64,000 nt of DNA from an uncultured delta proteobacterium (GTDB taxonomy: Bacteria > Desulfobacterota > Binatia > UBA9968): assembly GCA_963728565.1 (NCBI GenBank), contig CAVSLC010000003.1:1-64000 (forward strand), written 5' to 3'. Made by a program: the position numbers and the translations under genes. The notes under the pieces are model-generated. The model did no database searches. It had not been told where the DNA came from and saw only the letters and a program-made list of their open reading frames with translations. This document shows, piece by piece, positions 1 to 64,000 of the stretch; the first letter of the stretch is position 1, and every line of letters starts with the position of its first letter.

Positions 1-435
1 GGCGGCGGGAAATCCGATCCGACCCATGCCGGTGTCAATTTTTAGATGAACGTCGAGACTTCGACCACGTTGGGCAACGGCCGCATCTAGGCGCTGCAGA
101 GCGTCGGCATCGTGCACCACCGGCATCAGATGGTGCTCGAAGAACAACTCGAGCTGGTCGAGATAAACACCGGTGAGCACAAGGATCGGGGCAGTGATGC
201 CATGGCGTCGCAGCTCGATGGCTTCTTCAAAGATGGCAACGCCGAAAGCGTCACTACCCTCAGCCGCAAGAGTTCTGGCCACGGCGGACGCACCGTGGCC
301 GTAACCATTGGCTTTGACCATCGAAAGAATCTTTACCTGGGAACCGAGTATTGAGCGTATTTGGCCAAAATTCCAGCGCAGCGCTTCGTGATCGATGTAG
401 CAAACACTTGGGCGGCCCAGATGGGTGCTAAACAT
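1..435 (-). CDS. alr: Alanine racemase (N-terminal part; runs off the window edge)
   Basis: Manual minus-strand translation from ATG 435: MFSTHLGRPSVCYID...ILSMVKANGYGHGA...DVHLKIDTGMGRIGF. Contains the PLP-lysine motif VKANxYGHG and the KIDTGMGRIG motif. Not in the ORF track because it is truncated. Confidence 0.93.
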   Translation of the reverse strand, partial: MFSTHLGRPSVCYIDHEALRWNFGQIRSILGSQVKILSMVKANGYGHGASAVARTLAAEGSDAFGVAIFEEAIELRRHGITAPILVLTGVYLDQLELFFEHHLMPVVHDADALQRLDAAVAQRGRSLDVHLKIDTGMGRIGFPAA

Positions 436-450
436 TGTCGACGCTCGTCG

Positions 451-771
451 TCAAGAAACCTTCGAGCCCGGCTGAACAGGTTTCTCCGGGGTCAGGAAAA
501 TGACTCGCCCTTCGTCGGAGGCCGCCAGCAGCATCCCTTGACTCTCCAAGCCGCGAAGCTTGGCGGTCTCCAGATTCGCAACCACAACAATTTGCCTGCC
601 GACGAGGTCTTCCGGTGTGTAGTGATCGCGAATGCCGGCGCAAATCTGCCGCTGTTCCGCGCCGAGATCGACCTGAAGCACCATTAGTTTGTCTGCGTTG
701 GGATGCGGTTCGGCGCTTTTAACTGTAGCCACCTTGAGTTCAATTTGTCTAAATGCGTCTATCGAGATCAT
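451..771 (-). CDS. Stand-alone tRNA-binding OB-fold protein (MetRS C-terminal domain / Trbp111 / CsaA-like)
   Basis: MISIDAFRQIELKVATV..AEPHPNADKL..RQICAGI..VVANL..AKLRGLESQGMLLAA; GGAGGT RBS before ATG 771. Confidence 0.9.
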   Translation of the reverse strand: MISIDAFRQIELKVATVKSAEPHPNADKLMVLQVDLGAEQRQICAGIRDHYTPEDLVGRQIVVVANLETAKLRGLESQGMLLAASDEGRVIFLTPEKPVQPGSKVS

Positions 772-948
772 CCGCACCTCCATCGGACCGGACACTAGGA
801 TAACAGAACAGTGCAGTCAAAAAAAGAAAGATCGATGAACCGGCGAAGTCATTGCTAGTATTATTGTGAGATAGACGGGGTGCTTTCATTCCGCGATGTC
901 ACGGGCGATGCGCTTCAACCAGGAAGGATACAGCCGGCTGACAGTTGC

Positions 949-977
949 TTGACAATTAAAATGGGCGTTACTATCAG
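949..977 (+). promoter_or_regulatory. Putative sigma70 promoter of rubrerythrin
   Basis: TTGACA-17 nt-TATCAG upstream of a GGAGG RBS; the -10 element is imperfect. Confidence 0.45.
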
Positions 978-1007
978 TAATCGCCTTGATCAAAGGGAGG
1001 AATTTTG

Positions 1008-1433
1008 ATGGGCAAAAGTTTAGCCGGGAGCAAGAGTCACCAAAACCTCAAGGAAGCGTTTGCCGGCGAATCCCAAGCCAATCGTCGCTATCTCTATTTC
1101 GCGCGAATAGCTGATATTGAAGGCTACCCTGATATTGGAGGACTTTTCCGGGACACCTCAGAGGCGGAAACCGGACATGCCTTCGGCCATCTCGATTTTC
1201 TCAAGGAGGTTGGCGATCCGTGCACCGGAGTGCCTATCGGAAACACCGAGAAAAACCTGAAATCGGCTATCGAAGGTGAAACCTTCGAATATACCGAGAT
1301 GTATCCGGGTTTTGCGAAGACTGCCCGCGATGAAGGCTTCCTCGAGCTGGCGGAATGGTTTGAAACTTTGGCGAAGGCAGAGAAATCTCACGCCGGACGA
1401 TTCAACAAGGGACTGGACGGACTTGGTAGTTGA
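1008..1433 (+). CDS. Rubrerythrin (short form, no rubredoxin domain)
   Basis: [46 protein letters not shown] di-iron motifs. Confidence 0.93.
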
Positions 1434-1516
1434 ATTCTCCGCCGCATCTTGTCGGGTACCCATGGGTATCGTCGCTGCATCGCAAGCTTCCGCTCAGGTG
1501 TTAATCGGGAAGACAG

Positions 1517-2092
1517 ATGAGAAAAGTCGCTATTGATGACATTGTCGGTCTTGCCGGTTATGAAAAGATACGGCAGGATTTTCGCCGGCGAATTATCGAA
1601 CTCAAACAAAAAAGGCGGATCTCACTGGGCGACAGGGTGTCTCTAGTTTTTGAGAATCGTGATACGATTATTTTTCAGATACAAGAAATGTTGCGAGTCG
1701 AGAGAATTAACGATTTGGACAAGATTCGCCGGGAGATTGCCACCTACAATCAGCTAATCCCTGACTCAAGAGAACTAAGCGCGACGCTCTTTCTCGAAAT
1801 CGAGAACCCAACTCACCTGCGCGAGGAACTGCTCGAGTTTCAGGGTGTCGAGGAAGCGCTCACCTTGCGCATCGCTCCGCATCGGCTGCCGGCGCGTTTT
1901 GAACCAGGTCGAAGCAAAGAAGACAAAATCAGCGCGGTACAGTACGTTCGATTCCATTTTGATGATCAGGCGCTTGAAACTTTCGTTTCCGGCGGCAGAA
2001 CCGAGCTGGTCATCGATCATCGAAACTACCAAGCGGCGGTTGTGCTGCAGCCGGAAACCCAGAGATCTCTCGTCGAGGATTTGACCACGTAG
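1517..2092 (+). CDS. DUF3501 family protein
   Basis: LVFENRDTIIFQIQEMLRVER..YNQLIP..LSATLFLEI..KISAVQYVRF; this family is a usual rubrerythrin neighbour. Confidence 0.85.
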   Translation: MRKVAIDDIVGLAGYEKIRQDFRRRIIELKQKRRISLGDRVSLVFENRDTIIFQIQEMLRVERINDLDKIRREIATYNQLIPDSRELSATLFLEIENPTHLREELLEFQGVEEALTLRIAPHRLPARFEPGRSKEDKISAVQYVRFHFDDQALETFVSGGRTELVIDHRNYQAAVVLQPETQRSLVEDLTT

Positions 2093-2235
2093 ATGTCAGA
2101 GGCATAAATCAGCTGTGATCGAATCTGCCGCTCGCTCTACCCGGCCTGCTTTTCTGGTTATGCGCTTGTAACGCGCTAGGCGCAGCGTTAGAGTGTGCCC
2201 GCTCGATCTGCACCGCGCCTTTATCGGGAGGGGCC

Positions 2236-3051
2236 ATGAAACGCCGTGGCTTTGTCGCTCTACTCATCGCGTTGATTTTTGATCCGCTTCGCAGTGTCGC
2301 ACTGGCGCTTTGTAACCCAGCACTGGTACGTTTGCAGAAACAAGGGCGTAACCTGGTTCAGGTCCGTCCCGGCAAGAGCCCTCAGCTGGGTCACTACTTT
2401 ATTCAGTGGTACGGCCATTCAAGCTTCTTGATTCACTCCGGCAGCCAAACCAAAGTTGTCGCGGATCCAAACTTCAACGTGACTCCGGGGATCCAAGCGG
2501 ACGCCGTGACCGTCAGCAACGACCATTTCACCCATAACAACACCGGTGCTGTCACCGGTGATCCGGTGATACTGCGCGGCATTACGTTTCGGCAGACTTG
2601 GAACCCGATCCGGACCAGCGTCAAAGACATCAGCATCGTCAATATTCCAAGCCAGCGGGGGCAGAGTTGGGGAGGGGCGGCAAACTCGATTTTTATCTAT
2701 GAGATGGGAAGTCTGTGCCTGGCTCATCTAGGCAACATTGGTCATCTTCTCACTGCTGAGCAGGAGCAGGCGCTGCAGCGGGTCGATGTCATGATGGTGC
2801 CTATCGATGCGATGACCAACTTGGGATTCGACGACATTGTAAAGGTCATCGAGCAGGTGAAGCCGCCCATCGTGATTCCGATGCATTTCGATGTTGTCAG
2901 GCAGGGAGAGCTATTTGCCGGTTTTGCCAAAGAGCATTACCCGGTGAAAAGATTCTCCGAGTCGCAATTGATCTTGAACCGAGCGATGCTCCCCAAATCC
3001 ACCGAAGTATTCGTTCTGGCGCACCCGCGTGCGGTGTCGTTAGGTGAGTAA
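2236..3051 (+). CDS. MBL-fold metallo-hydrolase-like protein with Tat-like signal
   Basis: IQWYGHSSFLI..VADP..PPIVIPMHF; N-terminal KRRGFV; metal motif is degenerate. Confidence 0.8.
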   Translation: MKRRGFVALLIALIFDPLRSVALALCNPALVRLQKQGRNLVQVRPGKSPQLGHYFIQWYGHSSFLIHSGSQTKVVADPNFNVTPGIQADAVTVSNDHFTHNNTGAVTGDPVILRGITFRQTWNPIRTSVKDISIVNIPSQRGQSWGGAANSIFIYEMGSLCLAHLGNIGHLLTAEQEQALQRVDVMMVPIDAMTNLGFDDIVKVIEQVKPPIVIPMHFDVVRQGELFAGFAKEHYPVKRFSESQLILNRAMLPKSTEVFVLAHPRAVSLGE

Positions 3052-3149
3052 TCGCGCATGGAAGAAACATTTTTCCGAGACTTTCCGGCCGTTTGCTGTT
3101 TGCAGGGCGGTTACCTATACTCATGCGTGATTTGCGAGGCTGAAGTCCA

Positions 3150-3512
3150 TTGAACAAAAAAGAAGTTGAATTTTTCCGTGACTTGCTGAACCAGAGGATG
3201 CAGGAACTTAGGTCGGAGGCCGGCAAGACGGTTGACGACATGGACGAGGACGAAAACTTTCCCGATCCAAGCGATCGCGCTTCCATGGAATCCAATCGAA
3301 ATTCGATTCTAAGAATACGCGATCGCGAGCGAAAGCTGATTTTCAAGATTCAGGAGGCTTTGCAACGACTGGAAGCCGGCGAATTCGGCATCTGTGAAGA
3401 GTGCGGCGAAAAGATCGGTATTGAACGGCTCAAGGCTCGACCGGTGACGACCCTCTGTATCGATTGCAAGGCCAACCAAGAAATTGCCGAGAGAAAAGCT
3501 AAACGGATGTGA
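3150..3512 (+). CDS. dksA: RNA polymerase-binding protein DksA
   Basis: FPDPSDRA (DxxDxA), RIRDRERKLIFKI, C4 zinc finger CEEC..RLKARPVTTLCIDC. Confidence 0.95.
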   Translation: MNKKEVEFFRDLLNQRMQELRSEAGKTVDDMDEDENFPDPSDRASMESNRNSILRIRDRERKLIFKIQEALQRLEAGEFGICEECGEKIGIERLKARPVTTLCIDCKANQEIAERKAKRM

Positions 3513-3529
3513 AATTGATTCGCTAAACT

Positions 3530-4393
3530 ATGAAAATTAGAAAAGCAGTTATCCCCGTAGCCGGCTTGGGCACGCGCTTTTTACCGGCAACGAAAACCGT
3601 GCCCAAGGAACTTTTGCCGATCATAGACATTCCTTCGATCCAGTACGTGGTTCAGGAAGCAGTTGATGCCGGCATCCAAGAAATCATCTTTGTAACCGGC
3701 CGCGGCAAGGATGGCATCGAGGATCATTTTGACGAGGCGCCGGAGTTGGAGCAGATCCTCGCGGACCGCGGCCAGACGGCAACCGTCGATATGCTTCGAC
3801 GGATCGCTGAGATGACCGAGGTCGTTTCAGTCCGGCAAAAGAAACCACTGGGCTTGGGACATGCGGTGCTTTGCGCGCGCGACCTGGTCGGAGACGAGCC
3901 TTTCGCGGTCATGCTCGCCGATGATCTTATCGATGCCGAGACCCCCGGCATCCGGCAACTGGTCGAGATCTTCACCGAAACCGAAGAGTCGGTCGTCGCC
4001 CTGATGAAAGTTCCGCTCGAGGAAGTTCATCAGTACGGCGTCATCAAAGGTAAAGAGGTGAAGCCTCGCCTCTATGCGGTCGAGGGCACTGTGGAAAAAC
4101 CTGCCGCAAAAGAGGCGCCTTCCCAGTTGGCGATCATCGGCCGTTACGTGCTGCGCCCGGAGATTTTTTCTATCCTGCAGACTCTTCCACCGGGACGAGG
4201 CGGCGAAATTCAGCTTACCGACGGATTAGCCCGACTGGTTCAGCAGCGAAAAATCTTTGGTTGTGAGTTTACCGGAGATCGATACGATATCGGCGACAAG
4301 TTCGGCTTTGTTCGAGCGACCGTGGCCTATGCGTTGAAACGAAAAGACCTAAAGGATAAATTAGTCGAGTATTTGAAATCATTAAAAGACTAA
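3530..4393 (+). CDS. galU: UTP-glucose-1-phosphate uridylyltransferase
   Basis: KAVIPVAGLGTRFLPATK..PKE, PLGLGHAVL, VEKP, GEIQLTD. Confidence 0.96.
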   Translation: MKIRKAVIPVAGLGTRFLPATKTVPKELLPIIDIPSIQYVVQEAVDAGIQEIIFVTGRGKDGIEDHFDEAPELEQILADRGQTATVDMLRRIAEMTEVVSVRQKKPLGLGHAVLCARDLVGDEPFAVMLADDLIDAETPGIRQLVEIFTETEESVVALMKVPLEEVHQYGVIKGKEVKPRLYAVEGTVEKPAAKEAPSQLAIIGRYVLRPEIFSILQTLPPGRGGEIQLTDGLARLVQQRKIFGCEFTGDRYDIGDKFGFVRATVAYALKRKDLKDKLVEYLKSLKD

Positions 4394-4396
4394 TCT

Positions 4397-4472
<76 letters not shown>

Positions 4473-4478
4473 ATACGC

Positions 4479-4511
4479 AAAAAGGGCGGGTAATCACCCG
4501 CCCTTTTTTTT
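4479..4511. terminator. Bidirectional intrinsic terminator
   Basis: AAAAA-GGGCGGGT-AATC-ACCCGCCC-TTTTTTTT between tRNA-Ala and a convergent operon. Confidence 0.9.
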
Positions 4512-4587
4512 GGTGCATTTCGTATATGATGAGCGGCCTAAGCGCGCGAAAGGTGAAATGTTCTTACCGAAGGAGCCGCTCGCGCGG

Positions 4588-4797
4588 CTAATGCTTGGCG
4601 GCGGCCTTTTCTTCCTTGATTAAATCATGGATCATGCGCGGCACGCCGCCGCAGCTGAAGCAGCGGGGGAGCTGGTAATTGGTTTCGCCTTCCGGGTAAC
4701 GCATGAATCGCTTGTAGAAGGGCTTTTCAGTGCCCACATAGTCGTCGTAGTAAAAGGCCAGTTTGCCGCACTCGCTGCATTGTAAATACTTTGCCAT
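4588..4797 (-). CDS. Small zinc-ribbon/rubredoxin-like protein (69 aa)
   Basis: CSECG...CFSCG; lies 17 bp downstream of the dioxygenase stop on the same strand. Confidence 0.7.
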   Translation of the reverse strand: MAKYLQCSECGKLAFYYDDYVGTEKPFYKRFMRYPEGETNYQLPRCFSCGGVPRMIHDLIKEEKAAAKH

Positions 4798-4814
4798 GCC
4801 GAATCCTAATGCTC

Positions 4815-5897
4815 CTAACCGCCGAATCTCCGGGAAACTTCTTGGCGGCCGCCGTTCTCGCGATAAGCTTCCTCTCTGTAAAGGCCGAGGGCTTGCATCA
4901 CAGGTGTGTCCTGCACCGAGAACAGAATCAGCTCATCTTCGCTCTCGTTGGCGAATTCATGCCATGCCCACGGTGGCACAACAAAGAAATCGCCCCGTTC
5001 CCAGTCAAAGCGTTGGCCATTGATGACCGCATGGCCGCGCCCTTCAAAGACGTGATACACCGCGCTATTAACTTGGCGATGCGCTTGGGTATGAACGCCC
5101 GGCCTAATAAGCTGAACACAACAATTCATGGTCGGCAGGGTCGGCCCGCCGGTGCTAGGGTTTAAGTATTCGAAGCAGACGTCATCGAACGGACTGGCTG
5201 GACCTTCGCCGATACGTTTAAGGGCCTCGTAAGTTGGTTCCCATTTGTAGTTCAATAGTGGAGAACGGGTTGCAGGCGGACTCTCCCAGGTGGGTCTTAA
5301 ATGGGCGCCGCCATATTTCTGCTCCGATCCGTTCACCTGGGTAACCGGATGCCTGTGCTGCGGGTAAGGCTCGAAGAAGATGCCGTCCAAGTCGTTGACC
5401 AAAGGAAGATCGAGACCATCCATCCAGATCATCGCTTGATCAGATTCATTGCCGTGATCGTGCCAGCTCCAGTTGGGAGTCAGGACCAAATCGCCACGGC
5501 TCATGACACACTTGTCGCCATCGACATTGGTGAACGAGCGACTGCCCTCGATGATAAAGCGAATTGCCGATGCCGAATGACGATGGCACGGCGCAATTTC
5601 TCCCGGAAGCACAATCTGCACCGCTCCCCACAATGTATGCGTGGCGGCATACTTACCTTCCAAGCCGGGGTTCACGAAAGCCAACACCCGCCTCTCTCCG
5701 CCGCGCTCGATCGGCACAAGGTCGCCTGCGCGGTAGGCCATCCGCCGCAGATCGGACCACTTCCAAAGATAAGGCAGGACCTTGGTTTGCGGTTCCGGCG
5801 ATAACAATTTGGCCGTTACCCTCCACAGCGGTATAAGATGTGCGGCCTCCGCTTCCTGGTAAAAACTTTCTATTTGATCTGGCTCAGCGGCACTCAT
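4815..5897 (-). CDS. Gentisate 1,2-dioxygenase family bicupin
   Basis: ERRVLAFVNPG, PGEIAPCHRHSASAIRF, GDLVLTPNWSWHDH, WMDGLDLP, second cupin GDFFVVPPWAWHE. Confidence 0.88.
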   Translation of the reverse strand: MSAAEPDQIESFYQEAEAAHLIPLWRVTAKLLSPEPQTKVLPYLWKWSDLRRMAYRAGDLVPIERGGERRVLAFVNPGLEGKYAATHTLWGAVQIVLPGEIAPCHRHSASAIRFIIEGSRSFTNVDGDKCVMSRGDLVLTPNWSWHDHGNESDQAMIWMDGLDLPLVNDLDGIFFEPYPQHRHPVTQVNGSEQKYGGAHLRPTWESPPATRSPLLNYKWEPTYEALKRIGEGPASPFDDVCFEYLNPSTGGPTLPTMNCCVQLIRPGVHTQAHRQVNSAVYHVFEGRGHAVINGQRFDWERGDFFVVPPWAWHEFANESEDELILFSVQDTPVMQALGLYREEAYRENGGRQEVSRRFGG

Positions 5898-6076
5898 AGA
5901 GCCCCCTCTTTACATGTTGGGAAGAATACTCATGAATACTCCACAGGTCAATGACTGCAACGGGACGCGGTCGAATCTGTTGCACGGCTTCTAAAAGGCC
6001 TTTAGAATCGATTTCGGTTTCCATCAGCAGTCTAAACGGGTTACAACCCGACTACTTATTGAAGGGAGAATAGATT

Positions 6077-6676
6077 ATGGCGGTGAGGCTTTTTCAATCA
6101 CAGACTTCGATGTTTTGCGAAAAGGTGCGTGTTGTTTTTGCGATGAAGAATGTCCCGTATGAGATTGTCGATGTGCGCAAGGATGATCGCAAGTCGCTCA
6201 TCGAGTATACCGGTCAACGGAAAGTTCCATCGCTAGACTATGACGGTCAATGTGTGATCGATTCGACGATCATTTCCGCTTTATTAGAAGACAAGCATCC
6301 GGCGGCGAGTATTTATCCGGAGGGAGCGGCAAACAAGGGCCTTTGTCTTGCGCTTGAAGACTGGTCGGATGAAGTTCTGATCCATGCCAACCATGCGATT
6401 CGCCGGGCCGAAACAGCGGAGGCTCGCAAGAAAGCCGAAGACGAATGGGCAGGCCATTTCAGGACCTTGGATCTAATGTATTCCGGGAAGAAGTTTATCT
6501 TTGATCGGATGACCATCGCCGACATCGCGATTTTCTCGCAGCTCCATTATCTCTATACCACCGTCAAATTCGAGATCCCGGCAAGTTATAAGAACGTTCA
6601 CGCGTTCCTGGAAAACATGCGGCAGACACTAAAACTCAATACATTGACAGACAGCTTCGAAGCTAAGTCGCTATAG
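6077..6676 (+). CDS. Glutathione S-transferase family protein
   Basis: SMFCEKVR, QRKVP, DST and TIADIA motifs. Confidence 0.85.
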   Translation: MAVRLFQSQTSMFCEKVRVVFAMKNVPYEIVDVRKDDRKSLIEYTGQRKVPSLDYDGQCVIDSTIISALLEDKHPAASIYPEGAANKGLCLALEDWSDEVLIHANHAIRRAETAEARKKAEDEWAGHFRTLDLMYSGKKFIFDRMTIADIAIFSQLHYLYTTVKFEIPASYKNVHAFLENMRQTLKLNTLTDSFEAKSL

Positions 6677-6719
6677 GGTAGCGGAGCAAAAGGTCATACC
6701 CGCCTTCTCAGGAAGGAAA

Positions 6720-6756
6720 TGCTGCGCTGCTGAACGAATTTGCAAGCAGCGCAGCA
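6720..6756. repeat. Perfect 12-bp inverted repeat (hairpin)
   Basis: TGCTGCGCTGCT-13 nt-AGCAGCGCAGCA downstream of the GST gene; no U-tract. Confidence 0.7.
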
Positions 6757-7026
6757 ACCCGTAAGTCCATCGAGATCATGTTAAAGTTAAGCGCAGCGAT
6801 GATAATCTCCTGATTTCGAGAAATCAGCGGAGGGAAGCCGATAATAAAATCTTGCTCGGTTGTTGCCGCCATCGAGCGGTCCGAATCGAGTCCATGGCTT
6901 ATACCATTCACGTTCGATCTGTTTTCTCCCTTAGCTGATGCGCTCACCAGGCACTCCGTCCTGGCGGGCGCGTCGCTTGCAAAGCTTGAATCCTCAACTA
7001 TTCCCGACCCGCACGTTGACATCTGA

Positions 7027-8811
7027 ATGATTGATGAGCGCTCTTCGGCCCTCCTTTTCAAAAGCTGCTTAGCCGGTTGTGTTCTGGGAACGGCTGCAAC
7101 CCTTTACTTTCTGCTGGGCCTCGCCGGCTATGTGCACAACCCTTTGCTCAACCTTGCCGTGGTATCGGTTCTCGCCGCCTGCGCGCTATTTTTTTTAAGC
7201 GAATTTTTTTCAATTCCGATCAAAGCGAACCGGCTAGAGAGATCAATTTGGGTTGCAATCCTGGTCTTCCTCGGCGCCGAGATCGTTCTTGGCTTTCTGC
7301 CACCGACGGCGCGGGATGAGCTAACCCATCATCTCGCCATACCAAAACTCTATGCTCGCGCGGGACGAATCATCGAGGTGCCGATGGCGCCGTACGCCTA
7401 CTATCCGATGCTCCTCGATATGCTCTATACGCCGTTTATTTACTGGGGCTACGATTTTATTGCCACACACACTCACGCGCTCTTCGGTTTTCTTACCGGC
7501 TTATTGATCTACGCGTATCTAACGCGGCGCCTCAGCCGGGTGTACGGGTTGCTGGGCTTTTTCTTTTTCATCTCGACCCCTGCCATCTTGCGTTTGAGCC
7601 ACTGGGCTTACATCGATCTCGGAATCACCTTCTATGCCACTGCGGCCCTTTTGGGCTTGCTGCGCTGGTGTGAGGAACGGGAGGCGCGGCATTGGTTGTT
7701 GCTTGCCGGCTTATCGCTCGGTTTTGCGCTGGCGACAAAACCCAACGGGTTACTTGCCGCTCTGTTGTTGGGGCTGGTGTTTGTGCTGGTAATTGGAGGA
7801 GGTCCCAGGAAGGCCTTAAGCGGACTGGTTTCCGACCTCGCGCTATTCGCCGGGTTTACGCTCTTGCCGTTTACGCCCTGGTTGATGAAAAACTGGCATC
7901 AGACCGGCAATCCCTTTTATCCCATGTTGGGCAACTTTTTTTCGGCGAGAAGCGCACCGGTTATCGATGCCGCAAGCTTCGTTACCTTTGGGGTCTTCGA
8001 AAAAAGACACCTACTATACGGGGAAAATGTCTGGCAGATTCTCGGTTTGCCGCTGCGGGTTTTTATCTCTGGTCAGGACGACAACCCCCAGTACTTTGAC
8101 GGCGTACTGACACCGGTGCTGTTTTTGTTCCTGCCCTGGGCGTTCAAAGGAAAATGGAGCGACGAAAAAAAGCTCATTGCGTTGTTTGCCTTCGGCTACT
8201 TGGCGTTGGCTTTGTTTCTGATAGACATGCGCATCCGCTACATTCTTGTGATCGTTCCATCGTTGGTCGTATTACTCGTCTATGGGATTTTCAATATGTA
8301 TCTCGGCATCAGGCGACCGGTTTTGCTGTACGCTACGTTGCTTTTTTTCGCCGCCTGGCATGGAACTTATCTGTGGCGTTCTGTGCAGGACAGCCGGCCG
8401 TACAAGTACCTGAGCGGAAGTGAGTCTCGCGATGCGTTCCTCGATCGGGCTCTGCCAGAGTATCCGGCCATGCGGTACGTCAACGACAAAGTTACGAGCA
8501 CGGCTAAGATTTATCTTCTATTTCTCGGCCGCAGGGCGTATTATTGCGAGCGGGATTATTTTCATGACGCCGGCGAGCTCCCCGCCTTTCTTATCGGAGC
8601 CATCCAAAAAGCAAATGACCCAGAAGATATCGGACGAGTCCTCAGTAGCAGGAATCTCACGCACCTGATGCTTCGAGAGGATCTCCTGATGCGCTTTCTA
8701 ACCGACAACCTAACACCGCCTCAAGCCCATTTGTGGAATGATTTCGCGACGACTCGCCTTAGATTAGCTTTCCGTGAGAGAGGTTATGCCGTATACGAAA
8801 TCCGCCTCTAG
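7027..8811 (+). CDS. Multi-pass membrane glycosyltransferase (GT-C, ArnT/PMT-like)
   Basis: Many TM helices; PPTARDELTHHLAIPKLY first-loop acidic motif; KNW..TGNPFYP. Confidence 0.75.
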   Translation: MIDERSSALLFKSCLAGCVLGTAATLYFLLGLAGYVHNPLLNLAVVSVLAACALFFLSEFFSIPIKANRLERSIWVAILVFLGAEIVLGFLPPTARDELTHHLAIPKLYARAGRIIEVPMAPYAYYPMLLDMLYTPFIYWGYDFIATHTHALFGFLTGLLIYAYLTRRLSRVYGLLGFFFFISTPAILRLSHWAYIDLGITFYATAALLGLLRWCEEREARHWLLLAGLSLGFALATKPNGLLAALLLGLVFVLVIGGGPRKALSGLVSDLALFAGFTLLPFTPWLMKNWHQTGNPFYPMLGNFFSARSAPVIDAASFVTFGVFEKRHLLYGENVWQILGLPLRVFISGQDDNPQYFDGVLTPVLFLFLPWAFKGKWSDEKKLIALFAFGYLALALFLIDMRIRYILVIVPSLVVLLVYGIFNMYLGIRRPVLLYATLLFFAAWHGTYLWRSVQDSRPYKYLSGSESRDAFLDRALPEYPAMRYVNDKVTSTAKIYLLFLGRRAYYCERDYFHDAGELPAFLIGAIQKANDPEDIGRVLSSRNLTHLMLREDLLMRFLTDNLTPPQAHLWNDFATTRLRLAFRERGYAVYEIRL

Positions 8812-9712
8812 ATCGTGCGCCGTATCAATCATCATTCCTGTTTTCAATGAAGCGGAGAGCCTACGTGAGCTTTTGGAAGATATCCGCGCTCTGGAAATCG
8901 CCCAGTCTGAAATCCTCGTAGTCGACGATGGTTCGGTTGATGGTAGCGCCGAGGTTGCGTTCAACGCCGGGGCCAATGTAGTGCGACATCCCTACAATAT
9001 CGGCAACGGGGCCGCGGTGAAGAGCGGTATCAGAGCTGCCCAGGGGAGAAGGTTGGTGCTGATGGACGGCGACGGCCAGCACCAACCGGCCGATATTCCG
9101 AAATTGCTCGCGCACTGCGAAGGCTATCACATGATTGTCGGCGAGCGTGCCAAAGGCTCAAAACTGCGATTTCATCGCAATGCGGCCAACCTCTTTTACA
9201 ATCTCTTGGCTTCTTATGTGACCCATTTCAAAGTAAAGGACCTTACCTCCGGTTTCCGGGTTCTGTCGCGCAGCGATGCTTTGCGCTTCATTGACCTCTT
9301 GCCCAATACTTTTTCTTACCCTACGACCTTGACCTTGGCATTTTTGCGCTCTGGGTTGACCATCAAGTATGTGCCGATCCAGTCGCTTTATCGGGCCGGG
9401 CAAAGTAAAATCAGCCTGCTTACCGATGGCATCCGGTTCTTGTTGATCATTACCAAAATAGCCACGCTGTTTTCGCCTTTTCGTATCTTCCTGCCAGTCA
9501 GTATGTTTTTTTTCTTCGCGGGCTTAGCCAATTATGTGTACACGTATTTCACGCAGCACCGTTTCACGAACATGTCTGTTTTCCTGCTGACCACCGCGGT
9601 GATCATTTTTATGCTTGGGCTGGTGTCCGAGCAGATCGCGCTATTAAGGATGGAGCAGAGGGCATCGTGGAGGTCTGAGCATACGGAAGGCGGGCGCGAG
9701 CAGGAGCTATAG
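8786..9712 (+). CDS. GT2 polyprenol-phosphate glycosyltransferase (DPM/GtrB-like)
   Basis: IIIPVFNE, VVDDGSVD, MDGDGQH, DLTSGFR, two C-terminal TM helices. Confidence 0.9.
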   Translation: MPYTKSASRSCAVSIIIPVFNEAESLRELLEDIRALEIAQSEILVVDDGSVDGSAEVAFNAGANVVRHPYNIGNGAAVKSGIRAAQGRRLVLMDGDGQHQPADIPKLLAHCEGYHMIVGERAKGSKLRFHRNAANLFYNLLASYVTHFKVKDLTSGFRVLSRSDALRFIDLLPNTFSYPTTLTLAFLRSGLTIKYVPIQSLYRAGQSKISLLTDGIRFLLIITKIATLFSPFRIFLPVSMFFFFAGLANYVYTYFTQHRFTNMSVFLLTTAVIIFMLGLVSEQIALLRMEQRASWRSEHTEGGREQEL

Positions 9713-9763
9713 ACAGTTGCCGATTTCGCTGCCCTTACGTTTTACCAACCACTAAGATCCCTG

Positions 9764-11296
9764 ATGATCTGCTGCACCCGCCGTTTGCTTTGCGCGCTTG
9801 TGCTCGGTCTCGCCGTTATGGGTTTCTTGGGAATTATTTTATGCACGCCCGGAGGAATCGGCATTTATTCCGATTCGGTCGTCTATGTTGGAGTCGCTCG
9901 CAATCTGCTGCGCGGCGAGGGCGTCACCTACTTTGACGATAACGGCCAGATGGCGCCGGTTACCCACTATGCGCCTCTTTATCCGTTGATGGTTTCGGGG
10001 CTCGGCCTTGCCGGCATCGATCCCCTTGAAGGCGTCCGTTGGCTGAACGCGCTCTTGTTCGCATCCAATATTATCCTTGCGGCTTGGATCGTGTTCGCTT
10101 CAACTCATTCCGCTGCTGCATCCGTAACCGCTTCTTTCTTGACGGCTACGGCGTTTCCTATGGTCCAAATACACTCAACCGCATTAACCGAGCCCTTGTG
10201 CTTGTTTTTAGGATTTTTCGGGCTCTATTTGCTGGCGCAGTATATAAACGGTTCCAAACGAGGGATGCTCTTTCTCTCTGCTCTTTTGATAGCTTTGAGC
10301 AGCCTTACACGATATGCCGGACTGATTTTCGTTCTAACCGGAACTGCCGCACTGATCTGCCTCGATAGCTGGCATTGGAAAAGGAAATTGATCCGCGCAA
10401 GTCTTTTTCTCATCTTAAGCGCGCTGCCCCTACTGGCATGGCTTATCCGCAATAAATTGTCAGCTGGAAACGCCGTCAATCGGACTTTTGCTGTTCACCT
10501 GCCGGGAATTAAAGACCTAGCCATGGCCGTTGACGCGGTGTGCCTGTGGTTATTTCCGGTAACCTTGTTAGGCGGGGCGATTTGGCCGCGGCTACTAATT
10601 TTGCTAGTCGTCATCGGCGTATTATGCTGGTCCGCGAGTAAGATGGTTCTGCTGAACTCGCGCCTACACCAAATCTGTGTGTTGTTTATCGGTGGTTATG
10701 CTGCATTCATTTTTACGTCGCGCTCCCTTCTTGATGCAGCGATACCCTTAGATACCCGCATGCTGGCGCCAGCGTATTTTGCAGCGATGATTATTGTCGT
10801 CTCGGCAGTTTGGGCTGGAAGGACCAGAGCGCTGACAAATTTGTCCCCGCTTGGTCGCTTCTCGATCTATGTCGTTTTCACGTTATCGGCCTTGCAAGCG
10901 ATTCCGGCCATGGCATGGCTTAAGGTCAGCTACACTTCTGGCGTCGGCCTGGCAGCGAAAGGTTGGAAGGACTCCGAGTCAATGCGATTTGTTGGCCGGC
11001 TGGACGCAACAACTCCTATCTATACCAATGCGCCAGACTTAATTTTTATGTTTCTCAACAGGCGTACCTATATGCTTCCACGAAAGCTGGACCCTTATAG
11101 TCAAATGCAAAACGGCCACTACGGGACTGAAGTCGCAGAGATGACAAGGAATCTGCGGGACAAGAACGGAGTCGTGGCGTACTTCAATGCGGAGAGTAGA
11201 GAGTGGTTTCTGCCGTCGCTGAAAGACTTGGAGACAAAGATCGACTTACGAATGATCTCGGGCCAAAACGATCCGGTGATTTACGTTATCAAGTAG
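9764..11296 (+). CDS. GT-C membrane glycosyltransferase (ArnT/GT39-like)
   Basis: DSVVYVGVARNL, THYAPLYP, TEPL, TRYAG; polytopic membrane protein. Confidence 0.75.
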   Translation: MICCTRRLLCALVLGLAVMGFLGIILCTPGGIGIYSDSVVYVGVARNLLRGEGVTYFDDNGQMAPVTHYAPLYPLMVSGLGLAGIDPLEGVRWLNALLFASNIILAAWIVFASTHSAAASVTASFLTATAFPMVQIHSTALTEPLCLFLGFFGLYLLAQYINGSKRGMLFLSALLIALSSLTRYAGLIFVLTGTAALICLDSWHWKRKLIRASLFLILSALPLLAWLIRNKLSAGNAVNRTFAVHLPGIKDLAMAVDAVCLWLFPVTLLGGAIWPRLLILLVVIGVLCWSASKMVLLNSRLHQICVLFIGGYAAFIFTSRSLLDAAIPLDTRMLAPAYFAAMIIVVSAVWAGRTRALTNLSPLGRFSIYVVFTLSALQAIPAMAWLKVSYTSGVGLAAKGWKDSESMRFVGRLDATTPIYTNAPDLIFMFLNRRTYMLPRKLDPYSQMQNGHYGTEVAEMTRNLRDKNGVVAYFNAESREWFLPSLKDLETKIDLRMISGQNDPVIYVIK

Positions 11297-11483
11297 AGCT
11301 ACGCGCAAGAGGCATAGGGGCAGTATCAACCGATGATGGTTTTTTGCGGAGCATCTTTCCTGATGCGGATCACGCGCAAGCGCGCGCAGGGGATCGAGCT
11401 GTTTCGGAGTGGTTTTGTCTTTGAAGGTTTCAAACGACCGATCCTTCGTCGGGTTTGGGTTTAACTCTTCGTTGATTGTTAAG

Positions 11484-13019
11484 ATGATCCTTAAGCCGAG
11501 GGCAAGGACCTGTATAATCCTTGGCGCCTGTGCCGGGTTAGGTGGTGGAGTGCTCTTGCACAGCAGTCGTTGGGGATTAGGGTTGAGTCCGGACTCGATG
11601 GTTTACATTGGCGCCGCGAGAAGTCTTTTGGCTGGACACGGTTTTGCCCTGCCAGCGGAGTCGGCGCTTTTTTCACCGATCACTCACTACCCGCCCCTGT
11701 ACTCTTCATTGCTGGCCGTCGCGGGCAGTGTAGCGGCTGATCCTCTCGACGCGGCTATTTGGCTCAATGTAGTCGCTTTTAGTGTCAATATTTACGTCAG
11801 CGGGTTTTTGCTCTTTGCGGCGCTTGGTTCTTGGCAGTTAGCCTTGCTGGGTTCGCTGTTCACCTTCACCGCATTCCCGCTGGTGCAGGCCCATACAATG
11901 GCGTGGTCGGAAGCGTTGTTCATCATGCTGGAGCTTCTCGGCATATTGTGGTTGCTGCGATATCTTCAAAAGCCGGGAAAACGAAATCTGCTGATAGCAT
12001 CTGCAGTGGCGGGGCTGTCTCTCTTATGCCGTTATGCGGGCTTTGCTTTAGTCGCAACCGGACTGTTTGTCATACTATTTCTCGGCGCAAGAGAGCGGCG
12101 CGAGAAATTCACGGACGCGCTGGTTTTTGCCGTTATGGCGGTCTTGCCCGCGGCTTTCTGGAGCGCCCGCAACTGGCACCTCGCCGGCAATATCTTCAAT
12201 CGGACGGTCTCTTTTCACCCGATCGCTTTCGAGCAGATCTTTGATATTCCCGCGGTGCTGGCAGGTTGGTTCTCTTTTTGGCCTCTGACTACCGTTGCTT
12301 GGGTAATCCTATGGCTTGCATTGATGATTACCGGCTTTGTGCTTTCGTTCAGTTATCTCAGAAGGAACAAGTTCCTCGACCTGCGGCAAGCCGAGATTTT
12401 CATTATCTTGATGTTAGTCGTTGTTGTCAGCTACTTGGCGATGCTGTCTATGTCGCTGATTTTCTTCGATGCCCAGATTCCCGTGGATAGCAGAACTTTG
12501 TCACCGATTTATGTTCCGTCTATGATCTTGTTGATCGCTCTTTCAATTCGGTTCGTGTCTGCATCTCGTTTGCACATCGGTTGGCTCGTTTCTACTTGCC
12601 TGGCGCTACTTCTGGCAGCTCAGCTTCAGAGCTCGGCGAATTGGCTTCAATTTAATTATCATGATGGGATTGGATATGCCGGTCGAGTCTGGCGAGAGTC
12701 GCAGACATTAAACCGACTTCAACAAATGGCGGCAACGGTGCTTTTTTCAAATGCGCCGGACGTTTTGTATACGTTACTCAACAAGCCGGCGGTTATGGTT
12801 CCCAGGAAAACACACACCGATACAAATCTGCCCAATAGACAATACCTAGCGCAAACTGCGGAATTGAGACGCCGGCTAAAAAAAGACGGAGGACTCCTGG
12901 TATATTTCTATAGGGTGGATTGGCGCTGGTACTTGCCGGCAGCCGAGGAGCTTGAGAGAACTTTGGGCCTCCACGTCCTGGCACGTGAAAACGACGGCGT
13001 TATTTATCAAGTGCGATGA
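11484..13019 (+). CDS. GT-C membrane glycosyltransferase, paralog of the upstream gene
   Basis: DSMVYIGAARSL, THYPPLYS, SEAL, CRYAG and SNAPD motifs are collinear with 9764..11296. Confidence 0.75.
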   Translation: MILKPRARTCIILGACAGLGGGVLLHSSRWGLGLSPDSMVYIGAARSLLAGHGFALPAESALFSPITHYPPLYSSLLAVAGSVAADPLDAAIWLNVVAFSVNIYVSGFLLFAALGSWQLALLGSLFTFTAFPLVQAHTMAWSEALFIMLELLGILWLLRYLQKPGKRNLLIASAVAGLSLLCRYAGFALVATGLFVILFLGARERREKFTDALVFAVMAVLPAAFWSARNWHLAGNIFNRTVSFHPIAFEQIFDIPAVLAGWFSFWPLTTVAWVILWLALMITGFVLSFSYLRRNKFLDLRQAEIFIILMLVVVVSYLAMLSMSLIFFDAQIPVDSRTLSPIYVPSMILLIALSIRFVSASRLHIGWLVSTCLALLLAAQLQSSANWLQFNYHDGIGYAGRVWRESQTLNRLQQMAATVLFSNAPDVLYTLLNKPAVMVPRKTHTDTNLPNRQYLAQTAELRRRLKKDGGLLVYFYRVDWRWYLPAAEELERTLGLHVLARENDGVIYQVR

Positions 13020-13020
13020 G

Positions 13021-13752
13021 ATGAGCGGGCAAAGAAATATTGGAGCAGACCGGCAACTGGACCACGATGCCGTCAGGGAATTCTACGATCATTTCTATTA
13101 CCGCGACGTCATCAGCAGAAATTCTCCTGGATTCCATTTGCGCCGGCTAGCAAGGCGGCTGGATCCTTGGATCGGCCGGCGGGCCCTGGACGTGGCATGC
13201 GGACCGGGAAGTTGGTTACAGGCAATTGCCGAACGCGGGGCTATAACCGCAGGAATAGACATTTCTCAAGTTGCGTTGGAGGTTTGCAGAAACGCTGTTC
13301 CCGAAGCTGAGCTTCACTGCGGACCGGCCGAACGGCTGCCGTTTGGGGATCGGCAATTCGATTTCATTTCCTGTCTAGGCGCGCTCGAACACTTTCTCGA
13401 CATCGAGGGCTCTCTTCAAGAGATGATCCGGGTGGCGAAAACGAATGCCTCTATTTTGTTGCTGGTTCCCAACGCGGACTTTCTGCCGAGCCGACTGGGC
13501 CTGTACCACGGTACCTTGCAAGCAGCGGTGAAAGAACAGGCGTTTTCACTGGTCGATTGGGAGGCGCTTTTCGAATCCGCCGGGCTGCGTGTGAAAGCGC
13601 GTTGGAAGGATCTCCACATCCTATCGGGGGCGTGGATATTTCGCCGCCCCTTTTATGAATGGCCGCTCAGAGCTGCTCAGGCAGCGGCGTTGCCGTTTTG
13701 GCCGCTGAATTGGCAGTATCAAGTCTACTATCTCTGCGTTTTGCACAAGTAA
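13021..13752 (+). CDS. Class I SAM-dependent methyltransferase
   Basis: ALDVACGPG, GIDIS, AERLPFGDRQFD, LEHF. Confidence 0.88.
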   Translation: MSGQRNIGADRQLDHDAVREFYDHFYYRDVISRNSPGFHLRRLARRLDPWIGRRALDVACGPGSWLQAIAERGAITAGIDISQVALEVCRNAVPEAELHCGPAERLPFGDRQFDFISCLGALEHFLDIEGSLQEMIRVAKTNASILLLVPNADFLPSRLGLYHGTLQAAVKEQAFSLVDWEALFESAGLRVKARWKDLHILSGAWIFRRPFYEWPLRAAQAAALPFWPLNWQYQVYYLCVLHK

Positions 13753-13762
13753 TTCAGATTGC

Positions 13763-14902
13763 ATGAACATCCTTGTCATCACCTGGAATTTTCCGCCACG
13801 GCGAGGCGGAATGGAACAACTAATAGGGAGTCTATGTGACGAACTCAGCAAGAATCATAAGCTGTTCATCATCACCGCATATGCGGATCATTCGTGCCCG
13901 CCTAAGACGGGAATCTTCCGTCCAAGCCGGCCGGGCTTGGTTGCGTTCTTTGCTTATGCGCTTTGGAAAGGCGCGCAGCTTCTCCGCTGTCACCGGGACA
14001 TCCGAGTAGTCTTCGGCGGCAGTGTCTTGGTGACGCCGCTGGTATGCATTCTTGCACGAATATTCCGTTGCAAGGCCCTCATTCAGGCCCATGGTCTGGA
14101 TCTTCTTTATCCGAGCTTTGTTTATCAGATGTTTATAATTTCGTGGCTACCTTTCTGCGACCGAGTTGTTGCGAACAGTGGATACACGGCAAGTCTGGCG
14201 AAAGACAAAGGCGCGTTAGAAGCATCGATTACCATCATTCATCCGGCCGTGCACTGGCAGCGATTTGCGCTACCTATGGCCATCGACGCGCTGAAGTTGG
14301 AGCGCGGCTTACAGGGGAAAAGGATCATTTTGTTCGTCGGTCGGCTGGCGCGCAGAAAAGGGGTGAGGGAGTTCGTTGATAAGTCCCTCGGCCGCATTAT
14401 TCGGGAATTGCCGGACGTCCGATTCCTGATTGTTGGCGACAATCCAAAAGACTCTCTAACTCACCGAGACGATGTGCGCAGCGAAATCGAGCACGCGATT
14501 TCGGCAGGCCGTCTGGAAGAACATGTCCAATGGCTCGGCGCTTTAAACGATGAGGATTTGGTAAAAGTCTACAACCTTTGCGATGTTGTGGTCTTGCCGA
14601 TTTTGCAAATGAAAGACGATGTCGAAGGTTTTGGGATTGTCGCCTTGGAAGCGGCCGCGGCCGGCAAGCCGGTGGTAGCGACGAGCGTAGGCGGCGTTCC
14701 GGATTCGGTGGAAAATGGCAAGAGCGGAATCGTAGTCGCCCCGGAAAATTACGAGGTCATGAGTAGAAGTATCATCCAGTTATTAGCCCGAGACGAGATA
14801 AAGTCATCGCTCGGTGAATACGCCCAGAGGAGAGTCAGAGAAAGATTCTGTTGGAGTTCAACAATCGCCCGTTATGAGAAAGCACTTTCCCAGATTACCT
14901 AG
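13763..14902 (+). CDS. GT4 glycosyltransferase
   Basis: FPPRRGGME, FVGRLARRKG, EGFGIVALEAAAAGKPVV. Confidence 0.92.
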   Translation: MNILVITWNFPPRRGGMEQLIGSLCDELSKNHKLFIITAYADHSCPPKTGIFRPSRPGLVAFFAYALWKGAQLLRCHRDIRVVFGGSVLVTPLVCILARIFRCKALIQAHGLDLLYPSFVYQMFIISWLPFCDRVVANSGYTASLAKDKGALEASITIIHPAVHWQRFALPMAIDALKLERGLQGKRIILFVGRLARRKGVREFVDKSLGRIIRELPDVRFLIVGDNPKDSLTHRDDVRSEIEHAISAGRLEEHVQWLGALNDEDLVKVYNLCDVVVLPILQMKDDVEGFGIVALEAAAAGKPVVATSVGGVPDSVENGKSGIVVAPENYEVMSRSIIQLLARDEIKSSLGEYAQRRVRERFCWSSTIARYEKALSQIT

Positions 14903-14995
14903 AAATGAACGAATCCAAATGGTGTCGGCGCATGCGGGTGATTAGATCTCCGGCGGTTGCACCAACTGCAATAACCTTTGAGCTGGCGGCCGGAC

Positions 14996-16303
14996 ATGCG
15001 CTTCCTTAAGCGGAGTGGTCGTAAGGCGCCCAGGCTTAGTCTTATTCTCTTGGACTGGAGCGTGAGGGAAAGCTTTCACCTGCTCCACTATTTACGGCAT
15101 CAGAGCGTGGATCGCGACCAGTTCGAGGTCATTTTCATCGAGTATTATTCGCGTACCGCGGAAACACTGAAGCAGTTCGCGGACGAACTGGATACCTGGG
15201 TCTTGCTGGAGATGCCTGAAACCTGCATCTACCACAAACACCTAATGTACAATTGCGGACTGGCGTTGACGCACGGCGAGGTAGTTGTCCTATGCGATTC
15301 CGACGCAATGGTTATGGACAGTTTCATCGAAACTATTTTAGGCCATTTCAAAGATCGCGAACAAATCGTTTTGCACCTCGATCAATTTCGAAACACTCGG
15401 AGAGATCTCTATCCGTTCAAGTACCCTTCGTTCGATGAGGTTCTCGGGGGCGGTTGTATCAACAATGTTGATGGAAAAACGGCCGGTATTGTGGATCGGA
15501 TCGACCCATTGCACAGCCGAAATTATGGCGCTTGCATGTGTGCCCGTCGCGCGGATCTCATCGCGATCGGTGGGGCGGACGAGCATATCGACTATCTAGG
15601 CCACATCTGCGGTCCTTACGAGATGACCTTTCGTCTGCTCAATAGAGGGTTCAAAGAGGTCTGGGATGAAACGGAGTACCTATACCATACCTGGCATCCC
15701 GGGCAGGCGGGTGTGGATAACTATCAGGGGCCTCACGACGGCCGGCAAATGTCGAGTTCGGCGCTGGAAGCTTTGATTACGGGGAGAGTTTATCCACTGG
15801 TCGAAAACGAGACGATGCGTCTTATTAGAAATGGGGAAGCGTTGAGCGCGGTGTCTATCGAAGAACACTTGATCGATAAATGGTCTCTGACGGCATGGGA
15901 TCGATCGATGATTGCGGCTCAGCAAAGGAACTTGCGTGCAAACCGGGCTAAGCCTACGACCGACATCTACCGAGGCTTCAGGATTATCAAAGATCACGGG
16001 ATGTTTTACGTGCGGCCTCTCCTGGAGATGGGCAGCACTCAACCGGCCGACCATAGCAGCAACTTGACCTTGGAAAGTAGTTCCGTCGAGGATCTTGTCG
16101 AGAAGATCGACGAAAGCTATCCTGCCGTTCTTCGCTTTAGTGAACACATTAATCGTTTGTACTCCCGCGTTTTTCTGCTGATTTGGGCTATGGCTGTCCC
16201 TCTGATCGGCATTATAAAGATGCTTGTTGTACAAGCGGGAAGGGAGAGGAGAGGCTGGCGGCCACCCGATTCGTGGCGCAGCATCAGGTGTGTCTTGGCT
16301 TAA
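14996..16303 (+). CDS. GT-A fold glycosyltransferase (GT2/GT7C-like)
   Basis: LCDSD (DxD), IGGADE, YHTWHP. Confidence 0.7.
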   Translation: MRFLKRSGRKAPRLSLILLDWSVRESFHLLHYLRHQSVDRDQFEVIFIEYYSRTAETLKQFADELDTWVLLEMPETCIYHKHLMYNCGLALTHGEVVVLCDSDAMVMDSFIETILGHFKDREQIVLHLDQFRNTRRDLYPFKYPSFDEVLGGGCINNVDGKTAGIVDRIDPLHSRNYGACMCARRADLIAIGGADEHIDYLGHICGPYEMTFRLLNRGFKEVWDETEYLYHTWHPGQAGVDNYQGPHDGRQMSSSALEALITGRVYPLVENETMRLIRNGEALSAVSIEEHLIDKWSLTAWDRSMIAAQQRNLRANRAKPTTDIYRGFRIIKDHGMFYVRPLLEMGSTQPADHSSNLTLESSSVEDLVEKIDESYPAVLRFSEHINRLYSRVFLLIWAMAVPLIGIIKMLVVQAGRERRGWRPPDSWRSIRCVLA

Positions 16304-16681
16304 TCGTTTGAGACGGTTCCTCCGAGAAATACGAGGTTGGCTGGTTGGCCGACAAACACTATAGAGCTTATCTGGACCGGTGGCGCGAACAATCTGATAG
16401 CTAAGCTTGTATTTTGCCAAACCCGGAATGCTTCTCGCGATTGTACTTACGACCTCACTGTATGTGCATATTTATTTAACGGGTTTGTCAGCTCCTTAGA
16501 ATCCTTCCATGATTGCGGGTTAAGAGAGTAAAAGATAAAGCGGCAATCCAACGATATCTCGATCATCTCTCCCATGGCGATTATCCAGAGAACCTGATCG
16601 TGGCGCGCAACGTATACACGAATTATTACGGATTGTATCAGAGCTGCGGTCATCTAAAGCAGGTGATTGTTGTTTAAATTA

Positions 16682-17593
16682 ATGCCGAGTATTTCTCTTT
16701 TATTCCCGACACGCGGTCGACCGCATCTGATACGAAGGCTATTTGACAGTGTCGCCATGTGTACGAATAGACTTGAGGATCTTGAGATCATTCTGTACCT
16801 GGATGATGACGACGAAACCGGTCAAGAGATCAGTGATGATCGGTTTAGTCTGTTAAAAGTCTTCGGTCCACGTTTGAGTATGGGTGCGTACAACACGATC
16901 TGCCTTGGCCGGGCTTCAGGGGATTACATCATGTTGATGAACGATGATGTGGTTGTGCGTACCTCGGCTTGGGATCGCAAGGTCGCGGATCTGGGTCGGA
17001 CGATTTCAGACGGTATCTTCCTTGCGTATCCCAATGATCTCCACATCGGTAAACGCATGTGTACGTTCCCCATTCTTACGAAAAAAGCGTGCGAGCTTTT
17101 GTTGCGGCCGTACCCAGAGGAGTACAAAACCCATTTTATCGACTGGCACATTTTCGACATCTTTAAGCGACTACGCGCTATGGGGCATGCTCGGATATTC
17201 TATCTTGAAGATGTTATTTTCGAGCATTGTCACTATATGGCGGGAAAGGCAGAGTTCGATGCTACGTATAAATCGAAGGACTATTATCAGGACGATTGGA
17301 ATTTTCTGAACCTACGCCCCTTGCGGCAACAAATGGTAGAACGACTTGCCGCGTCAATTGCCGGTCGACCAATCCCGGATTTGCAGCTTTTGCCCACTCC
17401 TGCCCCGCGACCTGATAAGACTTCGAGCGTGCTGCTCCGGTACATTTCAGAGTGTCTCGGCGATCCTGTATTGCCGATGGAAGAACGGGTGCGGCTGTTT
17501 GTCTGGCTAACGGGTCGTTATCTAAGAAATCAAAAATACTTGCCCAGGAAAAAGCCATCCCGCAAAGCGATTCAGGAACTCAATAATCTTTGA
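16682..17593 (+). CDS. GT2-like glycosyltransferase
   Basis: ISLLFPTRGRP, YLDDDD, LMNDD, EHCH. Confidence 0.75.
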   Translation: MPSISLLFPTRGRPHLIRRLFDSVAMCTNRLEDLEIILYLDDDDETGQEISDDRFSLLKVFGPRLSMGAYNTICLGRASGDYIMLMNDDVVVRTSAWDRKVADLGRTISDGIFLAYPNDLHIGKRMCTFPILTKKACELLLRPYPEEYKTHFIDWHIFDIFKRLRAMGHARIFYLEDVIFEHCHYMAGKAEFDATYKSKDYYQDDWNFLNLRPLRQQMVERLAASIAGRPIPDLQLLPTPAPRPDKTSSVLLRYISECLGDPVLPMEERVRLFVWLTGRYLRNQKYLPRKKPSRKAIQELNNL

Positions 17594-18585
17594 TAGAGAT
17601 CGATGTATTGAGGGACGACGACATCTTCAGAAAAACGCGATTCTACACAGTCTCTAGCGGCCCTCCCATACCGATGGCATATCTGTCTCTCGTCTGCCAA
17701 CCTTCGGCAGGCAGCAACAAAGGCGTCGATATCATCGCTGGGACAAAGGATTCCGTTTACGCCATGTTCGATAATCTCGGCTAACGATGAAGTGTTTGCA
17801 GCGATCACGGGCTTTGCACAGGCCATGGCCTCCAGTACTGCAATAGGTAACCCTTCGAACCGAGACGGGAAGAGAAGAGCGTCTGAGCGTTGATAGAGTT
17901 TCACAAGATCCAGATCGTTGGTAATTCGCCCTAGGGGGAACATGTTTGCTGCAACATCTCGGGGGCTTAGCTGCCTGCGCCCAGCGGTAAAATAGAGCTC
18001 AAAGTTCGCGCCCAGGGCGCGCATAATCGGAGCAAACAAATCGGCTCCTTTTCGTCGAATCGGATTGCCCACGAACAGAAGTCGGAAAGGACCGGACCGA
18101 ATGCGATCTCTCTCTGGGGCAGGTGCAAACGTTTCCGTATTCACGGAATTATAGATTACCTCTGCCGACTTGAGTCCCAACGAGCGCTGAAGGCCGAGGG
18201 CGGTGTAATCGCTTACTGCGGTAGCTGCCGAGGCTAGATGGAATGATGCTTTGACGAACCGGCGAATCACCGCCTGGTGATAAATAAACTGTAGTTCGCT
18301 TTTGTGGGGTTGAGCCGTCCGATCCAAAATTCCCAGCTGCTCCGTTACAACTAGCGGGATCGATTTACGTTTGAACGCAAAAGCGTTCCACGAGTTGGCA
18401 TGAATAATAGTTGTTCCGCTTGGCGGATTAACCCGTCGAAGTAGGAATGGAAAGAATTCGTAGAACTTTGGAAACCACGAAATCTCGGCGTCTAGGCCGT
18501 TCCGGGTAATTGCTTTGCAGAGTCGCTGGGTGAATACGTCTGCGCCACTCTCTCCTGCAATAGCTGGTAGCCAGATTTTCATCAC
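17572..18585 (-). CDS. GT4 glycosyltransferase (opposite orientation to the cluster)
   Basis: FVGNPIRRKG, FPSRFEGLPIAVLEAMACAKPVI. Confidence 0.92.
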   Translation of the reverse strand: MMKIWLPAIAGESGADVFTQRLCKAITRNGLDAEISWFPKFYEFFPFLLRRVNPPSGTTIIHANSWNAFAFKRKSIPLVVTEQLGILDRTAQPHKSELQFIYHQAVIRRFVKASFHLASAATAVSDYTALGLQRSLGLKSAEVIYNSVNTETFAPAPERDRIRSGPFRLLFVGNPIRRKGADLFAPIMRALGANFELYFTAGRRQLSPRDVAANMFPLGRITNDLDLVKLYQRSDALLFPSRFEGLPIAVLEAMACAKPVIAANTSSLAEIIEHGVNGILCPSDDIDAFVAACRRLADERQICHRYGRAARDCVESRFSEDVVVPQYIDLYQRLLSS

Positions 18586-18753
18586 GAGCAGTTGATCATC
18601 ATCCGATTACTAAATTGCTCCGTCAGCGCACGGCTGCCACGATGGTGAATTTTACTCTAGTAAGAATCGCCTGAAAACTGCTATCATTTAGCTTCTTCGC
18701 GTAAACGGCACCCGTTAATCGTTTTTCGTCGAGATTTTCGTTACAGCAACTTC

Positions 18754-19599
18754 ATGAAACCTCTAGGAACTTCCGTCCACAGTGCATCGGTATTGATTCG
18801 GCCGATTTCCGGCTGGGTGCCAATCAATTTGCGAGATTTGTGGGAGTATCGCGAATTACTCTATTTTCTTACGTGGCGGGACATTAAAGTGCGCTACAAA
18901 CAAACTACTCTCGGAATGGCCTGGGTAGTTCTACAGCCGCTCTTATTGATGCTGGTCTTCACGATGTTTTTTGGCCGCCTGGTAGAACTTCCGTCCGACG
19001 GTATTCCTTATCCACTATTTACTTATACCGCACTGTTGCCGTGGCAGCTCTTCTCGCGAGCTCTCAACGAAGGGAGCATGAGTCTTATCGCGCACGAGAA
19101 GGTGATTACCAAAACCTACTTCCCACGTATCTTGCTGCCAGCTTCGGCAGTCTTGGCCAGCCTGATCGACTTCGGAGTCGCTTTCCTGGTCCTGATCGGG
19201 TTCATCCTTTTTTATGGCGTACATCCAGGACTTGCGATCCTTATGCTGCCGCTGTTTGTGATTTTGGTTGTGATGACAGCGTTTGGGATAAGCTTATGGC
19301 TGGCGGCGTTTAACGTCCTTTACCGTGATGTGCGCTACGTGCTCCCTTTTTTAACCCAGTTATGGATGTTCGCGACACCGATTATCTATCCGGTATCTGT
19401 GGTCCCGGATAGCTGGCGTCTTCTGTACAGCCTAAATCCGATGGTTGGAGTCGTCGAAGGTTTTCGTTGGGCTCTCCTCGGCGGAAGCAACGGCATGGAT
19501 GCAATGTTCGGAGTTTCCGCTTTGGTTGTGGCTGGCGTCTTGGCTGGGGGGATTTTGTATTTTCAGTCCGTGCAGCAAACATTCGCTGATGTGATTTGA
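18754..19599 (+). CDS. wzm: Polysaccharide ABC exporter permease
   Basis: RELLYFLTWRDIKVRYKQT, YRDV, TPIIYP, LNPM..EGFR. Confidence 0.92.
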   Translation: MKPLGTSVHSASVLIRPISGWVPINLRDLWEYRELLYFLTWRDIKVRYKQTTLGMAWVVLQPLLLMLVFTMFFGRLVELPSDGIPYPLFTYTALLPWQLFSRALNEGSMSLIAHEKVITKTYFPRILLPASAVLASLIDFGVAFLVLIGFILFYGVHPGLAILMLPLFVILVVMTAFGISLWLAAFNVLYRDVRYVLPFLTQLWMFATPIIYPVSVVPDSWRLLYSLNPMVGVVEGFRWALLGGSNGMDAMFGVSALVVAGVLAGGILYFQSVQQTFADVI

Positions 19600-19733
19600 A
19601 TTTAATCCGTAACCGCGCTCTTCTCGCGCGGTAGCAGCCAATCCTCAGCTTTGACGGTCGGATTTACCTGACGAACCCAAATGTGCTCAACCAAAAAAGC
19701 GCTCGTAAAGATAATGTGTACACAAGGAGACAA

Positions 19734-21059
19734 ATGAGCGAGACGGCGATTCGCGTAGAACGGCTAGGAAAGCGCTATCGCATCGGTACTCGCCAGCCGT
19801 ATTACACCTTGCGTGAGTCTCTGACGCAGGGCATTACGGCTCCTATCGGGCGCTTCGCTAATTTCCTCAGACGTGAGAATAGCTGGAGGGAGCGCATACG
19901 TCATAATGGCTCGCGGAACGGAGCTTCAGACGAATTCATGTGGGCCCTCAGGGATGTGTCTTTTAACATTGAGCGGGGACAGATCGTAGGTGTCATTGGC
20001 CGCAATGGAGCGGGGAAGAGCACTCTGCTCAAGATTCTCACCCGTATTACCTTGCCGACCGAAGGTGAAGCCGAGGTCTTTGGCCGTGTAGGTTCTCTGC
20101 TCGAAGTGGGCACCGGATTTCATCCTGAACTCACTGGCCGCGAGAACATTTACGTCAATGGGGCTATCCTTGGAATGAAAATGAGAGAGATCGATCGTAA
20201 GTTCGATCAGATTGTCTCATTCGCTGAAGTGGAGAAATTCATTGACACCCCGGTGAAGCATTACTCTAGCGGCATGTATATGCGGCTCGCATTCGCCGTC
20301 GCCGCTCATCTGAATGCCGACATCTTGTTGATCGACGAAGTATTAGCAGTTGGCGATATACAATTTCAAGAAAAATGCCTCGGAACGATTGGCGATGTCG
20401 TCAATGAGGGACGAACGGTTCTGTTAGTGAGCCACAATATGGCGGCAATTTCGACGCTGTGTGATACGATCCTTTGCTTGGATCATGGTCACCTGCAAAA
20501 AAGTGGACTGGCGCCTGACGTTTTGCAGTTTTACAGTACAGCTAATCTTGACAATGCGAAGCTATCTTCAGCGGTAGTGGAACGAAACCGTCAGGATATA
20601 GGAGCGGCAACGTTTTTCCTTACCCGTGCTGAAATGAACGATCCGGGCGGACAGCAAAGGACCGTTTACCGCTACTTGGATAAAATAGTCCTAATTCTCG
20701 ATCTTGCCGGTGAAGCGAAAATGAGGCGGTTCGGCGTGTCTTTTTATATTTACAACGGGAGAGGGCAACTTATCACCGTCGGATCTTCGGGAGCCTATCA
20801 CAATGTTTACTTTGATCGAGGGGTGAAACGCATAAGAGTTGAAATTGGTCCCCTCTCTCTCACGGGAGGGTGCTATAGCATCTCGTTAGTGATTTATTAC
20901 GGTGAGGGGCCAACACTCATTCGAGCAGATACCTGGAGCGATGCCTGTTTTTTTAACATGCATTCCAGGCCTTTCCGGCCCGACCGTGACATACGTTCAC
21001 CTTCCGAAGGAGCCTGTATTCTTCAGCAGAAGTTTTTTGCGCTGGGTAATCATGGGTAG
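19734..21059 (+). CDS. wzt: Polysaccharide ABC exporter ATPase with C-terminal Wzt_C domain
   Basis: GRNGAGKST, GFHPELTGREN, YSSGMYMRLAF, DEVLAVGD; C-terminal extension of about 150 aa. Confidence 0.92.
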   Translation: MSETAIRVERLGKRYRIGTRQPYYTLRESLTQGITAPIGRFANFLRRENSWRERIRHNGSRNGASDEFMWALRDVSFNIERGQIVGVIGRNGAGKSTLLKILTRITLPTEGEAEVFGRVGSLLEVGTGFHPELTGRENIYVNGAILGMKMREIDRKFDQIVSFAEVEKFIDTPVKHYSSGMYMRLAFAVAAHLNADILLIDEVLAVGDIQFQEKCLGTIGDVVNEGRTVLLVSHNMAAISTLCDTILCLDHGHLQKSGLAPDVLQFYSTANLDNAKLSSAVVERNRQDIGAATFFLTRAEMNDPGGQQRTVYRYLDKIVLILDLAGEAKMRRFGVSFYIYNGRGQLITVGSSGAYHNVYFDRGVKRIRVEIGPLSLTGGCYSISLVIYYGEGPTLIRADTWSDACFFNMHSRPFRPDRDIRSPSEGACILQQKFFALGNHG

Positions 21060-21077
21060 CTAGTTCATCACCAGCAG

Positions 21078-22139
21078 ATGAAAATGGCCGAGAACATCCT
21101 TTTTCAATGTCCGTACTGCAAAGGGCACATTGATCAGGCGAACGATGACTGGTGCTGTGGCGCATGTGGGAGACGATTTTCTCTCCGTCAAGGCGTTCCA
21201 TTTATGAATGTTGGCGAGCAGGGAGCACGAGGATTTATCTGGGCGAGAGATCCCGAGGCTTTTCTGGCTCGAGTGGAAAAGGAAGGGTGGCGAAACGCGC
21301 TCCAAAGCGTCCAACAGCCAGATTCCCCTGACAAACTCCAAGAGGCGCTTGCTCCCAATCGTGTCAGCTGGAGTTGTTTGTTTGACATGAATTCCTCGTG
21401 GAAGATATTGGATATCGGCGCTGGAACCGGCGGAGTTGCCTGTCAAATGGCTAGGGAGTGTTTTTCCGTCGGATTGGACAAATCGTGGTGTGATGCAGTG
21501 TTTATGCAATTGCGCGCGAAGCAGGATAATCTCCTACGATTTCAGGCGGTCGTCGCGGATGCGATTAGTATCCCATTGGATTCGAACCAATTCGATCTGG
21601 CGGTGATGATCGGTTCGTTCGAGTGGATTCCTTCTGGATGGCCATCCGAAAAGCCGAGAGACGTGCAAGTTCGAGCGCTAAAAGAAGTCCGCCGTATGTT
21701 GAAGCCCGGCGGACAGTTTTTTCTGGGAATAGAGAACCGGAAGTACCTCGGCTATTTTATGGGAATTCCGGAGCCTCACACCAATGTAAAGTATATCAGC
21801 CTGATGGACGATGATTATGCTGATGCCCTTTCTTGGGACGTAAGAGGAAAGCCTTATTTGGAGTTGACCCACTCGAAGGACGGATACATTGAGCTCCTGA
21901 AAGAAGCGGGCTTTGATCAGATCCAGGTCTTTTGGCTCTATCCGAACTACCGGCTACCTAACTATATTATTTCGCTGGATCATGTGGATAGCGTTCGATC
22001 GTTTGTCGAGAAACATCTTGATCCTAGAGATTTCGGAGGCAAGGAGATGCTTCTGTATCCGCTTTACCGTTTTCTCGATTCCAATGTTATTCCAAACTAT
22101 GTGCGCGATTTTGGTTTCGTCGCATCTCGTTCACTATGA
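21078..22139 (+). CDS. SAM-dependent methyltransferase with N-terminal Trm112-like Zn ribbon
   Basis: CPYCKG..CGACG; ILDIGAGTGG; LKPGGQFFLGIENR. Confidence 0.82.
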   Translation: MKMAENILFQCPYCKGHIDQANDDWCCGACGRRFSLRQGVPFMNVGEQGARGFIWARDPEAFLARVEKEGWRNALQSVQQPDSPDKLQEALAPNRVSWSCLFDMNSSWKILDIGAGTGGVACQMARECFSVGLDKSWCDAVFMQLRAKQDNLLRFQAVVADAISIPLDSNQFDLAVMIGSFEWIPSGWPSEKPRDVQVRALKEVRRMLKPGGQFFLGIENRKYLGYFMGIPEPHTNVKYISLMDDDYADALSWDVRGKPYLELTHSKDGYIELLKEAGFDQIQVFWLYPNYRLPNYIISLDHVDSVRSFVEKHLDPRDFGGKEMLLYPLYRFLDSNVIPNYVRDFGFVASRSL

Positions 22140-22149
22140 TGGATAATCG

Positions 22150-23394
22150 ATGATCCACCAAATAGAGTGCCATATCCGAGCGAATATCGATCATTGGGAG
22201 GTGCCGCTACACGATGTGGCAAATTGGCGGCCAGTAATTCGTTCTAACCGGGAAGATAATGGGCTTGTGGACCGTAAGTGGATTGGGCAGGTGATCCTAT
22301 GGTTTGCAGAAAAGCACGATGGCCCATGTCTCGCAACAAAGATCTTGGATCGCGCCCTCGAAGCCCGTGCCGTTGAATGTTGTAAGCTTCTTCAGGAACG
22401 AGCGAATCAGAGTATGACGTTTCCGGTTTTCCCGCGTATTTTCGATGTCAAGGAAATCTCGGGCCGGCTCGTTCTCTTTCATGAAGCAGTGGATCTCCCG
22501 AATTACGAGCTAGAGGTGGCTCGTACCATTTGCGGCCCCGAACGGTCTCTCCCGGCGGCCGAGCGAGTGATTAGACGGCACTTTGACGAAGTAGCCAAGT
22601 TATTATCTGTTCTTCGAGAGATGCTGCCAGTAAATCAGCCTCGTCATTGGGGCGGCTGGGCATACAATCTTGGCCATGAATTCAAGAATAACTGCGGCTT
22701 TGATACGAGTGTTTTAGATGAAAAAACTTTAGACAACATCGCACTGTCCCTTGATTCCTTATTGATGCGCTCCTGCTTTGGTTTAGTTGATCATCACATA
22801 GCGAATTTTTTTGCTGGACCACGCGTAGTAGACCAGCTCCACCCGAGCATCAATGAGTTTATGGCTCAAGATCCTGAGTTAATCCATGCCCTTAAGTTCA
22901 CGATTGCCTATTTTCGTGCAGGTCCGCTGGGAGGAATCTTCAAAGACTGGCTATATGCAATAGCTGTTGGCTTGATGGACGAAGGCGGTCGAACAATAAT
23001 TGGAAGTTCAGTGAGAGATTTACTAAAGCGAGTTGGGTTGCCGTTGAACCAGCCAGATCTTATTTGGTCGATGTTCATGGCAGCGTTCTTTGCCCGAGCA
23101 GCGAACGAGTTAGAGTTTCACCGTAACAATCCATTTGTTATTGATCGCTTGAAAAAGGAATACCGTCGATACACCATCTCTGCGGTGAAGCTCCATCGCG
23201 CAATCCGCGATGGGAGGCAACTTAACCATCGCCCAATAATTCGAGTTCAGAATGCCGTTGCCGTCGGGAATACCCGAAAATCAATTTTGTTCAAGTTTGC
23301 GCGAAAAACCAGAAGACAAATGGCGCTTGCATGGTTTGTGTCTAATCAAAAATTCAAGTCTTTTCGTCAGCAATTCGGGGCAAGTCGGTACTGA
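22150..23394 (+). CDS. Hypothetical protein, possibly a divergent kinase/phosphotransferase fold
   Basis: 414-aa ORF 10 bp after the methyltransferase; ATK..FPRIF..LFHEAV..LVDHHIANF..VVD spacing resembles APH/choline kinases. Confidence 0.45.
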   Translation: MIHQIECHIRANIDHWEVPLHDVANWRPVIRSNREDNGLVDRKWIGQVILWFAEKHDGPCLATKILDRALEARAVECCKLLQERANQSMTFPVFPRIFDVKEISGRLVLFHEAVDLPNYELEVARTICGPERSLPAAERVIRRHFDEVAKLLSVLREMLPVNQPRHWGGWAYNLGHEFKNNCGFDTSVLDEKTLDNIALSLDSLLMRSCFGLVDHHIANFFAGPRVVDQLHPSINEFMAQDPELIHALKFTIAYFRAGPLGGIFKDWLYAIAVGLMDEGGRTIIGSSVRDLLKRVGLPLNQPDLIWSMFMAAFFARAANELEFHRNNPFVIDRLKKEYRRYTISAVKLHRAIRDGRQLNHRPIIRVQNAVAVGNTRKSILFKFARKTRRQMALAWFVSNQKFKSFRQQFGASRY

Positions 23395-23811
23395 TAGATC
23401 ACGAACCAAGTGCGTCCTCTTGTCTAGTCAGTATCATTGCAATGTGTGGTAAGTCTACAGATGTCTGAGTTAGGCCGATTAGTCGACCGCGAATCTCTGC
23501 TCGCTCGAAGTTGCAACGCACAACTGGAGTTTTCGTCTTCTTGGAAGTTGTTGCGTTTCCCCGGGGTCGGAGCGCATGCTTTGCAACCTTGGTAATGTCC
23601 GGCGGAGTTGATTATCAACTCGTTCATGCAGCTTTGCAGTTCGAAGTGTGCCGAGTCTGATCAGATCTCGCGTATGAACCGACCCGAATACTAGTGATTC
23701 AAATATACATAAGTCGAATTCTTAGAGTTGTCGCGATGATTAGCAGCGGTACACCGCACGTTCACTAAGCGCGCGGTGTTAGCTGATTTAGCTACAGGAG
23801 AAGTTAAATCG

Positions 23812-24612
23812 ATGATGCTCAAATATTGCGTCGGCTTTATCGTTTTCATTGTCGGGGCCGTTATCGGCAGCTTCTTAAACGTCTGCATCTCCCGAATACC
23901 GAAGGGGGAATCCGTCGTTCATCCGCCATCGCACTGCCCGAAGTGCCGAGCGCCGATACGGTTCTTTCACAATATTCCTTTAGTCAGCTATCTGCTGTTA
24001 CGCGGCCGCTGCTGTTCGTGTGGCGAGCGGATTTCGTTTCGTTATTTCGCCGTTGAATTACTAATGGCATCTCTGGCGGTGCTTCTGCTTTATCAGTTCG
24101 GCTTAGGGCTCGCTTTTGTTGTGGGGTTCGTTTTCGTTGCGGCGCTGATTGTTATCTCTTTCATTGATCTGGACGTAAGGATTGTTCCCGACGTGATCAG
24201 TTTGCCGGGCATTGTCATCGGGCTTCTGTTCTCGGTGATCGGCCATTACTTCCTCCGCGATTCACTGGATATTGTGCCTACTCCTCTGGGCTCGTTGGCG
24301 GGCGTGTTGGCGGGCGGCGGATTTCTTTTGGCTGTGGCTTGGATCTATGAGAAGTTTACCGGCATAGAGGGAATGGGTGGCGGTGATATCAAGCTTCTGG
24401 CAATGATCGGCGCATTTCTCGGCTGGCCTTCGATTCCACTGACGCTGTTCTTTTCATCCTTAGGGGGTTCTGTCATCGGTTTAAGTATCATGTTGGCCAA
24501 AGGAGTAGATCGCCGATACGCTCTTCCATTTGCTCCTTTCCTCTGTTTGGGCGCTCTTGTGTACTTATTTTTTGGCAGAGAGATCATCGATTTCTATGTC
24601 TTCCCGCGTTGA
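23812..24612 (+). CDS. pilD: Prepilin peptidase / N-methyltransferase
   Basis: GSFLNVCI.RIP, SHCPKC, CCSC, FIDLD, GMGGGDIKL, LPFAPFL. Confidence 0.95.
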   Translation: MMLKYCVGFIVFIVGAVIGSFLNVCISRIPKGESVVHPPSHCPKCRAPIRFFHNIPLVSYLLLRGRCCSCGERISFRYFAVELLMASLAVLLLYQFGLGLAFVVGFVFVAALIVISFIDLDVRIVPDVISLPGIVIGLLFSVIGHYFLRDSLDIVPTPLGSLAGVLAGGGFLLAVAWIYEKFTGIEGMGGGDIKLLAMIGAFLGWPSIPLTLFFSSLGGSVIGLSIMLAKGVDRRYALPFAPFLCLGALVYLFFGREIIDFYVFPR

Positions 24613-24763
24613 GTCTGAACTTCTCCTCTCCATGTTAGATGATCGCCGCCTTACTGCCTAAACTCCCGTAAGCTGCCAATTTCCCCTTCGATAGCAACCT
24701 GGCTTGGGGCTCTTGACAGCCCCTCACGTGCACCTGTATGGTCCGCAAATTTCGGGAGGGGCC

Positions 24764-25210
24764 ATGGATTGCCAAAAGAGGGGCGGATTCTCTATTATCG
24801 AACTTATCGCGGTGTTAAGTCTAATAGGGATCTTGCTCGCGATCGGGATTCCGGCCTCAAACAAGCTACTTCTTTCCCACCAATTGAACGGCTCTGCACG
24901 GCGTGTTCAGACGGAGCTACAGAACATCAAGATGCGCGCGGCAGCCGAGAACCTGGGGTTTCAATTCGCATACAGCGCAGGAAGCGGCAGCTACACCATC
25001 CGGAGAGACGGCAGCGTATTCGTCAGCAAGCCTTTACCCGAAGGCATAGTAATTACTCAGGCCGGCACTGTTTCTTTTTCCCCGAGAGGCACCGCAGGGA
25101 GCAATCGCATTCGACTTCAAAGTAGAGAAGGCGGATGCAAACAGGTTGTGGTCAGCTCCACCGGCAGGATTCGGGTGTGCAATCCTACCGGTTGCAGCGA
25201 GGATTGCTGA
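24764..25210 (+). CDS. Minor pilin / pseudopilin, FimT/GspH-like
   Basis: Class III signal KRGG|FSIIEL; FSPRG; VVVSSTGRIR. Confidence 0.85.
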   Translation: MDCQKRGGFSIIELIAVLSLIGILLAIGIPASNKLLLSHQLNGSARRVQTELQNIKMRAAAENLGFQFAYSAGSGSYTIRRDGSVFVSKPLPEGIVITQAGTVSFSPRGTAGSNRIRLQSREGGCKQVVVSSTGRIRVCNPTGCSEDC

Positions 25211-25620
25211 TGTTGCCGCGATTCCTTGCACCAAGTCGGAGCGCTGGCGGATTCACGTTTAACGAAGTACTGCTGGCGATGAGCCTTATTGTTATCGGTA
25301 TTCTCGGCTATTCGGCCGGCACGGGTAATCTGATCCGGTGGAATTCCGCCAGCCGGGATTACACCGTGGCGGTGAACCTCGCGCAAGACAAGCTGGAGCA
25401 GATTAAAGCGCAGAAAAATTGGACCGACGTGAACAACTGCCCAACAGCGGGCGACGTTGATATCGCCGCAAGCGGTGAACCGGGCGGCCGGTATAACCGA
25501 TGCTGGATGATTGCCGATTCGGCATTGGGATCGGAGTTGAAGGAGATCACTGTAACGGTTTCGTGGCGCGCGCAAGAGAGCCGGGAGGTGACTCTCACCA
25601 CTCTGGTCTATACAGGTTGA
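25210..25620 (+). CDS. Minor pilin, PilV-like
   Basis: GG|FTFNEVLLAM, AVNLAQDKLEQIK, LKEITVTVSW. Confidence 0.8.
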   Translation: MLPRFLAPSRSAGGFTFNEVLLAMSLIVIGILGYSAGTGNLIRWNSASRDYTVAVNLAQDKLEQIKAQKNWTDVNNCPTAGDVDIAASGEPGGRYNRCWMIADSALGSELKEITVTVSWRAQESREVTLTTLVYTG

Positions 25621-25628
25621 GATTGCCT

Positions 25629-26273
25629 ATGCAAATTATTCAGAACGACGGCGGCGCCACTTTGATCGAGCAATTGGGTGCGTTATTGCTAGGGACCATA
25701 ATCATTACAGCCCTATTTGGATTTTATCGTACCGAACTGTTCCATCTTCTCGCACAAGAAACCAGGATGGCAACACTGGAAGATGCCAGAGGCGCGATGG
25801 ATATCATTAGCCGCGATTTGAAGCTGGCAGGTTCATGGGGCGCCGGAAGCCCGCCAGCGGAGACTTATCTGGGGGACGATCCGGACGGTGATGAGGACGC
25901 CGTGTGTAATCGGGTTTATCGCGCGACCGGGCGTATGATCCAGATTCAAATGGATCTTAATGGAAACGGTAATTGCGCCGACATAGAGCCGCGCGAAAAC
26001 ATCAGCTACGAGCTCGGCGCGCCAACTAGCAGCTGCCCAGGAGCAACGGTCATCCGACGCAATGGTGACTGCCTGGTGGCTTATGCGACGGCGCCAAACG
26101 GCAAGCTGTTTAGGTATTACGATGAGAATGGTTTGCAGCTCAGCGAAGCCCCGCCGCTGGCAGCCATCAAACGAATTGGGATTTCGTTCTCAGTCGGTAT
26201 GAAGCAAACGGATTCAAAAACGGGCGCAAGCCTCACGTCGGCGCTTTCCAGCAGCGTTGAGCTGCGCAACTAA
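25629..26273 (+). CDS. Minor pilin, PilW-like
   Basis: GG|ATLIEQ, ARGAMDIISRDLKLAG, C-terminal SSSVELRN. Confidence 0.8.
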   Translation: MQIIQNDGGATLIEQLGALLLGTIIITALFGFYRTELFHLLAQETRMATLEDARGAMDIISRDLKLAGSWGAGSPPAETYLGDDPDGDEDAVCNRVYRATGRMIQIQMDLNGNGNCADIEPRENISYELGAPTSSCPGATVIRRNGDCLVAYATAPNGKLFRYYDENGLQLSEAPPLAAIKRIGISFSVGMKQTDSKTGASLTSALSSSVELRN

Positions 26274-27460
26274 TGAAAGCTTTCAGTACTCACAGCAGTG
26301 CTCTGATTGCGGACCAGCGTGGGATTGTCCTTTACTCTTCGCTGCTGTTGTTGACTCTGATCATGGCTGTGGGCGTGCAGGCGATCGTGTCGACGCAAAG
26401 CAACTTTCAAATGTCAGCAAATTTGCGATCTGAAAACGTTGCCTTCTACATATCGGAAGCGGGGATCGAGTGGAGCAAAAATGAACTCGCAAGGACCACC
26501 GTTCATCCGCCCCCGGCACTGAATTTTTCCTCGGCAATTTCCTCTGGAACGTTCACTGTGGCGACAATTTCTATAGCGGCCATGTCACCGCTAGTCTCCA
26601 GGACCGTCGTACGATCGACTGGCAAGTTTGCTTTATCTTCGCAGATCGTCCAAGCCGAGCTGATCAAGCGTTCTCTATTGGCCGACGCCGCCGTCGGATT
26701 GCGGGGAAATGCAAGCCACCCGATCCTGGTCGGCAATGATTTCTCGATCTCGGGTATGGATCATGATCTGACAACAAGCAAGCCAATCCCAAATGTCCGG
26801 CCGTACGCCGGAATCAGTGTCTCACATCCAGCTACTAAGGCAGAACTCGAGACGGCGCTGCAACCGAACCAACTCAGTAGAATTTCCGGAACTGATCGCC
26901 AGGGCGCAACGATTGCTGAAACCCAAAATCTGCCGACCGCAGCGATTGTGCGATTTGTTGATGAGCTGTGTTCAGCAGAAAATTCCCAACTCACAGCTAT
27001 TCCCGCAGATAGCTCCGTATTGTTGACCGATCAACAGTGGGGCAACCGATCTGTCCCCCAGCTTCGCTGCATAGATGGCACCCCCGGTGAAACCGATTCG
27101 GTTGCGACTCTCAATAACTCGTCAGGTGCTGGGATCTTGGTGGCTAGAAATGCCGATCTAATATTGGAAGGCGGGTTCCGATGGGAGGGTTTGATTATCA
27201 TAACGGGCAGCAGGGTAAGCTTAAAAGTAATGGAAGCTGGCATCAAAGAGATTATCGGTGCGGTGATCATCAATGAGACTGGTGCTTATTCCGAGACTAA
27301 TCCGTCGATACTCGATGTTCACGGCCCTATCAAAATACTTTTTAGCCGTTCCGCTTTACAAACTGCGGCAAGTGTCGTGCCCACCAGCGCTTTGATCAGC
27401 GCTTACACCTCTTTACCCTCGGAAGTGGTTCAGAGTTATTGGAGACCGGTAACGCCTTGA
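26273..27460 (+). CDS. PilX-like minor pilin
   Basis: QRG|IVL (no Glu5), AFYISEAGIE, C-terminal SYWR. Confidence 0.78.
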   Translation: MKAFSTHSSALIADQRGIVLYSSLLLLTLIMAVGVQAIVSTQSNFQMSANLRSENVAFYISEAGIEWSKNELARTTVHPPPALNFSSAISSGTFTVATISIAAMSPLVSRTVVRSTGKFALSSQIVQAELIKRSLLADAAVGLRGNASHPILVGNDFSISGMDHDLTTSKPIPNVRPYAGISVSHPATKAELETALQPNQLSRISGTDRQGATIAETQNLPTAAIVRFVDELCSAENSQLTAIPADSSVLLTDQQWGNRSVPQLRCIDGTPGETDSVATLNNSSGAGILVARNADLILEGGFRWEGLIIITGSRVSLKVMEAGIKEIIGAVIINETGAYSETNPSILDVHGPIKILFSRSALQTAASVVPTSALISAYTSLPSEVVQSYWRPVTP

Positions 27461-27680
27461 AGTAAATTCCGATCAATTCTCCCGCCGCTACGTCCGCCCT
27501 CGGGTTATCTAGTCTCCAGCCTATCCTGTGACCGTTGCTATCTGAAATGATCAAACGTAACAGCAAATCTGCGAAAACGTGCGTATTAGATAGCCAAAAC
27601 AATAATGTACATTACCGCGATAAGGTGGTAAATTACCCAATCTCAATCGTCGAACCTTGCAAATCTAGGGAGTAGAACGC

Positions 27681-28064
27681 ATGGACACACAGCGGACCAT
27701 AATGGTAGTTGACGATAATCCAGATATCATCACCATCGTCAAAACCATTCTGGAGGGGAAGGGTTACCAAGTGCTGAGTGCTTCGAGCGGCCAAGAATTG
27801 CTGAATCTCTTGACAGATCGCAAGCCGGATTTGATCATTCTTGACATCATGATGCCTGAAATGGACGGATTGGAAGTTTTGGGCCGTCTAAAGGCTGTCA
27901 CAGAGACGGCCTCTATTCCTGTGATTCTGCTTACCGCCAAGGTGCAATACGAAGATGTTCTTGGCGGGTATAAGTTAGGCGCCGATTACTACATTACCAA
28001 GCCTTTCACGAGTACGCAGCTAGTCAATGGGATCAATCTACTCCTAGGCGAAAGCAAGAACTAG
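27681..28064 (+). CDS. Single-domain response regulator (CheY-like)
   Basis: VVDD, LDIMMPEMDG, LTAK, YITKPF. Confidence 0.92.
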   Translation: MDTQRTIMVVDDNPDIITIVKTILEGKGYQVLSASSGQELLNLLTDRKPDLIILDIMMPEMDGLEVLGRLKAVTETASIPVILLTAKVQYEDVLGGYKLGADYYITKPFTSTQLVNGINLLLGESKN

Positions 28065-28155
28065 CACCAACTCAATCTCACCAGCCATTTCTACCCCTGC
28101 ATTGGCGTGGTACAAAGGTACACGTCCGGCAAACAGCCTGCTGTCGATCAGATCT

Positions 28156-28803
28156 ATGGTTGGTTTCATCACTTTTGAAGGCGGTGACGGCACCGGTAAA
28201 TCCACGCAGATTAGATTGCTGGAAAGGCACCTGATCGCGCAAGGTAAATCCTGCATAACGACACGAGAACCAGGCGGCACTTCGCTCGGTCGACTCCTGC
28301 GCAAAATTCTTTTAGAAAGCGGCAACCGGCCGATCAGCTCGGAGACCGAGCTCTTTCTGTATTTGGCCGACCGCGCCCAGCATGTCGATGAAGTGATCGC
28401 GCCCGCGATCATGCAGGGCAAGATTGTTTTGTCTGATCGATACACGGACTCAACGGTGGCGTACCAGGGTTACGGACGCGGCTTTGATGTGCAATTACTG
28501 ATGGCACTGAATCGGGTCGCCAGCCAAGGTGTCACCCCCGATTTGACGTTTTTGCTCGATTGTCCCGTAGAGTTAGGGCTGTCGCGTACGATCCATCGTC
28601 GGTCCGATCCATCGATAGCTAAGAATGATGATCGTTTTGAAAACGAGAATCTAGAGTTTCACGAAAAAGTGCGTCGGGGCTTTTTAGATTTAGCGCGAGC
28701 GGAACCGGCGCGATTCTATGTCATTGATGCTTCGCGATCGGAGCAAGAAGTATTCGCGGCAGTCAAAGAGATTGTCGACCGAAGAGTAGATTTTTCGAGC
28801 TAA
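28156..28803 (+). CDS. tmk: Thymidylate kinase
   Basis: FITFEGGDGTGKSTQ, TREPGGT, DRYTDSTVAYQG. Confidence 0.95.
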   Translation: MVGFITFEGGDGTGKSTQIRLLERHLIAQGKSCITTREPGGTSLGRLLRKILLESGNRPISSETELFLYLADRAQHVDEVIAPAIMQGKIVLSDRYTDSTVAYQGYGRGFDVQLLMALNRVASQGVTPDLTFLLDCPVELGLSRTIHRRSDPSIAKNDDRFENENLEFHEKVRRGFLDLARAEPARFYVIDASRSEQEVFAAVKEIVDRRVDFSS

Positions 28804-28821
28804 AAACTAGTACAACGAAAC

Positions 28822-29808
28822 ATGGGCTTTTCCGAAATCGTCGGTCACGAAAAACAATTAGAAACATTGCGCCGATCCTTCCTCACCGGCCGATTGCATC
28901 AGGCATATCTATTTATCGGGCCTGATGGCATTGGCAAGAGAACTCTTGCGCTGGCCATGGCCCAGGCGATCCACTGCGTCGAGCTGGAGACTGACTTCTG
29001 TGGCGCCTGCGGTGCATGTCGGGCCATTCAAACAGGCAATCATGCCGATGTCCGCGTCTTGGAACCTCAATCCAACAAGAAAGATATCAGCATCCAGCAG
29101 GTGCGCGAACTCGAGAAAGCGCTCAGTCTTCGGTCTTTCTCCGGTCGCCAGAAAGTGGCGATTATTGATCCCGCGACTTTGATGAATTGGCCTGCACAGA
29201 ATGCATTGCTGAAGACATTGGAAGAGCCGCCGCAGGGCTGCGTCTTGATCCTGATCGCGTCTAACGCTGGAGGTCTGCTCCCGACCGTGCGCTCGCGCAC
29301 TTTCGCGCTTTGTTTCGCCGCACTGCCACGGCAGCTGATGGTCAGCTTTTTAATCTCGCGCAAGGGTAAGACCAAGGAGCAGGCGGAATTCCTCGCCTCT
29401 TTGGCGATCGGAAGTTTAGGGGCGGTAACCAAGATCGAAAAGGAAAGGATGGTCGAAAAGAGACTAGAGTGGATGCAGATGCTGTCTGGCTTAACGGCGC
29501 GAGACTATCGCGCAGCCTTAAACGCAGCCGAAGCGCTTGCCGGAAATCGCGAGGAGACGCTAAAGTTTTTGGAATGGGCCGGACTTTGGTATCGTGATTT
29601 ACTAAGCTTCCGAATCGCTCATGCGGCGGACAAGATTGTCAATGCCGATATGCTGCCGCAAATCGCAGAACAGTCCGCTGGGATCGCGGAGGATGAGCTA
29701 TTCTCGTTGTTCTTCAAGACCGGCGAAGCATCACGGCTGATTCAGAGAAACGTTAACCGGCGGATGGTGCTCGAGGATCTGTTGCTCCGCGTTGTTGAAA
29801 GACCTTGA
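28822..29808 (+). CDS. holB: DNA polymerase III delta' subunit
   Basis: YLFIGPDGIGK, CGACGAC, QNALLKTLEEPP, LPTVRSR; tmk-holB-metG-tatD synteny. Confidence 0.93.
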   Translation: MGFSEIVGHEKQLETLRRSFLTGRLHQAYLFIGPDGIGKRTLALAMAQAIHCVELETDFCGACGACRAIQTGNHADVRVLEPQSNKKDISIQQVRELEKALSLRSFSGRQKVAIIDPATLMNWPAQNALLKTLEEPPQGCVLILIASNAGGLLPTVRSRTFALCFAALPRQLMVSFLISRKGKTKEQAEFLASLAIGSLGAVTKIEKERMVEKRLEWMQMLSGLTARDYRAALNAAEALAGNREETLKFLEWAGLWYRDLLSFRIAHAADKIVNADMLPQIAEQSAGIAEDELFSLFFKTGEASRLIQRNVNRRMVLEDLLLRVVERP

Positions 29809-31346
29809 TGGACAGAATCTACATTACGACGCCGCTCTATTATGTCAACGCGGAACCGCATTTGGGCAGCGCCTATACAATGATTCTTACCGATACCTTG
29901 GCGCGGTACTACCGCGCCAAAGATTACGAGACTTTTTATCTCACCGGCACCGACGAGCATGGTGACAAAATTGCCCAGGCGGCGGCCGGCGCGGGACTCG
30001 AGCCGAAGGCTTTTACTGACAAAATCAGCGCGACTTTTCGCGCCGTATGGGACGAATGCGGATTTTCGTACGATCACTTTATCCGCACCACCGATGACTA
30101 TCACATCCGCTATGTGGAGGAATTGCTCAGCAGGGTCTATCAATCCGGAGATATTTATTTCGATCGTTATAGCGGGCTTTACTGTTTCGGCTGCGAACGC
30201 TTTTACACGGAAAAAGAATTAGTCAATGGCAAATGCCCGGACCATTTGATCGAACCGAAACTGATCGAGGAAGAGAATTATTTTTTCCGGATGAGCAAGT
30301 ACCAAGATCAATTGCTGCGCCACATTGAAAGCCATCCTCAGTTCATCAGGCCCGAAGGATATAAGAACGAGGTGCTCGCAATGCTGCGCGAGCCGATCGA
30401 AGACCTCTGCATTTCCCGTCCCAAGAGCCGGCTCAGCTGGGGAATCGAACTCCCTTTCGACAAGGGTTACGTGACCTATGTTTGGTTTGACGCGCTGATT
30501 AACTATGTCAGCGCATTGAGACACAATAGAGAAGGAGATTTTCAAGAGTTTTGGCACGAGGCACAGCATTTCATCGGCAAGGATATCCTCAAACCGCACG
30601 GCGTCTTTTGGCCTACGATGCTCTTGGCAGCGGGGCTTCCGCTTTATAGGCACCTCAATGTTCATGGCTATTGGACCGTTGAAGGTAAGAAGATGTCGAA
30701 GAGTATCGGCAACACCATTTCGCCGGTAGAAATGAAAGAATCGATTGGCATGGACGCCTTTCGCTATTTCATGCTTCGAGAGAGCGTTTTCGGACAGGAT
30801 GCCGATTTTCGACGAGAGAGCTTGATCGGACGTTACAACGCGGATCTCGCCAATAACCTGGGCAACTTAGTTAGTCGCATTCTCGCTATGCAAGGCAAAT
30901 ACTTTGCCGGCGTGGTGCAACCGTTAAGCGAGCAATGGGCGGATGAAGATAACGAATTGAAGAATGTCTATGAAAAAGCGGAGAGCGAAATCGGACGCCA
31001 TTTGGCTGAGCTTCAATTTCACCGCGCATTGGAAGTTCTCTGGGCCGCTCTCGACCATACCAACCGTTTTATCGTGCAGACATCGCCATTTACGCTAATG
31101 AAAGATCCCGCCAATCAGACGCGGGTTGGGGAGATTTTGCACCACTTGCTTCAGGCGATCTGCCACTTGGCTCGCCTATTGAAACCTTTCATGCCCGATA
31201 CCGCGAAAGAACTTCAATCGCTGCTTGCTCTGGACGAGGGGGATCCAGCGCTCGAAGCTTCTTGGGGAAATTCGTTCGCTGCCGGCCATAAGGTTAAAAG
31301 TCCGAAAGTGTTGTTCCCGCGCATCGAAGCTCTAGGCAATCAATAG
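29805..31346 (+). CDS. metG: Methionine-tRNA ligase (short form, no C-terminal tRNA-binding domain)
   Basis: ITTPLYYVN.EPHLGSAY, GTDEHG, YVWFDAL, KMSKS; ends at LFPRIE. Confidence 0.96.
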   Translation: MMDRIYITTPLYYVNAEPHLGSAYTMILTDTLARYYRAKDYETFYLTGTDEHGDKIAQAAAGAGLEPKAFTDKISATFRAVWDECGFSYDHFIRTTDDYHIRYVEELLSRVYQSGDIYFDRYSGLYCFGCERFYTEKELVNGKCPDHLIEPKLIEEENYFFRMSKYQDQLLRHIESHPQFIRPEGYKNEVLAMLREPIEDLCISRPKSRLSWGIELPFDKGYVTYVWFDALINYVSALRHNREGDFQEFWHEAQHFIGKDILKPHGVFWPTMLLAAGLPLYRHLNVHGYWTVEGKKMSKSIGNTISPVEMKESIGMDAFRYFMLRESVFGQDADFRRESLIGRYNADLANNLGNLVSRILAMQGKYFAGVVQPLSEQWADEDNELKNVYEKAESEIGRHLAELQFHRALEVLWAALDHTNRFIVQTSPFTLMKDPANQTRVGEILHHLLQAICHLARLLKPFMPDTAKELQSLLALDEGDPALEASWGNSFAAGHKVKSPKVLFPRIEALGNQ

Positions 31347-31353
31347 CTTCCAA

Positions 31354-32145
31354 ATGACTGACCTTGAAAGTCTCATCCTTGTAGATAGTCACGCCCATAT
31401 TCAAGGAAAGGAGTATGCAGGCGAGATTGAAGCGGTAATTGCGCGCGCCGGCGAGGCGGGAATCGATAAAATAGTTGCCGTCGGCGGCGCCGGTGAGATG
31501 TCGAGCAACCATGATGCCGTCGCGCTGGCTGATTCGTACGAAAACGTCTACGCCACGGTTGGTATGCATCCCCACGACGCCAAGGATGTCGGGCCAGAAG
31601 AATTAAAAAGCTTGCGAGATCTGGCTGTGCATCCAAAAGTGATCGCAGTGGGGGAAACGGGTCTGGACTATTACTACAGTCATTCGCCGCACGACGTTCA
31701 GCGGCGAGTCTTCGTTGATTTTATTCAGCTAGCGCTGCAGACCCGATTGCCGCTCGTCGTCCATGAACGAGATGCTGCGCAGGATGCTGCTCAACTCCTA
31801 CGTTCGGAAGGACGTGGAAATCTGCGCGGCGTCATTCATTGCTTCACCGGAAATTACGAGGCGGCCTGCGCCTACTTGGATTTGGGGTTTCACCTGTCCT
31901 TTACCGGGATCATTACTTTCAAAAACGCCGGCCCTCTCCGCGATGTCGTGCGACAAGTGCCTTTAGAAAAAATACTTATCGAAACTGACTCGCCTTATCT
32001 CACTCCGGTGCCGCACCGCGGCAAACGCAATGAGCCGGCGTACGTGAGGTTAGTCGCCGAGGCCATGGCCAAAATAAAAGGCGTTTCGCTGGAAGAGATC
32101 GCGCAAATCACGACGTGTAACGCCGGGAACCTATTCAAAATTTAG
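31354..32145 (+). CDS. tatD: TatD family nuclease
   Basis: DSHAH, GMHPH, GETGLDY, HCFTG, ETDSPYL, RGKRNEP. Confidence 0.93.
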   Translation: MTDLESLILVDSHAHIQGKEYAGEIEAVIARAGEAGIDKIVAVGGAGEMSSNHDAVALADSYENVYATVGMHPHDAKDVGPEELKSLRDLAVHPKVIAVGETGLDYYYSHSPHDVQRRVFVDFIQLALQTRLPLVVHERDAAQDAAQLLRSEGRGNLRGVIHCFTGNYEAACAYLDLGFHLSFTGIITFKNAGPLRDVVRQVPLEKILIETDSPYLTPVPHRGKRNEPAYVRLVAEAMAKIKGVSLEEIAQITTCNAGNLFKI

Positions 32146-32226
32146 CGCAAGCGCGGCATTTTAATGTTGTGCTTCCGTGATTGCTGTGTAGAGATTAGAT
32201 AACAGTGCAAGCGAGGAGGACGAGGT

Positions 32227-32703
32227 ATGAAAGGGAACCCTGACGTCATCAAAGTCTTGAACGAGGTATTGCGCAAGGAACTCACCGGCATCAATCAGTA
32301 TTTCATCCACGCGAAAATGTGCAAGAACTGGGGCTATGCCGTGCTCGGCGAACACGCCTGGTCTGAGTCTATCGACGAGATGAAACACGCGGATCAAATA
32401 GTGGAACGGATTCTTTTTCTCGAAGGCACGCCGAACGTTCAAGCTTACGACAAGATTCAGGTGGGATCGAACGTCAAGCAGCAATTAGAGAACGATCTCG
32501 GGTTGGAGCAGGCGGCGCTGACGATTCTCAGGCCCGGAGTAAAAACCTGCCTCGATGCTCACGACGACGCCACCCGGGAGTTGCTCGAACATATAGTCGT
32601 TGATGAAGAGCACCACATCGACTGGATTGAGACGCAGTTTCATCAGATCAAGGAAGTCGGCTATGAGAACTACCTGGCGCAGCAGATTTTTAAGAAAAGT
32701 TAA
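32227..32703 (+). CDS. bfr: Bacterioferritin
   Basis: MKGNPDVI..ELTGINQYFIH, ESIDEMKHAD, DEEHHIDWIETQ. Confidence 0.95.
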   Translation: MKGNPDVIKVLNEVLRKELTGINQYFIHAKMCKNWGYAVLGEHAWSESIDEMKHADQIVERILFLEGTPNVQAYDKIQVGSNVKQQLENDLGLEQAALTILRPGVKTCLDAHDDATRELLEHIVVDEEHHIDWIETQFHQIKEVGYENYLAQQIFKKS

Positions 32704-32769
32704 AGCGTCTGGCTTCGAACCGTCAGAGGAATCGGCCGTCACGCCCTGAATAGCGCCAGAGTGATGCGC

Positions 32770-33290
32770 GCTTTGCTGTTGTTCCGTCCGACGAATGCCG
32801 TCTTAGTGGACGCATGATGGCGACAAAATATGGCGCGGGATTGAATTTCTTTTGCCGTGTCGGCCCGGCCCGGCTTTTCGTCAGAGGGGACCGACTTCAA
32901 CAGAGCGGTCGGGCCCACGGCATCGGCGCAGTGAATCCCCCTTGATCCGCCGAATAAGCCGCTTTTCCGTCTGTGCGCCGGTGATGACGATCTCGGCCTT
33001 AGGGAGTGGCAAGCCACCGAACAAAATAACAGATGTACCATCGTACGATCTCGCTGGTTTCCGCTCCTCGGCTGTGCCGTAATAAAATAAATGGTTCTGA
33101 AAGGACCGGCCTTTTTCTTGGTCGTCCGCGGTGCCGTGCTGTTCTTTACCGAGCGCAAGTCGCCGCTGCCGCTAACGCTGATTTCCAAATTGTTCTCGTC
33201 CGTTGATCGATGCGGCCTTCAGCCCTCATGATCCAGCCGTATGTGATGCGCGTGAGCTGAGGACGCTGACGCCAAATGATCAGCATAATC
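32770..33290 (-). pseudogene. Decayed DUF4198-like periplasmic protein gene (approximate limits)
   Basis: Fragments in different frames: SAHAHHIRLDHEG*, NNLEISVSGSGDLR, VILFGGLPLPKAEIVITG, PMPWA, DEKPG. They resemble DUF4198 proteins of PepSY/TonB loci. Confidence 0.5.
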
Positions 33291-33584
33291 CCGGATTCTG
33301 CAGTTGCGATTGACAGAAAGCGCGAGGCACAATCCTTGCGCAGCGAAGGCGATGGGTTTGTGCCTCTGAGCAGACATCGCTCAGCGGTGCTTCGAGCGGT
33401 ATCTTAAGCCTCATAGCAACGTCGTGCGAGAGCGCAAAATCACTTTGAAACTTCACAGTCGGACGCCTTCGCTGCTACAGAATTCCACCTCGCTTCCGGC
33501 ATTTTTGGTTCGACTGCGGAATCCGGGATAATGATGACAAATGAGCTTTAACGCGTGAGTTCTCCTCGATGTTTATGTATTCGT

Positions 33585-35387
33585 CTAGATAGAGCCGGCT
33601 TGTCCTTTCTGGAGATGCGCCAATACGCCATCCAGCCATCTTTTGGCGGGCGCTTCGTAATCAACGTCGCAATCGACGCGGGGATAGATTCGAATCGCGC
33701 CGTGGCGTGCCAGTGCCGCATCGAATTCCCGGCCACACCTGCAAAAGTGGTCGAACGTCGTGTTGCCCAATGCCAGGACCGAAAATTTGACGCCCCGGAG
33801 ATCTAATCCATTGCCGTGCACGACAAATTGCCAGAACGGCACGGCATCATCCGGCGGTTCACCGTCGCCGTACGTGCTCACCACCAAAAGCACGTAGTTC
33901 GCCTGCGCCAGCACGTGAGGTTCGCAGTGCGCCATGTCGCGCACCCGTACGGCGTGTCCGGCGCGGCGCAGGGCCGCTGCCATTTTGTGAGCCAGCATTT
34001 CGGCGGTGCCGGTGACGCTGCCGTAAAGCATAAGCAGCGAATCTTCGGGATAGAGTTCTGCGTTCCAATTAGGGAGTGCGTCTTGCGGGTGCTTGTGAGC
34101 ACGGCCGTTGATTGCATTAGAGTTCGTTTGTTCCATCGGGATCTTCGGCACCTCCATTGATGATTGAGTGATTTGTCCTCTAGTTTGTACAACGGGATCG
34201 ATTTCATCTTGCGTAGTAAGGAATTCTGCGGCCTCGCGATTTTCTTGGCGGCTTCTGTAATGGAAGCGTTGCCAGGCCATGGCGAACCCCGTCCAAACCA
34301 GGAAACAGCCGCCAAGCGACGCCAGACCGGCAATGGTCTGGCCGAGAAATCCGAGCGCCTCGCCGGTGTGAAGACCGCGTACCCAAATTCTCAATTTTCG
34401 TCCCAAGCTGGCGGCGGCATAGGGTTCCCATTTGACTATCTCGGCGGTGGCACTATTGAGCGCCAGTTGCGAGCGAGCAAAGATGTGCGGCGCCGTTGGC
34501 TCTTGAATCAGGACCGTGATCTGTCCATCGCCGCGCGGCGGCAGCCGGATCATCATCATGATCCATCCGGGCGCCTGTTCTTCGGCGCGCGCCAGGAAAG
34601 TCATCAAAGCTCGCCAGCGGTTTGGGTCGACTCGGTGCTTGGCCGCGCCGCGTTGCTGCGCCTGCGCCGTCGGACCGGGCGCTTGCGCTCTGGGCGGCGG
34701 CTCGCTGCCGGTCAACGTGTAAAGAAGATCGTTGGCCCACGAATACGACATCACCGCCGCGGTGAGCGTTAGCACGACCAGCACGCCTGAAGACCAGAAG
34801 CCGATGACGTTGTGCCAGTTCCAATCCCGCGCTTTGCCGCGCAGGCGAGGATTGAAAAAGAGGCTGGATTTCAATCCTCGCCAGTGCCAACTGTGCGGCC
34901 ACCAGAGATAAACTCCGGTAATGGCAAGCCAAAAGAAAGCAAGATTGCAGGCCCCGGTGATCGCACGCGCCGTCGCTCGCCCGCCGCCTTCCCTCCCGAG
35001 CCAGCGGTGCCAATCGATCACGTCGTGAAACCAGTCGTGTAGCTTCGAGCCCCTGCCCAGCACCGCGCCGTTATAAGGATTGACGTAGACGGTGTTCGCG
35101 CGACCGAATCCGACAGCGACCGAAGCGGTGGCTTGATTTCGCAGAACCAGGCCTGTCGGCCGAGCGTCCGGATTTTGCGCGCGCGCTTTAGCGACTATCT
35201 CGTCCAAGGTTAACCGAGCAGCGCCGACGGCGGGCACGACATCGCGCACGTCGCGCTCGGCGTACTCGACAAGCTGATGCTCGTACATGAGAATGACGCC
35301 GGTGGCCGACATGAGAAAAATCACCGCTCCGGCAAAAATGCCGGCGATCAGATGAGACCAAAAAATTATTTTGTGCAGCAGCTTCAT
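33585..35387 (-). CDS. PepSY-associated TM protein fused to a C-terminal flavodoxin domain
   Basis: FWSHLIAG, WHRWL, WNWHNVIG and LHTGE (His-containing TM segments), then LYGSVTGTAE, STYGDGEPPD, LGNTTFDHFC. Confidence 0.85.
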   Translation of the reverse strand: MKLLHKIIFWSHLIAGIFAGAVIFLMSATGVILMYEHQLVEYAERDVRDVVPAVGAARLTLDEIVAKARAQNPDARPTGLVLRNQATASVAVGFGRANTVYVNPYNGAVLGRGSKLHDWFHDVIDWHRWLGREGGGRATARAITGACNLAFFWLAITGVYLWWPHSWHWRGLKSSLFFNPRLRGKARDWNWHNVIGFWSSGVLVVLTLTAAVMSYSWANDLLYTLTGSEPPPRAQAPGPTAQAQQRGAAKHRVDPNRWRALMTFLARAEEQAPGWIMMMIRLPPRGDGQITVLIQEPTAPHIFARSQLALNSATAEIVKWEPYAAASLGRKLRIWVRGLHTGEALGFLGQTIAGLASLGGCFLVWTGFAMAWQRFHYRSRQENREAAEFLTTQDEIDPVVQTRGQITQSSMEVPKIPMEQTNSNAINGRAHKHPQDALPNWNAELYPEDSLLMLYGSVTGTAEMLAHKMAAALRRAGHAVRVRDMAHCEPHVLAQANYVLLVVSTYGDGEPPDDAVPFWQFVVHGNGLDLRGVKFSVLALGNTTFDHFCRCGREFDAALARHGAIRIYPRVDCDVDYEAPAKRWLDGVLAHLQKGQAGSI

Positions 35388-35408
35388 GCTGGACAATCTC
35401 CTTGCGCG

Positions 35409-35928
35409 TCACTTACTGTTGTCGGCGCTCAAAACGCCAAGCTCGGCGCGCAGCCAGTCGCGTAAGATGTCCTTTTCATAGCGAGGTAGTGCTTCTCTCG
35501 GGTAAACGTTGCGAGTTGGTAATTGATATCGGTCAAGTCGCGCTTGCCTGATCTCACCACCGCCGCGATGCCATCGATGACTTCGAACTCGAGCATGATG
35601 CGCGGCGCATACAGGCCTTTGTTAATGCGCACTTGATCCGCTTGCGGTTCGCGAAACAATTCAAAGTCGCCGGCGAGATCAATCTCAGTGACCCGGATGC
35701 TCAGTTTCGTAGTCGGTGGCAGTTAGCGTCCGCCGTTTCGATCAAAAATTTTTCCAATTCGCGCAGGACGCCCGCACAAATGGGCGCCAATTCGACGCGC
35801 CGCGAGTCCGTGAATTTCTCCGGCTCGACGAAGCTGACGGAAACGCGAGAGACCGCTTCATCGGGAGGCGCAGAGGCCGCGCAGCCGGACAGACGCAGAA
35901 AAGTAATCGCCGATTTTTTTTGTATCAC
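35409..35928 (-). pseudogene. Frameshifted DUF3016 family gene
   Basis: VSVSFVEPEKFTD, IRVTEIDLAGDFE..YAPRI and RYEKDILRDWLR fall in different frames. Confidence 0.65.
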
Positions 35929-35929
35929 G

Positions 35930-36610
35930 TCACACCTCCGCAAAACGGCGCAGCAGGTTGTGGTAGCAGTTGGTCAACTCAACGACGGCGCCGTGATTGG
36001 GCATTGCTTGATTGACCTTGTTGATCGCCAAGTCGAGATCAAAAAGCAGCGTTCTGTTGCCGTCGTCGCGCACCATGCTCTGCACCCAGAAAAACGATGC
36101 CAGACGCACGCCGCGTGTCACCGGCTTGACGTGGTGCAGGCTGCTCGCCGGGTAGACCACCATGTCTCCGGCGGGGAGTTTGACTGCATGCTCGCCGTAG
36201 ATGTCGTCAATCACCAGTTCGCCGCCTTCGTAGTCTTCCGGCGCGCTCAGAAACAGGGTTGCGGATATATCGGTGCGGACGCGCAGCGGTGTGCCAGGGA
36301 CCTGTCGGATCGAGTTATCGAGATGGGCGCCAAAAGATTCGCCGCCTTCATAGCGGTTGAAGAGCGGTGGAAAGACGCGGAGCGGCAGTGTCGCCGTGAT
36401 GAAAAGCGGATTCCGCTCCAAAGCGGCGACGATGAGATCCCCGAGCTCCCGCGCCTCGGGACTGTTCTCCGCCAGTTGCCGGTTGTGCTTCACCTGCGCC
36501 GACTGATGCCCCGCCGTCACCCGGCCGTCGATCCAGCTCGCGCGCTTCATGATTTCGCGGCAGCGCGCGAGTTGTTCCGAATTGAGGACGTGGGGAACGT
36601 GGACAATCAT
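35930..36610 (-). CDS. piuC: PKHD-type Fe(II)/2OG dioxygenase (PiuC/YbiX)
   Basis: [47 protein letters not shown]. Confidence 0.92.
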
Positions 36611-36619
36611 CGTGAATCC

Positions 36620-38798
36620 CTAGAATTTGAAGCTCGTGCCTAAAATGAAAGTTCGCCCGTTGCCGGGTACCACGTGTCCCCCGGAGATGTTCGAGTAATA
36701 CAGATCATCGGTCAGATTGATCCCGTTGAGACGCAATTGAACATTCTTCGTAAGTTGGTAAGCGATCGTCGCGTCCCAGAGCACGTGCCCCTCGATCCGG
36801 GCATCGTTCGCGGCGTTGTTGTAGCGCGAGCTGACATACGTAGGGCCGCCGCCGATCTGCCACTTTTCGAGAAAATCGTAGGTGGCCCACAACGTCGAGC
36901 TGTGCTCCGGTACGTTCAACAGCTTGTTGCCTTCGACGTTAGGATCGGGCGAATCGACAAATTCCGAATCCAGATAGGTGTACCCGCCGAAGATGTTCAG
37001 ATTCCGGCAGTAGGCGGCCGGCGATGCCGATTTCGAATCCTTGTACCCGCTGCTTGCCTTCCAGAACCAACTGTCCGGTCAGGCTGTCCGGATCATCTAC
37101 ACGGGCGTCGGTCTTGTTGATTCGAAAAATAGCGCCCTGCAGGCTCAAAGCGCCGTTGAAAAACTGGAGCTTGCTCCCCAGCTCGAAGGTTTCGTTCTTC
37201 TCCGGCCGAGTTCGCTCATTATTCGCACTCAGTTGGATCGCTTCGGCGGATGGATTGAATGCTGTCGCGTAGGAAAAGTAGTAACTCTGGAGTGGCGTCG
37301 GATGGAAAATCAAACCGCCACGATAACTCCACATCTTATCGATCCGATTGAAATCGGTCCGGGTCGGCACGTTCATGGCGTTGATCGCCGTATCGTCAAA
37401 CTCGGTGTCGAAATAATCCCAGCGAACGCCGCCGACGACATCGAAATATTCATTGAGCTTTATTTGATCCGCGCTGAATATGCCGAACCCGAAGGCGTTG
37501 CCGTCGGAACGAGCCGAAACACGCTGGCTAATTCCGGCGGTGCTGTCGTGCGGGTTGGGGTTAGTAGCGTTTGCTTGGGGGACCCCGGTAAAAGCGTAGT
37601 TGGTTCGATCCAACGTCTCTCGGGAAAACTCGACCCCGGTAACCAACGTATGTTGCAAGCCGACAGTATCAAACTTTGTGGTGAGATCCGTTTGATTGCT
37701 GAGAATCGTCTCAGTCAAATCTCGTTTAGGCCGATTTCTGTTGAAAAACCCAAGAGTGGCGGCATTGAAGCGGGGCGCCGTCACTTCGTGCTCCCGGTCG
37801 TTGTGGCTAAATCGCAAAGTGTTCCGTAGGCTGAAGATATCGCTAAAGCGATGATCCAACCGCACCGTTCCGAGATTGAGCAGCGTGCGCTCGTAATCCT
37901 CGTGGTCGAAGCCGTAAAAATTGTCCCGGTCTACACGAGCCGGTCTTCCGGGGTTTCCGGGTTGGTAAGGTACGCCATAGTCCGGGATATTGTCCTCGCC
38001 TTGAACAAGGTAGCTCAAGTTCAACTGGGTGGGAGTGCCGAGGCCGAAAGAAATTGAAGGAGCAAAACCGAACCGTTCCTGTTCGGCGATGTCCCTGCCA
38101 ACGATATCGTCTTTGTGTGCCATCAGATTGACGCGCAAAGCGATCGTCGGGGTGATCGGCTGGTTGATGTCGGCCGTGCCGCGGAGATACATGCCGTTGC
38201 CTAGACTGAAATTTCCGCCGTAGCTCGGCGTGAGCTGCGGAACTTTGCTGCCTTGATTGATGGCGCCGCCGGTCGAGCCGCGGCCAAAATACTGCGAAGA
38301 AGGACCTTTCAGAACCTCAATCGATTCGATATTGAAGATGTCGCGAAAATACGACCCCTGGTCGCGCACGCCGTCGAGAAAAAGATCGTTGCGAGCGTTG
38401 TAGCCTCGCAAGGTTAAGTTGTTGCCCTGCACGCCACCTTCCCCAGCCTGAAAACTGATACCGGGAACACTTCTCAACGCGTCCTGAAAACTGGAAGCAG
38501 CGCGCTCCTGCATCAATCGCTGCGGCACCACAGTGATCGATTGCGCCACGTCTTGCAGCGGCACGGGAATGCGCGATAGCGAAGATTCGGGCGGTGCATA
38601 CGGGTTATTTTGGTCTTGCACGACGACCGGCGGCAGGTTGAAAGTCTCCTCCTGCTTTGGCTCCGCAGCGAAAGCGTTGCTCGCCAGCGCGAAGCTAAAC
38701 GCGACGGCGCGGCCCACGCCCTCACCGGCGGCCAGGCTGATCTTGCGGAGTGTTTTCCGCAGTCGTCTATCATCGGCGTGGTTTTCTTGTCGACTCAT
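36620..38798 (-). pseudogene. TonB-dependent siderophore receptor (Fiu/PiuA-like) with a +1 frameshift near 37004
   Basis: Plug motifs (LRSVPGI, LRG, DGVRD, EVLKGPSS). Removing one base from CCGGAATCTG restores PNLNIFGGYTYLDSE..GNKLLNVPEH through to the C-terminal FKF. May be a sequencing error. Confidence 0.85.
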
Positions 38799-38868
38799 GA
38801 TTCCTCCAGCTTGTTTCTTTCGCTGGCTGGCGTGAGTCGTCTCATCTGCTGGCTGGCTGGTTGATGTT

Positions 38869-39060
38869 TCACTTGGTCAAAATCAGCTTGCCGTTCTTGG
38901 TGATGCGCAAGCTGTACTCTTCGTCGTGGTGCACGATAACGATTTCGCTGTTTCCCTGAAAAAGCCGCTGGCTCTCGATCCGCAGTTTTCTTGCTGCCGC
39001 AGTCAACGCCGCCGCACCGGCAGGTGGGTGCGAAGCGAGATTCATTCGTCTCTGTGCCAT
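38869..39060 (-). CDS. hemP: Hemin uptake protein HemP/HmuP family
   Basis: SQRLFQG..EIVIVH..EEYSLRITKNGKLILTK signature. Confidence 0.88.
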   Translation of the reverse strand: MAQRRMNLASHPPAGAAALTAAARKLRIESQRLFQGNSEIVIVHHDEEYSLRITKNGKLILTK

Positions 39061-39067
39061 CGAATTC

Positions 39068-39913
39068 CTAGTGTAGTTCAAATTTTACCGGCAGCATGAC
39101 CCAGACGGATACCGGGTCCTTGCCCCGGCGCGCGGGTTCGAAGAGCCATTTTTTGACCGCTTCCATTGCGGCCAAATCGAGGTCATGGAATCCGGCCGAC
39201 TGCTGGACGAGCACCTCGCCCACCCGGCCGTTTTCCAATACCCGCACGCGCAGCGTTGTAATGCCTTGCACCCCCGCGCGGCGGGCCGATTCGGGATATC
39301 TCGGCTTGACTTGATAGCCGCCCAGCGGCCGGGCGAGACCCGAAAGTGCTTCTCCCGACTCGGTTCCGCCGCCGCCGGTGCCATCGCCTTTGGCTGCGCG
39401 ACCGAGGCCAGAGTTGCCTTTGCCACCACTGCCACCTTCGACACCGGTTCCGCCGACTACATCGACATCGCCATTACCAAAAAGCGCACCGGCGCCGCCG
39501 GGGTTGCCTTCCGCCTCGTTCGCAGGGCTGCCGGAGCTCCAACCAGCCAGCGGAGCGCCCGGCTTCTCCGGCAAAGCGGCGAGCGGGGGCGGCGGCTCGA
39601 CGATCGGCTCAGGCTCTCGAACCTCTTCTTCCGTGTTGCCGATCGGCGGCTGCGGCTGGGGTGTTTGTATGACTTCCGGCTGCGAGACCAATTTCGGCGC
39701 GGTAATTTTGGCCGGCTTGGGTTTGGGTTTCGGCGCCGGCGGCGACACCTCTACTTTCTTGGGCGCTTCTGCGGGCGCGATCTCGATTATTTCCACCGGC
39801 ACCATGATCGGCTTGAGCGGCTTGGCATGCATCACTAAGCCTGCCAGCGGGATCAGCGCCAGATGAATGATTGAGGAAGCGGTGAATGATGAAAGTAAGC
39901 GCCGATCAGTCAC
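39068..39913 (-). CDS. tonB: Energy transducer TonB
   Basis: SSIIH TM motif, Pro/Lys-rich linker, PRYPESARRAGVQG..LDLAAMEAVKKWLFEPA. Confidence 0.9.
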   Translation of the reverse strand: MTDRRLLSSFTASSIIHLALIPLAGLVMHAKPLKPIMVPVEIIEIAPAEAPKKVEVSPPAPKPKPKPAKITAPKLVSQPEVIQTPQPQPPIGNTEEEVREPEPIVEPPPPLAALPEKPGAPLAGWSSGSPANEAEGNPGGAGALFGNGDVDVVGGTGVEGGSGGKGNSGLGRAAKGDGTGGGGTESGEALSGLARPLGGYQVKPRYPESARRAGVQGITTLRVRVLENGRVGEVLVQQSAGFHDLDLAAMEAVKKWLFEPARRGKDPVSVWVMLPVKFELH

Positions 39914-40323
39914 CTTCCGGACTCCTTGGGCTTCACTGCAATGGCCATTCTGGACACATTGGCACCCCGCGCGATGTCCATGACTTCCACTACACGGCCA
40001 TGCTCTACGCCGTCGTCGGCGTTGATGACGACCAGCAGATCCGCGTTCTGTTCGAGCTGTTGACGCAGCAAATCGCCGAGCGCGGCTCGGTCAACCTCCT
40101 CTTTGTTAAGAAAAATTCGCCTCTCCTTGTCGATCGTGATGGCAGCGCTCTCGGCCGGGGCTTGCTGGCCTGACGCGGCCTTGGGCAAATTGACCGGCAT
40201 GCCGCGGTACTGGGCCATTGATAAGGTCGAGATCATGAAGAAGACCAGAAGAAAAAATATCGTGTCGATCATCGGGATGATCTCGATGCGCGCCTTCTTG
40301 AGAGTGCGTCTTTGAATGCGCAT
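39910..40323 (-). CDS. exbD: ExbD
   Basis: IEIIPMIDTIFFLLVFFM, VNLPKA, INAD..VVEVMD. Confidence 0.92.
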   Translation of the reverse strand: MRIQRRTLKKARIEIIPMIDTIFFLLVFFMISTLSMAQYRGMPVNLPKAASGQQAPAESAAITIDKERRIFLNKEEVDRAALGDLLRQQLEQNADLLVVINADDGVEHGRVVEVMDIARGANVSRMAIAVKPKESGR

Positions 40324-40931
40324 CAGTGTTTCCCCGATTGTTCGTGCAGCAGCAACTCGAGCGATGAGCTGAAGTGCTCCATAGCGTCCATCTCTTTTTC
40401 GACACGTGTACTGAAGTAGTTGTAAGGAACCAGCGTTAAGATCGCGATCAGCAGCCCGCTGGCGGTGGCGATCAGCGCTTCGGCGACGCCGCCGGTAACG
40501 GCGTGGGGCTGACCCATGCCGGCCTCGGACATGATGTCGAATGATCCAATCATGCCGACAACCGTTCCGAGAAGCCCGAGCAGGGGCGCCAGGGTGACGA
40601 TGGTATCGAGGGTGCCAAGCCGGCTTTTGAGCAGGGGGATTTGCGCCTGGGCTGCAGCCTCCATCGCTTTGGCCGGCGCGGGATTGCGGTGTGCCAAACC
40701 GGCCGCGAGCACCCGCGCGATCGGGTGCGCCGATGCTTTGGCGAGCTTAATGGCTTCATCGAATTCGCCCGCTTCGGCTAGGCCGAGCATGTCCTGAACG
40801 GTCCGTTGAGACTTGATTCTGGTCCAGAAAAAAAATCGCTCGATCGTGAGCGCAAGAGAGATGAGCGAGCAAGCGAGCAGCGGGATCATCACAATCCCGC
40901 CCTTGATAATGACGGTGACGATTTCGGACAT
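40323..40931 (-). CDS. exbB: ExbB (MotA/TolQ family)
   Basis: APLLGLLGTVVGMI, GVAEALIATASGL. Confidence 0.9.
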   Translation of the reverse strand: MSEIVTVIIKGGIVMIPLLACSLISLALTIERFFFWTRIKSQRTVQDMLGLAEAGEFDEAIKLAKASAHPIARVLAAGLAHRNPAPAKAMEAAAQAQIPLLKSRLGTLDTIVTLAPLLGLLGTVVGMIGSFDIMSEAGMGQPHAVTGGVAEALIATASGLLIAILTLVPYNYFSTRVEKEMDAMEHFSSSLELLLHEQSGKH

Positions 40932-40933
40932 GT

Positions 40934-41149
40934 CTACTGGACCAAACCTTTCTTGAGTTCGAACTGCTTGTGAGACTCGCTGCGGGCGGCGTCATCCCCA
41001 ACCCAGTGCGTGGCCATCATGCCTCAAGCGCGCAGATCGGCGCGCGAGATAATCAGGACGGCGTTGTCGTACCTAAAATGAGCCGTGTCGTGGCTGTAGC
41101 TGCATAATGAAAGCGACCATCTTCTTTCGCGTGATTTGATTCCTTGCAC
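40934..41149 (-). pseudogene. Small 71-codon ORF heading the exbB operon, interrupted by TGA at 41024-41026
   Basis: GGAGG RBS plus GTG 41149. The frame reads MQGIKSRERRWSLSLCSYSHDTAHF..DLRA*GMM..KKGLVQ and ends with TAG 2 nt before the exbB ATG. Confidence 0.55.
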
Positions 41150-41236
41150 GTGACCTCCGGCAAAAAGTTAAAACCCGGAGCGTTGGCACCGACGTGGCGC
41201 AATTCCGGGCTCCGGATTCGAAGATCCGGGCTGGCG

Positions 41237-41286
41237 ATTATCTTCGTCTATACGAATCAAAATTATTTGTCAATACGAATAATTAT
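41237..41286 (-). promoter_or_regulatory. sigma70 promoter of the exbB-tonB operon overlapped by two palindromic operators
   Basis: Minus strand TATTGACAAA-9 nt-TTCGTATAGACGAAGATAA; plus-strand cores TTCGTCTATACGAA (41243) and TTTGTCAATACGAA (41266). Confidence 0.7.
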
Positions 41287-41547
41287 TTTACGTGATGACG
41301 CATTAACGTCGGACAATCTGTACAAACTCCCGCCTATTCATGTGCTTAGCGGAATACGCCATCGACGAAGAACAATCTTCGACAACCTCCGCACGAGCGC
41401 AATGACGCTTATTCGCTTGCATGGCGCCATTTCACCTCGATGCCGTCCGGCAGCGGCGCGCGAGCAAGCTGGCGCAATGGCAGCGCACCGCATTCCTTCG
41501 TTAGCGGCCGGTGCGGCCGGCTCACGCTCGTGAGATTGACTAGCCAT

Positions 41548-43482
41548 TTACGCAAGCGCCTTTTTTCGATCGCGGCCCATCCAAAATGAAGTCGCGATGA
41601 AGGCGCAGAGGAAAAAAGCCTGCACCGCCAAGGTCTCCACCGTTGGATAAATTCCCAAGGGCGGCACCGCCGGTGGAAATTCCAGCGGCGTTGCGGGCAG
41701 CCAGCCCGCTGCCTGCAGCTGGTTGATTCCGGTGCCGGCAAAGATGAAAGCCATGATGTAAAGCAAAGTGCCCGTAATGACGAAGAAGTATTTAAGCGGG
41801 ATGCGCAGTCCGAGTTTGAAGATTGCGAAGGTGGCCACCAGCAACGCAACAACACCAGCGAGAAAGCCACCTATGATCGCTTGATGGCTCTCGGCGTTCT
41901 GCAGCCACAACGCCTGATAGAACAGCACTACTTCGAAGGCTTCCCTGTACACGGCGAAAAAGGAAATGCCCACAAGGCCAAGGATGCGTTTGCTCGATAG
42001 CACGTTTTGAACTCTGTTCTGGATGAAGACCTGCCAGCGCTTGGCTTCGCTGCGCGTGTGCAGCCAGTAGCCGACATAGAAAAGACCCGCCGCGGCGAAG
42101 ATCGAGATGAATCCCTCCATGGTTTCCCGATGCTGCCCCCTGAACGTGAGCACCGTCTGGGCGCCGAGCCAGGTGGCGACCCCGGCGACAAGTGCGAGGA
42201 TCCAGCCGAGATGAATATAGCGAACGGTGTGCGCCGCACCCATGACTCTGAGCATGGCGATGATGGCGGCAAGGATCAGTGCCGCCTCGAGACCCTCGCG
42301 CAAAATGATCAGCGCCGAATTGAGAAAAGCATAGTAGCCCGCAAAGTCGCTGGTCTCCTCCAGCTTCTGCGCAGCTTGGTCAAGCCCGGTCTCGATCGCC
42401 AGGCGCTGCTTCTGAATCTCCTGGTTGGAAACTCCCTGGCGGATCGAATTGCGCAATTGCGTGAATCGGCCTTCGAGAGACCGTCCCAGCGAAGCGTCTT
42501 TGGCGAAGAGCGCCGGCTCGGCCATTTCGAATCCATCAAGGTAGGCCTCGATAGCCTTCTGATAGGCTTTCTCCTTGTCGCCCTGACTGTAGATGGTTGC
42601 GGCTTCGCCGACCAAGGTACGGGCGATCAGGAGCGGATCGGTGGATGTCTTCTCCAAGAGGCCGCGCCTGAGATAGGCGAGCATTTCGTTCCCTGGCGCG
42701 CCGGGAAGACTCCTTTTAATTTTTTCGGTAATTTCGTCGTCGGACGAAGTCGCCAAAGTCGCTATGCTGGTGAGATCGGCCGGCGGGGTCTTGCCTTTCA
42801 GCCATGCCTCTCCGCTACTGGCCGCATCGGCGGAAAACCGCAGCGCCATCACGTAGAAGGCCACTTGCCAGCGCCGGTCGTCCGGCAGCGTCGCGAAAGA
42901 CGCCATCGCTGTATTGTCTATGCCGAAAGTGGTGGTGTTATAAATTTTAAATGGCGAGAGTCCCGCCATAAAGTCTGAATCGGTGAAGTTGGCGGGCGCC
43001 GGTGTTTTGGGATTCATCGATTCTCGTCCGGGCCCATCGCCTTTGCCGCTCTCGCCGTGACACTGAGCGCAATTCTCCAGGTAAATTCTCCTGGCGCTTG
43101 GGTAATTGGGTAGTGCTTTCGGATAAGTGACAATGTTGTACGTTTTGACAAGGCGATCTTTAATTTGCTGCGCCAGCTCAGGAACGGCGTCGTCGCCGGA
43201 TTTGCTTTTGACATGGGCAGCCAGTGCGTTGAGTTCTTTGTGGATACCCGCCTGGTCGCCTTCGGCGGACTGGAGCTGGCGGAAAAGGTCCAGGCTGCGC
43301 GCCGCGAACTCGCTCATTTCCTGGTACTCGTCAGGGTTTACGATTTTCCCGCCTTGCACCGCGTTTCGATAATCGCCGCCGATATAGTCGATCAGTGACA
43401 AGAGTCGCTTCGCTTGGTCATCAGCCCAGCAAGATGTAACGGTAGCGAGAAGCAGGAGAATAGCGCCAATCGAAGCGCGCAT
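41548..43482 (-). CDS. Cytochrome c / FTR1 iron permease fusion (PbrT-like)
   Basis: DYIGGDY, CAQCHG haem motif, REGLEA and YREAFE FTR1 motifs, GIYPT. Confidence 0.9.
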   Translation of the reverse strand: MRASIGAILLLLATVTSCWADDQAKRLLSLIDYIGGDYRNAVQGGKIVNPDEYQEMSEFAARSLDLFRQLQSAEGDQAGIHKELNALAAHVKSKSGDDAVPELAQQIKDRLVKTYNIVTYPKALPNYPSARRIYLENCAQCHGESGKGDGPGRESMNPKTPAPANFTDSDFMAGLSPFKIYNTTTFGIDNTAMASFATLPDDRRWQVAFYVMALRFSADAASSGEAWLKGKTPPADLTSIATLATSSDDEITEKIKRSLPGAPGNEMLAYLRRGLLEKTSTDPLLIARTLVGEAATIYSQGDKEKAYQKAIEAYLDGFEMAEPALFAKDASLGRSLEGRFTQLRNSIRQGVSNQEIQKQRLAIETGLDQAAQKLEETSDFAGYYAFLNSALIILREGLEAALILAAIIAMLRVMGAAHTVRYIHLGWILALVAGVATWLGAQTVLTFRGQHRETMEGFISIFAAAGLFYVGYWLHTRSEAKRWQVFIQNRVQNVLSSKRILGLVGISFFAVYREAFEVVLFYQALWLQNAESHQAIIGGFLAGVVALLVATFAIFKLGLRIPLKYFFVITGTLLYIMAFIFAGTGINQLQAAGWLPATPLEFPPAVPPLGIYPTVETLAVQAFFLCAFIATSFWMGRDRKKALA

Positions 43483-43546
43483 GATATTACCTTGGAATAC
43501 ATTAACGTGTAGCATCGCAACCGAGATCCTCGTGCCTGCAGTAGTT

Positions 43547-45238
43547 TCAAACATGGCCGGGCCCTTCGCGCCGCATCAGGCCCGAGCGCGTGATCTGCCG
43601 CGAGAGCAAGATAAGCGGCACAAGAGCGATACCGACAATCAACAATGACGGAACCGCTGCTTCGGCAATGCGCTCATCTTTCGCCAAGTTGTAGGCCTCC
43701 ACTGCGAGTGTGTCGAAGTTGAAAGGACGCATGGCGAAGGTTGCGGGGAGTTCCTTCATAACGTCGACAAAAACCAGGAGCCCCGCGGTCAACAGGCTTC
43801 CCCACATGATTGGGAGATGCACCCGCAGCAGCGTGCGCGCCGGCGAAAGACCGAGGCTGCGCGCAGCATCGTCCATAGAAGACGTTACTCGAGTGAGCCC
43901 GGCCTCCACCGTTTGAAATGCCACCGCAAGAAAACGCACTAGGTAGGCATAAATGAGAGCTGTGATCGAGCCGGTGAGTAACAGCCCGGTCTTGACGCCG
44001 AACTGCGCATAGGTCCAGTCAGCGATGGCGTTGTCTAACTTTCCCAGGGGCAGGAGAATGCCCACTGCGATCACCGCGCCGGGCAAGGCGTAGCCCAGGA
44101 CCGCCGCCTGGTTTGCCCCATGGACGAGCGGGCTCCTGACCACCCTTCCGGCGTATGCAAGCAACACGGCGACCACCAGCGCCGCAATCGCTGCGACCCC
44201 GGAAAGTGTAAAGGTATTTGCCACCAGCGAATAAACCCGAGCATCGAACTGCGCTTCTGGTTCATTGATCGCAAGCCTAAGCAGCACGCCAGCTGGCACT
44301 AAAAACCCAAGTGTGACGGGAGCCGCGCAGAATCCGAATGCGCTAGCGGCTCGCCAGCCGCGCAGTTGCTGTGGCGGCATCGGTATGCGCTTTCCCGCAT
44401 AGCGCGCGCCGCCGCGGTGCGTCCGTTCCAAAGTTAGCATCGCCAACACAAACACCAGAAGACAACTCGCCAACTGCCCGGCCGCGACCGGATCGCCCAA
44501 TGAGAGCCAGGCGCGGTAGATTCCCGTGGTGAACGTGTTCACCGCAAAGTAAGAGACGGTGCCAAAATCAGCGAGGGTTTCCATCAGCGCCAGCGCAGTG
44601 CCGGCGACAATGCCCGTGCGCGCCAATGGCAGCGCTACGTGCCAGAATCTGCCCCAGGCGCCGTAGCCGGCGAGTCGGGCAGCCTCAAGTGTAGTCCGTG
44701 ATTGATCAAGAAAGGCGCTGCGCGCAAGCAAGTAGACGTAAGGGTACAGGGCGAAAGAGAGCATGGCTGCGGCGCCGGGAAGCGAGCGGATCTCGGGGAA
44801 CCAGTACTCCCGTACTTGCCAGCCGGTTATTTCTCGGATCGCGGTCTGCACCGGGCCGGCAACCTGTAACCAATCGGTGTAGGCATACGCCATGACGTAG
44901 GCGGGCATGGCCAGGGGTAAAACAAGCGCCCACTCGAGGAGACGCTGGCCAGGGAAAGAATAGGCGGTCACGAGCCAAGCGGAAATAACACCGAAAAAGA
45001 CCACGCCAATACCCACAAACACCGCCAGTAGAAGGGTGTTGAAAATGTATTCCGGGAGAACCGTCGAGACGAGATGGGACCAGGTGGTCGCACTCGGTAG
45101 GTAGACGTTCCGAATCACCGCCACGATCGGCGCGCACACCGATGCGGCGACGATAATGGATACCGAACCAAGCCAGCCGAGCCGACCGGCAGGAGATCTA
45201 ACGTAAAGCCGGGATCGCAGTGCGGCGAGGCCGGTCAT
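43547..45238 (-). CDS. fbpB: Fe(III) ABC transporter permease
   Basis: LPLAMPAYV, EAARLAG, METLADFG, DDAARSLG, KELPAT..RPFNFDTLA. Confidence 0.9.
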   Translation of the reverse strand: MTGLAALRSRLYVRSPAGRLGWLGSVSIIVAASVCAPIVAVIRNVYLPSATTWSHLVSTVLPEYIFNTLLLAVFVGIGVVFFGVISAWLVTAYSFPGQRLLEWALVLPLAMPAYVMAYAYTDWLQVAGPVQTAIREITGWQVREYWFPEIRSLPGAAAMLSFALYPYVYLLARSAFLDQSRTTLEAARLAGYGAWGRFWHVALPLARTGIVAGTALALMETLADFGTVSYFAVNTFTTGIYRAWLSLGDPVAAGQLASCLLVFVLAMLTLERTHRGGARYAGKRIPMPPQQLRGWRAASAFGFCAAPVTLGFLVPAGVLLRLAINEPEAQFDARVYSLVANTFTLSGVAAIAALVVAVLLAYAGRVVRSPLVHGANQAAVLGYALPGAVIAVGILLPLGKLDNAIADWTYAQFGVKTGLLLTGSITALIYAYLVRFLAVAFQTVEAGLTRVTSSMDDAARSLGLSPARTLLRVHLPIMWGSLLTAGLLVFVDVMKELPATFAMRPFNFDTLAVEAYNLAKDERIAEAAVPSLLIVGIALVPLILLSRQITRSGLMRREGPGHV

Positions 45239-45283
45239 TACTCGACTAGCTGCACGCGCGTGGTAGGCGCGCTAACCCTGAAG

Positions 45284-46339
45284 TCATTTCCAGCCCACCT
45301 TGTCGGCAATGCGCTGTGCGGTTGCTTGGATTTTGCCAAGGTCCGCCAGTGGAAGTGTGTCTGTTTTGAACTTGCCGAAGGACTCGAGCTCCGGGTTTGC
45401 CAGCTTCACGCCCGGAACGGTCGGCCATTCATTGTTGCCCTTGGCAAATAATGTCTGCGCCGCATCGCTCGCCAGGTATTCAAGAAACTTAACACCGGCG
45501 TCGCGGTGCGGCGCGTGTCGCAAAAGTCCGCCGCCGGAAATGTTGACATGGGTACCGCGCCCATCTTGGTTGGGCCATACAAGCTTAACTTTTTCTACGA
45601 GAGCACGGTCTGCAGGTTTTTCCGAGCGCATCAATCGCACGTAGTAATAATGATTCGAGAGAGCGATCGAGCATTCACCGGCTCCAACCGCCTGTAATTG
45701 GTCGGTGTCGCCGCCCCTAGGCGGGCGCGCAAGATTGTTGGCGACTCCGCGAGCCCATTCAGTCGCTTTCTCCTCCCCAAGATGCAGTATCATGCTTGAA
45801 ATCAGAGACAAATTGTACGGATGGCTGCTTGGACGAGTGCAGATTTCCCCTTTCCATTTCGAGTCGGCCAGGTCTTCATAGCGCTCAACTTGAGCTGGTT
45901 TGATTTTCTTTTGGTCATAGGCGATCACGCGAGCGCGCGCCGAAAAGCCGAACCACTTGTTGTCAGCATCGCGATAATGGGCCGGGATTCGTTTGTTGAG
46001 CGGCTCCGATTTGAGGGACTCGAAAATTCCTGCCTGTTCGGCACGCCACAAGCGGGCCACATCCACTGTTAAAAATACGTCGGCTGGACTGTTTACACCT
46101 TCGCTCTTGATGCGCTCGAAAAGCGCATCCTCGCCGCCTTCGATACGATTGATCTTGATGCCCGTGGCTTTTGTATAACCGGTATAAAAAGATTCATCGG
46201 TGGCGTAGTGGCGCGCGGTATAGAGGTTGAGCACCTTCTCCTGAGCTAGCGTCTCGCCGATCCATGGAGCCAGCACAAATGCGGCGAGCAAGGCAATCGG
46301 GGTGAAAATTTTTCTCGTTCTGTATGTGCGATTGAGCAT
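45284..46339 (-). CDS. fbpA: Fe(III) ABC transporter substrate-binding protein (FbpA/FutA)
   Basis: LYTARHY, SPADVFLTVD, HPYN, GGDTDQ, NHYYY, HVNISG, NNEWP. Confidence 0.92.
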   Translation of the reverse strand: MLNRTYRTRKIFTPIALLAAFVLAPWIGETLAQEKVLNLYTARHYATDESFYTGYTKATGIKINRIEGGEDALFERIKSEGVNSPADVFLTVDVARLWRAEQAGIFESLKSEPLNKRIPAHYRDADNKWFGFSARARVIAYDQKKIKPAQVERYEDLADSKWKGEICTRPSSHPYNLSLISSMILHLGEEKATEWARGVANNLARPPRGGDTDQLQAVGAGECSIALSNHYYYVRLMRSEKPADRALVEKVKLVWPNQDGRGTHVNISGGGLLRHAPHRDAGVKFLEYLASDAAQTLFAKGNNEWPTVPGVKLANPELESFGKFKTDTLPLADLGKIQATAQRIADKVGWK

Positions 46340-46382
46340 GTGTTCTACTCCTCTTTCGAAGTCGCATGGTCTTCCTGCAAGC

Positions 46383-46446
46383 ATTATTTGTACTGCCAAA
46401 TTATTTATTTTCGACTATGCGAATAATCGAAGTTTGTCAATACCCA
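46383..46446 (-). promoter_or_regulatory. sigma70 promoter of fbpA overlapped by up to three palindromic operators
   Basis: Minus strand TATTGACAAA-9 nt-TTCGCATAGTCGAAAATAA; cores at 46387, 46410 and 46433 (23-bp period). Confidence 0.7.
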
Positions 46447-46533
46447 CAAGTTGCAGGGCGTATTTGTTGAAGATTTCCGTCGCCTGCATGCGTACGATTA
46501 ACGAGTAGTCCGGCGGGGTCGCTAAGGTTGGCT

Positions 46534-47610
46534 TCAGCCAGCCGTAGGGGGATGGTCAAGGAGACTCTGGCTGGAACCAGACTCGGGAAAGACGACCACA
46601 TTGGGCAGATGCAGTTCCACCGCGACCTGATGCCCGAGCGGCCAATGCGCCGGCTGTCGCTGTTCCAAATGAATCGTTGCTCCGGAAGGAAGACGTAGTC
46701 GATAAAGTATCTCGCCGCCGAGGAATTCACGTTCTTCGACCGTGGCAAGCACACCGGCTGGTTTAGCAGTGACGGCTTCATGACGGATCATGAGCATGGC
46801 GGGCCCCGAAGGGATTTCTGCAGAACAGGGAAAAATACCTAGCTCGGTATGAATCATCGACCCGAGCACCCGGCCGGGGATAAAATCCGCCTGGCCGACG
46901 AAATTAGCCACAAAGGGTGTCGTCGGCGAATAGTAGATGTCCTCGGGCGTGCCGACCTGCTGAAGCTCACCATTCCGAATGACCGCAACTTGATCGGCCA
47001 TCCCCAATGCTTCTTCCTGATCATGCGTGACCAGGATTGCAGCCGTACCCAAGTGCCGAAGAATTCTGGCTACCTCTCGGCGCATCTGGGGGCGTAGATC
47101 AGGATCGAGCCCGTTAAAAGGCTCATCGAGCAGAACCACTCCAGGCCGGGGCGCGAGTGCGCGCGCGAGCGCAACACGCTGCTGTTGACCGCCCGATAAC
47201 TGGTGAGTATAGCGCTCGGCGCAGGGCGTCAATTCAGTCAATTTGAGGAGCTCTTCCACGCGCCGGCGACGCTCTGCTCGGTCCGAGTTGCGCAAACCAA
47301 AGCGGACGTTCTGTGCGACCGTTAGGTGAGGGAACAGAGCATAATCTTGAAAGACCATCCCCACGCCTCGATCCTCGGCCGGAACCCAAACCGATCTGTC
47401 CACATCGACGACCGTGCGGCCATTGATGACGATCCGCCCTTGATCGGGTTTTTCAAATCCAGCGATCAGCCGAAGCAGGGTGGTCTTTCCTGAACCCGAC
47501 GGGCCCAACAGGGCCAAAATGTTGCCGGACGCAACCTGCAAGTCACAGCTTTTAACCGCCGCTGTTTTTTTGTAGCGTTTGCTGATGCCTTCAACTTCGA
47601 TAATGGCCAT
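46534..47610 (-). CDS. fbpC: Fe(III) ABC transporter ATPase
   Basis: GPSGSGKTT, VFQDYALFPHL, LSGGQQQRVALARAL, LDEPF, TOBE-like C-terminus. Confidence 0.9.
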   Translation of the reverse strand: MAIIEVEGISKRYKKTAAVKSCDLQVASGNILALLGPSGSGKTTLLRLIAGFEKPDQGRIVINGRTVVDVDRSVWVPAEDRGVGMVFQDYALFPHLTVAQNVRFGLRNSDRAERRRRVEELLKLTELTPCAERYTHQLSGGQQQRVALARALAPRPGVVLLDEPFNGLDPDLRPQMRREVARILRHLGTAAILVTHDQEEALGMADQVAVIRNGELQQVGTPEDIYYSPTTPFVANFVGQADFIPGRVLGSMIHTELGIFPCSAEIPSGPAMLMIRHEAVTAKPAGVLATVEEREFLGGEILYRLRLPSGATIHLEQRQPAHWPLGHQVAVELHLPNVVVFPESGSSQSLLDHPPTAG

Positions 47611-47856
47611 CAAGTTTTCCCGTGAATAACCCCAGACTTAATAACCCAAACTGTTAAACAGGTCTAGCACAGCGCGTGAAATGACCCGGAGCGCAATCCG
47701 GTGCCATGACCGTCGTTGCCGTCACCTTGAACTTCACTGACTCCTGAAATAGGATGTTGCTTGCGTGCAAAATCTACACAGCATTCTCGGCTGTAACTTC
47801 GAGATAACCGGGGCACGTACCGGTGGTCCCATTCCTGAAAAATCATAACAGTCATA

Positions 47857-48522
47857 ATGGAAGCTCGTCACGTAACCCATGCGCTCGAAGACTACTTGAA
47901 AGCGATCTACCAACTTTCAGAGGAGAATCGACCGGTGATCGCCGCCAGACTGGCGGCTGAAACCGGCGTGTCTCCGTCGACGATCTTTGCCACCCTGCGT
48001 CGTCTGGCGAAGGAAGGCTACATCAAGATCAATCGCCGCAAGGAAATTCACCTCACGGAAGACGGCAATCAGGTAGCGGAAAACATTGTACGTCGGCACT
48101 TTCTGACGGAGCGATTCCTCACCGACGTGCTCGGTCTGGACTGGGTCAAAGCGCATCAGGAGGCGCACCGTCTAGAGCATGCGATTTCGCAAGAAGTCGA
48201 GGAGCGGCTGGCGAAGCTACTCAGACACCCGACGACGTGCCCGCATGGCAACCCGATCCCAGGAGCAAGCTCGACTCCCGGACCGAAGACAATGCCGCTT
48301 AGCGAAGCAGTCGATGGACAGGACGTTGAACTCGATTATATTACGGAAGGTGGAGAACGCGACGTGCGCTTGCTCGGTTACCTACAAACGCATGGGTTAC
48401 GACCGGGTGCGAAAGTCCACGTGGTCGATGTCGCGCCGTCTCTCGGCATGATGACTCTGACGGTCAATGGCGGCGAGTTTTCGCTCGGCATTGAGGCCGC
48501 GAAAAAAATCCGCGTCCACTGA
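47857..48522 (+). CDS. DtxR/MntR/IdeR family metal-dependent repressor with FeoA domain
   Basis: EDYLKAIY, RRHFLTERFL, AHQEAHRLEHAIS, PTTCPHGNPIP, C-terminal FeoA/SH3-like domain. Confidence 0.93.
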   Translation: MEARHVTHALEDYLKAIYQLSEENRPVIAARLAAETGVSPSTIFATLRRLAKEGYIKINRRKEIHLTEDGNQVAENIVRRHFLTERFLTDVLGLDWVKAHQEAHRLEHAISQEVEERLAKLLRHPTTCPHGNPIPGASSTPGPKTMPLSEAVDGQDVELDYITEGGERDVRLLGYLQTHGLRPGAKVHVVDVAPSLGMMTLTVNGGEFSLGIEAAKKIRVH

Positions 48523-48638
48523 TAGGGATCGAGTTTAGTGCCAGCCCTAACCTTCAACGGCAGAAGAGCCGGATTGAAGCGAACAGCGTCATTAAGGGCG
48601 ATGAGCCTGAAGTGACTTACAACTCTCTCCGGGTTGGA

Positions 48639-48887
48639 TTATGTTCGACAGGATGGTTGACGTTCCTCTTCAGCGAGCAGCGCTGACAAAAAATCGATTT
48701 GCTCGCTAAGCGGCGCGTCTCTGTCGATCAATATTAGTTCTTGGCCATTGATACGGCAACGGCCGCTGCGCGGCTTGTATCCTACTTCCCGCAATAATTT
48801 TTCGGTGCGCACCTCGATGTTCATCTGTTTGGCGGCGCCGATTAATTCCTGCAGACGCAATTGCTGCTTGTGTTTGAGCTGTGCCAT
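48639..48887 (-). CDS. Small hypothetical protein
   Basis: LQELIGAAKQMNIEVRTEKL..SGRCRINGQELILID; looks like a conserved small protein. Confidence 0.6.
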   Translation of the reverse strand: MAQLKHKQQLRLQELIGAAKQMNIEVRTEKLLREVGYKPRSGRCRINGQELILIDRDAPLSEQIDFLSALLAEEERQPSCRT

Positions 48888-49077
48888 AGCTGCGTTAAAC
48901 TCTCGATTATTATCCGCTAAACCCGCTGATTTGTAAAACGATTGAGCCATTTCCTGCTTGCAAAAACCGCGCAGGTTGTTATCGTAGCCCGCGGTTAATC
49001 CGGAGAACGCCGCTCATAACCAAAGCCATTGTGCTGATATACATCAGGCTCGCCGCTCACGGCTTCAGGAGGGAAAC

Positions 49078-49914
49078 GTGATTAAGAATATTCTGCTTCC
49101 CCTCGATGGTTCGGAACACTCGAATGCAGCTTTTGATTACGCTCTGTGGATGACGGAAAAATTCGATGGAACGCTCTTCGGTCAACACGTCATCGATACC
49201 ATTTCGATTGAAGGAACTTTTTTTCACGACATTTCCGGATCCATGGGGTTCGAGCCGTACCTGGACTTCTCCACGAAGATGCGCGAAGCCCTGGAGGAGC
49301 GCGGCAAGCTGATACTCGAAGAATTCGCCGAACGTTGCCGGAAGAGCGGCATCAAACATCAAACTGTTTTGGACATGGGCCTAATCGCCAACGAGATCTG
49401 CGAGCGCTCTAAGATCGCTGATCTGGTCGTCATTGGTCATCGCGGGATCAATGAGGATTTTACCACCGGGCTTTTGGGCACGACCGCCGAAAGCATCACG
49501 CGCAAATGCCCGCGCCCAGTGTTTGTTTCGACAAAAAAGTTCAAGCCCGTCGAGAGACCACTGCTAGCGTATGACGGCAGCCAGCGCGCATGCGCGGCAA
49601 TGGAATCTGCGGCGGAGTTCTGTACTGTATTGAATCTACCCCTAAGTGTCTTGACTATCGCCAAAGAAGATCAGCTGGCGGAAGGAACCTTGCATCAGGC
49701 CAAATCGTACTTAAACTCGTATGCGATTGATGTTCATTATGAAAAAGCGCGCGGCTATCCGGAACAGAAGATCATCGATCATCTGGTTAATTTCAATCAT
49801 GATCTCCTATTCATCGGTGCTTACGGACACCGGCGCATAATCGAAATGGTTCTTGGCAGCACGACGGAGTTCGTACTGAGAAACAGTTCATGCCCGGTTT
49901 TTCTTACACGCTGA
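49078..49914 (+). CDS. Tandem-domain universal stress protein
   Basis: ILLPLDGS, DLVVIGHRG..LGTTAE, AYDGS, GAYGH..LGSTTE. Confidence 0.92.
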   Translation: MIKNILLPLDGSEHSNAAFDYALWMTEKFDGTLFGQHVIDTISIEGTFFHDISGSMGFEPYLDFSTKMREALEERGKLILEEFAERCRKSGIKHQTVLDMGLIANEICERSKIADLVVIGHRGINEDFTTGLLGTTAESITRKCPRPVFVSTKKFKPVERPLLAYDGSQRACAAMESAAEFCTVLNLPLSVLTIAKEDQLAEGTLHQAKSYLNSYAIDVHYEKARGYPEQKIIDHLVNFNHDLLFIGAYGHRRIIEMVLGSTTEFVLRNSSCPVFLTR

Positions 49915-49948
49915 CAATTGGGTCAGAATATCTTTTCAAGGAAACTCA

Positions 49949-50755
49949 ATGAAATTCACCGCGGCTGCAATTCAGATGCTTGCCTCGGATGACAAAGCGG
50001 CGAATCTGGCGGAAGCGGCACGATGGATTCGTCAATCCGCCGCCGCCGGCGCCAAACTGGTTGCCCTGCCGGAAGTTTTCATTTGGCGCGGCGACAAAAG
50101 ACGCGAAGGCGCAGCCGCTGAGCCCATACCCGGACCTACCTCCACCGCAATGGCTGTACTTGCCCGAGAGCTTGGTGTCTATCTGCTGGCGGGATCCATC
50201 TTGGAAGAAATTCCCGGAAGCGCAAAAGCTTTCAACACCAGCCTGTTGTTCGATCCTTCCGGTGAACTAATCGCGAGTTACCGTAAAATTCACCTGTTCG
50301 ATGTCGATCTAGCGAACAAAGTTTCCGCGCGGGAGTCCGATACCCGAGCGCCCGGCGAGGCGGTAGTCATTGCCGAGACGGAGCTCTGCAAGATAGGGCT
50401 GAGCGTCTGTTACGATCTTCGATTCGCCGAGCTCTATCGCGAGCTTGCGCGCCGCCAGGCTGATCTGATCTTTGTTCCGTCGGCGTTTACTGCCTACACC
50501 GGAAGAGCGCACTGGGAACCGCTGCTGCGCGCGCGCGCCATCGAGAACCAAGTTTACGTCATAGCGCCGAATCAGTTCGGGAAGAATCCTCAGAGCTTCG
50601 AGACTTACGGTCATTCGATGATCGTTGATCCGTGGGGTGAGATTGTCGCCGTACTAGCTGATGGTCCGGGTTTCGTCATCGGCGAGATCGATCTCGATTA
50701 TCTCAATCGAGTGCGCCGCGAGCTGCCCTGTCTTGCACACCGGCGGCTGAGTTAG
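49949..50755 (+). CDS. Carbon-nitrogen hydrolase (Nit1/deaminated glutathione amidase-like)
   Basis: LPE, YRKIHLFDV, VCYDLRF, HWEPLLRARAIEN, GHSMIVDPWG. Confidence 0.92.
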   Translation: MKFTAAAIQMLASDDKAANLAEAARWIRQSAAAGAKLVALPEVFIWRGDKRREGAAAEPIPGPTSTAMAVLARELGVYLLAGSILEEIPGSAKAFNTSLLFDPSGELIASYRKIHLFDVDLANKVSARESDTRAPGEAVVIAETELCKIGLSVCYDLRFAELYRELARRQADLIFVPSAFTAYTGRAHWEPLLRARAIENQVYVIAPNQFGKNPQSFETYGHSMIVDPWGEIVAVLADGPGFVIGEIDLDYLNRVRRELPCLAHRRLS

Positions 50756-51023
50756 CGCTTTTTTCCCTTCTGCTAGAGTATTGATCAACCGCGAGGATCT
50801 CACTTGGAGTGGTGATCCATCGCCTTGGATTGCTTTTGCAATAAATTCACGACGTAAAAAGACCGAGAACAAGAAAGTGAAAGCTCTTTGCGCGGGACGG
50901 AGCCCGCGATCAGCTCACGACCAGAGAAGACGCCGAGTACCGTCGCCGAGGCTACAGAACTGATCGACTAACTGTTCACGCTGTCAGGCGAAGCCTGGCT
51001 CGCTATACGAATTGCCTGCATCT

Positions 51024-51689
51024 CTATTCGTGGCCGGTCATGCTATGAGGACTATCGACGGGTTTAGATTCAGGTGATCCCTTCTGGCGCAGAAAGATGC
51101 TCAGCAGCACCAGGACGCCAATCGAAAAAAACTCGCTTTGCCAATTTTGCAAGGATTCGAACCAAAACTGCGCGGTTCCCAAGTACTGCACGACCGTAAC
51201 CGCCTGTTCGCCGTGGGCTATTTGCTGCTGGCTATACTCTTTGGTACCGCCAAGCGCGTGCAACACGAATGTTACGACAAAGAGCAGAAACAACGCGATC
51301 GAGAGAGAGTTCTCATAAAGCTTGAGGACGAAGCCGCCTTTGCGCACTGGCCACGGCGCGTTTTTATTCCCCCTGGATTGACGCGGGTCTCGATCCACAG
51401 CCTCTTGCTTCTGAGGATCTTTGGATTCCGCAGATCCTTTCTGAAAAAGAAACGCTGTTAACAGAACATAAGCGAACATCTGCAGAAATTCGCTTTCCCA
51501 GTTCTCCATTGTGGCTTCAAGAAATGCCGGACCGCGCACATACTCGAAGTAGCTGACCGCCGGTTGGCCATGACCCGCTTGCTCATGGTTGTACTGCCGC
51601 TGACCCACCAGACTCAACCCCACCTGGAACACGAGAAACAAACCGAGCAACGTTATTGAAAGGCCATACTCGCGCAGTTTGTGTTTCAC
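51024..51689 (-). CDS. DUF6766-like membrane protein
   Basis: Internally duplicated ENWESEFLQ / QNWQSEFF and QKGSAESK / QKGSPESK; GGAGG RBS. Confidence 0.75.
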   Translation of the reverse strand: MKHKLREYGLSITLLGLFLVFQVGLSLVGQRQYNHEQAGHGQPAVSYFEYVRGPAFLEATMENWESEFLQMFAYVLLTAFLFQKGSAESKDPQKQEAVDRDPRQSRGNKNAPWPVRKGGFVLKLYENSLSIALFLLFVVTFVLHALGGTKEYSQQQIAHGEQAVTVVQYLGTAQFWFESLQNWQSEFFSIGVLVLLSIFLRQKGSPESKPVDSPHSMTGHE

Positions 51690-51876
51690 GGTGTCCTCCC
51701 GGTTGGTCGCTCTAGAATACCTCATATTCTATTTAGGTCGCGACGCCGTAACAAGCACAAGCCGGACTTATATAACTCGGCCGTTTTTCCGAGGTGAGCT
51801 GGTCAAGGTCCAGCGGTTTTCACTTTTAAGCACATTCATTGACTCGCCCTACGCCGATTCGTTGCCTATGTCAGGC

Positions 51877-51913
51877 TGCTCAGAAACTAAGCGGAGCGCC
51901 TACTCCTTGAGCA
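51877..51913 (+). promoter_or_regulatory. Pair of NtrC-like enhancer boxes
   Basis: TGCTCA-N5-TAAGCG and CGCCTA-N5-TGAGCA, 20 bp apart, about 95 bp upstream of a sigma54 promoter. Confidence 0.5.
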
Positions 51914-51982
51914 CGTTGCCCGGATCTTTTGCATCACGCTGATCGTCTCGACAGAATTTACCGGGCTGTTTCAAGCTGATGA

Positions 51983-52420
<438 letters not shown>

Positions 52421-52454
52421 AACGATCGAGTTTATCTCCGAGGAGGGAGACAAA

Positions 52455-54074
52455 ATGAAGAAGGTGAAAAAACTGTTTGCGTATGCGTCACTGAGCTTGG
52501 CCGTGGGAATTTTCCTTTCGACCTCGCTTTCGGCCCAAGAAAACCCGGCCTCGCCAGAGCCGGCTAAAATAGAAGTCCCGGCGACCAAGTCCATGGGTCC
52601 GGGCGTTGAAGCCGAGAAAGAAGATCCCGGCGCCGCGCCGGCGCAGTTTACTCAAGGGCTGCTGCAACAAATCGGCGGCGCTAAAGTCGCCATAGACACG
52701 ATGTGGGTGTTGATTGCCGGCATGCTGGTTTTTTTCATGAACCTCGGTTTTGCATCGGTGGAATCGGGTCTGTGCCGCGCCAAAAACGCGGTGACGATTC
52801 TGGCTAAGAACTTTGTTGTCTTCGCCGCTGCGTCAATAGCGTTTTTAGTTTTAGGCTGGGGACTCATGTTCGGCGACGGCAATCCTTTTTTCGGCACTCA
52901 GGGTTTGTGGTTTGTCGGCGGCGCCGACAACAGTCCGGCTATGGGGGATGCTTACAAGGGTGTCTATTCATCGATTAACTGGACCGGAGTCCCGTTGTGG
53001 AGCAAGTTCTTCTTTCAGCTAGTCTTTGCCGGGACTGCAGCGACGATTGTTTCCGGCGCGGTCGCGGAGCGGATCAAATTCGGATCCTTCTACATTTTCA
53101 GTTTTGCCATGGTCGCTCTTATCTATCCCATCGTGGGCCATTGGATATGGGGCGGAGGCTGGCTGGCGAAATTAGGTATGTTCGACTTTGCCGGGTCGAC
53201 AGTGGTTCACTCCGTGGGCGGATGGGCGGCCCTTTCGGGAGCGATGGTGCTGGGTCCGCGCATCGGTAAATACAGTAAAGAGGGCAAGGTGATGCCGATT
53301 CCAGGTCACAGTTTGGCGCTGGCAACCCTTGGTGTATTCGTTCTGTGGTTCGGCTGGTTTGGATTCAACCCTGGCAGCACGATGGCTGCCGATGCAGGAG
53401 CGATCGGGCGAATAGCAGTGGCTACCAATACTGCCGGCGCGGCCGCGGCGATCACAGCCTCGCTAACTGCATGGTGTCTTTTGGGCAAGCCTGATCTAAG
53501 CATGATTTTGAATGGCGCCTTAGCAGGATTGGTCGCAATTACCGCAGGCTGCGCGTTCGTCAGCATTCCTAGCTCGCTGATAATCGGGATCATCGCGGGT
53601 TTTCTCGTTGTCCTTTCCGTGCTTTTTTTCGACAAACTCAAAATTGACGATCCGGTCGGAGCGACGTCGGTACACTTGGTTTGCGGCGTGTTCGGCACGC
53701 TGTGCGTCGGGCTATTCGCGCAGGCCGAGTTTACACCCAACACCACAGGCAACGGTTTGTTCTTCGGCGGTGGCGCCGGACTCTTGATGGCGCAGCTTGC
53801 GGGCGTGGTGGGCGTCGGAGTTTTCGTTTTCGTGAGCTCGCTCATCGTCTGGAAGATTATCGAGGCAACTGTTGGCGTTCGAGTTTCGCCGGAAGAGGAG
53901 ATCGAAGGACTCGATGTCAATGAACATGGCAATGTCGCATATCCCGATTTTGTTACGGTGACCTCGAGAAGCAGCACGATGGTTGGGGGCACAACGGGCG
54001 CCTCAGGAGAAGCGGTGGCGCGCGAACACCGGCCGGCGGTTTCAGAGGGAGCCGCTTTAGAAGAGCTCGCGTGA
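52455..54074 (+). CDS. amtB: Ammonium transporter
   Basis: FFQLVFAGTAATIVSGAVAER, DFAGSTVVH, WFGWFGFNPGS, IDDPVGA..VH, EEIEGLD..EHG. Confidence 0.95.
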   Translation: MKKVKKLFAYASLSLAVGIFLSTSLSAQENPASPEPAKIEVPATKSMGPGVEAEKEDPGAAPAQFTQGLLQQIGGAKVAIDTMWVLIAGMLVFFMNLGFASVESGLCRAKNAVTILAKNFVVFAAASIAFLVLGWGLMFGDGNPFFGTQGLWFVGGADNSPAMGDAYKGVYSSINWTGVPLWSKFFFQLVFAGTAATIVSGAVAERIKFGSFYIFSFAMVALIYPIVGHWIWGGGWLAKLGMFDFAGSTVVHSVGGWAALSGAMVLGPRIGKYSKEGKVMPIPGHSLALATLGVFVLWFGWFGFNPGSTMAADAGAIGRIAVATNTAGAAAAITASLTAWCLLGKPDLSMILNGALAGLVAITAGCAFVSIPSSLIIGIIAGFLVVLSVLFFDKLKIDDPVGATSVHLVCGVFGTLCVGLFAQAEFTPNTTGNGLFFGGGAGLLMAQLAGVVGVGVFVFVSSLIVWKIIEATVGVRVSPEEEIEGLDVNEHGNVAYPDFVTVTSRSSTMVGGTTGASGEAVAREHRPAVSEGAALEELA

Positions 54075-55136
54075 GATTGACATCAGGATCTTTCCGAGCC
54101 CGGCTTGTTTTGCTGAAGTATCTAGAATCGAGAATCGATCAAGTAATTTTTCGCTGATGTGCGAATAGGTGCAGGTGAATTATCGAACACTGAAGTGAAC
54201 GGCTGACTGATTATTATCCCATAGGAAAAGCGGAAAGCGACGAGCCTTCTATCGGTCAAGTATCTCTTCCAGCGGTGACTTAGCGACAGAGGAGTGCGAG
54301 TGATTGTGAATTTAAAATGACTCGAACAGTTGGGTTTTTGGGAAATGGGTCTTGTGGATGTCTTTCAAAAGAGAAATCGACCTGCGCGCCGGCATTATCC
54401 AACTCTGCCAGCCTGATCCAGCGTTGGCGGGTTATTTCATGATGACCGTTTCGCCGAACCGTTCGAGATTTCCTGATCTCGAAGGAGCAATGCAATCGGA
54501 AACGAAAAGTGGCGATGACTGAGATCGGTGCCAGTGTCCGCGAATTGAATCGGGGATCTTTTCTCCACGGCCTGAATGCAGCAGCCAGAGCTATGTGCTC
54601 AAAGCCGCTACAGGAATGCCATGATCGATTCTGGCTCGGGATCAGAACTTTCCGCTGCTGGAACGCGGCCTTTTTCCACGATAGCGTGTTGATAGCTGGT
54701 AATTTGTCCTACATTGCCGGATCCGGCGTATCGGCGACTACATCGATTCTCTGACTCGACTGCGCTACTTCGGCCCGTAGGCGCTATATCCCGGACACGG
54801 CACAATATCCGCTGCCCCGCTGCAAGATGTCGATCATGCAATTGCCAATGCGCAGAAAAATATTAGCTGCGAGGAACGATGGAGGTCCGGAGATGTTTAC
54901 CAGAAGCAGGATGAGGATTGGGTCGAGTGACTACCTCCGGATACCAAGCTCACGCCTATTAAGAACGTCGGAATAGCTGGAGGCGGTGTCATGTATCACT
55001 TGCTAGGATGGGTGTCGGCCTCCATATGCAGGCAAATGCCTAGCAAATGATCATCGCTTTGAACAAACTGTGTGCAGGTTCAGTCAGAAGCGCAGAGCGC
55101 GGTTGATTCTCATTGACGTTAGTGGCGACAGGCCTA

Positions 55137-55152
55137 TGGCATTTTTATTGCT
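55137..55152 (+). promoter_or_regulatory. sigma54 -24/-12 promoter of the porin gene
   Basis: TGGCATTTTTATTGCT; NtrC-like TGCCTA-N5-TGATCA at 55037..55053. Confidence 0.7.
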
Positions 55153-55212
55153 CTGTTTTATTCCTCTGATTGAACAACTTACGTCCAAATATATGCCGAA
55201 CATAGGAGGCTC

Positions 55213-56433
55213 TTGATGAAGAAAGGTTTGCTCGGACTCGTTTTTATCGCAGCCATCGCTGCTTTTGAACTGCCCGCGGCACAGACGCAAGACAAACCGT
55301 TAGGGCCTGGCTGGTTGAGCTTGGATAACAGCGTCGGCTTGCTCGATAAAAATATCGCGCATGGCAAATCCGCTATAGAAGGCGCTTTGGGGATTGGCGT
55401 CAGCGGGTTTCTCGATAGCAGTTACCAGTGGAGCTCGAATCATCCGAAGAACCCGAGAAACATTTCCGGCAGATACTTCGATAAGGATTACAACAAACTT
55501 GTTTTCAATTACTTTCATGTGGCGGTGGAGAAACCTGAGAAAGATTGGGGCGTTGGTTTTCGCCTTTCGGGCGATTTCGGCCGCGGTGGCGAGCTTCTGA
55601 GAGAGGCTACATTGTGGGGTAAGAATTTTCACGATGAGCCTTCGGCTGAAGTGCGCGAAGCGTACCTGACAACGACAATTCCCATTGGCGAAGGCATCGG
55701 TGTCAAAGGCGGGCTTTTCGTTACCACGCTAGGGACTGAAATTCTTCCCAATCCAGGAGCCTACAACGACAATATTTCTAGGTCATTCCTCTTCAACTTC
55801 GCCATCCCCTTTCGCCATTTGGGCGTGCTCTTTAGCTACCCAATCTTGAAGACATTCTCAGTTAATGCCGGAGTAGTGACCGGGTGGGACAATCCTCGCG
55901 ATAATAATCGGCAACCCTCGTTTATGGCAGGCATTGGATTCAATCCGACGGACCAATTTGCCCTGGCCAGCAACTTTATCTATGGCCCGGAGCAAAGGAG
56001 TAACAATGGTGACCAGCGTTTCACGATGAGCCATGTAGCCACTTTGAAGCCTTTTGATCCTCTCGCTCTGATCCTCGAATATACTTACGGCAGAGAAGAA
56101 AATGCCTCCTTGGGTGGAACGAGGGACGCCGTATGGCAAGGCATCGCCGGGATCGCGTCCTACGGCTGGAGCGATCGCTTCTCGACGGCATTGAGAGGCG
56201 AGTTTTTCAACGACCGAGATGGCGCTCGCTTGGGGGGCAACTTTACCGCAACCCATGCTAACAACAGTATTGCGGAAGTTACCCTGACCGGTGCTTACAA
56301 ATTAACCAAAATGTTGCTCGGCCGAGTTGAAGTCCGTCAGGACTGGTCTGATGAAACGTTCTATAGGAAGGGCGCATCGTCAGCCGATAAAAATCAGACG
56401 ACCCTTGCCGGCCAACTGATATATACGTTCTAG
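55213..56433 (+). CDS. Outer-membrane beta-barrel porin (BBP2/DUF1597-like)
   Basis: Signal peptide, NDNISRSFLF..PFRHLG, GWDN, LRGEFFND, C-terminal YTF. Confidence 0.8.
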   Translation: MMKKGLLGLVFIAAIAAFELPAAQTQDKPLGPGWLSLDNSVGLLDKNIAHGKSAIEGALGIGVSGFLDSSYQWSSNHPKNPRNISGRYFDKDYNKLVFNYFHVAVEKPEKDWGVGFRLSGDFGRGGELLREATLWGKNFHDEPSAEVREAYLTTTIPIGEGIGVKGGLFVTTLGTEILPNPGAYNDNISRSFLFNFAIPFRHLGVLFSYPILKTFSVNAGVVTGWDNPRDNNRQPSFMAGIGFNPTDQFALASNFIYGPEQRSNNGDQRFTMSHVATLKPFDPLALILEYTYGREENASLGGTRDAVWQGIAGIASYGWSDRFSTALRGEFFNDRDGARLGGNFTATHANNSIAEVTLTGAYKLTKMLLGRVEVRQDWSDETFYRKGASSADKNQTTLAGQLIYTF

Positions 56434-56458
56434 GACGATTGCCTCCTCCTAGGGCGGG

Positions 56459-56495
56459 ACGGGGAACGGCGTTATGCTGTTCCCCGTTTTTTTTT
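56459..56495 (+). terminator. Intrinsic terminator after the porin gene
   Basis: ACGGGGAACGGC-GTTAT-GCTGTTCCCCGT followed by a T-run. Confidence 0.88.
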
Positions 56496-56808
56496 GCCGC
56501 CTTAAAAGTCCAAGGACTACGCCCTTCGCCAGCCTTGCAGGTTGGCTGTGTGAATTGGTTGACATGCAGCATTCCAGCGCTAGCGCTGTAGATCGGTGCA
56601 ATGCGCGCAGATTTCTCCCGCCATTCTACATTCACTAGAGCGACCGGGCGGTTACTTAGGTATTGTTTTCAACAGAAGAAGTTGCAAGTGTGTTGGAGCG
56701 ATCTCCCACTTATTGATCATCAGGCCGTGATTGGAATATCGCGGCTGCGAATTGATTGGCAATACGCTGGTAAGATCGAGCTAGACCAGGGATCGGGTTT
56801 AAGAAAAG

Positions 56809-57240
56809 ATGATGTCATCGAAGACAATAATTCCAGCGGTTGTTGTCGCGATCTTTGCCGGATCTCTCATCTGGTGGGCGGTGTTGAAAAATCCCCGGCG
56901 AGAAAATCCCCGGTCCGAGGAGTCTCTCAACAGACTAGCTGCCGAAATTAATCGCAGAGTGCCGGTCATGATCGATAAAGAGACCGAGTTGCTACCGGCA
57001 GTTGGCGCAGAGGGATTGTTGACCTATAACTATCGTTTGGTGAGTTATTCGGTTACTCAGTTTGATGCCACCAGATTCGCTGTGGGAGCAAAAGAAAGAG
57101 TCACTCAAGGGGCATGCAATCGTCCAGAGACGCGAGATGATTTACTAAAAAATGGCGTGACGCTGCGTTATTCTTATTATGACAAAGACAAGCAACACAT
57201 CGCGACCATCGACATATCCTCGGCAGACTGCGGATTGTAA
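56809..57240 (+). CDS. Membrane-anchored protein, PA3611/AspS-pilotin-like
   Basis: N-terminal TM; INRRVPVMIDKET..YNY..C..GVTLRYSYYD..ADC pattern. Confidence 0.55.
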   Translation: MMSSKTIIPAVVVAIFAGSLIWWAVLKNPRRENPRSEESLNRLAAEINRRVPVMIDKETELLPAVGAEGLLTYNYRLVSYSVTQFDATRFAVGAKERVTQGACNRPETRDDLLKNGVTLRYSYYDKDKQHIATIDISSADCGL

Positions 57241-57594
57241 CCTGCACCAAGCCTAAGTCCATGAGGCTGATCCGCGGTCAGTATCGTTCGAGGCGATGAT
57301 GCTGAAACGTATGCTGATAATTTTTCTGAAGTTTAGCCACACGGACGGCCGGTGAATTTAGCTTCTGTGAAGTCTCTATAGATGATGAATGTTTTTTTGC
57401 GCCAGGATTCCAGGCTGCCTACCGAGTGAACTTTGCTCCGACCGTCGTTTCCAATTCGGTGTAACGATACAGTCGATGGGCAGTAGCGAAAAAGCCGTCT
57501 ACCGATAGATTACGGAATTCATAAAGCAGCTCTCCTGGGCCGGATTAGAATTCGCAGCGCCCACTGACATCCAGAATGACATAGTCGTTGCAGG

Positions 57595-58627
57595 CTACTT
57601 CAGAATCTCTTTAGCCCGCGGAATAAGCGACTTGTCCAGGTTGAACACCTCATGGACATTGCGTTCCAGTTCAGCGCCATCGAGGGGATTGATGTCGAGC
57701 TTGGCTTTGGTCGCATCTGCCAGAAATTCCGGATCCTTCATGGTTTCCATAAAGGCGCGGCGCAGAATCTGCACCCGGTCTTTTGGCGTTCCAGGAGGCA
57801 GCACATACGGGCCGCGCCGTTGGGCCGACGCTGTGGACCAAAGCGATGATCAGTTTCTTTGCTTCCTCGGTCCTGGCGAAATCGATGGCCAAGGGCAGTT
57901 TCGGATGTTCTGCGTGCGGCTTGGCAATATTTTGTAATACGATCGTCACTTCGCCCGAACTAAGCTCCTTACTCCAGGTGGCTTTGAAGGATTCCCAGGA
58001 ATTGCAGATGCCGGTGATCTCGCCGCTGTTGAAGGCGAGTCGCACGTCGGCAGTTCCTTTATAGCCGCTGACCAGCTGCATCGGCAGGCCGATGGTCGCC
58101 GCCAAAACTTTTGGGATGTCATCTGTCGCCGAACCTGCGCCAACCCCGCCCAGCTTAACCGCGGTCTTGGAAGACAACCATTGTTCAATGGTCGTGATGC
58201 CCGTGCTCTTGGCCGCACCTAGCATGTAATTGTCTTGAGCCGGTACGCCGATAAATTGGAACTTGGTCGACTCGAATTCGACTCCCGGCTTACCCAAAAG
58301 CTGCTGCAAGAAAAGACCCCCGATAAAATGACCGATGGTCAGTCCATCGGGCTTTGCCACGTTGTACATGTGGTTGGCAGAAATCAGAAATCCGGCTCCT
58401 GGCATGTTTTCCACGGCGAGGGTGGGATTGCCGGGGATGTGTTTGCCCATATGGCGCGCGAGAGTGCGGGAGTAAGTGTCGTAACCGCCCCCGGCAGAGG
58501 CTCCGACGATGATTCGTACCGTTTTGCCCTTGTAGAACGGATCCTGCGCGTGCGCGGGAGCATACGTAAAACTGGAATACGAAAGGGTTAGCAAACCCAT
58601 GATCAACATCATCGGCGTCCGGGCCAT
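57595..58627 (-). pseudogene. TctC/Bug family substrate-binding protein with a +1 frameshift at 57809-57811
   Basis: FYKGKTVRIIVG..GGGYD..RHMGKHIPGNP..NMPGAG. Removing one C from GCGCGGCCCGTAT restores ARPYVLPPGTPKDRV. Confidence 0.85.
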
Positions 58628-58655
58628 AAGACCTCCCCATTACCTCGAGTTGTCT

Positions 58656-59678
58656 TTACTGCAAGATCTCTTTCAATTGGGTAACCAGGTTGGCGTCCAT
58701 CTTGAACAGCGCGGTGACGATTTTCTCGATTTCCTCGCCGGTCAGCGGATCAGTGTCCAGCCTCGATTTTTTTGCGTCAGCGAGAAACTCCGGGTCGTTG
58801 AGAGTATCGACAAATGCTTTGCGCAGGAGCTGCACACGGTCTTTCGGTGTTCCCGGGCCGAGTGCGTAGGGTCTGGTTATCGCGGCAGGATCATGGCCGC
58901 CGTATTTCAGCAGCTGCTTGCTATTTTCGTTGGGAGCAAAATCGATGGCATTGGCAATGTTCGGCAACTCCGGATGGGGTTTGGGATTGACTTGCAGAAC
59001 CACGGAGACATTGCCCGAATCGAGTCCCTGACGCCAGATCGACTTGATTGATTCCCATTGCCAGCAACCGCCGGCGACTTCTCCAGCTTCGGCGGCAAGG
59101 CGAACTTCAGCCGTGCCTTTGTAACCGGCGACCAGCTGAATCGGCAGTTTCAGCGCAGCAATTAACAGCTTTGCGGTATTGTAAGTCGTATCTCCGGGTG
59201 CTACACCGCCGACTTTGACCGGCGTCTTGGCGTTTCTCAGCGCATCGACCGAGGTAATGCCGCTGGCTTTGGTAAACGCGCACGCAACATTGTCCTGCGT
59301 CGGAATACCGATGTACTCGAATTTACGAGCATCAAACTCTATGCCTGGCTTGCCGATGATCTGGTTGATCACTTGATTGCCGTGGAAATTTAGAATTGTC
59401 AGTCCGTCCGGCTTGGCGACCTTGTATACGTGATTAGCCGCCACCAGACTGGCGGCTCCCGTCATATTCTCGACTACAATCGAGGGATTGCCTGGTATAT
59501 GTCGGCCGATATGACGTCCAATCACACGGGAGTAGGTGTCGAAACCACCGCCAGCGGAAAAACCCACAATCAACCTAATCGTCTTGCCCTCATAATAAGG
59601 AGCCGCGGCGCCCGCCGGGACGGCCAATAGGAAGCTAAGTATAAGCGCTGAAAAACCCTTGCCCAGGGACTTGAACAT
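58656..59678 (-). CDS. TctC/Bug family tripartite tricarboxylate transporter substrate-binding protein
   Basis: YYEGKTIRLIVGFSAGGGFD, HIPGNP, AKPDGLT, GYKGTAEVRLA, PGTPKDRV. Confidence 0.9.
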   Translation of the reverse strand: MFKSLGKGFSALILSFLLAVPAGAAAPYYEGKTIRLIVGFSAGGGFDTYSRVIGRHIGRHIPGNPSIVVENMTGAASLVAANHVYKVAKPDGLTILNFHGNQVINQIIGKPGIEFDARKFEYIGIPTQDNVACAFTKASGITSVDALRNAKTPVKVGGVAPGDTTYNTAKLLIAALKLPIQLVAGYKGTAEVRLAAEAGEVAGGCWQWESIKSIWRQGLDSGNVSVVLQVNPKPHPELPNIANAIDFAPNENSKQLLKYGGHDPAAITRPYALGPGTPKDRVQLLRKAFVDTLNDPEFLADAKKSRLDTDPLTGEEIEKIVTALFKMDANLVTQLKEILQ

Positions 59679-59735
59679 AAACTCTCCTCTAGCGAGATTA
59701 TAGTCTGCGGGAATTATTATGTTTAAGCTGCGCTG

Positions 59736-60524
59736 TCAACGGTCGCGCAGCATCTCAGCCCGAAGCTCCGCCTCCCAAGCCCGGCTGCCACCGATTTGCC
59801 ATTGGCATTGTAAATCGTGGATCTGGTTGGGGTCGGTAAATTTGGTTATCTCATCGAGCGCGGTTTTTAGAACCGCTTCGTGGCGATCGCGATCATGCGG
59901 TGGACCGAAGGTTCGGCCTACCGGATGATCGACAAAGACAGCTCGCGGCGGAGTCACCTTGCTCATTATGTCTAGAGCGGTGCCGATCACCAGGGTTGGA
60001 ATGCCGCGCCCCTCGATAACATGGGCGATGAGACCGACGGTCTCATGGCAAAACGGTCAGTAGGGCACCAGCAAGGCGAGATCCACTGCCATCTTTTTTA
60101 AATCAGCTGCGATCTCGGGGGCCAGCTCGTCTTCGATTTCTTGTGGGCGGCGAATGCCGCCCATGAAAGAGAAATGAAACGGCGAAATTGCGCCGATGGT
60201 GCCGTGCTGTGCCAGAGAGGCAAGCGCGGTGCGTGGAAAAATAATTTCGGGATCCTGTTTGGGTACCCGGCCGATCCCAGAATGGTGATCGATAATAATC
60301 GCGCCGGCGTGATCAGCCGGAATGCGCCGATAGCTCAGGTCCTCGCGCGGCACAAAGGGCTCCTGATCTTCCAGCCGCAGGGCTGCGCTCGACAAAAGGG
60401 CAATCGTTGATTGATTGACCGGCTTGGTGATCGGCGACCAAGCTTGCTTCGATGGCGGGACTAGAACGCGCGGCGGCTTGGGCGCGCCGGCCTGAGCCAT
60501 GATGGGAAGATATTCGAACGACAT
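59736..60524 (-). CDS. Selenoprotein of the PrdB/GrdB (proline/glycine reductase B) family, 262 aa, Sec at TGA 60057-60059
   Basis: An in-frame TGA joins two ORFs: DLALLVPY-U-PFCHETVGLIAHVIEGRGIPT..VTPPRAVFVDHPVGRTFG. The N-terminal half has IALLSSAA, DLSYRRIP, DPEIIFP and HFSFMG. Confidence 0.85.
60028..60046 (-). promoter_or_regulatory. Putative bacterial SECIS element
   Basis: ATGAGACC-GTC-GGTCTCAT, a perfect 8-bp stem starting 11 nt after the UGA, with GU in the apical loop. Confidence 0.75.
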
Positions 60525-60743
60525 ATTCTATCTATCCTTCCGTTCGGAGGATTATTCCCTGCGTGATCGTCTTCAACTCTTCGGACGCAGCAAACAAAGA
60601 TACAATGACACCCATCACAATCACATTCAGATTTGAGACAGCCGTGCGCTGCATGTCTCACATCGTATACAAGTCAGTCTCGGCCGGCTCTTGGCGAAGC
60701 TGGCCTTGCTCTTGCGTTGTACTCCGGCAAGGAGGAACAAACA

Positions 60744-61220
60744 ATGGATGCGCTCGAACTCTTAAAACAGGATCACGCGAAAGTTAAAGAGCTGCTGGAG
60801 AAGGCGGAAAGCGTGGAGCAAGCCAAAGAACGCACCGCCATCTTCGAAAAAATCAAAACTGAATTAGAAACTCATGCGCGGATCGAAGAAAATGTTTTCT
60901 ATCCCGCGGTGCAGAAAAACGAAGAACTCAAAGACATGGTTCTCGAGTCCATCGAAGAGCATAAACAAGTTAAGACTCTGCTGCGAGAAATGGATAACCT
61001 GTCTAAGGATAGCGAGAAATTCGAACCGAAGCTCAAAGTACTCAAAGAAAACGTCGAGCATCATGCGGAGGAAGAGGAGGAAGGAAAGATGTTTCCGAAG
61101 GTACGCAAGCTTTTTAGCGCAACCGAGCTGCAGGAACTCGGAGCGGAACTGGAAGCGGCAAAAGGAAACCGGGAGCGTAAGGCAGGTTTAAGTATTCCGA
61201 AACGACCTGTGCGACAGTAA
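60744..61220 (+). CDS. Hemerythrin/HHE cation-binding domain protein
   Basis: MDALELLKQDH, HARIEENVFYP, EEH, HHAEEEE..MFP; GGAGG RBS; weak sigma54-like TGGC-N7-TTGC at 60701. Confidence 0.88.
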   Translation: MDALELLKQDHAKVKELLEKAESVEQAKERTAIFEKIKTELETHARIEENVFYPAVQKNEELKDMVLESIEEHKQVKTLLREMDNLSKDSEKFEPKLKVLKENVEHHAEEEEEGKMFPKVRKLFSATELQELGAELEAAKGNRERKAGLSIPKRPVRQ

Positions 61221-61232
61221 ACGGAGGCATGC

Positions 61233-61625
61233 ATGGAAACGTATGATGTAGCGACCCAAACCAATGGTTTACCGAATAACATAGATGAAGATCGACTCAC
61301 AAAGAATATCGAATCGTATACGGCGGCCATACCCTCCTCAGCCTACCTGGGCGTGGCAGTTGGGGCCATGGCGCTTTCCTTGTTCTGTCAAATCACCGGG
61401 CGTGGAAAGTGGGGTAATTTCATAGCGCAGTGGGTGCCCACCTGGTTGATCATCGGCGTCTATAACAAATTGGTCAAACTGGAAGGCCACGACCGGTACG
61501 ATCGCGGCATCATGAATGAACCAGTGGGTGATTACAGTTGCGAGTTCTGCGACAGTAAATTTAGTCTGCACTCGGATCTCGAAAACCACAGAAAGCATTG
61601 TAGTGTGCGCAGTCCAGTGACTTAA
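61233..61625 (+). CDS. Small membrane protein with C-terminal C2H2/C2HC-like zinc finger
   Basis: TAAIPSSAYL..NFIAQWVPTWLIIGVYNKLVK followed by YSCEFCDSKFSLHSDLENHRKHC. Confidence 0.75.
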   Translation: METYDVATQTNGLPNNIDEDRLTKNIESYTAAIPSSAYLGVAVGAMALSLFCQITGRGKWGNFIAQWVPTWLIIGVYNKLVKLEGHDRYDRGIMNEPVGDYSCEFCDSKFSLHSDLENHRKHCSVRSPVT

Positions 61626-61717
61626 TAGCCAGGCGGGGCAGTCGGCAGAAATCGTTGAGTAACCGATTGCTTCGCGCTGCTGCAATTCGTAAGTTCGAAT
61701 TAACACTCCGAACCTCG

Positions 61718-62314
61718 TCACTCCTGAGTCACTTCAGCTTTAGCAATCAGCCAGCGACCATCTCGCTTGGTTCCGTGAAATTCATAGCTGCCCGTTGAAC
61801 TCGTGCTAAACCCCAGCACCTTTATGCCCTCCAATTGGTAGTTGCCTTTGACGACCGCATTATCGCCGTCGGTGGAAATCCCCTCGATACTATTCATTAG
61901 TTTTGTCTCTTTGAGCATCCCGTCGTGGTGTTTGGCTATCGTGTTCTTGATTTCCTGACGAGATTTGATTTCCGAGCCGGTAGGCAGACGCAACACACCG
62001 TCTGGCAAAAACAGTTGCGCTATCTTATCGGCATCGCCGTGATTCCAAGCCTGTACCAGTTGTTTGACAGTAGACTCAGGAGTTTCATCCTTTCCGGCCG
62101 CGGGTTCCCAAACTTGCGGCGCCACATCCTTGCCTTGGTCCCCCGCCTCAATAGGTTCGTCCGCCGATCGCGGGGGAGCCGTAGTCTTCGCTTCTTCGAT
62201 TGCCGTTGGGTTGCGGGTTTGCTTTTTAACGACAAAGGCGAAAGCTAATAAGAAAACAGCCGCCAGCGCAAATGCCGCCCATGCCTTGTGAGAGACTTTT
62301 ACTTCCGTAACCAT
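61718..62314 (-). CDS. Membrane-anchored NTF2-like (SgcJ/DUF4440) protein
   Basis: N-terminal TM; LVQAWNHGDADKIAQLF.PDG..KRDGRWLI. Confidence 0.7.
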   Translation of the reverse strand: MVTEVKVSHKAWAAFALAAVFLLAFAFVVKKQTRNPTAIEEAKTTAPPRSADEPIEAGDQGKDVAPQVWEPAAGKDETPESTVKQLVQAWNHGDADKIAQLFLPDGVLRLPTGSEIKSRQEIKNTIAKHHDGMLKETKLMNSIEGISTDGDNAVVKGNYQLEGIKVLGFSTSSTGSYEFHGTKRDGRWLIAKAEVTQE

Positions 62315-62646
62315 CCGGAATCGCGAACGCAAATGCAGTGCCTGAAGATTCCCGGGGAAACACAATAACCTCGCGTTTACTGTGTTTCAGTTAAAAGACA
62401 TCAGCGCTTTCGGTTCGGCTGCAGCTGAACCATTTAGGAATCTAATGAATTCGCTTTCATGGGTGCCTTGATTTGCGAGTCCGTCAGACTCTGCTTGGGT
62501 GGCGAGCAGCCGTTCGTGAAAACACGAGCAGGAATAAGCCGGTTACGCTAGGGTTCTTCTAACGGTTCTCGGCGCTTCCATCTCCCGCGAACGGAGATGC
62601 GATCAGATCTGTGTAGTATTGCGACTGCGACTGCTAGTTTAGCCTC

Positions 62647-63102
62647 ATGGAGATACAGTTATTGAAGCTTAGCGTGAGCGACGCGGACCTAAATCAATTG
62701 GCATCTCGAATTTTCGTCCGGCCCGACGCTATCCGTGAGATTGGTTTCGCTGTCACGCCGGAAGGCGTTCGGGTTATGGGAATCTATGAACGGGTTATCG
62801 GGATTCCCTTCCAGATGCTGTGGCAAATATCAATTTTCGAAGGCAAGGTCGGCGCGCGCATTGAGCGAGTGAGAGCAGGATTTATTAGTATAGGCTTCAT
62901 CAAAAAGTATCTTCTGGATCGTATTACTGCTGGAACGAATATCGTAAATCGAAACGGGATGCTCGTATTTGATGTTGATGCCGTTCTTGCCGATAACGGT
63001 TGGCCGGTGCGGCTGAACTTTACCTCGATCCGCTGTACTCTGGGTAATTTGATCCTCGAGAGCCGTGCGCCTGATTGCGTTCAGGAACCTGAAAACCGAT
63101 GA
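62647..63102 (+). CDS. Hypothetical protein
   Basis: 151-aa ORF upstream of yggS on the same strand; no motif recognised. Confidence 0.55.
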   Translation: MEIQLLKLSVSDADLNQLASRIFVRPDAIREIGFAVTPEGVRVMGIYERVIGIPFQMLWQISIFEGKVGARIERVRAGFISIGFIKKYLLDRITAGTNIVNRNGMLVFDVDAVLADNGWPVRLNFTSIRCTLGNLILESRAPDCVQEPENR

Positions 63103-63239
63103 TGGCTGCAGATGTAATATCTGGCACTCGATGGGAATCAGAAGGTGGTGGCAAACTCGCCTTTGATGGCTTCTTTTCAATTTCACTTGTGCTGGCCGGA
63201 GTGATTTACAAAGGTGGATGTGATAAGCATTTTCAACTT

Positions 63240-63932
63240 ATGGCAGATGTGGCGGCGAACTATCGAGAGATCGCTGAACAGATCAGGCGGGCCGCAGTTT
63301 CGAAGGGACGAGACCCGCGCGATGTTAAAATACTGGCAGCCGCCAAAGCACAAGATATCAAAGCAATCGATGCTGCCATTATGGCTGGTGTCTTGCTCAT
63401 CGGTGAAAATTACGTTCAGGAGGCGAGCCTCAAAAGAAAGAGCCTTCCCGATAACGTCGAATGGCACATGATTGGTCACCTGCAACGCAACAAGGCAAAA
63501 GCGGCAGTGGAAATCTTCGATGTCATTGAGTCTCTCGATAACGCTGAATTGGCGCGCGAGCTGGATAAGGAAGGCCGAAAAAAAAATGTCCGAGTGCGGG
63601 CGCTCATTGAGATTAATATAGGCGGTGAAGAAACCAAGTCCGGGATTGCCAAGGCCAAAGTCGAGGAGCTTTTACGCACTGTCGGCGAGCTCGACCATCT
63701 CAGCATCGAAGGGCTGATGACTGTTCCGCCTTTTCGCGAAAACTCTGAAGAAACTCGGCGTTACTTTCGTGACCTGCGCCAATTGCGCGATGAGCTGCAC
63801 AGCTTGAAATTGCCGAATGTCAACCTTAGGGAGCTGTCGATGGGCATGACGCACGATTATCTGATTGCTGTTGAAGAAGGAGCAACCATTGTGCGAATTG
63901 GCACAGCCCTGTTTGGTCCGCGGAGAACGTAG
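63240..63932 (+). CDS. yggS: PLP homeostasis protein
   Basis: GENYVQE, WHMIGHLQRNK, EETKSG, GLMTVPP, LSMGMTHDY..EEGATIVRIGTALFG. Confidence 0.95.
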   Translation: MADVAANYREIAEQIRRAAVSKGRDPRDVKILAAAKAQDIKAIDAAIMAGVLLIGENYVQEASLKRKSLPDNVEWHMIGHLQRNKAKAAVEIFDVIESLDNAELARELDKEGRKKNVRVRALIEINIGGEETKSGIAKAKVEELLRTVGELDHLSIEGLMTVPPFRENSEETRRYFRDLRQLRDELHSLKLPNVNLRELSMGMTHDYLIAVEEGATIVRIGTALFGPRRT

Positions 63933-63937
63933 CCGGA

Positions 63938-64000
63938 ATGTTTATTCTCGCGAATTTTATCATCGCTACGGCCCAGGTTCTGGACTTCTTGCTCTGGGCT
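63938..64000 (+). CDS. yggT: YggT family membrane protein (start only, truncated by the window edge)
   Basis: MFILANFIIATAQVLDFLLWA immediately after yggS; matches the usual synteny. Confidence 0.7.
   Translation, partial: MFILANFIIATAQVLDFLLWA

Follow-up and report, generated by a model that had tools for sequence, protein, structure and literature searches.

The window, by which we mean the whole 64-kb stretch of DNA analysed here, contains on its minus strand two short open reading frames (60057..60524 and 59736..59990) which, when the window is translated, prove to be one frame. We interpret them as a single selenoprotein gene, followed on the same strand by a tandem pair of genes for TctC-like binding proteins. 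The features on which the following sections draw are these:

59736..60524, minus strand: putative complete selenoprotein gene of 262 codons, with its ATG at 60524..60522; PrdB-sized and of the PrdB/GrdB superfamily
60057..60059, minus strand: in-frame UGA, codon 156, predicted to be read as selenocysteine, the first residue of U-P-F-C
60048..60050, minus strand: TGC codon of Cys159, the C of U-x-x-C, a presumed resolving thiol
60028..60046, minus strand: SECIS-type hairpin within the coding sequence; 8-bp stem of 60046..60039 with 60035..60028, loop GUC at 60038..60036
59736..59738, minus strand: true stop codon, likewise TGA
58656..59678, minus strand: TctC/Bug-type periplasmic solute-binding protein of 340 aa with a signal-peptide-like N-terminus
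57598..58627, minus strand: second, paralogous TctC-like gene in tandem, with a frameshift near 57809/57810

Read from 60524 down to 59736, the gene comprises 262 codons whose sole internal stop is the TGA at 60059..60057 (codon 156). With this codon written as U, the junction runs DLALLVPY-U-PFCHETVGLIAHVIEGRGIPT, and its immediate context is VPY-U-PFC-HETVG. The initial annotation had described two ORFs in one frame, separated by 22 codons that are stop-free after a single TGA, with the junction LLVPY-TGA; translation bears out each of these points, and the U-x-x-C motif claimed at the same place is indeed present, as U156-P-F-C159. The cysteine of this motif, Cys159, is invariant in 22/22 orthologues, encoded by TGC in 19 and by TGT in 3. 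Other invariant residues of the protein are D62, R66, D91 and R194. The terminal TGA likewise ends 22/22 intact orthologues, and past it the more distant orthologues show no conserved frame, stops coming soon. That the two apparent short genes are one 262-residue selenoprotein gene is strongly supported by sequence comparison, to which we now turn.

A word-indexed search returned 801 homologues. Among the best 120 of these, for which sizes were inspected, 119 are 155-156 aa long and end in ...VPY, meaning that they are cut at the UGA codon, and an all-against-library search shows the C-terminal pieces to be present as separate database proteins as well. The prediction that gene callers would break a 262-aa gene in two therefore holds for nearly every close relative inspected. 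At the level of DNA, we examined 23 genomic loci from MAGs labelled Binatia, Deltaproteobacteria, Syntrophobacter-like and similar. An intact frame with exactly one internal stop, at the selenocysteine column, was found in 21/23, the other two having upstream frameshifts; with the window included, TGA occupies this column in 24/24 close loci. A sample of the class (151 genomes, match threshold E <= 1e-20) gave a homologue in 69 genomes, each row of the match table showing exactly one internal TGA. From the upper part of this table we hand-picked 20 more distant loci (33-73% identity), and in 20/20 the column again holds TGA, with the hairpin in the same register. The total thus stands at 44/44 loci, all of which passed the locating pattern, with none dropped.

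Beyond these loci, the column can be followed into distant full-length homologues of 26-34% identity, where it is Cys in 22/29 and Ser, Gly or Thr in the other 7, the consensus of the wider family at the site being CPxCH. Cys or TGA at this position is what the initial annotation had suggested looking for, and Trp, which it had named as evidence against selenocysteine, is found in none of the 29. The pattern of substitution along the gene agrees with a continuous frame. The ratio pN/pS is 0.26 over codons 1-155, 0.14 over codons 157-178 and 0.29 over codons 179-262, and because the lowest value in the gene falls on the 22 codons that lie ahead of any alternative start, we take codons 157-178 to be translated in the selenoprotein frame.

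The hairpin had been reported as a perfect 8-bp stem beginning 11 nt after the TGA, and it was recovered as such at 60046..60028: ATGAGACC-GTC-GGTCTCAT follows a 10-nt spacer and starts at the 11th nt past the TGA. In the whole window there are 18 hairpins with a perfect 8-bp stem and a 3-8-nt loop, and the chance expectation for such a hairpin starting no more than 21 positions after a given TGA is approximately 0.006. In this single sequence, the folding energy of the 76 nt around the hairpin is unremarkable (z = -0.79), and an Rfam scan of 59900..60150 with E up to 10 returned no SECIS family, the one hit being a chance snoRNA match. Since the fold energy of a single copy is uninformative, the evidence for the hairpin comes from comparison across loci.

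This comparison took two forms. As a codon test set we used the 22 intact orthologues, which share 65-95% residue identity and a mean third-position identity of 51%. Among them, 91 degenerate codon columns are residue-invariant and only 6 are also codon-invariant. These six are codons 161-166 (GAG ACC GTC GGT CTC ATC), which form the hairpin, giving codon invariance of 6/6 within it vs 0/85 elsewhere (Fisher p 1.5e-9). For covariation, the 44 loci supplied 35 distinct 36-nt sequences in a gap-free alignment. Standard pairs fill 95% of the cells of the 8-bp helix, whereas sliding the partner strand by 1-3 columns lowers this share to 21-39%, and compensatory double changes occur in three pairs (UA/CG in 6 cells, GC/CG in 14, and AU/UA-or-GC in 11). 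None of 500 shuffles reaches the observed covariation score; as these sequences share ancestry and one of them supplied the structure, more trust can be placed in the slid controls and in the synonymous-site test. Several of the pair changes couple a non-synonymous change in one arm (Glu->Gln, Thr->Ser) to a synonymous third base opposite (Leu CTC->CTG, Gly GGT->GGA). The loop is always G-U-N, with loop columns 22-23 an invariant G and T across the 35 sequences. Homologues that are consistently two separate genes with no conserved hairpin, another observation that the initial annotation had said would count against it, are thus not what these loci present: the hairpin is conserved and covaries.

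SECIS elements of the E. coli fdhF type are stem-loops within the coding sequence that start approximately 11 nt past the UGA and present at the loop apex a G-U that SelB contacts. The hairpin described here resembles the fdhF element in lying in the coding sequence, here after a 10-nt spacer, and in its invariant G-U-N loop. It differs in that its sequence is unrelated, its loop, at 3 nt, is the smaller of the two, and it shows no evident bulged U. A GrdB-family gene in the same genome shares the arrangement: its spacer has 10 nt, its stem 8 bp, and its 3-nt loop opens with G.

The genome, which is 80.6% complete, carries the machinery that such an element would serve. Genes for selA (607.5 bits), selB (395.7) and selD (382.3) all score above their cut-offs and are adjacent on contig C28, the selD gene itself having one in-frame TGA. 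A single tRNA-SeC lies on contig C25 and is the sole tRNA with anticodon UCA. The check for selA, selB, selC and selD proposed at the outset therefore finds all four present. Further selenoprotein genes with an in-frame TGA are those for GrdA and the GrdB-family protein, both on contig C13, and SelD. TGA is at the same time the commonest stop, ending 438/1009 open frames of at least 400 codons, and is therefore not globally reassigned.

Two other readings of codon 156 have to be set against selenocysteine. If the TGA were a real stop, the locus would hold two small genes, or else one that a nonsense mutation had inactivated. Gene callers annotate it in this way, and the 155-156-aa lengths and separate C-terminal pieces of the database homologues fit with it, but the same codon stands in 44/44 loci, down to 33% identity, and a nonsense mutation would not persist in this manner. 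Against a real stop also speak the 22 codons after the TGA, which are the most constrained of the gene, a hairpin that is kept at synonymous sites and covaries, and the Cys at the site in homologues. Taken together, these observations make a real stop highly improbable. Less credible still is that the TGA codes for a standard amino acid (Trp or Gly) and not for selenocysteine. The case for it is P0002, the only full-length close homologue in the database, which has Trp at the selenocysteine column. P0002, however, shows a further Trp in place of the orthologues' terminal TGA, with 3 more residues behind it, and we rejected its Trp as a refutation of selenocysteine for this reason. As the terminal TGA is replaced as well, the gene call behind P0002 seems to have used a mis-chosen code with TGA=Trp. 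Reassignment to an ordinary amino acid is also at odds with the large share of long frames that end in TGA, with the terminal TGA of 22/22 orthologues, with tRNA-SeC as the sole tRNA of anticodon UCA, and with homologues that have Cys and never Trp at the site; neither a tRNA-Trp or tRNA-Gly with anticodon UCA nor widespread in-frame TGA at Trp/Gly columns was seen.

As to what the protein is, its best family match is NCBIfam TIGR04483 (PrdB, an equivalog model), with 120.9 bits and E 5.7e-35 over residues 25-239. The alignment spans model positions 16-231 of 238, yet the score misses the membership cut-off of 300. The models for GrdB, GrdF and GrdH match in their C-terminal part only (positions 280-397), at 19-28 bits and below every cut-off, and membership in GrdB failed by each measure (TIGR01918, 25.8 vs 65.45 bits; PF07355, 13.2 vs 22; length, 262 aa vs approximately 430 aa). 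The label 'PrdB/GrdB-like' given in the initial annotation is accordingly sound as a statement of homology, given the E value for TIGR04483, and does not hold as one of membership, in PrdB proper or in GrdB. Relatives behave similarly: in alignment A1, 30/30 members match PrdB best and 23/30 match Pfam GRDB, and a natural Cys homologue, P0126, falls in protein-atlas clusters auto-named 'GrdB family'. Among solved structures, none related by sequence was found with either the protein query or a 30-sequence profile.

The likeness to PrdB, the 26-kDa selenocysteine subunit known from Clostridium sticklandii and C. difficile, extends to size, to the U-x-x-C site, to a match that runs nearly end to end, and to the proneness of the gene to being cut at its UGA. 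Unlike PrdB, the protein is encoded beside TctC-like neighbours instead of in a prd operon, and its host is a soil MAG of the Binatia/'delta' lineage and not a Stickland-fermenting clostridium. Neither of the partners of PrdB was found in the genome, the best score being 17.3 bits vs a cut-off of 700 for PrdA (TIGR04480) and 45.5 bits vs 490 for PrdC (TIGR04481); because the genome is 80.6% complete, this is to be taken as 'not found' and not as proven absence. Towards GrdB, GrdF and GrdH (TIGR01917/TIGR01918, PF07355) the protein is homologous to the C-terminal, selenocysteine-bearing part, with UxxC in common, but unlike GrdB it is without the N-terminal half (approximately 220 residues), and GrdA, GrdE and GrdC are encoded on another contig. 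With no PrdA or PrdC found and the family cut-off missed widely, the protein is, as judged from its sequence, a member of the PrdB/GrdB superfamily but not D-proline reductase itself.

The neighbours of the gene within the window are a hemerythrin-domain gene and the TctC-like binding-protein genes, with no Grd genes. The nearer of the binding-protein genes (58656..59678) starts 57 nt past the selenoprotein stop. In 17/23 close loci a homologue of it is the immediate downstream gene on the same strand; in 3 it is further downstream, at approximately 3 kb, and in the remaining 3/23, one of which has <1 kb of flank, none was seen. Its orthologues in other loci score 27-35 bits with Pfam TctC (PF03401); the copy in the window falls short of E 1e-5. 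The frameshift in the second gene (57598..58627) is apparent from an orthologue at locus L021, which matches it at 98% over residues 1-273 and then at 100% over residues 273-343 in another frame; tandem TctC-like pairs occur in 13/23 loci. Linkage to TctC-like genes as a family-wide rule was considered and rejected, being absent from 19/20 more distant loci and limited to the close clade (>=65% identity) plus L063. More distant homologues have Amidohydro_2 proteins, TPP enzymes, cupins and others as neighbours. In the genome there are 64 matches to the TctC-like binding-protein family and approximately 7 TctA loci, which could serve the TctC-like neighbour. Since the linkage is lost in distant loci and the family has so many matches in the genome, we regard the TctC link as suggestive only.

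Contigs from soil metatranscriptome libraries, approximately 94% identical to the window, cover the TGA and hairpin without interruption (X15 record 7, 59839-60698; X16 record 12), and one soil RNA-library contig (X18 record 21) bridges the end of the gene and the start of the binding-protein gene, although RNA-library contigs may hold carried-over DNA and two genes on one contig need not share a transcript. A promoter and terminator scan of 57400..60900 gave counts comparable to those of shuffled sequence, with one promoter-like site located between the selenoprotein gene and the binding-protein gene.

Bringing these lines together, we consider it highly probable that the locus holds an intact selenoprotein gene, with a SECIS-decoded UGA, for a stand-alone, PrdB-sized relative of the reductases that is not D-proline reductase. 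The product would be a cytoplasmic protein of 262 residues, with the UGA of codon 156 decoded instead of ending translation. The hairpin 11 nt downstream, within the coding sequence, would act as a bacterial SECIS: SelB with Sec-tRNA(Sec) would bind the G-U-N loop and reach the ribosome, leading to selenocysteine at codon 156, and the TGA at the end of the gene, which is without such a hairpin, would terminate translation. By analogy with the roles of PrdB and GrdB and their UxxC motif, as described in a recent review (PMC13188914), the selenolate of Sec156 would attack the substrate and Cys159 would resolve the adduct, with formation of a selenenyl-sulfide. A cellular dithiol system would presumably re-reduce this bond. 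On the same analogy the protein most likely acts as a reductase. The actual insertion of selenocysteine, the catalytic cycle, the reductant and the substrate are all inferred. The tandem TctC-type neighbours suggest a small carboxylate-type solute brought in by a tripartite tricarboxylate transporter, and such a solute may be the substrate, perhaps the very compound that the adjacent binding proteins bind.

PrdB and GrdB enzymes need a pyruvoyl partner subunit, and because such a partner is apparently lacking here, the chemistry may differ from theirs. Proteins of family PF09338 bear directly on this point. The genome has three PF09338 genes; they are part of the Grd cluster on C13, and their best match is to the GrdG-like type. 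Across the class, PF09338 is found in 16/151 genomes, and in just 9/69 of those with a homologue of the selenoprotein; the other 60/69, most of which are >=90% complete, are free of PF09338 proteins. Taken as a whole, the family therefore appears to work without a partner of the PrdA/GrdE type. Up to four PrdB-like copies per genome were counted in the class sampled. We tentatively propose that the stand-alone PrdB-like selenoproteins are a distinct family for selenocysteine-dependent reduction without a pyruvoyl partner, which in this clade receives its substrate from dedicated TctC-type proteins; this is one possibility, and we hold it with clearly less confidence than the assignment of the gene itself. 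If true, it would mean an uncharacterised selenium-dependent catabolic or detoxifying reaction that is widespread in soil bacteria.

Two functional assignments compete with a stand-alone protein. The gene could encode an alternative subunit of the selenoprotein-B type, paired with an extra GrdE/GrdG-like proprotein of C13 and passing its product to GrdA. In its favour, C13 has three GrdE/G-like genes but only one GrdB-family gene, together with GrdA and GrdC-beta; the protein corresponds to the selenocysteine-bearing C-terminal half of GrdB; and 9/9 orthologue-bearing genomes of the sampled order also have PF09338 genes. The gene is nonetheless on another contig and, in the loci examined, never beside PF09338 genes, the N-terminal half of GrdB is missing, and the order includes six genomes with PF09338 genes but without an orthologue. 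The many homologue-bearing class genomes free of PF09338 weigh in the same direction, related genomes not being independent samples, and we regard such a subunit as unlikely. We give appreciably less weight to the view that this is the genuine PrdB of a D-proline reductase whose PrdA is encoded elsewhere or on the unassembled part of the genome. In its favour are the top match to TIGR04483 along nearly the whole model, the fitting size and UxxC motif, the incompleteness of the genome, and the practice at JGI of naming many truncated homologues 'D-proline reductase (dithiol) PrdB'. It has to contend with scores for PrdB, PrdA and PrdC that all lie far below their cut-offs, with a PF09338 gene adjacent in 0/8 homologous loci and 0/11 close loci scanned, and with the same 60 class genomes, which renders it very unlikely. 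A superfamily member that stands alone is thus the assignment we carry forward, and the selenoprotein gene should not be named D-proline reductase.

Selenoproteins of this general kind have been seen before. 'PrdB' genes numbered 42 in the Sargasso Sea data (PMC1088965), and the GOS survey reported 235 selenocysteine forms and 110 Cys homologues under pfam07355, with the motif UxxC (PMC2398784). 'PrdB' also stands in Table 3 of PMC1794560 under Anaeromyxobacter dehalogenans and Geobacter uraniumreducens, and a PrdB UxxC family appears in the lists of recent reviews (PMC9312934; PMC13188914). In the portion of a preprint that we cite (10.1101/2022.07.06.499078), PrdB features only as a known selenoprotein of C. 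difficile. The protein described here is like this environmental and deltaproteobacterial 'Proline reductase PrdB' UxxC family in superfamily label and motif, a comparison made by label and not by sequence, and the cited parts of the environmental surveys make no mention of a PrdA-less function or of a link to TctC-like genes. Going by what those sources list, records of UxxC 'PrdB' selenoproteins from metagenomes and deltaproteobacteria go back to 2005, and the window gene adds one member, not a new kind. In the collection of papers searched, literature searches for selenocysteine or selenoproteins in Binatia or Binatota found nothing; searches for the clade of the window or for PrdA-less PrdB homologues found none, and the terms PrdB-like and GrdB-like gave only fluoroacetate reduction in Synergistota.

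The practical consequences are nearest at hand for annotation. This gene and hundreds of its relatives are stored in public databases as fragments of 155-156 aa, and some of the relatives are named 'D-proline reductase', a function that the evidence assembled here does not support. PrdB-like selenoproteins are common in the class (69/151 genomes), and because 60/69 of these genomes are without a partner of the PrdA/GrdE type, their chemistry becomes a testable question on the use of selenium in soils. The clade also offers a very clean case of a coding-sequence SECIS with compensatory changes, which could be used to train SECIS finders for this lineage.

Past the terminal TGA of the selenoprotein gene, the reading frame remains open for 19 codons (window 59678..59738, minus strand), and the ATG of the selenoprotein gene shares one frame with that of the first downstream binding-protein gene (60524 − 59678 = 846 = 3 × 282). 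The three closest loci (L012, L013 and L021) likewise have an open frame past the terminal TGA, in register with the binding-protein ATG. This open frame is not kept in more distant orthologues, and because stops occur there, the sharing of a frame between the two genes is probably a coincidence rather than a second read-through. A 259-aa public protein of the selenoprotein family (P0002) carries Trp at both TGA positions, that is, at the Sec site and at the stop. Gene calling on its contig probably used a code in which TGA is Trp, and entries of this kind could mislead column tests of Sec, Cys and Trp.

Three further genes in the window belong to this neighborhood:

57598..58627, minus strand, second TctC-like binding-protein gene, frameshifted near 57809/57810
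60633..61220, plus strand, hemerythrin-domain gene
63099..63932, plus strand, YggS-type (Ala_racemase_N) gene

Compared with its orthologue at L021, the second TctC-like gene matches residues 1-273 at 98% in one frame and residues 273-343 at 100% in another. The interruption reflects either a fault in the assembly or recent pseudogenization. The TctC/Bug-type binding protein has 64 matches across the genome (4.5 Mb), as against approximately seven TctA loci; such "orphan" binding proteins are greatly expanded in this genome. As to the upstream side, the YggS-type gene is found there in 12 of the 23 related loci; the hemerythrin-domain gene adjoins the selenoprotein gene only in the three closest. 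At L044, L045 and L062, more distant Sec-containing homologues adjoin Amidohydro_2 (PF04909) genes, and genes of the TPP-enzyme, cupin or glyoxalase type are found there as well; the recurrence of this neighborhood hints at a catabolic role for these paralogues.

Two stretches of the same genome lie outside the window:

C13, 257000-276000 (L041), glycine/sarcosine/betaine-reductase-type cluster
C28, 34981-39495, selA, selB and selD, consecutive

The cluster on C13 carries GrdA, GrdC-beta and one GrdB-family gene with the motif UGTC; GrdA and the GrdB-family gene each have an in-frame TGA. It also contains three GrdE/GrdG-like paralogues, and two of these lack a GrdB partner and adjoin ABC-type binding-protein genes. 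All scores fall far under the "exception" cut-offs set for glycine, sarcosine and betaine, so the cluster is named here by type, not by substrate. On C28, selD has one in-frame TGA within the gene, which makes the selenophosphate synthetase of this genome a selenoprotein as well.
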